Source of the DNA: Candidatus Saccharimonadota bacterium
GTDB taxonomy: Bacteria > Patescibacteriota > Microgenomatia > UBA1406 > GWC2-37-13
Reading direction: 5' to 3'
Assembly (NCBI GenBank): GCA_016700135.1
Contig: CP065004.1
Span: forward strand, 270,001 to 302,000
DNA length: 32,000 nucleotides
Each line of letters begins with the position of its first letter. The first letter of the stretch is position 1. Shown here piece after piece: positions 1 to 32,000 of this stretch. The translations under genes were made by a program, and so were the position numbers. The notes below the pieces were generated by a model. That model did not search any database. It worked only from the letters and a program-made list of their open reading frames with translations, and had not been told where the DNA came from.

Positions 1-198
1 CAGGGTACTGATTTCATGTACTATGCAATCACCAACAATCCTGATGCGGTATCAATAGTAGGCGGCGGGGATACCCTGACTGCCATTTCAAAAAAAGAAT
101 ATCTCGACAAAATCACTCATATTTCAACCGGCGGCGGCGCGATGCTTGAGTTTATCGAAAAAGGAACACTGCCCGGGATTGAAGCCCTGAAAAAATAG
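1..198 (+). CDS. pgk: phosphoglycerate kinase, C-terminal fragment (gene begins upstream of the window)
   Basis: The frame is open from base 1. The tail ...[11 protein letters not shown]...[24 protein letters not shown] matches the conserved PGK C-terminal motif (STGGGA.LE..G..LPG). Stop is TAG at 196-198. Confidence 0.85.
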
Positions 199-287
199 CT
201 TGTAGGAAGTAGGCAGTAGGCCGTAAAAATGTACTCATTGCTACGGAATACAAGATCTCTACAAGCTACTACCTACCGCCTACAACC
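199..287 (+). repeat. palindromic heptad-repeat intergenic element, copy A (pgk-glpX spacer)
   Basis: The 5' arm is cttGTAGGaaGTAGGcaGTAGGcc and the 3' arm is gCTACtaCCTACcgCCTACaa. A central small hairpin is CCGTA...TACGG. The reverse complement aligns by hand with 31069-31151 at roughly 85% identity outside a variable central loop. Confidence 0.8.
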
Positions 288-297
288 TAACACAATT

Positions 298-1236
298 ATG
301 GACAGAAATCTTGCACTGGAATTTGTACGAGTTACGGAAGCGGCAGCAATTGAAGCCGCACGATGGATCGGAAAAGGAGATAAAAAAAGTGCTGATGGTG
401 CGGCAGTTGAAGCTATGAGATCACGGTTTCAGAATGTGGATTTTTCCGGAACCATTGTGATCGGAGAAGGAAAAAAAGATGAAGCCCCGGAGCTGTACGT
501 CGGAGAGAAAGTCGGAACCGGCAAAGGTCCCGAGATGGATATCGCCGTTGATCCTCTTGAATGTACCGACAGTGTGGCCTACGGCCGGTACAATGCATTG
601 ACTGTCATCGCAACGGGACCGAAAGGAAGCCTTCTGAGCGCTCCGGATACATACATGGATAAAATTGCTGTCGGACCGGCAGCAAAAGGAACGATACGCT
701 TGGATGCCTCAGTCGAAGAAAATATCCGTAACGTTGCCGAAGCACTTGAAAAGGAAGTCGGAGAAGTAACCGTCTCAATGCTTGACCGTCCGCGGAATGA
801 AGAAATCATGAACAAAGTGCGGGCAGCAGGAGCACGATTACGCCTGATCACCGACGGAGATCTTGCTGTTGCGATAGCAACCTGCATGGATGAAAGTCCG
901 ATCGATATGCTCCTCGGGTCAGGAGGAAGCGCCGAGTCCGTTCTTGCCGCTTCAGCTCTGAAAATTCTCGGAGGGGAAATCCAGGTGAGACTAATGCCCC
1001 GGAATGATGCAGACCGTGAAGAAATGACTAAGATGGGTCTTGATGACAAAACGATTTACACAACGGAAGATCTGGCAAAAGGAGACAACCTGACTTTTAC
1101 AGCAACCGGTGTCATTGAAGGCCCGCTTCTACCCGGAATTGTCTTTAATCCTCACTCTATCATCACACATTCAGTCGTGATGAGAAGTGTCTCAAAGACA
1201 GTCAGATATCTGACAACGTATCACCACGAGGACTAA
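298..1236 (+). CDS. glpX: fructose-1,6-bisphosphatase class II (GlpX)
   Basis: MDRNLALEFVRVTEAAA...GKGDK..AD.AAV.AM, GEGKKDEAP.LY.GE.VG, DIAVDPLE.T and LITDGD are typical of the GlpX family. The ORF opens at 229, but the homologous start is the ATG at 298. Confidence 0.9.
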   Translation: MDRNLALEFVRVTEAAAIEAARWIGKGDKKSADGAAVEAMRSRFQNVDFSGTIVIGEGKKDEAPELYVGEKVGTGKGPEMDIAVDPLECTDSVAYGRYNALTVIATGPKGSLLSAPDTYMDKIAVGPAAKGTIRLDASVEENIRNVAEALEKEVGEVTVSMLDRPRNEEIMNKVRAAGARLRLITDGDLAVAIATCMDESPIDMLLGSGGSAESVLAASALKILGGEIQVRLMPRNDADREEMTKMGLDDKTIYTTEDLAKGDNLTFTATGVIEGPLLPGIVFNPHSIITHSVVMRSVSKTVRYLTTYHHED

Positions 1237-1237
1237 G

Positions 1238-1708
1238 TCAACTTTTCAACTCGGCAACGTCACGAAGAATTTCAGAAGCGTGCTCTGCCGGTTTGACTTT
1301 TTCGTATACTTTCCTGATCATCCCCTCAGGATCGATCAGATAACTGATACGAAGAACTCCTTCAAATGATTTCCCCATAAATTTCTTTTCTCCCCACGCT
1401 TCATACTCCTGTATCGTTTTCTTTGATTCATCTGAAAGCAGCAGAAAAGGAAGATCATACTTTCCGATAAATGCAGCGTGAGACCTGGGTGAATCTTTTG
1501 AGATCCCGACCACAGATATATGTTCCTTTTCGAAAACATTGTATGCGTCCCGGAATCCGCAGGCTTCTTTCGTACAGCCCGGAGTATCGTCTTTCGGATA
1601 AAAATACAGGACATACCAGCGGCCGCTGAATTCCTCATTTGTATGAATGGTGCCTTTCTCATCAGGCAAAGAAAACGCCGGAGCCTTTGTGTTAGTTGCA
1701 AGTGCCAT
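1238..1708 (-). CDS. bcp: thiol peroxidase / peroxiredoxin Bcp
   Basis: APAFSLPDEKG...FSGRWYVLYFYPKDDTPGCTKEAC.FRD contains the Bcp/AhpC-TSA PxDxTPGCT active-site motif. The size (156 aa) fits. Confidence 0.9.
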   Translation of the reverse strand: MALATNTKAPAFSLPDEKGTIHTNEEFSGRWYVLYFYPKDDTPGCTKEACGFRDAYNVFEKEHISVVGISKDSPRSHAAFIGKYDLPFLLLSDESKKTIQEYEAWGEKKFMGKSFEGVLRISYLIDPEGMIRKVYEKVKPAEHASEILRDVAELKS

Positions 1709-1846
1709 AATCGATATTTTGTAACTGATAACGATTTAGTATTAATTCTTACCGGGATTTTTTGAAATTTTTATCCCAGATTCATTCACCGCAAAGATAA
1801 CGGATACATCATTGTAATTCAATACTAACGAAAGGAGGTGAAAACT

Positions 1847-2098
1847 ATGAAAGATTATCAAGAATACACAAAAAGAAACGGAATGGATCCTATGATAGCG
1901 GGTGCATTTACGTTAGCAGGTCTTGCGATCGGGACGGCCGCAACTCTCTATCTTTCCAAAAAAGAAAACAGAGATAAAGCTCAGCAGAAAATTGCAGACT
2001 TGAAACATAAAGCTCAGGAGGCCTTCAGTCACATGAAAGCAAAAGGAGAAAAAGAGGCAGATGAGATGAAAACAAAAAGCCGTTCATTTGCGGCATAA
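1847..2098 (+). CDS. YtxH-like small membrane/stress protein
   Basis: One N-terminal hydrophobic helix (IAGAFTLAGLAIGTAATLYL) is followed by a Lys/Glu/Ala-rich helical tail. A strong SD (AAAGGAGG, 1831-1838) lies 8 nt upstream of the ATG at 1847. The ORF track starts at the GTG at 1838. Confidence 0.55.
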   Translation: MKDYQEYTKRNGMDPMIAGAFTLAGLAIGTAATLYLSKKENRDKAQQKIADLKHKAQEAFSHMKAKGEKEADEMKTKSRSFAA

Positions 2099-2119
2099 CA
2101 CTTTAAATTCATAGCACAT

Positions 2120-2150
2120 AACCGAGGCAATACGTCTCGGTTGTGTTGCT
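2120..2150 (+). terminator. candidate intrinsic terminator after the ytxH-like gene
   Basis: Stem AACCGAG (2120-2126) pairs with CTCGGTT (2136-2142) around a 9-nt loop, followed by a T-rich GTGTTGCTT. The U-tract is weak. Confidence 0.35.
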
Positions 2151-2190
2151 TCCCTTACGAACTCTTTACATCGTTCTGAGAGAATACCCT

Positions 2191-2748
2191 ATGCAGGACT
2201 CCATGCAACCTTTTGACTGGTATCGTATATTTATCGGAGACTTATCTCTTCTTTTCACACTTGAAATAGTGTTCCGTACAGCATTTATGTATCTGTTTAC
2301 GGTACTCATGGCCAGGCTTATCGGCAAGCGGGGAATGGCTCAGATTACTCCTTTTGAATTTATTGTCGTGATTGTACTCGGCTCTGCTACCGGTGATCCC
2401 ATGCTGTACCCGAATGTTCCGCTCATTCACGGCATGGCTATTGTTACGACAATAGTTGTTCTGGAACAAGGGTATGCATATATTTCACAAAAAAGTGAAA
2501 AGATTGAGGAGTACGTAGAGAGCAGTCCGACGCTTATCATTAAAAAAGGACAAATTCTGAAGGGAACTCTTGAAGAAGTATCTTTTTCAAAAGAGAATCT
2601 TATGATGCAGCTTCGTCAACAGGGCATCACCGATCTCGGATATGTGAAAGAGGCCTACCTTGAACCTTCGGGAAAACTCAGTGTTTTTAAATATAAAAAA
2701 GCTCCGAAGCTCGTAAGAAAAACTAAACCGCAGCATACTAACGGATAA
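2191..2748 (+). CDS. DUF421 (YetF-like) membrane protein
   Basis: LIGKRGMAQITPFEFIVVIVLGSATGDP plus the C-terminal ...LRQQGITDLGYVKEAYLEPSGKLSV match the YetF N- and C-domain signatures. The start was chosen at the ATG at 2191 (MQDSMQPFDW). Confidence 0.8.
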   Translation: MQDSMQPFDWYRIFIGDLSLLFTLEIVFRTAFMYLFTVLMARLIGKRGMAQITPFEFIVVIVLGSATGDPMLYPNVPLIHGMAIVTTIVVLEQGYAYISQKSEKIEEYVESSPTLIIKKGQILKGTLEEVSFSKENLMMQLRQQGITDLGYVKEAYLEPSGKLSVFKYKKAPKLVRKTKPQHTNG

Positions 2749-3166
2749 CTTCAATTACCGTATCAATAAAACCGGGAGAGGTGACGGTTTTAAGTCCGTT
2801 CTTTTCAACCGACGGAAGCATGCTTTTACCGATTATCTTGTCTTTTCTCATCCAATATACATCTAAATCTTCAAAGGTATTTCTGTTCCAGAAAACTTGC
2901 GGCTGAGGAGTTTTGAAATAAAAAATCATACCGTCAAAATCAGCCGGTTTACGGACATACATCAAACCCTGCTGCCAGCGTTCCGGTGTATCCGCAACAA
3001 CAAGGCGTAGTTCTCTTCCGTCCACTTCTTTCGTAATTACCTCATAGTCGTCCCACAATGCCCTGCCGTCTTTTTGAGCCTTGAAATTCTGTGCATAGAA
3101 CCGGTATACGGCAACCATCAGTAAAACGATTGCAGCCGCAAGGGCAATCTTAATAACAATTTGCAT
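2738..3166 (-). CDS. DUF192 family protein, N-terminally membrane anchored
   Basis: LRLVVADTPERWQQGLMYVRK...FDGMIFYF....QVFWNRNTFEDLDVYWM fits the DUF192 pattern (GLM...GMLF...FWM.NT..pLD). It has a single N-terminal TM helix. Confidence 0.7.
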   Translation of the reverse strand: MQIVIKIALAAAIVLLMVAVYRFYAQNFKAQKDGRALWDDYEVITKEVDGRELRLVVADTPERWQQGLMYVRKPADFDGMIFYFKTPQPQVFWNRNTFEDLDVYWMRKDKIIGKSMLPSVEKNGLKTVTSPGFIDTVIEVIR

Positions 3167-3220
3167 ATCATATAATAACAGTTTATAGACAACGCTATCT
3201 TTTATATTTATACTGTTGAA

Positions 3221-3916
3221 ATGCCATCAGAAAAAAAAATTCATAAAAAACTTACCCAAAAACTTGCTGCCCGGAAATTACCCCCGTCAGACAAGCGCCT
3301 TTATGCAGAAACTTTCATTTACAGTTTGATTGTCTTAGCAGTCATTACGGCATATTATTTTGTGACACGACCGGAGTATGATATGCGGACTTTTAATCGC
3401 GGTATTGCCGACTTGTCATTTTTACTGATGGGTATTTCACTGATTTTGAGCAGTGTCTGTTATTTCTGGAACTTTGCTGATCATTTCATTATTTATCGTA
3501 AACATTTGGGACTCATCGGTTTCGGATATATGATCCTGCATATCGTTATTTCACTCTTCTACTCAGCATATCAGCCGTTTTTGTTGTATTACCTGAAAGA
3601 CAGTCAGATTGTTTCGTTTAGTGCAGCACTTACTGCAACCGGTATTTTTACTTTAATGGCGGTTATTTCCAATCGTTTTTCGATTCAGAAAATCGGGCCG
3701 CATCGGTGGAGACTTATCATGAGGGTAGGATATATCGCATATGTCATGGCACTTATTCACTTTGCCTTGCGCGGATGGCCGTACTGGATGTTATGGCTTT
3801 CAGGGAAAAGCACATCACTATTCCCCTCATTTGGGCTTCTCGTATTTGTCTTCGGGTGCATTGTTGTATTGATGAGGATCGTGCTTTTTGCCGCGACAAT
3901 CAATAAAAAGGAGTAA
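3221..3916 (+). CDS. polytopic membrane protein, ferric-reductase-like (MsrQ/YedZ-type) TM domain, putative
   Basis: About six TM helices. YRKHLGLIGFGYMILHIVISL and LIHFAL resemble the His-bearing helices of YedZ/MsrQ-type heme-b domains. The assignment rests on motifs only. Confidence 0.4.
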   Translation: MPSEKKIHKKLTQKLAARKLPPSDKRLYAETFIYSLIVLAVITAYYFVTRPEYDMRTFNRGIADLSFLLMGISLILSSVCYFWNFADHFIIYRKHLGLIGFGYMILHIVISLFYSAYQPFLLYYLKDSQIVSFSAALTATGIFTLMAVISNRFSIQKIGPHRWRLIMRVGYIAYVMALIHFALRGWPYWMLWLSGKSTSLFPSFGLLVFVFGCIVVLMRIVLFAATINKKE

Positions 3917-3919
3917 CGA

Positions 3920-6451
3920 TCATTCTTTTCCGGCTCCGATCACAGGCTTGATGACAGTCATAAGAAGAAGAACTACGAATGCGATGACCGCAAACATCCC
4001 GAACTGTGCCGGCGAAACGGAACTCACATAAAAGACCTTTTGCAAAGCAGGAATTGAGACAATGCTGAATTGTGTAACAAAAGGAAGTGCAAAGGCCAGG
4101 AAAAAGATCGGAGAAAGAAGTTTGCCGAAATGAGTGAAGAGGTTTCTTTTGGAAAGCCATACATCGGCCAGAATAAATGACTGGATCAGTGCAAGTACAC
4201 TGAATGCTGCCGTATTCGCAAGCATTCTGTTGACGTCATAGAACCAGAAGAATGTCACGAGAACAATGGTCGAAGCTACAGCGCCTACGGCAAAAATGTA
4301 CCACAGGTCGATTCCGTCAAGAAGCTTCAGTTTTTTCTCAGGTTTCCGTTTCATCACATGCGGATCACGCGGCGAGAAAGCAAGCGCCAAAGCCGGTATT
4401 CCGTCGGTCACCAGATTGATGTACAAAAACTGGATCGGATAAAAAATATGAGGAAATCCAAGCAACAGCCCGACTATAAGAGACAGTGCCTCAGTCACAT
4501 TGCAGGAAAGCAGATACGTGATCGCATTACGCAGATTTTTAATGATATTTCTTCCTGACTCGATCGCATCAACAATAGTTGCGAAGTTGTCATCGGTGAT
4601 GACCATATCTGCCGTTTCACGTGCGACATCGGTCCCGACTTTCCCCATTGCGACCCCGACATCGGCTTGTTTGAGCGCAATAGCATCGTTTACACCGTCT
4701 CCCGTGACGGCGACAATCTCACCGCACTTCTGATAAAGCGAAACGATCTGATGTTTATGAAACGGTGTAACACGTGCAAATACCCGCACTTCCGGAAGAA
4801 TTTTGAGCAGATCTTCATCTATCATATGATCAAGCTGCTTACCCGTCAGAACTCTGTGATCTTTTTCCATGAGGCCTGATTCCAGCGCGATTGCTGCTGC
4901 CGTTTTTTCATTGTCACCGGTGACCATAACGACCTGGATGCCCGCACTGTGAGCGCGCTTGATCGCATCAACAATTTCCGGACGCGGAGCATCATAGATT
5001 GCAGTCATGCCGATAAAAATCTGCTTTTCGATTTTTTCCCCGTTGCCTTCCTTGTATGAAAATGCCAGCACCCGTAACCCCTGTTCTGCCCAGGTTTCGA
5101 GTACCTCCGAAATCTCTTCCTTCATCTGTTTTGTGAGAGATACGATTGTATTATTTACAAGGATATGTTCACAAAGCTCCAGTATAGATTCCGGGGCCCC
5201 TTTGCTGAGAGTATAAGATTCATCTTTTTGCGAGACTTTCACCGTCATTCTTTTACTGACACTGTCAAACGGGATCTCTTCAACCAGCTTCCAGGTATCC
5301 CTGATTGCTTCAGGAATACTTTCCGATTCCTGCGCAAGATACAGGAGTGCACCTTCAGTCGGATCACCGACCATATGGAATCCCTCACCGTTTTCCTTCG
5401 GCGTCAGCTTTGCAGTTGAGCAAAGCACGGAATTGAGAATAAGTTTTCTAAAGGCCTCTGATTTTTTGTTCTGATGGGTGTCTTTCTGGATTTTTCCGTC
5501 AAAATAGAGCTCCTTGACACGCATTTTGTTTGTAGTGAGTGTCCCTGTTTTATCGGTCGCAATCAGAGTGATACTGCCCAATGCCTCAACCGCAGTCAAT
5601 TTACGGACAATTGCTTTGCGTTTTGCCATTTCTTTCACACCGATTGAAAGGGTGATAGTCATGACGGCCGGAAGCCCTTCCGGAACTACCGCGACCGCAA
5701 GTGAGATTGCCAAAAGGAATGCGGCAAAGTATGCCGATCCCTGGAATGTTGCAAGGAAAAATACGACAAGAGAAGCGACAATCCCGATGATACCGATGAC
5801 TTTTGTTACCGATTCCAGTTTGGTCTGAAGGGGACTTTTTGCTTCTTCGATATTTGCAAGCTTACTGGCAATTTTACCGAAATGCGTCTGCATGCCGGTG
5901 GCTGTGACCTCCGAATATCCTCTTCCCCTTGTCACAATAGTGCCCATAAACGCTTCGTCTTTTACTTTCTTCGAAACTCCCATCGATTCTCCTGTCAAAG
6001 CAGCTTCATTGACCTCCAGATTGACGCTCTCGCGGATGATGCCGTCGGCCGGGACTTTTACCCCTTCTTCGATAAAAATAAAGTCTCCGGGCACAAGCAA
6101 ATGACTGTCAATTTCGATCTCCCTACCGTCCCGTATCACGCGGATTTTCGTGACAGTCATTTCCTTCAATGCCGCCAGAGCTTCATTTGCCTTATATTCC
6201 TGATACACTCCGAAGAGTGCGTTGAGGATGACAATTGCTAAAATAAGTGCCCCGTCAATCGGTTCGCCGATAAAAAAGGAAAGGAGTGCGGCTACAAAAA
6301 GAAGTACGGTTAAAAAATTGTTGAGCTGCTGATACAGAATGACAAAGAAATTTTCCTTCTTTTGTTCTTCGATTACATTTTGACCGTGTATTTTCAGCAG
6401 TTCTTCAGCCCGTTCAGTTGTTAATCCGCGCATAGGAGATGACAATATCAA
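3920..6451 (-). CDS. cation-translocating P-type ATPase, P2 (Ca2+-ATPase-like)
   Basis: DKTGTLT phosphorylation site, PEGLPAV (TM4), TGDN, GDGVNDAIALKQADVGVAMG, and the N-terminal Cation_ATPase_N-like GLTTERAEELLKIHGQN. Length is 843 aa. Confidence 0.9.
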   Translation of the reverse strand: MILSSPMRGLTTERAEELLKIHGQNVIEEQKKENFFVILYQQLNNFLTVLLFVAALLSFFIGEPIDGALILAIVILNALFGVYQEYKANEALAALKEMTVTKIRVIRDGREIEIDSHLLVPGDFIFIEEGVKVPADGIIRESVNLEVNEAALTGESMGVSKKVKDEAFMGTIVTRGRGYSEVTATGMQTHFGKIASKLANIEEAKSPLQTKLESVTKVIGIIGIVASLVVFFLATFQGSAYFAAFLLAISLAVAVVPEGLPAVMTITLSIGVKEMAKRKAIVRKLTAVEALGSITLIATDKTGTLTTNKMRVKELYFDGKIQKDTHQNKKSEAFRKLILNSVLCSTAKLTPKENGEGFHMVGDPTEGALLYLAQESESIPEAIRDTWKLVEEIPFDSVSKRMTVKVSQKDESYTLSKGAPESILELCEHILVNNTIVSLTKQMKEEISEVLETWAEQGLRVLAFSYKEGNGEKIEKQIFIGMTAIYDAPRPEIVDAIKRAHSAGIQVVMVTGDNEKTAAAIALESGLMEKDHRVLTGKQLDHMIDEDLLKILPEVRVFARVTPFHKHQIVSLYQKCGEIVAVTGDGVNDAIALKQADVGVAMGKVGTDVARETADMVITDDNFATIVDAIESGRNIIKNLRNAITYLLSCNVTEALSLIVGLLLGFPHIFYPIQFLYINLVTDGIPALALAFSPRDPHVMKRKPEKKLKLLDGIDLWYIFAVGAVASTIVLVTFFWFYDVNRMLANTAAFSVLALIQSFILADVWLSKRNLFTHFGKLLSPIFFLAFALPFVTQFSIVSIPALQKVFYVSSVSPAQFGMFAVIAFVVLLLMTVIKPVIGAGKE

Positions 6452-6484
6452 TAATATATTCTTTACAGTGTATCAAATTTCAGT

Positions 6485-7156
6485 TCATTTTATATACCCT
6501 TCTGCTTTCATACTGAGATATTTTTCACCGGTGACAATCACGTGATCTAGTATTTCAATGCCCAAAATATTTCCTGCTTCTGCAAGTTGAGCTGTAATTT
6601 TGATATCGGCATCAGATGGTGTGGGATCTCCTGACGGATGATTGTGTGCGACAATAATTGCTGCCGATTTATACGAAATTGCCGGCTCAAATACTTCCCT
6701 CGGGTGGACAAGGCTTGCACTCAGAGTACCGATTGAAATGATTTCCTTTCTCATAAGCTGATTCCGGGCGTTTAGCAGAAAGGCTACAAAATGCTCTTTT
6801 GCTTTTGACCGTATCTCTCTCAGCTGATCAGATACATCAGAAGGCGAGTTGATTGTCACTTCTTCATGCGATACTGCAGAATACAACCGTTTGCCGATTT
6901 CAAAAGCGGCAATAAGTGAGGCGGCTTTGCTTTGTCCCAATCCGTTAATACGCCCTAACTCACTCAAAGTCATTGAAGTGAGGCCCTCGATTTGTTTTCC
7001 GTCCAGTATTTCCCGTGATAAATCCAAAACGTTTTTCTTGGAGATACCAGTCCGAAGAAGCAGTGCGATTAACTCATAATCTTTGAGCTGAGCTGCTCCG
7101 AACCTTTTCAGTTTTTCCCTGGGAAGGATATGTGTCGGTACAAGCTTGTTATTCAT
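6485..7156 (-). CDS. radC: RadC-family JAMM protein (UPF0758)
   Basis: N-terminal HhH-like region (PREKL..FG...L.D.ELIALLLRTG) and C-terminal JAMM motif (VAHNHPSGDPTPSDADIKIT). Confidence 0.9.
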   Translation of the reverse strand: MNNKLVPTHILPREKLKRFGAAQLKDYELIALLLRTGISKKNVLDLSREILDGKQIEGLTSMTLSELGRINGLGQSKAASLIAAFEIGKRLYSAVSHEEVTINSPSDVSDQLREIRSKAKEHFVAFLLNARNQLMRKEIISIGTLSASLVHPREVFEPAISYKSAAIIVAHNHPSGDPTPSDADIKITAQLAEAGNILGIEILDHVIVTGEKYLSMKAEGYIK

Positions 7157-7182
7157 ATGTAATTACACACATATTATCATAT

Positions 7183-8346
7183 ATGTTTTCTTTTTTCCCT
7201 TGCGTGTATACTAAGAGTGTGAAAAACCGTATTCTTTCACTCTTATTGTTATTCTTTGTAGTTATTTCCCCACTTTTTTCGCCTGTTCAGGCACAGCGGA
7301 TCGCTGAATGTGATGCCTGCGGTTACTGCAACGGCAGAACACCTCCCGAGAACTGGGCATCATGTGCTGAGTGCTTGTATCCTGTGGAGTATGGTACGAA
7401 TCATGACCCAAAGGCCAATTTGACTCTTAAAATCAATGAAGATCGTGCAGCTGAGAATTTTAATAAGCCGCCCGTTCCCGCTTCCGGGAAATATTACACT
7501 CAACTCGGATGCCTGAATACGGGTCTGGGATCTTTTACGAACATCAGCTCCGCAGGGGGTGTCTTAAACTTTCTTCTTAATTATCTGATTTTTCCTGCTG
7601 CCGGAGTACTGGCATTTATGACCATTATTTACGGGGCATTTCTTTTGGTGACTGCTCAGGGTGACCAATTTAAAATCGCACAGGGTAAACGACTGGTTAC
7701 GAGTGCCGTCATCGGCCTCATTTTTACCTTCTCAGTCGTTCTGATCATCAATCTCATCGGCGCAAATATTCTGAAAATTCCCGGTCTTCAGGAAGATGAG
7801 GCATCCCAGGATTTCGCAAAAATCAAACTGGCAATCGAAAAGCTCAGCGATGCCACAGGACAGCTTCCCAATCATCTGGATCCGAATATCTGTGTCCACA
7901 ATCCTGAAGTCTTCATCGACAATGAGCGGGCCGGCCTTATTGCAACTGACGGGACTTTTCCCAATTGGAAAGGGCCATACCTTACGGATGCAGATGTGAC
8001 GGATCAATACGGTAAGGCATACTATCTCGACTCGGATTACAGATGTCGTCCTGATGTAAAAGGCTGTGAAACGGTGAATTTTGAATATAATAAATACGAT
8101 AGAATCACCGGAGGGAGAAGCAAGTTTGTGCGCGCCATTGTATCATTCGGAAAAGACAAAGAATCGAATTATTGTAATATCACGACTCAGTATATCTGTC
8201 GCGACAACAACCGGAGCTGTCAGCCTTTGAACAGTAATACCTGCCGGGATGACAGTAATCAGACATATACCTGCAACAATATTGAAGAACGCACCTGTCC
8301 CCGCACTGATGCAGACAATACGGTACTTGTATTGTGCGGATGGTAA
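7183..8346 (+). CDS. secreted Cys-rich surface protein with a central TrbC/VirB2-like (T4SS-pilin-type) membrane hairpin and a C-terminal GspG-like pseudopilin domain
   Basis: Signal peptide ILSLLLLFFVVISPLFSPVQA. Hairpin AGVLAFMTIIYGAFLLVTAQGDQFKIAQGKRLVTSAVIGLIFTFSVVLII. C-terminal region IKLAIEKLSDATGQLP...FPNWKGPYLTDADVTDQYGKAYYL matches the GspG globular pattern (W.GPYL...DPWG..Y.Y). Sixteen Cys lie outside the hairpin. The ORF opens at 7132 and overlaps the radC start. The ATG at 7183 or the GTG at 7219 is more plausible. Confidence 0.7.
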   Translation: MFSFFPCVYTKSVKNRILSLLLLFFVVISPLFSPVQAQRIAECDACGYCNGRTPPENWASCAECLYPVEYGTNHDPKANLTLKINEDRAAENFNKPPVPASGKYYTQLGCLNTGLGSFTNISSAGGVLNFLLNYLIFPAAGVLAFMTIIYGAFLLVTAQGDQFKIAQGKRLVTSAVIGLIFTFSVVLIINLIGANILKIPGLQEDEASQDFAKIKLAIEKLSDATGQLPNHLDPNICVHNPEVFIDNERAGLIATDGTFPNWKGPYLTDADVTDQYGKAYYLDSDYRCRPDVKGCETVNFEYNKYDRITGGRSKFVRAIVSFGKDKESNYCNITTQYICRDNNRSCQPLNSNTCRDDSNQTYTCNNIEERTCPRTDADNTVLVLCGW

Positions 8347-8357
8347 AAGAAGATCTG

Positions 8358-8431
8358 TCGGGACGGCGAGACTCGAACTCGCGACCTTACGCTCCCAAAG
8401 CGTACGTTCTAGCCATCTGAACTACGTCCCG
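8358..8431 (-). tRNA. tRNA-Pro: tRNA-Pro (anticodon UGG), CCA not encoded
   Basis: The reverse complement folds as a canonical 74-nt cloverleaf. Acceptor CGGGACG/CGTCCCG, D stem GTTC/GAAC, anticodon stem TACGC/GCGTA with loop TTTGGGA, T stem GCGAG/CTCGC with loop TTCGAGT, discriminator A. Confidence 0.93.
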
Positions 8432-8506
8432 AATAATGACCCTTATTGTATCAGCTTTACCTCCGTTTGTATAGATTCCACCGCTCTTGATGTACAATGA
8501 ATACTT

Positions 8507-9082
8507 ATGACAAAAAATGTCAAACTATGGCAGCTGTACATCGTTCCTTTTTTGGTCATCCTGGCGATGATGGTTGCCGAACTGGCGAAGACCGAATACG
8601 CAAAGCACCTGCCGTTTGACCAAATCGCCAAAGAGACCAATGCTCTGGCCGAAATCGATTACAGAAGTATGCAGCGGGCCACCGTTTCACGTGTCATTGA
8701 CGGTGACACAGTAGAGCTTGAGACGGGAGAAAAAGTCAGATACATCGGAGTGGATACACCGGAAACAAAGCATCCCAACAAACCAGTACAGTGTTTCGGC
8801 AGGGAAGCCGCACAAAAAAACAAGGAACTTGTCGAAGGGAAGGAAATCCTTCTTGAAAAAGATGTCTCGGAAACTGACCGGTACGGCAGACTGTTGCGAT
8901 ACATTTATCTCCCCAATCCTGAAGCGACCGATGAGGCCATTTTCGTAAACGAACTTCTGATTGAGCAGGGCTTTGCTCAGGTGATCACCTATCCTCCGGA
9001 TGTGAAGTACCATCCGCTCCTTCTTCAAGCTCAGCAGCAGGCACAATCTGAAGAAAAGGGCTTATGGGGCTCCTGCAACTAA
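8507..9082 (+). CDS. membrane-anchored thermonuclease (staphylococcal nuclease/SNase family)
   Basis: VSRVIDGDTVELE.GEKVRYIGVDTPET.....PVQCFG.EA...NKELVEGKEILLEKD....DRYGRLLRYIY is the SNase OB-fold catalytic signature. It has an N-terminal TM/signal helix. Confidence 0.88.
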   Translation: MTKNVKLWQLYIVPFLVILAMMVAELAKTEYAKHLPFDQIAKETNALAEIDYRSMQRATVSRVIDGDTVELETGEKVRYIGVDTPETKHPNKPVQCFGREAAQKNKELVEGKEILLEKDVSETDRYGRLLRYIYLPNPEATDEAIFVNELLIEQGFAQVITYPPDVKYHPLLLQAQQQAQSEEKGLWGSCN

Positions 9083-10125
9083 TCTTTGATATACCAGACA
9101 GCAAGAAGAGTTGTCAAAGGGACCGCCGATACTATCCCGATACTACTGACCAATGTACGAACAATTTCCGTAGCAACGATCTCCATATTCATCACATCAG
9201 AAAGCGTTCCGAACTGGGAACTTGAAAACAGTACAAAAAGCGGAAGTGATGCACCGACATACACAAGAACTAATGTATTTACCAGCGATGCAATGTGATC
9301 ATGTCCGACGTCCATGGATTCCCGAAACAGCTCCCACCTCGAGAACTTCGGATTCGCTTTCTTGAGCTTTGATACGATTGAAGTCTGAGATATTGTAATA
9401 TCGTCCAAAACCCCCATCGCACCAATGATAATACCGGCAAGAAGAAGTGCCTGGATGTTGATAGTATCTCCCTGCTGTGCTGTTATGAAGGTCGCCTCTT
9501 CTGCCGAATATCCCGTCAGTTTTGCCAGATTTACAAAGACAACGGCTAAAATGGCAGTGAAAACCAGTGCCAAAAAGGTACTGATAACAGCGATCGTCGT
9601 TTTCCGTTTAATGCCGTGTGAAATATAAAAGGTGATAGGGATGACAAGAAGGGAAGCAACTAATGAAATCAGTATCGGATTATTGCCGAGAAGAATCTGC
9701 GGTACAATCATCTGTGCGATGATGAGAAACGAGAATGCCATCCCGAGAAACGAAAAGAACCCTTTCCTACGTCCTATCACAACAACAACTCCTAAGAAAA
9801 GGAAGAATAGTGCGGCAAGCGGCCACAGCCTGAACTGATCGACAATTATCACCTGTTCCCGACCTCCGGGACCCTCTATGAAATTTACAAGCACCTGATC
9901 ACCTTTATGCAGACCCTGATTTTCAATCTGCTTTTCATCAAACTGCAAGACCTGCAGCTCCTGTCCGGCACGATCACCTTCACTGATCTCCACCACAATA
10001 TTCCCGTTTGACAATTCGGTAATCGTCGCCCGAATCGGATCCTGATTTTGCGCATGCACGGAGCCCGGTAAAAAAATATTCCAAAGGAAGAAAAAAACGG
10101 TAAGGCAACTTAGAATTCGTTTCAT
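9079..10125 (-). CDS. YibE/F family membrane protein
   Basis: Signal peptide MKRILSCLTVFFFLWNIFLPGSVHA and a small extracytoplasmic domain, then a polytopic region with GRRKGFFSFLGM..., GVLDDITISQTSIV and MDVGHDHIASLVNTLVLVYVGASLPL, typical of YibE/F. The ORF opens at 10167. The start at 10125 (or 10137) avoids overlapping the upstream gene. Confidence 0.7.
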   Translation of the reverse strand: MKRILSCLTVFFFLWNIFLPGSVHAQNQDPIRATITELSNGNIVVEISEGDRAGQELQVLQFDEKQIENQGLHKGDQVLVNFIEGPGGREQVIIVDQFRLWPLAALFFLFLGVVVVIGRRKGFFSFLGMAFSFLIIAQMIVPQILLGNNPILISLVASLLVIPITFYISHGIKRKTTIAVISTFLALVFTAILAVVFVNLAKLTGYSAEEATFITAQQGDTINIQALLLAGIIIGAMGVLDDITISQTSIVSKLKKANPKFSRWELFRESMDVGHDHIASLVNTLVLVYVGASLPLFVLFSSSQFGTLSDVMNMEIVATEIVRTLVSSIGIVSAVPLTTLLAVWYIKD

Positions 10126-10129
10126 AATG

Positions 10130-11680
10130 TTAGGCATCAACTCCGACTGCTTCGGATATGTTCTCAAAACCGTCTTCTTTCATCATGTCGACAAGACCGT
10201 GATTGATTTGTGATATCCGCTGCGGCCCTTCATAAATCATGCCGGTGATCATCTGAACGAGAGTCGCACCGTATCTGATCTTGCGGTAGGCATCTTCCGG
10301 TGTGAATACTCCGCCGCAGCCTATGATGACAAACCTTTCTCCGAATTCACGGTACGCCAGTTTTATCAGTTCGTTCGAGCGTCTGAAGGTCGGCTTTCCG
10401 CTGAAATTTCCTTTTCCGGCTTGTGCAATCTCATCTTTGTGAAAGGATCCGTCTTTCCGGTCCTTTTGAAGATTTCCGAAAATGACGCCGGTTATATACT
10501 TGAACGATGAAATTGCTTTCAGCATCCCCCGTACCTCTTCATCGGTCTTTTCAATCGGCATTTTGACAAATACCGGCTTGCTTAGCTTGACCTTTTCGAC
10601 TGCCTTTAGAAGTTTCTTCAAATTTTCAGGCGGATAAAGACTCAGATTCCCTTTCAGATTGGGACAACTAATGTTGAGTTCATAATAACTGTTTTTCAGT
10701 TTTGATTTTTCGAATTTTTTAAAAGCCTGAACGATGTCATCAACGGCTTTTTCAAGAGTGTTTGTCTCTTCCGTATTTGTTCTTCCGACACTTATCCCCA
10801 CGGGAAACTCAAATTTTTTTCCTTCAAATTTTTCAATGATATGGTCAGCACCCGGATTACGGAATCCTTTGTTGACGAGAAGTGACTGCGATTTCGGAAG
10901 TCTGCCGAGGCGAGGCGATGCATTTCCTTCACAGGGTTTGTTGCTGATAGTTCCCACCGTCTGAAAACCGAATCCGACAGCCGGGAGAATTCCGGTAAAT
11001 ACGGCGTTGTAATCATATCCGGCGGCAAGACCGATGGGATTATCGAACCGGATTTTCCCGATTTTTACCTGAAGTTTTGGATTTTGGTACTTGAAAAAAT
11101 GTGTAAAGATGCGTCTTATCACGGGGATATTTCCGAATATCGGTCCCCAGAACATCGCCTGTTCATGGACAAATTCAGCGGGAAGCAGGAAGAAAAAGGG
11201 CTTTACGGCCAATTTATACAAAAATTCTATTTTGGCAAGCACGAAGGAACGGTATTCTTTCTGAAACCGCATTCGGACCACGATATACAGAAAGGTACTG
11301 GTCAAGGCCGAAAGTAAGCAGTACTGACACAATGCTCCGATGATGCCTATCTGAATATATACGAAATACAGTGAAAAAATGAAACCGAGTGCGGTTTGAA
11401 AAAAAAGTAGACGCTTGTAAAAAGCACTTTCAGAAGTAAATGACAGCCACGCAAAATAGCCGATCGCAGCATACTGAATGATACCCCAGATCGCAAGCGG
11501 AACCCCGAACATGATTGAGTATTCGCTCCGGAGTACGGTTCCGCAGTCTCCCAAAAACCCGATATGACAGGTCGCCAGCGGTTCATAAAAATGTTTGTAA
11601 GTGAGATAGCTTGCATCGATCAATCCGATCAGCACTGCAATAAATATTGCAAGTTGAAGGTTTTTGTGGAGTTTTGACAT
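10130..11680 (-). CDS. pyrD: fusion protein: N-terminal VKOR (vitamin K epoxide reductase family) domain + class-2-type dihydroorotate dehydrogenase
   Basis: The VKOR part is roughly aa 1-140. It has loop cysteines C38/C46 (ATCHIGFLGDCGTVLRSEYS..FGVPLA.WG), a TM CxxC (CQYC) and 4 TM helices. The rest aligns with E. coli-type PyrD, including its N-terminal helical domain: LYKLAVKPFFFLLPAEFVHEQ, NPIGLAAGYD, GFGFQTVGT, SPRLGRL, VNKGFRNPG, ELNISCPN, FSGKP, IIGCGGV, GATLVQMITGMIYEGP. It is one uninterrupted 516-aa ORF. Confidence 0.8.
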   Translation of the reverse strand: MSKLHKNLQLAIFIAVLIGLIDASYLTYKHFYEPLATCHIGFLGDCGTVLRSEYSIMFGVPLAIWGIIQYAAIGYFAWLSFTSESAFYKRLLFFQTALGFIFSLYFVYIQIGIIGALCQYCLLSALTSTFLYIVVRMRFQKEYRSFVLAKIEFLYKLAVKPFFFLLPAEFVHEQAMFWGPIFGNIPVIRRIFTHFFKYQNPKLQVKIGKIRFDNPIGLAAGYDYNAVFTGILPAVGFGFQTVGTISNKPCEGNASPRLGRLPKSQSLLVNKGFRNPGADHIIEKFEGKKFEFPVGISVGRTNTEETNTLEKAVDDIVQAFKKFEKSKLKNSYYELNISCPNLKGNLSLYPPENLKKLLKAVEKVKLSKPVFVKMPIEKTDEEVRGMLKAISSFKYITGVIFGNLQKDRKDGSFHKDEIAQAGKGNFSGKPTFRRSNELIKLAYREFGERFVIIGCGGVFTPEDAYRKIRYGATLVQMITGMIYEGPQRISQINHGLVDMMKEDGFENISEAVGVDA

Positions 11681-11714
11681 GTCTTATTGTACCACCAATT
11701 CGCGGCGGATTTGA

Positions 11715-12701
11715 TCATTCTTGAGCGTGCGATTCGACAAGCAGCTGGGTGATAAGACCGATGACCGCAGTCAGAATGAAGGCGAATATCCAGTTGCACA
11801 ACGCGTATACAAGCAACACAATTGCAGCAACAGTAAGGAATCCGTGAAGAAGTATTCTTACAAGTCGTTTTATTCTTTTCCCAAAGCCATAGAACAAGAC
11901 TCCGATTGCTCCGTATATCAATATGACGAGCCACCACCACGAAGCATTCTGACAGATATCATCCTGTTCGCCGAGTATATTTTCAGAAGGCTCTTCGGGA
12001 GTCGGTGTAGGCCTGCCTGCTTCAGTATTTTCTTCATCTTCCGAGATTCCGAACGCCGATCTCACGCTCCTTACGAGTGACCGAAAGGCATTTGACTGCA
12101 CCGCTCCTAATACTTCTCCTGTCCCGCCGCCCGGATTGGATGTACTTTGCGAGGTGCTTCCCCCACCTCCGGAGTTGGAAGATCCCTGCTGTGGAGTGGG
12201 TGTGTTTGTCGGGGTGGGCGTATTGGTAGGTGACTGGGCGATGTATCCGATATCAAGATCAAAACCCGTGCTTTTTCCCTGATAGTCGTTCCCGACATCT
12301 CTCATCGTAACCGTGTAGTGATATGTTATCGTATCACCGGGAAGAATCGTCCCCAACCCGATCTCGCCGCCGTCATACAAGTCCTGAAGAGTGCCTGTCC
12401 ATAATACGCTTCCGTCAGATTGCCGGCTGACTTCAAGATCCAGAACAGCTGCAATATTCTCACCGGGTGAAGTAGAAATATTCCGGGCTGCCTGTCCGAG
12501 ATATTTAAGCTCTCCGCTTGTATTGGTAACTGTCACTGGTTTAATTTCTGAACGGGTTGGATACCAGATTATGGATGAAGAAAAGAGTGGTTCGTCAAGT
12601 GTGACAGTAATATTTGCAGAAGTCTTTGTTACTGCATCGACTTTCGATGCCACAACGAACAAAAAAAAGAATAAGAGAATTCCCCTAACAAAATTCCGCA
12701 T
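11715..12701 (-). CDS. secreted TasA/camelysin-like beta-sandwich protein with a PT/GS-rich linker and a C-terminal multi-TM anchor
   Basis: Signal peptide ILLFFFLFVVASKVDA. GTILPGDTITYHYTVTMRDVGNDYQGKSTGFDLDIGYIAQ resembles the C-terminal strand block of the TasA/camelysin (M73) family (..N.YQG....FD..F.A.Q). Low-complexity SPTNTPTPTNTPTPQQGSSNSGGGGS is followed by three predicted TM helices (WWWLVILIYGAIGVLFYGF...). Confidence 0.55.
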   Translation of the reverse strand: MRNFVRGILLFFFLFVVASKVDAVTKTSANITVTLDEPLFSSSIIWYPTRSEIKPVTVTNTSGELKYLGQAARNISTSPGENIAAVLDLEVSRQSDGSVLWTGTLQDLYDGGEIGLGTILPGDTITYHYTVTMRDVGNDYQGKSTGFDLDIGYIAQSPTNTPTPTNTPTPQQGSSNSGGGGSTSQSTSNPGGGTGEVLGAVQSNAFRSLVRSVRSAFGISEDEENTEAGRPTPTPEEPSENILGEQDDICQNASWWWLVILIYGAIGVLFYGFGKRIKRLVRILLHGFLTVAAIVLLVYALCNWIFAFILTAVIGLITQLLVESHAQE

Positions 12702-12703
12702 GT

Positions 12704-13723
12704 TTAGAATGAACTTGTTAATGTTCTTACGTCTCCCTGAGCATTAGTGAATGTGACTTCAAGTAAAAATTGATTAGTATTTTCATCATAGGTGCATATT
12801 CCATCTGAACAGGTCGCGAGGTCAATGTCAGGACTTTGGTAATGGTTTTGTCCCGATACATCTACTAAACTCGGACCGATGCCTTGCTCCTTATCATAAG
12901 CAATGTAGGTAAGGGTATATTCCATCTGTGTGAATGCACCTATATTTGAAAGACTGAATGAGACCGTTTTACCGTCTTCCCTTTTCGCAAAGTAATTTAT
13001 TTCCGGGGGCAAAATAACTGCTTCAGAAAATGCCGATGCAATACGAAGTGACGGATCGTTTTCAGAAAGATTCTCTGCACGCGGCGTGCCGTAATTGCTT
13101 CCTTCAACATCCCAAAACCCGACATTATTGCAACCGTCAGATATACGGGTGTGCCAGCCTGTTGTCGGGTCACTGTTTCTTTCCATCGATTGGAAAAGTG
13201 GCGGTCCGTCAACTCCCGCAGCCCAGTTCCCTGTAGGCGTCTGATCGACTAAAACATGTGTGCTGTCATACAGGGAAATCACTTCCCCTGTCTGTAGAAA
13301 TGAAAGATTTGCCGTCGGCTGATCAAGGACAATGCTATTATGAAGAGCCGATTGAGGACTATTGGGATTGTAATTACTGACGAGGTAATACCCGTTTGGT
13401 GCGATGCTTCCTGTCAGTGTGATAATACTTGACCCTGCGCCCGCTCCTGTAAAATACCATCCTGACAGATTTACGGTCTCATTTGTCATATTTCTGAGTT
13501 CGATCCATTCATCATTATCATGAGCGCTGGATCCCATCCACATGATTTCATTGATGACGACTGTTCCCGTAACATCCGGCTCTTCTTCCTCGACCTCCCA
13601 AACACCGGCGGCCATAGAAACGCTTGCGGATTCGGTATCGATATATGAAGAACTCGTCCCGGGTATTCGGGGAAGTGCTAGCAGTATTATCAGTATGAGC
13701 AGCTTGAGTACATGGGTTTTCAT
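12704..13723 (-). CDS. lamin-tail-domain (LTD) protein with a SipW-dependent-type signal peptide
   Basis: N-terminus LLILIILLALPRIPGTSSSYIDTESASVSMAAGVW follows the TasA-type signal pattern (GT.a.F.DtE.s....aG.). VVINEIMWMGSSAHDNDEWIELRNMTNETVNLSGWYF is the LTD core. The start overlaps the sipW stop (ATGA, 13720-13723). Confidence 0.7.
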   Translation of the reverse strand: MKTHVLKLLILIILLALPRIPGTSSSYIDTESASVSMAAGVWEVEEEEPDVTGTVVINEIMWMGSSAHDNDEWIELRNMTNETVNLSGWYFTGAGAGSSIITLTGSIAPNGYYLVSNYNPNSPQSALHNSIVLDQPTANLSFLQTGEVISLYDSTHVLVDQTPTGNWAAGVDGPPLFQSMERNSDPTTGWHTRISDGCNNVGFWDVEGSNYGTPRAENLSENDPSLRIASAFSEAVILPPEINYFAKREDGKTVSFSLSNIGAFTQMEYTLTYIAYDKEQGIGPSLVDVSGQNHYQSPDIDLATCSDGICTYDENTNQFLLEVTFTNAQGDVRTLTSSF

Positions 13724-14370
13724 TTTTTCTTGTTATTTTTTTTCTTAAACAGTTTGCGCTCAATTTTTTCTTCCGTAGATTTTATCTCATCCTGCACCTC
13801 CATAACCTCCATGCCTACGGCCACTTCTGCATTTTCTATGAGCGACAGTTTTCTCTTTTTTCTTTCCCTGAGAAGTCTGATTGCTTCATTTTTGATAGTC
13901 ATCAGTTCGCTATAAATGATGATCGTGGCAGGAATGACTACAAGAGCGATAAGACCTGTTTGAGTTTTGGCAAAAGCTATCGGATAACCTAGATATGGAA
14001 CTGAGAGTATAACTTTCCCTTTTACTGACCCTGAAGGCACTTCAACTCCATCTGGTACGTCATTCGCATCTCCTTTTGTTGTAAAAGTCGTTTCTTGATC
14101 AGTATTAACACCGATAATTCTATGAGTTACTGTCTCGTTGTTCGCATCAGCAAATGTAATTATGTCTTCCTTTTGATATTTTTCGAACTGTCGAACAAAG
14201 ACCACACTTTTTGTCATAATTACTGGTTCCATTGAACCTGACTCAACAACATACATCTTCACGCCACCAGGAATATCAAGTACTGACGCAGCAGAGAAGA
14301 CAGCTATCACGATAAGCAGTACAACTACAAAGTTGTATATAATTTTTGATATTTTTTTTAAATTATTCAT
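13720..14370 (-). CDS. sipW: signal peptidase I, SipW/archaeal-ER type (S26B)
   Basis: N-terminal TM, catalytic VVESGSMEP (Ser), VTHRIIGV (His), TKGDANDVPD, a second TM near the C-terminus, and a long Lys/Glu-rich tail. The overall pattern resembles B. subtilis SipW. Confidence 0.85.
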   Translation of the reverse strand: MNNLKKISKIIYNFVVVLLIVIAVFSAASVLDIPGGVKMYVVESGSMEPVIMTKSVVFVRQFEKYQKEDIITFADANNETVTHRIIGVNTDQETTFTTKGDANDVPDGVEVPSGSVKGKVILSVPYLGYPIAFAKTQTGLIALVVIPATIIIYSELMTIKNEAIRLLRERKKRKLSLIENAEVAVGMEVMEVQDEIKSTEEKIERKLFKKKNNKKK

Positions 14371-14390
14371 TTAATAGTTAAATTCTCTCT

Positions 14391-14416
14391 TGGAGAGGAG
14401 ATGCATCTCCTCTCCA
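14391..14416 (-). promoter_or_regulatory. perfect 26-nt palindrome (intercistronic stem-loop between the tasA-like gene and sipW)
   Basis: TGGAGAGGAGATGCATCTCCTCTCCA equals its own reverse complement, giving an 11-bp stem with a 4-nt loop. It lies 16 nt after the tasA-like stop and 20 nt before the sipW ATG. No U-tract follows. Confidence 0.6.
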
Positions 14417-14432
14417 TTGACAAAATTCAACA

Positions 14433-15050
14433 TCATTGACCAGTTGTTTGTCCGAGTTCGAATGTCATATCAATTGACATATCATCACCCATCGCTTTAC
14501 TGTCATCTGAAGTTGACCACCAATCAAAGATTGCAGTGACACAGGCATTCTGACCAGCATTAAGGGCTGTATTTAGCTCATAACTACTGGCAAGACCATT
14601 TACGAGTCCATTGTAAAATGTGGTATCTCCAGTTCCAACCCATCCATTACAATCCAAGTCGTTAAATAGTCTTACATTGACAACATCTTGAAGTTCTCCT
14701 TCGTCAAGACCAGGATTACCACAACTGGTATCTCCCGCCTCTTGTTCAGGTTCAAGACATGAATTTTCATTGTTGGTTACAACAATGTTTTCAAGGTCAA
14801 TATATCCATTGACTGTTCCGACATTTTGCAAATTGAAAGTACCTTTCGGTTGACTTCCCGGTTTCATATTTGTGACATTGAATTTTGCTGAAGTCAAAGG
14901 ATTCTCTGAGTCTACAGCAAGGTCAAGTGTCCCGGATGCAAAAGTATTACCGGCACTAGTTTCTGTATCAATGAAATACGCACGAGTCGCTCCAACAGCT
15001 GAAGTTGCCACAAGAGCAATTGTCATGATACTTGCAAGAATTTTTTTCAT
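14433..15050 (-). CDS. TasA/camelysin-family protein with SipW-dependent-type signal peptide
   Basis: MKKILASIMTIALVATSAVGATRAYFIDTETSAGNTFASGTLDL is the textbook SipW-dependent signal/N-terminus. The C-terminal ...MSIDMTFELGQ strand fits the family. The SD AAAGGGGGTG lies upstream of the ATG. Confidence 0.85.
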   Translation of the reverse strand: MKKILASIMTIALVATSAVGATRAYFIDTETSAGNTFASGTLDLAVDSENPLTSAKFNVTNMKPGSQPKGTFNLQNVGTVNGYIDLENIVVTNNENSCLEPEQEAGDTSCGNPGLDEGELQDVVNVRLFNDLDCNGWVGTGDTTFYNGLVNGLASSYELNTALNAGQNACVTAIFDWWSTSDDSKAMGDDMSIDMTFELGQTTGQ

Positions 15051-15131
15051 TTTATGTACGCACCCCCTTTCTAATGAAGATAGAAAACAATCATGTCGGT
15101 TCTGTCAAGGAAAGTACACATTTACTACACA

Positions 15132-16415
15132 CTATTTTGACTTGTATTTGTTTACTATATGACCTGCTACCTGGCGCCCCATGTCGACTGCGAAGTTCGT
15201 TCCGCGATCCCAGGGATACACCTGTTGGATGTTTGCCAGATACATATTTTCTATAGGAGTATCAAAAGGCAGGACTTTTTCGGAGAAATTCGGGGTTACT
15301 ATCGGCTGCGCAAACGGGACTTTAAATACGGTTATATCTTTGAGGGCGGAACGATACTGAAAATTTAGTTTTTTGAGGTACGGATCATAGATCTCAAGCA
15401 GTTCTTTGGGTGATTTCGAGAAATATTCATGATCATGCGGCAGGTAATTCCCCACGTACACGATATGCCTGTTATTGTAGTGTTCTTTTTCAATAAGATT
15501 AGTATGCTCCACAACCGCCAGAAATGGATACTCTTTTTCGCAGATACTGAGCCAGTAGACATCCGTATCAAAAAACGGTTTGTCCATCTCCAAAACCATA
15601 TTGACGGCACCGATCCCTTCGAATGACAGCAGCTTTTCATGATATTCATCAGGAAGGTCAGGAGTCATCTTCGAAAACAGAATATTCGGGACCGTGACAA
15701 TCACGGCATCATATTCATAAGTTGCGCCGTTAATTTTCACAACTGCTTTGCCGTCTTTCTGAGCCAGTTTGTGTGTCGGAGTATTGTATCTTATCACCCC
15801 GCCGCGTTCTTCTATCTTTTCAGCCAGAACCTCCACCATGTTCTGGAATCCGCCTTCAGGATATCCGAGTTGCGGAGACCGTGCCTTCACCCGTGCCCAA
15901 AACCATGCGAGTGAAATATCTTTATAAAACGGGCCAAATTTGGAGACCATCAGAGGTTCCCACAACATACGGTATGACTTCTCTCCCATGTTTGCCAATA
16001 ACCAATCGTGCGCTTTATACTTTTCAATTTCCCTCCAGTCGGCCAAGTACCGCAGATACCCCAGGACTGCTCCCATGCGAAGCCTCTCAGCAATACTCAA
16101 TTTCGGGAACTCCATCACTTTGAGAGGAGAATCCAGTTGATAAATATTTCCGTCAACCAGAGATGATGTATTCGGGCGAAAGAATCGGAAATCGACTCCG
16201 ATCTGTTTTGCAAGATCTCTGATTGCTTTGTCAGAAGTAAATATATGATGGTAGTGCTTTTCAAGTGCCCAGTCCCATTCCTCTTTTTTGTATCCGATAG
16301 CAAGCCCTCCCGGTTCGGACTCTTTTTCATAAACCGTAATATCAATATTCTCTTTTTGCAGTTCGTAGGCTGCTGAAAGGCCGGTAAAGCCTGCTCCGAT
16401 GATTGCGATATGCAT
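15132..16415 (-). CDS. FAD-dependent oxidoreductase (amine oxidase / phytoene desaturase / HemY-like superfamily)
   Basis: N-terminal dinucleotide fold MHIAIIGAGFTGLSAAYEL...VYEKESEPGGLA and a C-terminal FAD-contact segment (YLANIQQVYPWDRGTNFAV). The substrate is not inferable. Confidence 0.7.
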   Translation of the reverse strand: MHIAIIGAGFTGLSAAYELQKENIDITVYEKESEPGGLAIGYKKEEWDWALEKHYHHIFTSDKAIRDLAKQIGVDFRFFRPNTSSLVDGNIYQLDSPLKVMEFPKLSIAERLRMGAVLGYLRYLADWREIEKYKAHDWLLANMGEKSYRMLWEPLMVSKFGPFYKDISLAWFWARVKARSPQLGYPEGGFQNMVEVLAEKIEERGGVIRYNTPTHKLAQKDGKAVVKINGATYEYDAVIVTVPNILFSKMTPDLPDEYHEKLLSFEGIGAVNMVLEMDKPFFDTDVYWLSICEKEYPFLAVVEHTNLIEKEHYNNRHIVYVGNYLPHDHEYFSKSPKELLEIYDPYLKKLNFQYRSALKDITVFKVPFAQPIVTPNFSEKVLPFDTPIENMYLANIQQVYPWDRGTNFAVDMGRQVAGHIVNKYKSK

Positions 16416-16479
16416 TTCATAATATTACCAGATTATTATCAAACTGCATCAAAAAAGCGGATGCTACAATATCAATACC

Positions 16480-17049
16480 ATGACTACTGCAAAATCAAAA
16501 CAGCAACGGCTTGATGAACTGGCAAAGCTGATCGGAAAATGCAGTGAATGTAAAAAGGATACCGTCGGAAAGCTTGTTTTCGGAGAAGGCAATCCCGATG
16601 CAGATGTCATGTTTGTGGGAGAGGCTCCGGGGAAGCAGGAAGCGGTAAGCGGAAGGCCCTTTATCGGACGCTCGGGTAAACTTTTGCGCTCCATGATCCG
16701 CAGTATCGGACTTAAAGAACAAAACGTATATATCACCAGTCCCGTAAAGTATCTCCCTAAGAGGGGTACGCCGAGTAAAAAGCAGATAGATCATTCCCGA
16801 GAAAAGTTCATGCAGCAAGTTGCTATCATTGATCCTCAAATCATGGTACTTCTGGGGAAAACTGCCGTTTCAGCCGTGCTCGGAAAAGATATTCCTATCT
16901 TGAAACAGCGCGGAACTGTCATCGAAGAAAATAACCGCCGGATTTTAATCACTCTTCATCCTGCTGCAGTGCTCCGTTTCCCAAATAAGTACCGGGATTT
17001 TTTTACCGATGATTTCCGTAAAATCAAATCCCTGATAAGCACTCCTTGA
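16480..17049 (+). CDS. uracil-DNA glycosylase, family 4-like
   Basis: Motif A is GEGNPDADVMFVGEAPGKQEAVSGRPFIGRSGKLL and motif B is LHPAAVLR. Only two Cys (CSEC) are present. Confidence 0.85.
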   Translation: MTTAKSKQQRLDELAKLIGKCSECKKDTVGKLVFGEGNPDADVMFVGEAPGKQEAVSGRPFIGRSGKLLRSMIRSIGLKEQNVYITSPVKYLPKRGTPSKKQIDHSREKFMQQVAIIDPQIMVLLGKTAVSAVLGKDIPILKQRGTVIEENNRRILITLHPAAVLRFPNKYRDFFTDDFRKIKSLISTP

Positions 17050-17075
17050 CAACTGTTTTTCTTTCTAGGTATTAT
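17046..17075 (+). promoter_or_regulatory. near-consensus sigma70-type promoter (TTGACA-N18-TATTAT)
   Basis: TTGACA at 17046-17051 overlaps the udg stop, and TATTAT lies at 17070-17075. It could drive the small ORF at 17081 and/or the SDR gene at 17302. Confidence 0.45.
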
Positions 17076-17080
17076 GAAGT

Positions 17081-17203
17081 ATGGCATTAACAAAACAACA
17101 AAAAGCGCGCATTCTGAGACATACGGGAGAAATGGCATTTATTGCTGCCGTTATTGTAATCCTGTGGGCTTTGACTTCAATCGCAAAATCACAGGGATTC
17201 TGA
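17081..17203 (+). CDS. candidate 40-aa single-pass membrane protein (below the ORF-track cutoff)
   Basis: Hand translation gives MALTKQQKARILRHTGEMAFIAAVIVILWALTSIAKSQGF*. A basic N-terminus is followed by one clean TM helix. It sits 5 nt after the -10 box, so it may be leaderless. No homology evidence. Confidence 0.3.
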   Translation: MALTKQQKARILRHTGEMAFIAAVIVILWALTSIAKSQGF

Positions 17204-17301
17204 GATCTCAGTTGTCCTGATCTTACCTTATTCTAAAGCGTCTGTTACGGCGTCTTCATTTCTTTGAGATATCCTCTATCTATTGAAAATTCTAATTTCC
17301 T

Positions 17302-18156
17302 ATGGCCAAAAAGAACCAATTTCCGGCCCAGCATCAGGAGCAAAAACCCGGAAGAGAATACAAAATGTCACCCGCTCCGGATTTTGAAAAAGAAGACGTA
17401 CACTGCCGCCGTCTCGAAGGCAAAACGGCAATTATTACCGGCGGTGACAGCGGAATCGGACGTGCCGTGGCAGTTCGGTTTGCTCAGGAGGGTGCCAATG
17501 TCGTAATCGCATATCTTGAAGAGGATACCGATGCCGAAGAAACCCGGAAACAAGTACAGCAGGAAGGAAAACAATGTCTTCTGATAAAAGGAGACTTGAC
17601 AGAACACTCGCTTAGCGAAACGATTGTGAAAAAAGTTTTGGAGGAATTCGGAAGTATTGATATTTTGGTAAATAACGCCGCATATCAGGAAGAGCAAACC
17701 GATTTTTTGAATATCACTCCGGAACAGTGGAAGAAAACGTTTGAAACAAATATATATGCCTATTACTATCTCACACATGCCGCACTGCCTCACATGAAAG
17801 CCGGTGATGCCATCATCAATACTACTTCGGTCACAGCCTATCGCGGCAGTTCACATTTGGTAGATTATTCCTCAACAAAAGGGGCAATCGTTTCCTTTAC
17901 CCGATCTCTTGCTCTCAATCTTGCTCCGAAAAAAATACGCGTAAATGCCGTAGCCCCCGGGCAGATTTGGACCCCGTTTATCCCTTCCACGTTCCCCGCA
18001 GAGCAGGTAAAAACGTTTGGGACTGACGTCCCGCTCGGACGTGCCGGACAACCTGAAGAAGTAGCTCCCGCATTTGCGTTCCTTGCTTCAGACGATGCCA
18101 CCTATATCACCGGACAGGTCATACACCCCAACGGCGGTGAGATCGTGAATGCATAA
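17302..18156 (+). CDS. SDR-family oxidoreductase, YhdF/YghA/YdaD (general stress protein 39)-like
   Basis: The family-specific N-terminus is FPAQHQEQKPGREYKMSPAP. TGGDSGIGRA (TGxxxGIG), NNAA and the Y..STKGA (YxxxK) catalytic motif are present. Confidence 0.9.
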   Translation: MAKKNQFPAQHQEQKPGREYKMSPAPDFEKEDVHCRRLEGKTAIITGGDSGIGRAVAVRFAQEGANVVIAYLEEDTDAEETRKQVQQEGKQCLLIKGDLTEHSLSETIVKKVLEEFGSIDILVNNAAYQEEQTDFLNITPEQWKKTFETNIYAYYYLTHAALPHMKAGDAIINTTSVTAYRGSSHLVDYSSTKGAIVSFTRSLALNLAPKKIRVNAVAPGQIWTPFIPSTFPAEQVKTFGTDVPLGRAGQPEEVAPAFAFLASDDATYITGQVIHPNGGEIVNA

Positions 18157-18158
18157 AA

Positions 18159-18188
18159 AAACCCAAGGTCTTCTCCTTGGGCTTTTTA
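18159..18188 (+). terminator. intrinsic terminator after the SDR gene
   Basis: AAAAAA-CCCAAGG (18162-18168), loop tcttct, CCTTGGG (18175-18181), followed by CTTTTT. Confidence 0.85.
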
Positions 18189-18264
18189 CTACACGTCGTC
18201 CCCTTGACGTTAGTCATATTTTTCTATGAGATACGGAAGTATCCTGAGTGTCTCCGGCGGCAAT

Positions 18265-18438
18265 TTCTTACACTCTTTCCCGTTTCTTACAATTCCTTTG
18301 TTAGAATATAAGCGGTATGTAAGGTGCGATAAAGAATGTTTAAATGCAACCATTTTTATTAAGGAAAATTTATAAGTTATAACCATAATAGATTACACCT
18401 TTAAGGATTGTGGAAATATCTTATTAACAATTTGTAAG
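18265..18438. promoter_or_regulatory. cluster of TTCTTACA / TGTAAG sites upstream of the response-regulator gene (candidate operator region)
   Basis: TTCTTACA at 18265-18272 and 18284-18291. TATAAG-cggta-TGTAAG at 18307-18323. TATTAA-caatt-TGTAAG at 18422-18438. Confidence 0.4.
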
Positions 18439-18451
18439 AGAATAAATACTT

Positions 18452-19150
18452 ATGTCAATGATCTACTCAATACTGATTATCGAAGATGATGAAGGGATTC
18501 GCACATATCTCAAAGAGCTCCTTCTTGATAACGGATTCAATGTACTAACTGCTGAAGACGGAATTACCGGACTGAAAATTATTAAAAAATCAGTGCCGGA
18601 CCTGGTACTTTTGGACCTCGGACTGCCTGATATGAGCGGAGAAAGCATCTGTCAGCAAATTAGAAAAGAGTTTGACGATCTTCGTGTCATCATTTTGACT
18701 GCAAAAGACACACCGCACGACATCATTCAGGGCTTGAATTTAGGTGCTGATGATTACCTCACCAAACCGTTTGTTGCGGATATCCTTCTTGCCCGAATTC
18801 ATGCACGGCTCCGAAGAAAAAGCGGAGATGACTCGAAATTGAAAATAGGGGATCTTGAACTGGACACCAAAACTCTTGAAGTACGACGGGGAGAGAAAAA
18901 GATTCCTCTTACCCCTCAGGAACTCAAACTGCTGCAGTACATGATGCAGAACAAAGGCAGAATTCTCACAAGAGATATGATTCTGAACCGTCTCTGGCTT
19001 TCTGCGGTAGATATCGAAACCCGTATCGTAGATGTCTATATCGGATATCTCAGGAAAAAAATAGATAAAGGATTCGACCAGAAACTTATTCACTCAGTCC
19101 GCGGTTTCGGATACATGATAAAGGAACCGAGTGTTGAGGAATCAGAATAA
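18452..19150 (+). CDS. OmpR/PhoB-family response regulator
   Basis: The receiver domain has IEDD, DLVLLDLGLPDMSG and LTAKD. The winged-helix effector domain has LTPQELKLLQYMM...GRILTRD.IL..LW.......R.VDVYIGYLRKKI and VRGFGY. Confidence 0.92.
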   Translation: MSMIYSILIIEDDEGIRTYLKELLLDNGFNVLTAEDGITGLKIIKKSVPDLVLLDLGLPDMSGESICQQIRKEFDDLRVIILTAKDTPHDIIQGLNLGADDYLTKPFVADILLARIHARLRRKSGDDSKLKIGDLELDTKTLEVRRGEKKIPLTPQELKLLQYMMQNKGRILTRDMILNRLWLSAVDIETRIVDVYIGYLRKKIDKGFDQKLIHSVRGFGYMIKEPSVEESE

Positions 19151-19170
19151 GAAGCGTGACTGTATGATAT

Positions 19171-19250
19171 CACCCACCGGCGGAGAAACAAATCTCCGTT
19201 TCTCCCTCGGTTTCTTCCGTTCCCGGATTTCAGGACGGAACGGGTGGGCA
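19171..19250 (+). other. structured non-coding segment immediately downstream of the regulator gene (nested and alternative hairpins)
   Basis: The outer pairing is CCCACC (19173-19178) with GGTGGG (19243-19248). Two competing hairpins are CGGAGA/TCTCCG (19181-19198) and GGAGAAAC/GTTTCTCC (19182-19205). A further hairpin is CCGTTCC/GGAACGG (19217-19243). Confidence 0.4.
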
Positions 19251-19507
19251 TCTCGGGTAATTTGCTCACTTTTTTGCTCTGCAAACAAAACCGTTTTCAC
19301 GGATGAGTTTTCGATGATATTCAACATAGAAGTATAAATAAATTGACAACTCTCATATACTAGATGCCGATTATGAACGGAATATCTGTGGTTGATCAAA
19401 ATGGTGTAAATCCCTTCTTACAAATCCCTTATTGCTCTCTTATACCGTTCCAATGCTTCAAATATATTATGAGATCATAAACTCATATCAGTTTAACTTT
19501 TATATCT

Positions 19508-19765
19508 ATGGAACTCATGTTATGGATACTCTTAGGAATAACCGCTGGATGGCTTGCATCAATCATTCTGGGCACGCACGCCACACAAGGTCTGGTAACC
19601 GATATTATTTTAGGGACAGTGGGTGCCGTCGTCGGAGGTTTACTGCTCAATCTGATCGGTCAACCGGGAATTATCGGTTTTAATATTTACAGTATTTCCG
19701 TGGCAACGCTCGGAGCTATCGTACTGATCTGGTTTGGAAGAATGATAAATTCACCGGCAAAATAA
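19508..19765 (+). CDS. GlsB/YeaQ/YmgE-family stress membrane protein, paralog 1
   Basis: LWILLGITAGWLASIILG......G...DIILGTVGAVVGG.L.......G....N.YSI.VATLGAIVLIW is the family pattern. Length is 85 aa. Confidence 0.88.
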   Translation: MELMLWILLGITAGWLASIILGTHATQGLVTDIILGTVGAVVGGLLLNLIGQPGIIGFNIYSISVATLGAIVLIWFGRMINSPAK

Positions 19766-19770
19766 TTATT

Positions 19771-19941
19771 ATGGAAAGACGATTACAAATTCATAACACG
19801 CAATATCGCGGCAAGCACGACGTACATCTGCTTTTTGTAATGCTGCTTACGGTGATGGGAGCACTCACATTCCTAACAGTGATAGTACCCGATGGGGATC
19901 TGGCAAGCGATCTGCCATATGAAATCTCCCGTACACCTTGA
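19771..19941 (+). CDS. candidate 56-aa single-pass membrane protein (below the ORF-track cutoff)
   Basis: Hand translation gives MERRLQIHNTQYRGKHDVHLLFVMLLTVMGALTFLTVIVPDGDLASDLPYEISRTP*. It starts 5 nt after the glsB stop and ends 1 nt before the convergent VIT1 stop. No homology evidence. Confidence 0.35.
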   Translation: MERRLQIHNTQYRGKHDVHLLFVMLLTVMGALTFLTVIVPDGDLASDLPYEISRTP

Positions 19942-19942
19942 T

Positions 19943-20686
19943 TTATACTCTGAAGAACGTACCTACCAAATATGCGATCACAGCCGAAACACTCCCTATG
20001 AGCACAATCTCTCCAATAGAGCGGATGGGATTCAGCTTGGTAACCTGCAGTTTGAGAATGCCGAGAAGAAGAAGTGCAATGCCCGTTGCTATGATTGCAA
20101 GTAAAAATGCATAGGGATAGTTGGGATTAATGATGTACGGCAAAAGCGGAATAGCTCCGAAAAACGTAAACGACATAAATGTAGCCAGCCCGGTAAAAAA
20201 GGGATTTTCCTGACGTAAGTCCTCCATCTCAAGCTCATATTTCATCATAAAATTCACCCAATACTGAGGATTGGTGGCATAGATCTCCACAAGCTGTACC
20301 GCATCAGGTTCACTGAAGCCCTGCTGTTTCAGTATCTCAACAGACTCAGCCATTTCCATACGGGGATTGTTCTCAACTTCGTATCGTTCTTTCGCTTCTT
20401 CCTGTGAATACCTATCCTGCTCAGACCGTATCGAAAGGAAGTTCCCCAAGGCCATAGATGAAGCATCTGCAAACAGATTCGCCAGCCCGAAAAGAAGCAC
20501 CGTCATAGCGCCCAATCCGCCGACATGCATACCCGCATTTGCTCCGGCAAATCCGGCCACAACAGCAAAAGTCGTGACAATGCCGTCGACACCTCCATAG
20601 ACAATTTCTTTGAGATATTGAGAAAAAGGGGACATTTTATGTTCTTCCTGAAGATGTTTTTGCAGATCTCTGTTCGTGTATTCCAT
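19943..20686 (-). CDS. VIT1/CCC1-family iron/manganese transporter
   Basis: The signature is YLKEIVYGGVDGIVTTFAVVAGFAGA. A central Glu-rich cytoplasmic metal-binding segment and C-terminal TM helices are present. Confidence 0.88.
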   Translation of the reverse strand: MEYTNRDLQKHLQEEHKMSPFSQYLKEIVYGGVDGIVTTFAVVAGFAGANAGMHVGGLGAMTVLLFGLANLFADASSMALGNFLSIRSEQDRYSQEEAKERYEVENNPRMEMAESVEILKQQGFSEPDAVQLVEIYATNPQYWVNFMMKYELEMEDLRQENPFFTGLATFMSFTFFGAIPLLPYIINPNYPYAFLLAIIATGIALLLLGILKLQVTKLNPIRSIGEIVLIGSVSAVIAYLVGTFFRV

Positions 20687-20692
20687 ACCTCT

Positions 20693-20701
20693 ATTCTAGC
20701 A
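20693..20701 (-). promoter_or_regulatory. extended -10 promoter element (TGcTAGAAT) abutting the VIT1 start codon
   Basis: The minus strand reads TGTGCTAGAAT-agaggt-ATG. Only 6 nt separate the -10 hexamer from the start codon. Confidence 0.4.
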
Positions 20702-20719
20702 CATTTTACGTAATAAACT

Positions 20720-20760
20720 GAAAAAGCCCCACACGCGCGGGATAAACCACACGTGTGAGG
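20720..20760 (-). terminator. intrinsic terminator after the DD-carboxypeptidase gene
   Basis: On the minus strand, CCTCACACG pairs with CGTGTGGGG (9 bp, one G-U) around a 16-nt loop, followed by CTTTTTC. Confidence 0.55.
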
Positions 20761-20776
20761 CAGAAACAAGCAGATA

Positions 20777-21859
20777 TCAATTAAAATATTTCCATGTGGC
20801 ATACTTTGCCTGCAGCTCTTCTTCCGTCACGACGATCGGATCAAGTCCGATTGTTTGTTCATATCCGACATCCAAAAGCTGTGATGCCCACAGATCACGT
20901 TCCAATACATCAGAAGCACCGAGTAAGATCACGGCGATATTTTTACCGCCCCGTTCCGATGCAACCATCGTCGTCACTCCCGCATCTCCGGTATTGCCGA
21001 TTTTAATCCCATATGTTTTCGGGTACACATCCAGAAGTCCGTTCCAGTTATAGAGATCAAACTGTTTATGCTGTTCATTTTCAGCTAAAAATTCATAGTC
21101 CTTAGCTACGATTTCCCGAATAAGAGGGTAATTATTCATTGCATAGTGTGCCAGAAGTGCAAGATCATGTGCGGTACTATAATGATTCGGGTCATCAAAT
21201 CCCTGCGTGTTTGCAAAGCGGGTATTTTCCATTCCGATAAATGCCGCTTTACTGTTCATAGCATCGATAAAAACATCTTCTCCGTATTTTGCATCAATTC
21301 CTTCTTTGATAACCTCAGTTGCGTCGTTTGCGGAGGTGAGAAGCGAAGCATGAAGAAGTTCATCCAATGTCATGGTCTCTCCGGCAACAACCCCTATTTT
21401 GGTAGGTTCAATATCAGCTGCATTTTGAGAAACGATAAATGATTCGTCAGGTGAAGCAAGATCCAAAGCAATAACGGCCGTCATTACCTTCGTGATGGAT
21501 GCAATCGAGTGAGGGATATCCCCGTCTTTTTCGGCGATAATTTCTCCGGTATCAAGATCGACAACTGTGTAGGCATTTGCATTGTCATAATCAGCAGCTG
21601 CGACAGCCTGAGGAATCAGAGAGGTATTCTTTTTCAGTTTGAAGGAATTGACTTTCTGTTCAAGTTTCGGTCTCAAGGTATCGAATACTGAAACTGTTTC
21701 ATGCGTTTCATTTTGAAAAACAGTCGGTTGAAATCCAGCAAGAGATATCAGTTTCATAACGACGACGGCGATCATACCGAAAATAAAGGGACGATAATTT
21801 AGTTTAAGAAAACTTTCCTGATCAACGTTGAAAGAAAGTTTGATATTAGAGAAGTTCAT
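20777..21859 (-). CDS. D-alanyl-D-alanine carboxypeptidase (S11 penicillin-binding protein)
   Basis: SxxK (SITK in HSIASITKVMTA), SxN (TSANDA) and a KTG-like box (KIGNTGDAG) are present, with an N-terminal TM anchor. Confidence 0.88.
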   Translation of the reverse strand: MNFSNIKLSFNVDQESFLKLNYRPFIFGMIAVVVMKLISLAGFQPTVFQNETHETVSVFDTLRPKLEQKVNSFKLKKNTSLIPQAVAAADYDNANAYTVVDLDTGEIIAEKDGDIPHSIASITKVMTAVIALDLASPDESFIVSQNAADIEPTKIGVVAGETMTLDELLHASLLTSANDATEVIKEGIDAKYGEDVFIDAMNSKAAFIGMENTRFANTQGFDDPNHYSTAHDLALLAHYAMNNYPLIREIVAKDYEFLAENEQHKQFDLYNWNGLLDVYPKTYGIKIGNTGDAGVTTMVASERGGKNIAVILLGASDVLERDLWASQLLDVGYEQTIGLDPIVVTEEELQAKYATWKYFN

Positions 21860-23093
21860 AGATTGGTTTTTCTAAAATTCTAATGTCGGCAATTTTATTG
21901 CCGAATTTGGCCTCAATGAGGTCCCAAGTTTCGCGGTTGTTTCCTTCATATCCCAGTGCCCAGATGCCGACTCCCAAAAGCTGCTTATCTTTTGCAAGAT
22001 CGTACTTGGCACCCATAGACCGCACGTCATCGATAAACATCATGCGCCATGTGCCGCTTGCTTCGTTGTAATAGGCTTTCCAGGAGACTTTTCCCAGAGA
22101 GTCCCAGCCGCTCATATCCGCAGCCGTGTTCTTGACATCATCATATGTTGCGATTTTCCCGCGTCTCCCGTACCAGTATGAATACACCGTCTCCGCTTTA
22201 AAGTTCGGTTCATAGACTTCGAAGTTCAGACCGTACCACGGTGTCCCCAGAATGAGTTTATCTGCTGGCATGACTGCAAGGAAGTCATCAACTGCCGTAG
22301 AAATGTCATACCAGTATTCTCCTTCTTTGTGACCTCCCAAAGGAGCGGTCGGCATAGCGACATCAGAGGATGTGATTGCGAAATCATAGCCCATCATGAA
22401 CAATCCATCAGTGACTCGGGCCACATCGCCGATATCCTGTACTTTCGGGTACTTCGCACCTGATGCATATACGGAAACCGTCACCTGCGAAGAAGCAACT
22501 TCCTTATGCATAGCACGGGTCATTCTGTCAGCAAAAATGGTAAACCGATCCCGATAATGATCCCCGGCATCTCCGTCATACTCAATGTCAATATTTATCC
22601 CGTCAATACCGCGCTGTTCCACCAGGCGCACTGATTGAGAAATCGCTCTCTCCTGGGCTTCATCATCGTCCAGAAATGCTTCAATCCCGGTATTGTTCAT
22701 AAGAGTCAGGGTCAGCACAACACGGGTACCGTTGTCATGTGCCTTTTTGAAAATCCGGGTGGCTTCTTCGCTGATAAACGACTGATAACCGGCATCGTCT
22801 TTGATAAGGTTTCCTTCCGGAGACAGCTTCACATCAAAGTATGCAAGAGTTGTGAGTGTGTCGAAGTCAATGTTGTCCGCATTGTGGAAATTCCAAAACG
22901 GTAGGAATCCGAACACTTCATAATGAGTATTTTTCAGCTCATCATCCGATAATGAATGAAGGGGAAAAATAGACGAAGCAATGGGAGAAATAACATTCTT
23001 CTGTATCGGCTGGAAGAAAATGGCAAACATAAATATCGCCCATGCTACTCCGAGTCCGATATAGTTCATGCTTTCAGATATTTTGTTTTTCAT
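21846..23093 (-). CDS. glycoside hydrolase family 18 protein (YaaH/YdhD-like), membrane anchored
   Basis: The GH18 catalytic box is GIDGINIDIEY (DxxDxDxE). It has an N-terminal TM helix. Its 3' end overlaps the carboxypeptidase start by 14 nt. Confidence 0.85.
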   Translation of the reverse strand: MKNKISESMNYIGLGVAWAIFMFAIFFQPIQKNVISPIASSIFPLHSLSDDELKNTHYEVFGFLPFWNFHNADNIDFDTLTTLAYFDVKLSPEGNLIKDDAGYQSFISEEATRIFKKAHDNGTRVVLTLTLMNNTGIEAFLDDDEAQERAISQSVRLVEQRGIDGINIDIEYDGDAGDHYRDRFTIFADRMTRAMHKEVASSQVTVSVYASGAKYPKVQDIGDVARVTDGLFMMGYDFAITSSDVAMPTAPLGGHKEGEYWYDISTAVDDFLAVMPADKLILGTPWYGLNFEVYEPNFKAETVYSYWYGRRGKIATYDDVKNTAADMSGWDSLGKVSWKAYYNEASGTWRMMFIDDVRSMGAKYDLAKDKQLLGVGIWALGYEGNNRETWDLIEAKFGNKIADIRILEKPIYELL

Positions 23094-23296
23094 AAAGAAA
23101 AAAAATTAACAATCACTCATTCATTTACAAATTTCAAAACTTCTCCCACTTCATAACGATAAGAAAACTTGAGTGGGTTTTTTAGTTCCAAAGATTTGGC
23201 AAAAAGTAAATGAAAGATGCAAGCAGATTGTTTTTAAAAGTGTGAGTCAAAAATATACCAACCCTTTCAAAAGATGTCAATGTTCTATGAAGATCA

Positions 23297-23313
23297 TGTA
23301 AAAATACTGTAAG
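23297..23313 (+). promoter_or_regulatory. direct hexamer repeat TGTAAA-aatac-TGTAAG in the GH18/truB divergent spacer
   Basis: It has the same hexamer-N5-hexamer architecture as 26177-26193 and 18307-18323. Confidence 0.35.
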
Positions 23314-23376
23314 CGGATTGACAGGCCGCTATGGACTTCATGTTTGCTTTCATCTTTTTTTATTGTTCAAAAAATT

Positions 23377-23405
23377 CTTACATGCTTTAAATATGCTGTT
23401 ATAAT
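23377..23405 (+). promoter_or_regulatory. sigma70-type promoter for truB (CTTACA-N17-TGtTATAAT)
   Basis: The -35-like CTTACA lies at 23377-23382 after a 17-nt spacer. The extended -10 is TGTTATAAT, with TATAAT at 23400-23405. It sits 54 nt upstream of the truB ATG. Confidence 0.55.
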
Positions 23406-23459
23406 AGTCTTAATCAAAAAATATTCGAAAATTGCCGGTAGCATAAATACTTCTTACAT

Positions 23460-24230
23460 ATGTATAAAAAAGTAATACAGCTTTACAAGCCCGTCGGAAA
23501 GACTCCACTGGACATGATAAGGCTTTTGAGACGTCATTATCCTCAATGGAGAGACACTGCTCTGGGATATGCAGGAAGACTTGATCCGATGGCGGAAGGG
23601 TTGCTTCTCATTCTTGCAGATGACGAAAATAATAAAAGAAAAACATATGAGCGGCTCGAAAAAGAATACGAATTTGAAGTACTGTTCGGAATAACGACGG
23701 ATACGTATGATCCTTTGGGCATTGTCCAATCATTTGAGGAAATACCCTCCAATATTGAAGAAGCTTTCAGGAAATATGCACCGGCTATAATCGGCAAACA
23801 CGTGCAGCCCTATCCCCCTTATTCGTCAGCCCGGGTCAACGGTAAACCTCTTTTTTACTGGGCACGACTGAATAAACTGCAAGACATTCGTATCCCTGAA
23901 AAAATAATTGAGATTTCGGATTTTCAGATTAAGAATATAAAATACCTTCAATTGAAAGACATATACAACCGCATTATGGAACGAATTGATCTTGTTCACG
24001 GAGACTTCAGACAGGAAGAAATCACAAAAACATGGAACAAAGCATATGCAGAGTATGCTGAGAAACAATGTATGATTGCTGCATGCCGTATCGTTTGTTC
24101 AAGCGGCACCTATGTCAGGTCACTTGCGCATCTCATAGGGAAAAATCTCGGCACGGGTGCTTTGGCACTCTCAATCAAGCGGACCCGTATAGGAAATTTT
24201 GAGTTGGGTGATGCCTTGAAACTCACATGA
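23460..24230 (+). CDS. truB: tRNA pseudouridine(55) synthase TruB
   Basis: KPVGKTPLDMI, the catalytic-Asp motif GYAGRLDPMAEGLLLIL, KEYEFEVLFGITTDTYD and GTYVRSL are present. Confidence 0.88.
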   Translation: MYKKVIQLYKPVGKTPLDMIRLLRRHYPQWRDTALGYAGRLDPMAEGLLLILADDENNKRKTYERLEKEYEFEVLFGITTDTYDPLGIVQSFEEIPSNIEEAFRKYAPAIIGKHVQPYPPYSSARVNGKPLFYWARLNKLQDIRIPEKIIEISDFQIKNIKYLQLKDIYNRIMERIDLVHGDFRQEEITKTWNKAYAEYAEKQCMIAACRIVCSSGTYVRSLAHLIGKNLGTGALALSIKRTRIGNFELGDALKLT

Positions 24231-24618
24231 AAAGGTACAGGATCACACTCATAGCAAGTATAGACACCAGTTGGAAACCGCTGTCAATGACAGACAGCCT
24301 AAAAGGTTTCATCTGATACATATTGTTCAGAAAAACGGTCGGCATCATGAATCCGAACCAGAGAATACCGCCGAAAAGAAGAGCCTGAGAATAGGAACTG
24401 ACTTCATACTGCGGCATAAGCAAAGCGAGTATTCCGGCATTTATAAGAGCAAGAAGAGCTCCGCCTGCCATTAGAAATATCATCTGATCTTTTTTCATCT
24501 TGTCCGGTCCCGCCCCTGTCAGCTTCATCCATGGCTTTCCCAGGACAGCCGGTGAATAATAGATTGTCCCCAATATAAGATTGGCAAGTACTGCCAGTAA
24601 AACTCCTCCGAGTATCAT
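24223..24618 (-). CDS. DUF1761-family membrane protein
   Basis: Four TM helices. The N-terminal LGTIYYSPAVLGKPWMKL matches the DUF1761 pattern (G..WY.p..fG..W). Confidence 0.55.
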   Translation of the reverse strand: MILGGVLLAVLANLILGTIYYSPAVLGKPWMKLTGAGPDKMKKDQMIFLMAGGALLALINAGILALLMPQYEVSSYSQALLFGGILWFGFMMPTVFLNNMYQMKPFRLSVIDSGFQLVSILAMSVILYLFM

Positions 24619-24674
24619 ACAGGTAATAATGAATTTCTAATACAAACTATAGAAAGGATACTATATTCCCGTTC

Positions 24675-25946
24675 TTATATGGGTTCAATAAGACTGGGAA
24701 GAGTGAGAGGACAGGATACACCGAGGCAGATTCTGCGTTTGAAAACAACCTGTTCCAGTGTCCAGACAATAGCCAAAACTACGACCATCATGATAAGTCC
24801 TATTATGGCTGACTGGATTTTTTCACGGGCTGCCGTTACGGCATCTTTGTCCCCGCCTGATGTCACCCACGCAAAAGCACCGATAAGCATGTAGAAGAGT
24901 GCCGCAAGTCCTGCTATGACAAAAAATATTCGGATAGCAAAAGTCAGCAAATCCGAAAGAGTCGGGATGGCAAAGCCGAGTTCACTTGTGTCTACCATTA
25001 AGCCCTGTACTTCCGGTACAGCCGTGGGAGAAACCGCAAGTGTGATGACGGGTGAAGTCTGCACGGGAGTTTGGGTGATATCTGCAATCGGAATAACTGC
25101 CTCAGAATATTCCTGTGCTTCAGAATCCTGCATAGTAACCACCAGACTGTCATCACGGTATATCATCCCGCTGACCGGATTGGATACTGTCGGAGCCCAT
25201 GCGCTTGGCTCGCCCGACGGAAGGAAAAATGCAGCGAGGTAGCTTTGCCTTCTTCCGTCTATCTCAGTAAATTCACCGCCTACATACAGTAGATTATCCT
25301 GTATAACAATTGATCTTACCGGTCCGTTCAGAGACGGTGACCAGGCATTTAAGGCAGAGGTATCAAGATTGAATGATGCAATATATGACCGCTCTGCACC
25401 GGCAAAAGATGTAAAGGCTCCCCCTACAAACAGAGCATTATTGTATCTTTCAACAGCATATACCGGCGCATTTACTTCTATCGAAGGTTCAAGAACGGCA
25501 TTTGTATTGCGGTCTACCACAACGAAATACGGATGAGCTTCTCCGTTTATTTCCGCAAACTCTCCTGCCAGAAATAGGTATTGATTATATACCTCGATAT
25601 CATGTATTTTCCCGTTAAATAAAGGATTCCAGGGAAGCAGTGATTGGGTTTCAAGATCTATCAACGCAATATTGTTCCGTGAGATAGCAGAACTGCCTGA
25701 TAATTTTACCTGAGTGAAATTACCGACAAGATACATGACTTTATCATAAGTAAGCTGCTTCGAAATTGTCCCGTTGACTTCAATTTGTATCACTTCCTGA
25801 GATGGTTGCGAAGTTTGAGCCACAACATCTCCTGCACCGTAGGTCGACATGGGTATTGATAATGAAACCGAAATTAAAAATCCCAGAAGAAGAAGTTTTA
25901 TGCAAATGGATTGCATACAGTTTTGAAATGAGTGACAAATGTGCAT
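24675..25946 (-). CDS. secreted beta-propeller-repeat protein with a C-terminal TrbC/VirB2-like (T4SS-pilin-type) membrane hairpin
   Basis: About 50-aa repeats (LYVGGEFTEIDGRRQSYLAAF.....W.P..NGPV) look like DUF5122/delta-60-type propeller blades. The C-terminus is FFVIAGLAALFYMLIGAFAWVTSGGDKDAVTAAREKIQSAIIGLIMMVVVLAIVW. The likely true start is the ATG at 25916 (MQSICIKLLLLGF...). Confidence 0.7.
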   Translation of the reverse strand: MHICHSFQNCMQSICIKLLLLGFLISVSLSIPMSTYGAGDVVAQTSQPSQEVIQIEVNGTISKQLTYDKVMYLVGNFTQVKLSGSSAISRNNIALIDLETQSLLPWNPLFNGKIHDIEVYNQYLFLAGEFAEINGEAHPYFVVVDRNTNAVLEPSIEVNAPVYAVERYNNALFVGGAFTSFAGAERSYIASFNLDTSALNAWSPSLNGPVRSIVIQDNLLYVGGEFTEIDGRRQSYLAAFFLPSGEPSAWAPTVSNPVSGMIYRDDSLVVTMQDSEAQEYSEAVIPIADITQTPVQTSPVITLAVSPTAVPEVQGLMVDTSELGFAIPTLSDLLTFAIRIFFVIAGLAALFYMLIGAFAWVTSGGDKDAVTAAREKIQSAIIGLIMMVVVLAIVWTLEQVVFKRRICLGVSCPLTLPSLIEPI

Positions 25947-26046
25947 GCTTGATTATACCATTCTATATATATTTATATCTTTCTCGCTCTTTTTCGCATA
26001 CAAATATATCAAGGCTGGCGCGGCTATATTGTTTTTAAATAAAGAA

Positions 26047-26089
26047 AGCCCCGCAATATCTGCTTGCATCTATTGATATACACGGGGCT
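26047..26089. other. terminator-like hairpin inside a divergent intergenic region
   Basis: AGCCCCG (26047-26053) pairs with CGGGGCT (26083-26089), and inner ATATC pairs with GATAT. It is flanked by an A-rich run upstream and CTTTTC downstream. Confidence 0.4.
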
Positions 26090-26176
26090 CTTTTCATCCT
26101 TTGTCATCCAATATAGAGGATAGATCAAGGACTATCTGCAGTATATCCGCGGTTTTTATGTAGGATATGAGAATTC

Positions 26177-26215
26177 TGTATAAAGACTGTAAGAACAACC
26201 CATTCCTTCTTACAG
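26177..26215. promoter_or_regulatory. TGTATA-aagac-TGTAAG direct repeat overlapping a perfect inverted repeat CTGTAAGAA-N11-TTCTTACAG
   Basis: The direct repeat lies at 26177-26193. The inverted-repeat arms are 26187-26195 and 26207-26215. The site is about 120 nt upstream of glsB paralog 2. Confidence 0.45.
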
Positions 26216-26333
26216 GCTTCTCACTACACTTTGACGTCGCCTTGTGGAACGAATCATACACTTAGCTCATATCATTTTTTTGAAGATAGATATATTAGTA
26301 GTTTCATGAGATGAAAGAAGGTGAAATGCACAT

Positions 26334-26591
26334 ATGAATATATTACTCTGGCTACTACTCGGACTCGTCGCCGGATGGCTCGCATCTGTCATTATGGGAA
26401 GTAATTCTCAGCAGGGAATGCTTATGGATATCGTCCTTGGCATTGTGGGTGCGTTTGTCGGAGGATTCCTGATGAATCTTTTCGGCGCAACCGGTGTTGA
26501 CGGATTCAATCTTTACAGTCTGTTTGTCGCAACACTCGGAGCCATTGCTCTTATCTGGCTCGGCCGTGTATTCAGAACAAACACCGCATAA
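26334..26591 (+). CDS. GlsB/YeaQ/YmgE-family stress membrane protein, paralog 2
   Basis: LLWLLLGLVAGWLASVIMG...DIVLGIVGAFVGGFLMNLFG...FNLYSLFVATLGAIALIWLGR is collinear with the 19508-19765 product. The SD-like AAGGTG lies upstream. Confidence 0.88.
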   Translation: MNILLWLLLGLVAGWLASVIMGSNSQQGMLMDIVLGIVGAFVGGFLMNLFGATGVDGFNLYSLFVATLGAIALIWLGRVFRTNTA

Positions 26592-26603
26592 CCTGAACGA
26601 CAT

Positions 26604-26636
26604 AAAAAACCCCTCCGTTTCGGCGGGGTTTTTTTA
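26604..26636 (+). terminator. strong intrinsic terminator after glsB paralog 2
   Basis: AAAAAA-CCCCTCCG-ttt-CGGCGGGG-TTTTTTT. The stem spans 26610-26628 and the T-tract 26629-26635. Confidence 0.88.
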
Positions 26637-26659
26637 TGGCAATAATTTATACTATAGCT

Positions 26660-27028
26660 ATGAACTATAGTCGCACATACGGAGGAGTGATCTGGACCAA
26701 TCATGCACTGGAAAGACTGAAAGGACGGAAAATCCCGCAGGAAATTGCCTGGAAAGCGTTTCGGTTTCCGGAAGAGACCAGAAAGGGAAAGGCTCCCGGA
26801 AGTCTTGAGTTTGTGAAGCTTCTTGATATTTATACCGTGACAGTTATAGCAAAAAAAAATGACCGCCGGGAATGGATCATTGTTTCGTGTTGGATAGATC
26901 CTCCGTTACCGGGGTCTGTAGATCTTGAAAAAAAAGAGAAGAAGGTATCGACCTTTTCATGGATTATTTCAGTTTTCAGGCGGGCTTTTTTCGGCAATAA
27001 ATCAAAAAAAACATCTCAGTCTTCCTGA
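26660..27028 (+). CDS. DUF4258-like protein, putative
   Basis: IWTNHALERLKGRKIPQEIAWKAF resembles the DUF4258 N-terminal motif (HA..Rm.eR.I). The start was moved to the ATG at 26660 because 26636 lies inside the upstream terminator T-tract. Support is weak. Confidence 0.4.
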   Translation: MNYSRTYGGVIWTNHALERLKGRKIPQEIAWKAFRFPEETRKGKAPGSLEFVKLLDIYTVTVIAKKNDRREWIIVSCWIDPPLPGSVDLEKKEKKVSTFSWIISVFRRAFFGNKSKKTSQSS

Positions 27029-27164
27029 GCTCTTTTTCGTTGATGTCTTTCGGGCAGCATCTGGTAAAACCCTACTACCCTGTATGTAATTTTTTTCATA
27101 TTCATATTAGACCTCACGGAAGTTATATGCAGGTAAGCATTCAGTGATAATTCCGTAAAGAAAC

Positions 27165-28628
27165 CTACTCATGTACCGATAATACTTCACGGATCCTCAC
27201 AAGCAGCCCGGCTTCGTCTTCCGTTTCTGATATTGTTTCCGCAGATTCAAACGGTAAGGTAAAGTAGAAGCGTGATCCTTTCCCTTCTATGCTTTCAACC
27301 CACATACGGCCTCCATGCTGTCTCACAATCTCACGTGATATGTAGAGGCCCAATCCTGAGCCTGATATTGAGTTCCTATCCTTTTCTTCAAGTGCCCGGT
27401 AAAACGGTCTAAACACTTTTTCCAGTTTTTCCTGAGGTATCCCCTTTCCTTTATCTTCCACCGTCACAAGCACCATATTTGCGATCGTTCTCATCTGCAC
27501 GGAAATGTCAGTCCCCGTATCAGAATATTTGATGGCATTCGTCAGTAAATTAGTCAGTACCTGTCCGATTCTCACCTTATCCGCAAAGACCGTGACGTGC
27601 TTACTGCTTAGAATTTTAATTCTGTTTTTCAGATTCAGTTCTGTATCCTGCACAATGGTTTCAATAAGCTCCAATAAATCAAACTCATCCCGCTTCATAT
27701 CAAGCTTTCCCATTTTCAGTTTCGAAAGGTCAAACATGCTGGTGATCATTGAGGTCATGGTCCCTATTTTATTGCTGAGTTTCTGACTGTATTCATGCAG
27801 TTCGCTCTGCGAAGTCTGTTTCAGTTTTTTTTCGAGGATTGAACTGTATCCTTGGATACTTGTTATATAATTTTTCAGCTCATGACTGACTGAGCTCAAC
27901 AATAACTCCAGTCGTTCTTCCTGGTGCTTGTGTTCGGAGATATCATCAAAAATAATCACCGCTCCGACAACCTCACCGCGGGAATTACGGAGAGGAGCGA
28001 TAGAATCATCTATCGTTACAACTTGTGTGTCTTTTGAAATGAGATCTGCGGCCTGTGCAAAAAGCGACCGCTTCCCTTCCTGTATTGTGCGGCGAACTGC
28101 TTTTTTGAAACCGTCGGAGAGCGTCTTTTCCTGAAAATTCATAACTTCCTCAATAGGTTTTTTGCGGGCATCTCGATAATGCCAGCCGGTAAACTTCTGT
28201 GCCGTTGCATTCATATATGTGATTCTGCATTTCCGATCAGTGGCGATTACCGCCTCACCGATACTCGAAAGAATTGTCTGAAACTTTTTTCTGTGATGCC
28301 GCTCATAACTATGCGCCCGCTGCAGGATATACACAAAGAAATTTAATATCACGCCCTGAACGAAATATTCCGTCATTGTCATCAGGGTTTCGGCCTCAAA
28401 AGAGAACGGCTTTTCAGTCGGATGCAGAATCTGTCCCACAACAAAAATCGCAACAATCAAAGTCGAGATTCCTGCAAAATAATCCTTGTACATTGTCACC
28501 AGGATGCTGATGACCGTTGCAATCATGAATGAAGTCCTGACGCTCTCTGCATTGTCTGAATCAAGAGGAAGGAGAAGGAGACTCACAATAGTCAGAAATA
28601 CAAATAGGTACATGAGTAGTTTTTTCAT
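27165..28628 (-). CDS. sensor histidine kinase (multi-TM N-terminus, PAS, HisKA, HATPase_c)
   Basis: H-box LLSSVSHELKNYITSIQGY, N-box LTNLLTNAIKYS, G1 DKGKGIP and G2 GSGLGLYISREIV are present. The PAS-like segment is ILSSIGEAVIATDRKCRITYMN, preceded by about 4 TM helices. Confidence 0.92.
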   Translation of the reverse strand: MKKLLMYLFVFLTIVSLLLLPLDSDNAESVRTSFMIATVISILVTMYKDYFAGISTLIVAIFVVGQILHPTEKPFSFEAETLMTMTEYFVQGVILNFFVYILQRAHSYERHHRKKFQTILSSIGEAVIATDRKCRITYMNATAQKFTGWHYRDARKKPIEEVMNFQEKTLSDGFKKAVRRTIQEGKRSLFAQAADLISKDTQVVTIDDSIAPLRNSRGEVVGAVIIFDDISEHKHQEERLELLLSSVSHELKNYITSIQGYSSILEKKLKQTSQSELHEYSQKLSNKIGTMTSMITSMFDLSKLKMGKLDMKRDEFDLLELIETIVQDTELNLKNRIKILSSKHVTVFADKVRIGQVLTNLLTNAIKYSDTGTDISVQMRTIANMVLVTVEDKGKGIPQEKLEKVFRPFYRALEEKDRNSISGSGLGLYISREIVRQHGGRMWVESIEGKGSRFYFTLPFESAETISETEDEAGLLVRIREVLSVHE

Positions 28629-28756
28629 CTATTTATATTATAGCCCCTGAAAAGGCCAAATCTCATATTTTACCCATTTCTTTCCAAACTCTTACTTCAC
28701 TACCCTCAGTTATAATGTAGAGTAGTTAAGTCCGTTATCATTTAGTTTCATTATCT

Positions 28757-29338
28757 ATGTCTTATCAACTGCCTGACCTACCATACGATTTTAGTGCTCT
28801 CGAACCGCATATCGATTCCCGTACCATGGAAATTCATCACGGGAAACACCATGCCGCATATGTAGCAAAGCTCAATGCCGTGGTTGAGAAATATCCGGAA
28901 TTGCAGGGAAAAGAACTTATCGATCTTATGAAAGATTTCGAATCTCTTTCTATTTCGGAAGCCGATAAAACAGCCTTCCGCAACAACGGAGGAGGACATC
29001 TCAATCATTCTCTCTTCTGGGAAATCATGGGACCGGAAAAAGAAATTGATGAGGGACTGACAGAACGGATCAAGTCAACATTCGGCTCAGTTGATTCCTT
29101 TAAGGAAGAATTCTCAAATGCCGCAGCAAACAGATTCGGCAGCGGATGGGCCTGGCTTGTCGATTCAAACGGAGAACTGAAAATCTACTCAACACCCAAT
29201 CAGGACTCCCCATACATGCAGGGAGATACACCGATTATCGGTCTTGACGTATGGGAACACGCATACTATCTCAAATATCAGAATCTGAGACCCGACTATA
29301 TCAAAGCTTGGTGGAATGTCTTGAAGGTTTTGGAATAA
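28757..29338 (+). CDS. sodA: Fe/Mn-family superoxide dismutase (Mn-type sequence features)
   Basis: [34 protein letters not shown] and [21 protein letters not shown] are present. The metal ligands His/His/Asp/His are conserved. Confidence 0.92.
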
Positions 29339-29357
29339 AAGAAAATTTCTATCGATT

Positions 29358-29463
29358 TAGGTGGCAAAGATATTGTTTTCTTGTGCGACTGGGAGGTGCG
29401 CAGTCCGCTAGGTTTCGGACGAGCAGGCCCATTAGAGCACAAAAAACAGTATCAAGCCGCCTA
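29358..29463 (+). ncRNA. 106-nt extended imperfect hairpin between convergent genes (candidate small structured RNA or REP-like element; family not identified)
   Basis: TAGGTGGC pairs with GCCGCCTA (29358-65 / 29456-63, one G-U). GATATTGTTTT pairs with AAAACAGTATC (29369-79 / 29443-53, one G-U). TTGTGC pairs with GCACAA (29381-86 / 29437-42), and GGG with CCC. The apical stem is GTCCG/CGGAC (29403-07 / 29416-20). Confidence 0.4.
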
Positions 29464-29475
29464 TGAAAACTCACC

Positions 29476-30102
29476 TTATCTCATCAAAACCGCCCGCATC
29501 GGAGCCCCGTCGAGTTCATCAAACTTCAACGGAAGTGCAGAAAGAAAATATTCTCCCGGCTCTATACCCTGTAAATCCACGCCTTCAATAATCGGTATAT
29601 TTTTTGAGAGAAGTTCCGTATGTGGTCTGTTATCCGTTGATCCTTTTTGCTTGATCGAAAAATAATCAATGGCAACCATCCGAACACCAACCTCAGCAAG
29701 ATATGCCGCTCCTTCCGGAGAAAGAAAAATAAAATCGGAAAAAAACGGTTCCCTGAGCCGGCCTGAATTTGCAGTCTTAAGAAGAATGCGCTCACCTTTT
29801 TGAATACCTGATTGTTCCAAAGTCTTTCTGCTGATTTCAACATCATCCTGTGTACAATCAATCACGCGGGCATCCCCTACAAAACAAAAAAGGTCATACA
29901 CACCGACACCTTCCCCCTCGGCAAACACATGTTTCGGAGCATCGACATGAGTGCCTGTGTGGGATCCCATTGTGAGTTTGCTTATCGTGGAAGCACTGGT
30001 TTCACTTTTCAGTTCCTCAATGATGACAGAAGGATTCCCCGGATACACGGTTGTTTTTGTTGTAAGCGGGACTGAAATATCAATAATTTCTGTATATTGC
30101 AT
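29476..30102 (-). CDS. cyclase-family protein (arylformamidase/kynurenine formamidase-like)
   Basis: The PF04199-type cyclase signature is GSHTGTHVDAPKH. The size is about 208 aa. Confidence 0.8.
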   Translation of the reverse strand: MQYTEIIDISVPLTTKTTVYPGNPSVIIEELKSETSASTISKLTMGSHTGTHVDAPKHVFAEGEGVGVYDLFCFVGDARVIDCTQDDVEISRKTLEQSGIQKGERILLKTANSGRLREPFFSDFIFLSPEGAAYLAEVGVRMVAIDYFSIKQKGSTDNRPHTELLSKNIPIIEGVDLQGIEPGEYFLSALPLKFDELDGAPMRAVLMR

Positions 30103-30141
30103 AGTAGTTTATAACTGATAAGAATTTAGAGTGTCGCAGTT

Positions 30142-31056
30142 CTATTTCTTCACTGCATGACCGCCGAACTGACCTCTCAATGCCGAAACGACCTGTCCCG
30201 TATAGCTTGGTTTCTTTTCGGAATCCAGTCTGAACTGGTATGATTCAGCTATCACCGGAACTTCTTCACCCAAATCCTTTGCAGTCTCAACGGTCCACTT
30301 TCCCTCACCGCTGTGACTGATTGATCCCGAAATCGTTTTCAGATCTTCACCCCACTCCGTATACGCTTTATGGAGCCATCCGACAAGCCGTGATTCGATC
30401 ACGCTTCCCGTATTGTAAATCCGCGCGACTTCCGTCAGATCCAGATTGAACTGTGACTTTTTCATCACGTTAAAACCTTCTCCTATTGCCTGCATCATCC
30501 CGTATTCAATCCCGTTATGGACCATTTTGACAAAATGACCGGCACCGACACCCGCAAAATGAGCATACCCGTCTTTGATTGAGACATCTTTATACAACTC
30601 TTCCATTTTCCGAAATTGTTCTGCTGAACCTCCGACCATGAGACAGGCACCGTTTCGTGCGCCTGACGGGCCGCCCGAAACTCCGACATCAATATATTGA
30701 ATACCTTTTTCTGACAATTTTTCAGCGCGGGGAGCGTCTTCTTTATAAAATGAATTTCCTGCCTCAACAACCGTATCTCCTTTGTCCAAAAACTCCGAAA
30801 GACCCTGATTACCGAAGAGTGCTTCTTCAATCGGGGCGCCTGCAGGAAGCATGAGCCAGACAACACGGGGAGTTGACTCGAATTTTGAAATCATTTCCTG
30901 ATAACTATATGATGCTATCATGCCGAGTTGTGCGGCCTCGTCTACCTTTGCCGGAGTGCGGTTTGTCACAATCACCCTCCACCCTTTTTCATGCAATTGT
31001 TTTGCAATACCCATTCCCATTTTCCCCAGTCCGACTATTCCGATTTCTTTTTTCAT
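30142..31056 (-). CDS. gnd: 6-phosphogluconate dehydrogenase, short (YqeC/Gnd-like, decarboxylating) form
   Basis: IGIVGLGKMGMGIAKQL (Rossmann fold), GNSFY.D, YIDVGVSGG..GA..G.CLMVGG and GAGHFVKMVHNGIEYGMMQAIGEGF are present. Confidence 0.88.
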   Translation of the reverse strand: MKKEIGIVGLGKMGMGIAKQLHEKGWRVIVTNRTPAKVDEAAQLGMIASYSYQEMISKFESTPRVVWLMLPAGAPIEEALFGNQGLSEFLDKGDTVVEAGNSFYKEDAPRAEKLSEKGIQYIDVGVSGGPSGARNGACLMVGGSAEQFRKMEELYKDVSIKDGYAHFAGVGAGHFVKMVHNGIEYGMMQAIGEGFNVMKKSQFNLDLTEVARIYNTGSVIESRLVGWLHKAYTEWGEDLKTISGSISHSGEGKWTVETAKDLGEEVPVIAESYQFRLDSEKKPSYTGQVVSALRGQFGGHAVKK

Positions 31057-31068
31057 AATGAAACACGA

Positions 31069-31151
31069 TGTAGGCGGTAGGTGACAGCTTGCAGCAATCT
31101 TATATTCCGTAAATAGATGGCGTTTACAGCCTACTGCCTACTCACTACAAG
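31069..31151 (-). repeat. palindromic heptad-repeat intergenic element, copy B (zwf-gnd spacer)
   Basis: tGTAGGcgGTAGGtg...cagCCTACtgCCTACtcaCTACaag. Read on the minus strand it is collinear with copy A (199-287). The zwf stop codon (31145-31147) lies inside its 5' arm. Confidence 0.8.
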
Positions 31152-32000
31152 CGATTCTCAATAACGGTTCCTTTTTTATATGTAATAAGCCCTGGTTCTC
31201 CTGTCGACTGCCACGCCGTGACAATCGGCTCAATAAATTCCCACTCACTCATGATTTCCTCCGTTGATACAAAAAGCGTTTGATCTCCGCGCACGATATC
31301 GTAAAGCAACGCTTCATAGTCGTCTACAAATTCTTCGTCCATATACGCATCGTGATAGTTAAATCCGAGAGAATGTTCTTTGACATCGTAGGTAAATCCC
31401 GGTTTCTTTGCGATGAAATTCATGGTAATTTTTTCTTCCGGACGAAGATGATAATGGAGCGTATTTTTTTGCGTTCCCGGAACGGAATACAGACAGAACG
31501 GCGATTCTTTAAAGGTCACAACCACTTCAGTCAAATCGCTTCCCTGCGCTTTCCCTGATTCCAGATAAATCGGAACTCCTTCAAAATTTTTCTTGTTTGA
31601 AAACGCCTTGATTTTAAAATACGTTTCGGTATTTGACTGAGGAGATACTCCTTTTACTTCATGATATCCTTCAAACTGTCCCCGAATTGTCTGGTTTTTT
31701 ACGTCTTCTTCTTGCATAATCTGCAGGGACGCTAAAGCCTCACTTCGTTTCTTTTTTACTTCATTGGGGTCAAGAGATGAAGGCGGATCCATCAAAAAGA
31801 GACCCAGTAACTGAAGCATATGATTTTGACCGACATCGCGAAGTGTCCCGACCTTGTCATAGAAATCACCTCTGCTCCTGACAGATACCTTTTCCAGAAG
31901 CCGCACTTCGATTTTTTCAATATAGTCTTTGTTCCAGGCAGGAGTAAGGAAAGAATTGCTGAAGCGGAATACCAGGATATTCTTGACGGTTTCTTTTGCG
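31145..32000 (-). CDS. zwf: glucose-6-phosphate 1-dehydrogenase, C-terminal part (gene continues beyond the window end)
   Basis: Hand translation upstream of the ORF-track start stays open to base 32000. It reads ...NILVFRFSNSFLTPAWNKDYIEKIEVRLLEKVSVRSRGDFYDKVGTLRDVGQNHMLQLL, matching Zwf motifs (RF.N..F.P.WN, RD..QNH.LQLL). Confidence 0.88.
   Translation of the reverse strand, partial: AKETVKNILVFRFSNSFLTPAWNKDYIEKIEVRLLEKVSVRSRGDFYDKVGTLRDVGQNHMLQLLGLFLMDPPSSLDPNEVKKKRSEALASLQIMQEEDVKNQTIRGQFEGYHEVKGVSPQSNTETYFKIKAFSNKKNFEGVPIYLESGKAQGSDLTEVVVTFKESPFCLYSVPGTQKNTLHYHLRPEEKITMNFIAKKPGFTYDVKEHSLGFNYHDAYMDEEFVDDYEALLYDIVRGDQTLFVSTEEIMSEWEFIEPIVTAWQSTGEPGLITYKKGTVIENRL

Follow-up and report, generated by a model that had tools for sequence, protein, structure and literature searches.

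Two heptad-repeat palindromes between sugar-phosphate genes of a CPR bacterium resemble REP-type intercistronic repeats and are rapidly replaced among relatives

Correia/NEMIS of Neisseria and ERIC of enterobacteria are small co-transcribed MITEs that form hairpins in mRNA and can be RNase III or stability signals, and REPs adjoining stop codons influence mRNA stability and the translation of the upstream gene. The binding site of the HutP antiterminator in the hut mRNA of Bacillus consists of three consecutive UAG-N4 units. In the REP/BIME and RAYT system (PMC3733652, PMC2817692), an imperfect palindrome headed by GTAG occupies non-coding gaps within operons or between convergent genes, rarely between divergent ones, is co-transcribed and is present in many copies per genome. 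Furthermore, intergenic arrays of heptanucleotides are known, namely cyanobacterial STRR, TAACTGA in Beggiatoaceae, GGGAATC in Xanthomonas and arrays in Geobacter (PMC4679880, PMC4692102, PMC2700814).

The element described here is about 85 nt long, with two to three heptads per arm and an interior of about 45 nt with its own hairpin, and two copies of it lie in the window (the whole 32-kb stretch of DNA that was analysed). As in REP/BIME, the palindrome is imperfect, headed by GTAG and located where it would be co-transcribed, and a wider class of palindromes with the same arms is found within operons or between convergent genes, rarely between divergent ones, with many copies per genome. In contrast to a REP, which has one GTAG and a unique stem of 20-40 nt, the element consists of tandem heptads that each carry their own GTAG; the unit is larger, with a conserved interior hairpin, and the window holds no RAYT. 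With the heptanucleotide arrays it shares the 7-nt period, an intergenic position often adjoining start or stop codons and a copy number that varies between relatives; for these arrays an origin by slippage has been proposed, and an inverted arrangement is occasional. Here, however, inverted pairs forming a hairpin are obligate, and the unit, GTAGGCR, recurs across several phyla. Correia/NEMIS and ERIC are likewise around 100 nt long with inverted-repeat ends, lie between operon genes and fold in the transcript, but the present element has arms made of heptads and no target-site duplication. The likeness to the HutP site is the presence of three to four UAGs at exact 7-nt spacing on the transcribed strand, invariant in the GTAGG form and in the ATAG variant described below. 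However, no terminator accompanies the element, no hutP-like gene lies in the window, and the partner arm reads CUA, such that the UAGs are base-paired. To our knowledge, the phyla of the wider class include ones not known for HutP.

The two copies, A on the plus and B on the minus strand, and the genes around them are made up as follows.

196-198, plus strand: stop codon TAG of pgk, 0 nt before copy A (reading frame and Pfam PGK match)
199-286, plus strand: copy A, heptad-repeat palindrome running from CTTGTAGG at 199 to CCTACAAC at 286 (sequence, alignment, fold, nhmmer, covariance model)
199-205, plus strand: CTTGTAG of copy A (sequence)
202-220, plus strand: 5' arm of copy A, GTAGGaaGTAGGcaGTAGG, with GTAGG heptads at 202-206, 209-213 and 216-220
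221-246, plus strand: inner hairpin of copy A, CCGTA (221-225) pairing with TACGG (242-246) around a variable loop
247-258, plus strand: unpaired linker of copy A, AATACAAGATCT, conserved (AATATAAGATTG in copy B; alignment)
259-267, plus strand: H1 segment of copy A, CTACAAGCT, a perfect complement of AGCTTGTAG at 197-205 that would give an alternative or crossing helix
266-283, plus strand: 3' arm of copy A, CTACtaCCTACcgCCTAC, with CTAC at 266-269 and CCTAC at 272-276 and 279-283, preceded by CTACAAG at 259-265
298-1236, plus strand: glpX, class II fructose-1,6-bisphosphatase (Pfam PF03320, E = 1.4e-127), ATG at 298, 14 nt past the last CCTAC
31145-31147, minus strand: stop codon TAG of zwf, lying in the opening heptad of copy B (reading frame from the Pfam match G6PD_C)
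31069-31151, minus strand: copy B, heptad-repeat palindrome running from CTTGTAGtgaGTAGGcaGTAGG to CCTACcgCCTACA (sequence, alignment, fold, nhmmer, covariance model)
31151-31145, minus strand: CTTGTAG of copy B, containing the zwf stop TAG
31141-31137 and 31134-31130, minus strand: the two perfect GTAGG heptads of copy B, the first heptad being degenerate (GTAGT)
31107-31129, minus strand: inner hairpin of copy B, CTGTAAA (31129-31123) pairing with TTTACGG (31113-31107) around a variable loop
31087-31094, minus strand: H1 segment of copy B, CTGCAAGC, complementary to GCTTGTAG at 31152-31145
31070-31081, minus strand: 3' arm of copy B, CCTACcgCCTAC, with CCTAC at 31081-31077 and 31074-31070
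30142-31056, minus strand: gnd, decarboxylating 6-phosphogluconate dehydrogenase (Pfam PF03446 and PF00393), ATG at 31056, 13 nt past the last CCTAC

A GTAG stands at the start of every 5' heptad and a CTAC at the end of every 3' heptad, and the ends form terminal inverted repeats (TTGTAGG ... CCTACAA in copy A, GTAGGC ... GCCTAC in copy B). In the 5' arm of copy A, TAG recurs every 7 nt and hence stops each of the three frames, and the TAG columns do not vary in an alignment that includes the ATAG variant. An earlier note on this DNA had described three heptads per arm, which is correct for copy A with its three tandem units, but not for copy B, where two perfect units per arm are accompanied by one degenerate unit at the start. 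The same note had reported a central hairpin with a kept stem and a variable loop, which we also find, and an identity of about 85% outside the loop, which agrees with BLAST alignments of 90% over 30 nt and 84% over 43 nt (63/73 positions, 86%); with the flanks included, the mean column identity in a MAFFT alignment is 82%. These two heptad palindromes are paralogs. The two longest inverted repeats of the entire window are the paired halves of these copies, which score 105.5 bits (A) and 113.9 bits (B) with a covariance model, and the heptad pattern matches 13 times against 3.06 expected, a number reached in 0/100 shuffles. No third copy was detected in the window by nhmmer or the covariance model with filters off, by pattern searches or by a repeat finder.

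In line with the suggestion that the element matches no known family, neither copy has a match in Rfam 15 at the gathering threshold, where the sole match of the window is a tRNA. Rfam searches by E-value around the copies returned sub-threshold matches only, mainly to models of miRNA-precursor hairpins, the best of which reached 27.6 bits where the threshold is 53.5. Promoter and terminator scans found no promoter-like or intrinsic-terminator-like site within either copy, and the tails of the element, AACCUAACAC and AUCGUGUUUC, show no GC-rich stem followed by a U tract. A literature search found no papers with GTAGGCR heptad strings in such a context, and a text search of the 2013 survey of GTAG/CGTC REPs (PMC3733652) gave neither 'GTAGG' nor 'heptam'.

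Both copies have the same sense orientation relative to the operon that contains them, as had been stated before. They start at or no more than 1 nt from the stop codon of the upstream gene and end 13-14 nt before the downstream start. The Pfam matches of the neighbors (PGK and GlpX FBPase at copy A, G6PD and 6PGD at copy B) bear out the earlier placement of the two copies between sugar-phosphate genes, and the glpX and gnd products are identical to QQS44263.1 and QQS44296.1, respectively, of Candidatus Roizmanbacteria (CPR). An ATG at 229, in the loop of copy A, has been miscalled as the start of glpX, giving a product of 335 instead of 312 aa. The element is carried by two of the 31 spacers of the window, 17 of which are co-directional, and these two are its only sugar-phosphate spacers; no sugar-phosphate genes were found in the window beyond these pairs. 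By chance, both copies would fall into such spacers in about 1 in 465 cases, for a category that was defined post hoc. No Shine-Dalgarno motifs were found upstream of genes in the window.

Single-sequence folding of the sense strand gives -31.4 kcal/mol (z = -4.6) for copy A and -27.1 kcal/mol (z = -1.9) for copy B. The antisense strands fold equally well or better (-45.6 kcal/mol for copy A). As a common fold, we tested on the six-sequence alignment a combination of the helices h2:H4 and h3:H3, the inner hairpin and a crossing helix h1:H1 (GCTTGTAG with CTACAAGC). In this four-helix fold, 96.2% of the cells are paired and seven pairs differ at both of their positions, and neither value was attained in any shuffle. 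The h1:H1 helix of copy A on its own is paired in 100% of the cells across the six sequences, with two double changes. A plain three-tier nested hairpin was rejected as the common fold, because it pairs 88% of the cells as compared to 96% for two tiers with the crossing helix. Of the compensatory changes, one is located beyond the heptad core, namely a G-C to A-U exchange in H1 of copy B in its L211 ortholog; the remaining ones are concerted heptad substitutions that preserve all registers at once. Such covariation does not prove an RNA function, since DNA slippage together with quasi-palindrome correction can yield the same pattern.

The pairing registers lie within a few kcal/mol of one another, and the preferred register differs between the copies. 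Slipped or crossing pairings had been anticipated and are indeed possible, but the true pseudoknot suggested as an alternative is disfavored, since the loops that would connect its helices, 3 and 5 nt long, seem too short and alternative registers have nearly equal energy. We read the predicted pairings as alternative conformations between which the element may slip.

Relatives of this genome show how fast both sites change. At pgk-glpX, a strain of the same species (L207, 94-97% nucleotide identity) has a heptad palindrome of the ATAG type where copy A would be. The same ATAG variant is present in the MAG contig L125, whose glpX protein is 98.7% identical. The variant is 106 nt long, with the units CTTATAG/CTGATAG and CTATAAG/CTATCAG/CTATAAC, and aligns in register with copy A: GTAG is changed to ATAG in h1, h3 and h4 and CTAC to CTAT in H1, H3 and H4, i.e., one G:C pair has become A:T per changed heptad, in both arms together. 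Overall, the same-species strain is 94-98% identical in nucleotide sequence and retains copy B at 99%. Two other relatives have unrelated tandem-repeat hairpins at pgk-glpX, namely yet another heptad palindrome (GTAACG/CGTTACA in L210) and a hairpin with a duplicated 3' partner (L128), and one has none (L127); in all, close relatives show four different palindromes at this site. Those of L210 and L128 were not detected as homologs of copies A and B, either by nhmmer on 1.87 Mb or by the covariance model on the window and 312 kb of CPR loci.

The zwf-gnd site compares as follows.

L208, same species, 98.3% nucleotide identity: copy B kept, 99% identical
L005/L211, identity at four-fold sites 0.38-0.43 (saturated): copy B 87-89% identical, unpaired linker included
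L126, a closer relative, four-fold identity 0.75: an unrelated spacer of 127 nt
L121, gnd 91% identical in amino acids: element absent, spacer of 23 nt
L123, gnd 88% identical in amino acids: element absent
L124, gnd 81% identical in amino acids: element absent, a different short hairpin
L209, gnd 86% identical in amino acids: element absent, an unrelated 9-bp hairpin

Copy B thus is absent from five related zwf-gnd spacers (L121, L123, L124, L126 and L209). The source of L005/L211 is a MAG labelled Gammaproteobacteria, yet it is syntenic with the window. The other intergenic spacers of the same genomes are mostly about 65-91% identical and above the shuffled baseline; exceptions near the baseline are the cyclase-SOD spacer in L123 and the Transgly-hyp423 spacer in L124. 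The zwf-gnd spacer is at the shuffled baseline in L121, L123 and L124, and it therefore is a turnover hot spot, because it drops to this level while other spacers are well conserved. The idea that copy B is an island of conservation was weakened, since most other spacers are about 70-90% conserved and copy B in L211 is no higher. Nonetheless, an identity of 87-89% across a synonymous-saturated split points to a constraint on the sequence beyond pairing. At both sites, relatives have exchanged the element quickly and in a concerted manner. Judged from these comparisons, the turnover looks too fast for a dedicated sugar regulator and would argue against one.

The arms of the two copies, GTAGGCAGTAGGC and CCTACCGCCTAC, are identical to the arms of palindromes of the form (GTAGGCR)n-loop-(YGCCTAC)n that occur across phyla, though the arms common to both could be a convergence. 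A scan of one genome per species with the pattern GTAGGCAGTAGGC-N20-50-CCTACCGCCTAC returned at least 120 loci, against about 0.03 expected by chance. Among the matches listed, carriers comprise MAGs of Acidobacteriota, Planctomycetota and Chloroflexota, isolates of Mesorhizobium, Neolewinella antarctica, Cytophagales, a Bifidobacteriaceae MAG and a Dialister MAG, and several genomes each supply many loci. In viral contigs, the palindrome gave two matches as compared to 0 and 0 in two permuted controls, which is too few to use. The loci of this wider class are hairpins in which a run of GTAGGCR heptads on one side of a variable loop faces a run of YGCCTAC heptads on the other, without conservation of the interior, and the number of heptads differs between orthologous loci (e.g., L015/L016 and L044/L103). 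In these loci, arrays with a period of 7 dominate (150, versus 30 with period 5 and 24 each with periods 8 and 9), and further heptad units, such as GTGATGA, GTGCAAA and GGGTTCA, form inverted pairs in the same loci or genomes. A stop codon in every heptad was considered as a general rule and rejected: it holds for GTAGG, ATAG and GTAACG, but fails for several other units, such as GTGCAAA and GCGATTT. Mismatches of the A.C type (sense) and the G.U type (antisense) are equally frequent in the wider class, with 25 of each and hence no strand bias.

The wider class has a characteristic position. Among the matches listed, 102 elements have callable flanks; 50 of them are flanked by co-directional genes, 12 by convergent and 5 by divergent ones. 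Each of the 50 co-directional cases listed has its upstream stop between -18 and +19 nt from the start of the element, and in 29 of the 50 this stop lies inside the heptads; the next possible start follows at a median of 9 nt past the element in these same cases. This stop-to-start geometry is the same as at the copies of the window. Many genes flanking wider-class loci end on a heptad TAG. The narrower subfamily of copies A and B, by comparison, is found twice in the 32-kb window, once, as an ortholog, in 21 kb of L211, and not at all in other CPR loci totalling about 310 kb, and nhmmer on 1.87 Mb revealed no members beyond those already known.

We regard the chances as even that the element is a REP- or SSR-like intercistronic palindrome, that is, a generic mRNA hairpin evolving by slippage and arm-to-arm correction, and no carbohydrate-specific riboregulator. 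It would be transcribed within the operon mRNA and form a stable stem-loop able to slip between registers. This stem-loop may act generically by protecting or marking the upstream 3' end, with a duplex of about 20 bp similar to hairpins of the RNase III or exonuclease-barrier type. It may also limit independent loading of ribosomes on the downstream gene, and a ribosome terminating at the stop would have to melt the 5' arm. A TAG every 7 nt, and with it a stop in every frame, would render an insertion at the end of a gene harmless. The comparisons between relatives suggest that evolution proceeds by heptad slippage with template switching or conversion from arm to arm, with heptads and both arms changing together, and by occasional replacement of the element at the same site. 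Among the roles that the earlier note had offered, those of a REP/MITE-like repeat and of an intercistronic processing or stability element fit best, considering that the arms are those of a many-copy class in which 50 of the 50 co-directional cases listed adjoin a stop. Against this reading stand the copy number, which in REPs is high as a hallmark (tens to hundreds of dispersed copies in a genome) and here amounts to the few subfamily copies just given, the confinement to sugar-phosphate spacers, the sequence conservation of copy B, a sense fold no better than the antisense one, and the possible convergence of the arms.

A dedicated cis-regulatory RNA common to pgk-glpX and zwf-gnd, in which a trans factor would read UAG-N4 in a HutP-like manner and a switch between h1:H1 and h2/h3:H3/H4 would set downstream expression, is in our judgment unlikely. 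Every subfamily locus found sits in these two spacers, a coincidence to which the post hoc figure of about 1/465 applies within the window, and copy B is conserved across the saturated split. Furthermore, the TAGs of the 5' arm (three full ones and a TA in the fourth register) and the C-T-A of the 3' arm are invariant every 7 nt, ATAG variant included, and two mutually exclusive helices are kept, with the G-C to A-U exchange beyond the heptad core as one compensatory change. However, copy B is missing from the closer relative L126 as well as from four others, pgk-glpX has four different palindromes among close relatives, and palindromes with identical arms stand between unrelated genes in many phyla. 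Moreover, the window encodes no candidate element-binding protein, the 3' arm reads CUA and offers no second set of UAGs, no terminator is present that could be antagonized, and the comparison with HutP is one of spacing. The shared regulatory RNA or operator for carbohydrate genes that the earlier note had entertained has thus lost ground, given the ATAG swap within a species, the other or missing hairpins and the five absences of copy B. For the operator in particular, i.e., a DNA site at which a transcription factor such as a central-carbon regulator binds repeated GTAGG half-sites, the direct and inverted 5-mer repeats at fixed spacing next to central-carbon genes speak in its favor, but the copies lie inside operons right after stops and not at promoters, 60-70 bp separate their arms, close relatives have an entirely different sequence instead and the wider class lies between unrelated genes, all of which makes an operator very improbable.

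Two further explanations dispense with regulation. The patchy spread, with the element present in a distant relative and absent in a closer one, and the exchange of palindromes at one and the same site between strains of a species are what one would expect of a non-autonomous MITE- or REP-type mobile element that is moved in trans by a RAYT or IS200-like Y1 transposase recognizing GTAG, prefers gene ends and has no host function. The GTAG at the heads, the inverted repeats at the ends (TTGTAGG/CCTACAA), the occurrence of the same arm unit in numerous copies per genome across many phyla, and stops in all six frames, by which insertion at a gene end is tolerated (with the stop inside the element in those 29 of 50 wider-class cases among the matches listed), fit as well. 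We nevertheless hold this to be improbable: no direct repeat brackets either copy A (TAGC ... CCTAA) or copy B (ATCG ... TCGTG), and the window encodes no transposase gene. A tblastn search with E. coli RayT against 1.9 Mb of loci gave one marginal match (E = 0.085) that was not confirmed by Pfam and is not flanked by the palindromes, whereas RAYT genes typically have REPs at their flanks. In addition, just two or three subfamily loci are seen, and copies A and B, being 82-86% alike, were not recently copied from one another. Still more doubtful is a neutral origin, in which heptanucleotide slippage and quasi-palindrome template switching would produce the element as an unselected by-product in permissive intercistronic gaps. 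Heptamers are over-represented in bacterial intergenic DNA (PMC4692102, PMC4679880), orthologous loci differ in how many heptads they carry, the same genomes contain inverted pairs of many other heptad units, heptads and both arms are altered together in the ATAG variant, and the equal mismatch counts (25 vs 25) betray no transcription-strand bias. This explanation has to contend, however, with the conservation of copy B, unpaired linker included, across a deep split, with the recurrence of one particular heptad across phyla and with the tight placement at stop codons.

There is also a small but appreciable chance that the (GTAGGCR)n palindromes are an undescribed, stop-anchored class across phyla with a shared selected mechanism, be it a factor or RNase reading UAG/GUAGG or a device for coupling or processing, from which the CPR copies would be derived so as to coordinate two central-carbon operons via alternative pairings. 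The wider class is apparently undescribed, as neither an Rfam family nor a paper was found for it. Regardless of function, these palindromes call for caution in the analysis of covariation, since concerted change of heptads and arms gives abundant 'compensatory' substitutions that processes in the DNA can produce with no RNA function behind them. Provided that the wider class is real and has a function, it would represent a widespread mode of organizing expression inside operons, with a range that covers Acidobacteriota, Planctomycetota, Chloroflexota, some Proteobacteria, Bacteroidota and at least one CPR lineage. In the latter, the element marks two operons with nearly all of the central carbon flux in a minimal CPR genome that apparently does without Shine-Dalgarno sequences.

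A public gene call for glpX (P0127, 335 aa) starts at an ATG at position 229, that is, inside copy A of the element, and this start gives the protein 23 extra residues (window 229-297), MYSLLRNTRSLQATTYRLQPNTI, which are the translation of the element's 3′ arm. The start at 229 in P0127 is probably an annotation artefact.

Further into the window, about 640 nt (2099-2739) are missing from the same-species strain L207, with window 2098/2740 corresponding to L207 7304/7358. The difference is a strain-specific indel, and the missing segment holds an ORF:

Window 2143-2748: YetF/DUF421 ORF

The distant relative that carries copy B (L005/L211; CAYMVU010000004.1, GCA_964394215.1) is a MAG labelled "uncultured Gammaproteobacteria". 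Its contig is syntenic gene for gene with the Roizmanbacteria window, at ~81% nucleotide identity, and the label is probably wrong. Between the two, the convergent cyclase/SOD spacer (window 29339-29475, 137 nt, non-coding) is 91% identical, despite the fact that four-fold sites are saturated (about 0.4). In the clade generally, intergenic DNA is conserved far above synonymous sites. The longest spacer of the window (19151-19942, 792 nt) lies between a response-regulator gene and a VIT1 gene and holds no long ORF.

With respect to the wider class of GTAGGCR palindromes, members were also seen in two IMG/VR viral contigs (L213 2444-2506 and L214 4762-4829), as compared to zero matches for two permuted control patterns. 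In a Phycisphaerales MAG (L070 7047-7722), a frameshifted ORF pair located ~5 kb from a GTAGGCR palindrome resembles an IS200/RAYT-like Y1 transposase (YHVLNRG ... YVERNPLRAGLV), an assignment that Pfam did not confirm at E ≤ 0.01.

Palindromes of other kinds occur as well. In L126, a relative without copy B, two copies of a 44-nt palindrome, AAAAGATCACAGCATACCACCGCGGTCATTGACTGTGATCTTTT, 155 nt apart (3909-4107), lie between a SpoU methylase gene and a TruB gene. Furthermore, GTAGGCR-carrying genomes (L010, L015, L044, L097, L098, L068, L049 and L007) contain hairpins whose tandem-heptad arms are built from quite different units, including GTGATGA, GTGCAAA, GGGTTCA, GTGGTCA and GCGATTT. Heptad-armed palindromes thus seem to be a general phenomenon in the genomes that carry GTAGGCR.

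Follow-up and report, generated by a model that had tools for sequence, protein, structure and literature searches.

A candidate module for a cell-anchored fibre of the TasA superfamily in a Patescibacteria-type genome

Six genes follow one another on the minus strand of the window analysed here, a 32,000-nucleotide stretch of a Candidatus Saccharimonadota genome (CP065004.1, positions 270,001 to 302,000), and the original prediction read them as one TasA-like surface-fibre system linked to a disulfide and quinone module. Which of these genes would make up such a system, and do their products look like the parts of a fibre? The six open reading frames, their junctions and a palindrome were all found where they had been predicted: the genes for p1 and p2 are separated by a 62-nt spacer, those for p2 and p3 share a 4-nt ATGA overlap (13720-13723), and gaps of 2, 34 and 4 nt separate p3 from p4, p4 from VKOR::DHODH and VKOR::DHODH from YibE/F, respectively. 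We consider it reasonably probable that the first four genes (15050-11715) constitute a module for a secreted, cell-anchored TasA-superfamily fibre that assembles by donor-strand exchange.

The candidate major subunit, p1 (15050-14433, minus strand, 205 aa), is, as predicted, a member of the TasA/camelysin superfamily. It matches PF12389 with 54.5 bits (cutoff 22.5) in an alignment that covers residues 2-92 only, its family profile finds TasA (5OF1/8AUR) with an E-value of 5e-6, and its AF2 model (pLDDT 90.7) has 8AUR, 7PNB and 7UEG as best PDB matches. At the N-terminus, a Sec signal with predicted cleavage after GATRA is followed by the donor-strand-like segment YFIDTETSAGNTF; the family profile aligns this N-terminal motif to KSKDATFASGTLDL of TasA, and the donor-strand motif F-x-D...N-x-F is conserved to 90-99% within the family. 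The SipW-type signals that had been proposed for both p1 and p3 fared less well with the corresponding profile, TIGR04088, which scored p1 below its cutoff (15.8 vs 19 bits) and did not match p3. Some of the 166 p1 homologues carry the NCBI names TasA or CalY family; these names are already in use for homologues from Patescibacteria, in which TasA homologues have also been noted in print (PMC9245690).

The remainder of p1 is strikingly variable. The DNA alignment to a relative of about 90% identity (L022) breaks exactly at the body of the protein (14472..14803, minus strand, about residues 83-193), and p1 is 54% identical between the two loci, whereas the six neighbouring proteins are 91-97% identical. 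Judging from these alignments, the subunit body is a hypervariable mosaic between close relatives. GC content falls to 0.388 over 14001-15000.

The noncoding sequence on either side of the p1 gene differs in what it offers. The upstream spacer (15051..15131, minus strand) is a candidate promoter region only: the sequence shows TTGACA without a mismatch at 15108-15103 and GGGGG, a ribosome-binding site, at 15067-15063, a consensus promoter scan did not flag the TTGACA site, and promoter-like sites occur in the region no more often than in shuffled sequence. The downstream spacer (14371..14432, minus strand) holds the perfect 24-nt palindrome GGAGAGGAGATGCATCTCCTCTCC at 14392-14415, with flanking pairs that extend the stem; its RNA fold reaches -32.2 kcal/mol (z -6.3), and none of 200 shuffles was as stable. 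An equivalent hairpin of unrelated sequence is present in all eight loci inspected, and the spacer downstream of p1 has z < -3 in 28 of 39 censused loci (median z -4.4). A hairpin after the major-subunit gene is thus present in most loci, conserved in structure and not in sequence. Since no U-tract follows it in the window, a regulatory role is a guess.

The second gene encodes p2 (14370-13720, minus strand, 216 aa), for which the assignment as a dedicated SipW-type enzyme held up: it is an ER/archaeal-type (SipW-like) signal peptidase I that passes TIGR02228 (109.6 bits, cutoff 51.85), with two transmembrane (TM) segments by hydropathy and a lysine-rich tail. The catalytic boxes SGSMEP, THR and GDAN were found by eye in p2 and in those homologues that were read; single residues are exchanged in L003 (SGSMES) and L010 (TGSMEP, MHR and GDNN).

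The third product, p3 (13723-12704, minus strand, 339 aa), is a secreted protein whose predicted lamin-tail domain (LTD) was confirmed by PF00932 (50.8 bits, cutoff 34.3). Its signal peptide leads into SSSYIDTESASVSMAAG, a TasA-type N-terminus in degenerate form, after which come an acidic linker, the LTD (51-161) and a C-terminal β-rich region; the signal peptide is the sole hydrophobic segment, and no membrane anchor was found. The N-terminus aligns in register with positions 3-51 of the TasA profile, weakly in p3 itself (4.5 bits), and 20 of 35 LTD open reading frames in related loci have an N-terminus that matches the TasA profile significantly. We regard p3 as a candidate tip, cap or nucleator subunit.

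A second, membrane-anchored TasA-like protein had been proposed for the fourth gene, and p4 (12701-11715, minus strand) does have a TasA-fold domain (residues ~24-155), joined by a PT/GS-rich linker to three TM segments at the C-terminus, the latter supported by hydropathy. The TasA relationship emerges from profile-profile and fold comparison, while Pfam and NCBIfam profiles do not match p4 and BLASTP against p1 returns an E-value of 1.1. Aligned with hhalign, the p4 and p1 families match over 154 columns with 96.3% probability (E 1.6e-9), and p4 lacks 12 residues, YFIDTETSAGNT, which are those of the donor strand. The top four PDB matches of its AF2 model (pLDDT 91.2) are all TasA-superfamily filaments; the TasA fibre 8AUR comes first, as it does for p1, and archaeal donor-strand filaments come next for both. 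Modelling and profile alignment together show the N-terminal domain to be a remote TasA-superfamily domain, and the orthologue P0135 goes by the NCBI name 'CalY family'. Across the p4 family, the C-termini carry TM helices, in some members a single one, or the sorting signals LPETG, LPATG or LAQTG, and sortase genes are found close by in six loci. We therefore view p4 as a candidate base, terminator and anchor subunit, although it may be permanently self-complemented instead of being an acceptor.

How far these genes belong together can be seen from 49 related TasA loci, of which 21 are labelled as belonging to the candidate phyla radiation (CPR). The peptidase (SipW) is present in 45/49, p4 in 27/49, the LTD protein in 21/49 and all three in 19/49; for the CPR-labelled loci, the counts are 20, 16 and 14 of 21, respectively. 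In 18 of the 45 SipW-bearing loci, p4 is missing. Two independent gene fusions, SipW::p4 (a single reading frame in L008 and L013) and SipW::LTD (SipW::Ig::LTD), join members of the set. The conserved unit thus comprises four genes, encoding p1, the peptidase, the LTD protein and the TasA-fold protein, which is anchored in the membrane or by LPXTG; their synteny extends across CPR classes, and many Patescibacteria carry the module.

The two remaining genes were identified correctly. The first (11680-10130, minus strand) encodes a fusion of VKOR (PF07884, 81 bits) to a class-2 (quinone) dihydroorotate dehydrogenase (PF01180, 172.7 bits; NF003652, 284.9 bits, cutoff 267), and the second (10125-9079, minus strand), whose frame continues without a stop further upstream to a TTG at 10167, a YibE/F-family membrane protein (PF07907, 235.6 bits). 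A reading in line with the original prediction would make all six genes one functional system with these two as dedicated fibre partners, VKOR forming the subunit disulfides and being linked in this task to a quinone and pyrimidine module. Such a system would fit the co-directional, close-set genes with their gaps of 34 and 4 nt, the VKOR catalytic cysteines seen in the translation, the two co-varying Cys pairs of mature p1, which suggest disulfides, and the adjacency of p4, VKOR::DHODH and YibE_F, which is still found where the fusion proteins are no more than 50% identical (range covered by L009, L010, L022 and L091). However, the six-gene synteny that had been expected in relatives did not materialize: VKOR, DHODH or YibE_F occurs in only one of the 49 TasA loci, that of a ~90% identical relative, the distribution of YibE/F matching that of the fusion. 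Conversely, a backbone of amine oxidase, p4, VKOR::DHODH, YibE_F and SNase genes is kept in L009 and L091, where TasA, SipW and LTD genes are absent, so the adjacency to the fibre module reflects inherited synteny and not a conserved functional link. DHODH is moreover a housekeeping pyrimidine enzyme, and 25 of 99 p1 homologues have no Cys at all. A six-gene system is accordingly very unlikely; VKOR::DHODH and YibE/F are lineage-specific neighbours outside the conserved module, and the VKOR::DHODH gene is probably co-transcribed with it.

Might the four genes do something other than build a fibre? Because L009 and L091 carry p4 without adjacent TasA, SipW or LTD genes, p4 can persist on its own, and this would also suit a signal-peptidase accessory or assembly subunit like DUF5305/TafG, or a chaperone that holds p1, with p3 as an independent protein sharing the peptidase. 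The SipW::p4 fusion points the same way, as do descriptions of DUF5305 proteins as β-sandwiches with TM helices that are sometimes fused to signal peptidase I. Yet DUF5305 matches neither p4 of the window (E up to 0.1) nor seven p4 homologues (E up to 1), p4 lacks a cytoplasmic domain, and both fold and profile place it with TasA itself. The LPXTG-type ends of several family members imply covalent attachment to the cell wall, which is hard to reconcile with a peptidase subunit, and the fused L008 protein keeps both an LPETG motif and a signal-like segment inside the chain, a makeup that would fit its release after cleavage. We judge this alternative unlikely, and still less do we favour a non-filamentous p1, secreted as a monomer or placed at the cell surface, which might be a protease of the camelysin type, a component of a matrix or of something like an S-layer, or a protein of antimicrobial or spore-coat type, in a cluster that merely collects the substrates of one peptidase. 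Database names lend it some colour: the Pfam family of p1 is named a metallo-endopeptidase, and JGI labels p1 homologues 'ribosomally synthesized peptide with SipW-like signal' or 'spore coat-associated protein N'. A zinc protease is nevertheless excluded, as mature p1 (pI 4.05) is free of histidine and the HExxH motif is absent from 99 of 99 family members. The conserved F-x-D...N-x-F motif and the best fold matches of p1, all donor-strand filaments, speak against a non-filamentous p1, and an anchored, donor-less paralogue would be hard to explain without polymerization.

For the fibre module, we infer donor-strand exchange among p1, p3 and p4 by homology. Sec would export p1 and p3, and cleavage by p2 would free an N-terminal strand in each, namely YFIDTETSAGNTF for p1 and, as a weaker counterpart, SYIDTESASVSM for p3. 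With a donor strand and no TasA groove domain, p3 would, like TapA, give its strand to the first p1 and thereby come to lie at the distal end of the fibre, displaying its LTD, while every p1 strand would be inserted into the next p1. As an acceptor fold without a donor strand, p4 would take the last p1 strand, stopping growth and tying the fibre to the cell, in the window through three TM helices on a PT-rich stalk and in relatives through one TM helix or by way of LPXTG and sortase. The stem-loop after p1 would probably raise the output of the major subunit relative to that of the accessory proteins, by read-through attenuation or by stabilizing the p1 transcript, and VKOR may supply disulfides to p1 as to any exported protein.

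Comparable sets of pilin, peptidase, tip and anchor have already been published for the loci of archaeal Tafi and of AbpX. The tapA-sipW-tasA system of Bacillus subtilis (PDB 5OF1, 8AUR) shares with the window the superfamily of the major subunit (PF12389, fold), its N-terminal motif (F at 2 and D at 4 of the mature chain, then ..TFASGTLDL), an accompanying gene for a dedicated ER-type signal peptidase, and a minor protein whose N-terminus resembles a donor strand, which in TasA comprises residues 28-38 (PMC9674648); this protein is TapA there and p3 here. By contrast, the gene order is reversed, with the major subunit first here and last in Bacillus, no TapA homologue is found here and p3 carries an LTD instead, and there is in addition a TasA-fold protein that lacks the donor strand and is anchored by TM segments or LPXTG. 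Furthermore, p1 fails the TasA equivalog model (30 vs 450 bits) and p2 that of Bacillus SipW (113.5 vs 190 bits), and the host is a Patescibacteria-type genome.

Haloarchaeal Tafi, with the pilins TafA/TafE, signal peptidase TafD, tip TafC, membrane anchor TafF and DUF5305 protein TafG (PMC11821415, PMC12337348), has the same parts list of donor-strand pilin, dedicated signal peptidase, proposed tip and proposed anchor, the latter a jelly-roll-like domain with a TM region in both; likewise, the structural genes are variable and the peptidase is conserved. Tafi pilins, however, carry Tat signals, in contrast to the ordinary Sec-type signal of p1; a DUF5305 partner was not found here, and the TM helix of TafF is N-terminal, unlike the C-terminal TM region or LPXTG motif of p4. 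The comparison of p3 and p4 with TafC and TafF is one of described parts. Bacterial loci for AbpX-type bundling fibres combine a peptidase and minor or tip subunits with sortases and LPXTG/SLH anchors, strand complementation being the predicted means by which the LPXTG anchors attach to the fibre (bioRxiv 10.64898/2026.01.04.697558; PDB 9SJ2, 9RHP); the AbpX-associated peptidase has ten TM helices, against two in p2, and the p1 profile matches AbpX weakly (E 0.023) and TasA better (E 5e-6), in a comparison by profile. The bundling pili AbpA/AbpB of Pyrobaculum (PDB 7UEG; PMC9245690) have a TasA-superfamily fold and donor-strand assembly, as proposed here, and the downstream multi-domain AbpB has been proposed as a filament starter by strand donation and as an adhesin (PMC9245690), the role that we propose for p3; their operon has no dedicated peptidase, and the similarity to p1 is detectable only at the fold level (E 5e-4).

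That such a fibre would serve attachment to a host is speculation. In our reading, the module most likely provides its bearers with a TasA-type surface fibre that comes with its own signal peptidase, tip protein and cell anchor.

Six minus-strand open reading frames lie exactly where the original prediction had placed a TasA-like surface-fibre cluster tied to a disulfide/quinone module, and the junctions hold as well: a 62-nt spacer between the first two genes with a perfect 24-nt palindrome inside it (14392-14415), an ATGA overlap, and gaps of 2, 34 and 4 nt. The first gene, p1 (15050-14433, minus strand), encodes the candidate major subunit, and its product falls above the gathering score of the TasA/camelysin family PF12389, as had been proposed (54.5 against a cutoff of 22.5; only the N-terminal half, residues 2-92, aligns). 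It is followed by p2 (14370-13720, minus), a SipW-like signal peptidase that matches the archaeal/ER-type signal peptidase I profile TIGR02228 (109.6 against 51.85), and by p3 (13723-12704, minus), an LTD protein (PF00932, 50.8 against 34.3, residues 51-161). Pfam and NCBIfam searches gave no match on the anchor candidate p4 (12701-11715, minus). The last two genes encode a VKOR::DHODH fusion (11680-10130, minus; PF07884, 81.1 against 27.5; NF003652, 284.9 against 267; TIGR01036, 217.8 against 200) and a YibE/F protein (10125-9079, minus; YibE_F profile, 235.6 against 27.2). The SipW-type signals of the original prediction are less well borne out than it had stated: the corresponding profile, TIGR04088, scored p1 at 15.8 bits (E 0.012), just short of its cutoff of 19, and did not match p3; the motif is seen by eye and is kept across the family.

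A scan of species-representative genomes with the p1 profile yielded 337 relatives. Eighty loci were taken for an HMM census, and the counts given here cover the 49 of them in which the sequence continues for 4.5 kb or more beyond p1 on its downstream side. The peptidase is present in 45 of these 49 loci, p4 in 27, the LTD protein in 21 and all three together in 19, while VKOR, DHODH and YibE_F occur in just one (L022), which is about 90% identical to the window in DNA. Loci labelled as candidate phyla radiation (CPR) frequently carry the peptidase (20/21), p4 (16/21) and the LTD protein (14/21); those labelled Chloroflexota have the peptidase (10/11) and neither p4 nor LTD (0/11 each). Five distant relatives show TasA, peptidase, LTD protein and p4 in this order, and then unrelated genes such as DivIC, CAP and PaaX. 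The original prediction had treated all six genes as one cluster; the conserved unit is one of four genes, not six.

In the lineage of the window, a backbone of amine oxidase, p4, VKOR::DHODH, YibE_F and SNase is kept even in relatives whose fusion protein is only 50% identical. What varies on this backbone is the TasA-SipW-LTD stretch: L009 and L091 lack it, and in L010 it is rearranged. The p4 homologues of L009 (8001-9029) and L091 (4260-5138) adjoin VKOR::DHODH, and no TasA, peptidase or LTD gene lies between p4 and the amine-oxidase gene. Because the backbone persists while the TasA-SipW-LTD stretch varies, we regard VKOR::DHODH and YibE/F as inherited neighbours: they are very likely co-transcribed with the fibre genes and are not their partners. 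The original prediction is partly supported: its fibre module stands, but the link to the redox genes does not. In compact genomes such as these, tight spacing easily suggests an operon-level function where adjacency has merely been inherited.

A literature search found no description of a VKOR-DHODH fusion. In the protein encoded here, VKOR is joined to a complete class-2, quinone-dependent DHODH, the translation retains the loop cysteines C38 and C46 and the CQYC motif (118-121), and clustering at 50% leaves at least nine full-length representatives. Both domains act on quinone, and the bacterial group of the window is commonly described as having no respiratory chain. The protein might constitute a self-contained coupling of thiol oxidation with the orotate/dihydroorotate couple.

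Several further observations concern the genomic surroundings. Two paralogous modules lie back to back on opposite strands at about 3200-7700 in L015 and L018 (Saccharibacteria-labelled), in the orders LTD-p4-peptidase-TasA and then TasA-peptidase-p4. In distant relatives, genes that recur beside the module encode large, Big_13-like secreted proteins carrying a TM helix at the C-terminus, as well as CAP-domain proteins, DivIC and sortases (L001 5990-7924; L003 5609-7312; L007 6579-7810). CPR-type modules are also found on contigs labelled 'uncultured Gammaproteobacteria' or 'Aenigmatarchaeota' (L017, L022, L029, L031, L036, L044 and others; L016), labels that are probably binning or naming errors. 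Within the window, the products of 7132-8346 (plus) and 24675-25946 (minus) stay below the cutoff of the type IV secretion pilin profile PF18895 (22.2 and 21.8 bits; cutoff 26.6); the former also has a Cys-rich C-terminal region.

Turning to the subunits, PF12389 is found in all full-length p1 homologues among those listed, and the single-chain AF2 model of p1 (pLDDT 90.7) has its best PDB match in 8AUR (E 3e-7), with 7PNB and 7UEG next. Directly after the predicted signal-peptide cleavage site, the candidate donor strand of p1, YFIDTETSAGNTFASGTLDL, aligns with TasA ..KSKDATFASGTLDL, and residues F26, D28, N35 and F37 of p1 are conserved in 90-99% of 99 family members. Against the equivalog profile for B. 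subtilis TasA, NF046066, p1 reaches 30.2 bits and thus stays below the cutoff of 450. p1 is a member of the TasA superfamily, not an orthologue of B. subtilis TasA. A camelysin-type protease was rejected for p1, as its mature form lacks His and HExxH occurs in 0 of the 99 family members. With a pI of 4.05, the mature protein is acidic. The four cysteines of p1 form two pairs that co-vary across the family; disulfides are likely, and VKOR would be plausible as a general oxidant.

The body of p1 differs markedly even between close relatives. The protein is only 54% identical to its L022 counterpart, and the neighbouring proteins are 91-97% identical. The DNA alignment of the two loci breaks at 14472-14803 (L022 6244-6562), corresponding to p1 residues ~83-193, with a local GC dip to 0.388; p1 retains its signal, its donor strand and its last (C-terminal) strand. 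p1 is therefore a mosaic, in which the subunit body has been replaced between relatives of ~90% identity. An exact-sequence look-up found no identical entry on record for p1 of the window or for P0001.

The spacer between p1 and p2 (14371-14432) forms a strong stem-loop of -32.2 kcal/mol (z -6.3). All eight p1-p2 spacers inspected contain a strong stem-loop, with unrelated sequences, and z was below -3 in 28 of 39 loci of a spacer census (L011-L089; median z -4.4); the element is conserved in structure, not in sequence. No U-tract follows the stem-loop. A promoter/terminator scan showed no excess of sites over shuffled sequence, and it detected nothing like a canonical terminator where the hairpin lies; we do not call the hairpin a terminator. 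Our guess is that it acts as an attenuator or as a transcript-stabilising element favouring the major subunit.

The peptidase p2 has the boxes SGSMEP, HR and GDxN, which are conserved in the six homologues examined, save for single-residue changes in L003 and L010. From the translation, the boxes of p2 contain S46, H83 and D101, which, following published SipW work, we take to be the catalytic residues. On the equivalog profile for Bacillus SipW, NF046067, p2 remains below the cutoff (113.5 bits against 190). Two independent fusions, SipW::p4 in L008 (8675-10003, a single 442-aa ORF ending in LPETG) and SipW::Ig::LTD in L010 (5393-7999, a single ORF of 868 aa), provide further links among the four genes.

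In p3, Pfam and NCBIfam profile searches found LTD alone and no TapA-related match. In 20 of the 35 LTD ORFs in related loci, the TasA profile aligns over its first 40-100 positions with the N-terminus, and the N-terminus of p3 in the window matches weakly but in register, SSSYIDTESASVSMAAG against TRAYFIDTETSAGNTFASG.

That p4 is TasA-like had also been part of the original prediction. It finds no backing in the profile libraries or in a BLASTP comparison with p1 (no similarity, E 1.1), but it does in profile-profile and fold comparison. Members of the p4 family were collected by homologue searches and by taking the gene in fourth position at related loci; since the word-indexed searches yielded only 13 and 7 proteins, probably owing to the low-complexity linker, the alignment is shallow (18 rows). 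The family members share a signal peptide, a domain of ~140 residues that ends in an invariant YQ within G-N-[DE]-Y-Q-[GN]..F-D, a Pro/Thr-rich linker and a C-terminal anchor. Compared with hhalign, the p4 and p1 families match at 96.3% probability (E 1.6e-9, 154 columns). The p4 relatives in L008 and L003 reach PF12389 (E 4e-4 and 4e-3), and the p4 profile touches only TasA 5OF1 and 8AUR among PDB sequences, with the NKYQG motif aligned. Likewise, the AlphaFold model of p4 residues 24-160 (pLDDT 91.2, pTM 0.84) has as its top four PDB matches the TasA fibre 8AUR (E 2e-6, TMq 0.66), the Sulfolobus thread 7PNB, the cannulae 9H8B and the bundling pili 7UEG, all of them donor-strand filaments of the TasA superfamily; the p1 model yields the same top list. 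NCBI names the p4 orthologue P0135 a 'CalY family protein'. On profile and model comparison, p4 is a TasA-superfamily protein. In the hhalign register, p4 of the window lacks 12 p1 residues, YFIDTETSAGNT; their counterpart in TasA is the donor strand, formed by residues 28-38 (PMC9674648).

The p4 C-termini vary: three TM segments in the window, one TM helix and a basic tail in L001, and elsewhere LPXTG-like sorting signals (LPETG, LPATG, LAQTG, LSATG), with sortase genes near the module in six loci. This variation points to cell anchoring as the predicted role of p4. A recurrent [E/G]-V-L-G motif (window 11715-12150; P0121-P0137; L008) lies a few residues ahead of the anchor, whether this is LPXTG-like, a lone TM helix or a triple TM starting with C-x3-4-WWW; the motif may serve in sorting or processing in a way not recognised so far.

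Systems of this kind are already known, and TasA homologues in Patescibacteria were noted earlier from Pfam distributions (PMC9245690). In haloarchaeal Tafi loci, the pilin is accompanied by its dedicated peptidase, a tip protein and an anchor (PMC12337348), and AbpX loci have the same parts, among them LPXTG anchors for which a junction with the fibre is predicted (bioRxiv 10.64898/2026.01.04.697558). The Bacillus tapA-sipW-tasA operon, however, contains TapA, of which the module has no homologue, and differs from its order of major subunit, peptidase, LTD protein and anchor. Tafi pilins have a twin-arginine signal, whereas the p1 N-terminus, MKKILASIMT, lacks an RR motif. Tafi also includes a DUF5305 partner (TafG), and a minor rival to the anchor reading casts p4 as a peptidase accessory of this type; among the proteins scanned here, however, DUF5305 had no match. 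Since both equivalogs fail and TapA, a Tat signal and, among the proteins scanned, a DUF5305 match are absent, the four-gene module is a distinct variant within a known kind of system, not an orthologue of any studied one. The literature search turned up no publication that deals with the module in the candidate phyla radiation, nor, among the papers searched, one pairing that term with SipW.

By analogy with TasA/TapA, Tafi and AbpX, assembly might proceed as follows. The dedicated peptidase p2 would act on both p1 and p3 and release their N-terminal strands. The LTD protein p3, as a donor-only subunit, would complement the first p1 and form the distal end, from which p1 units would chain through strand donation. 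Finally, p4, acceptor-only and anchored, would accept the last strand, so that growth would end beside the membrane and the fibre be fixed. This proposed order parallels that of sortase and chaperone-usher pili, in which the tip comes first and the anchor last.

The Patescibacteria that have been cultivated are attached to host cells, and type IV pili are, to our knowledge, the only structures so far linked with this attachment. The module is a credible candidate for a second surface-fibre system of these bacteria. A far-reaching version, which we think improbable, would give Patescibacteria, next to type IV pili, another adhesive appendage shared across the phylum: a donor-strand fibre that needs no chaperone and has a cap at either end, a strand-donating LTD adhesin at the tip and, at the base, a donor-less TasA-fold terminator that fixes the fibre to the membrane or via sortase to the wall. 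In this version the exposed major-subunit body would be swapped between close strains, and the fibre would set the host or surface specificity of the epibiont. The parts list of this widely conserved module offers concrete candidates for Saccharibacteria genetics and cryo-ET. Moreover, a donor-less TasA-fold anchor together with a strand-bearing LTD protein gives a testable picture of how a chaperone-free donor-strand fibre may start, end and be fixed on a monoderm cell, questions that, as far as we know, are still open for TasA itself.
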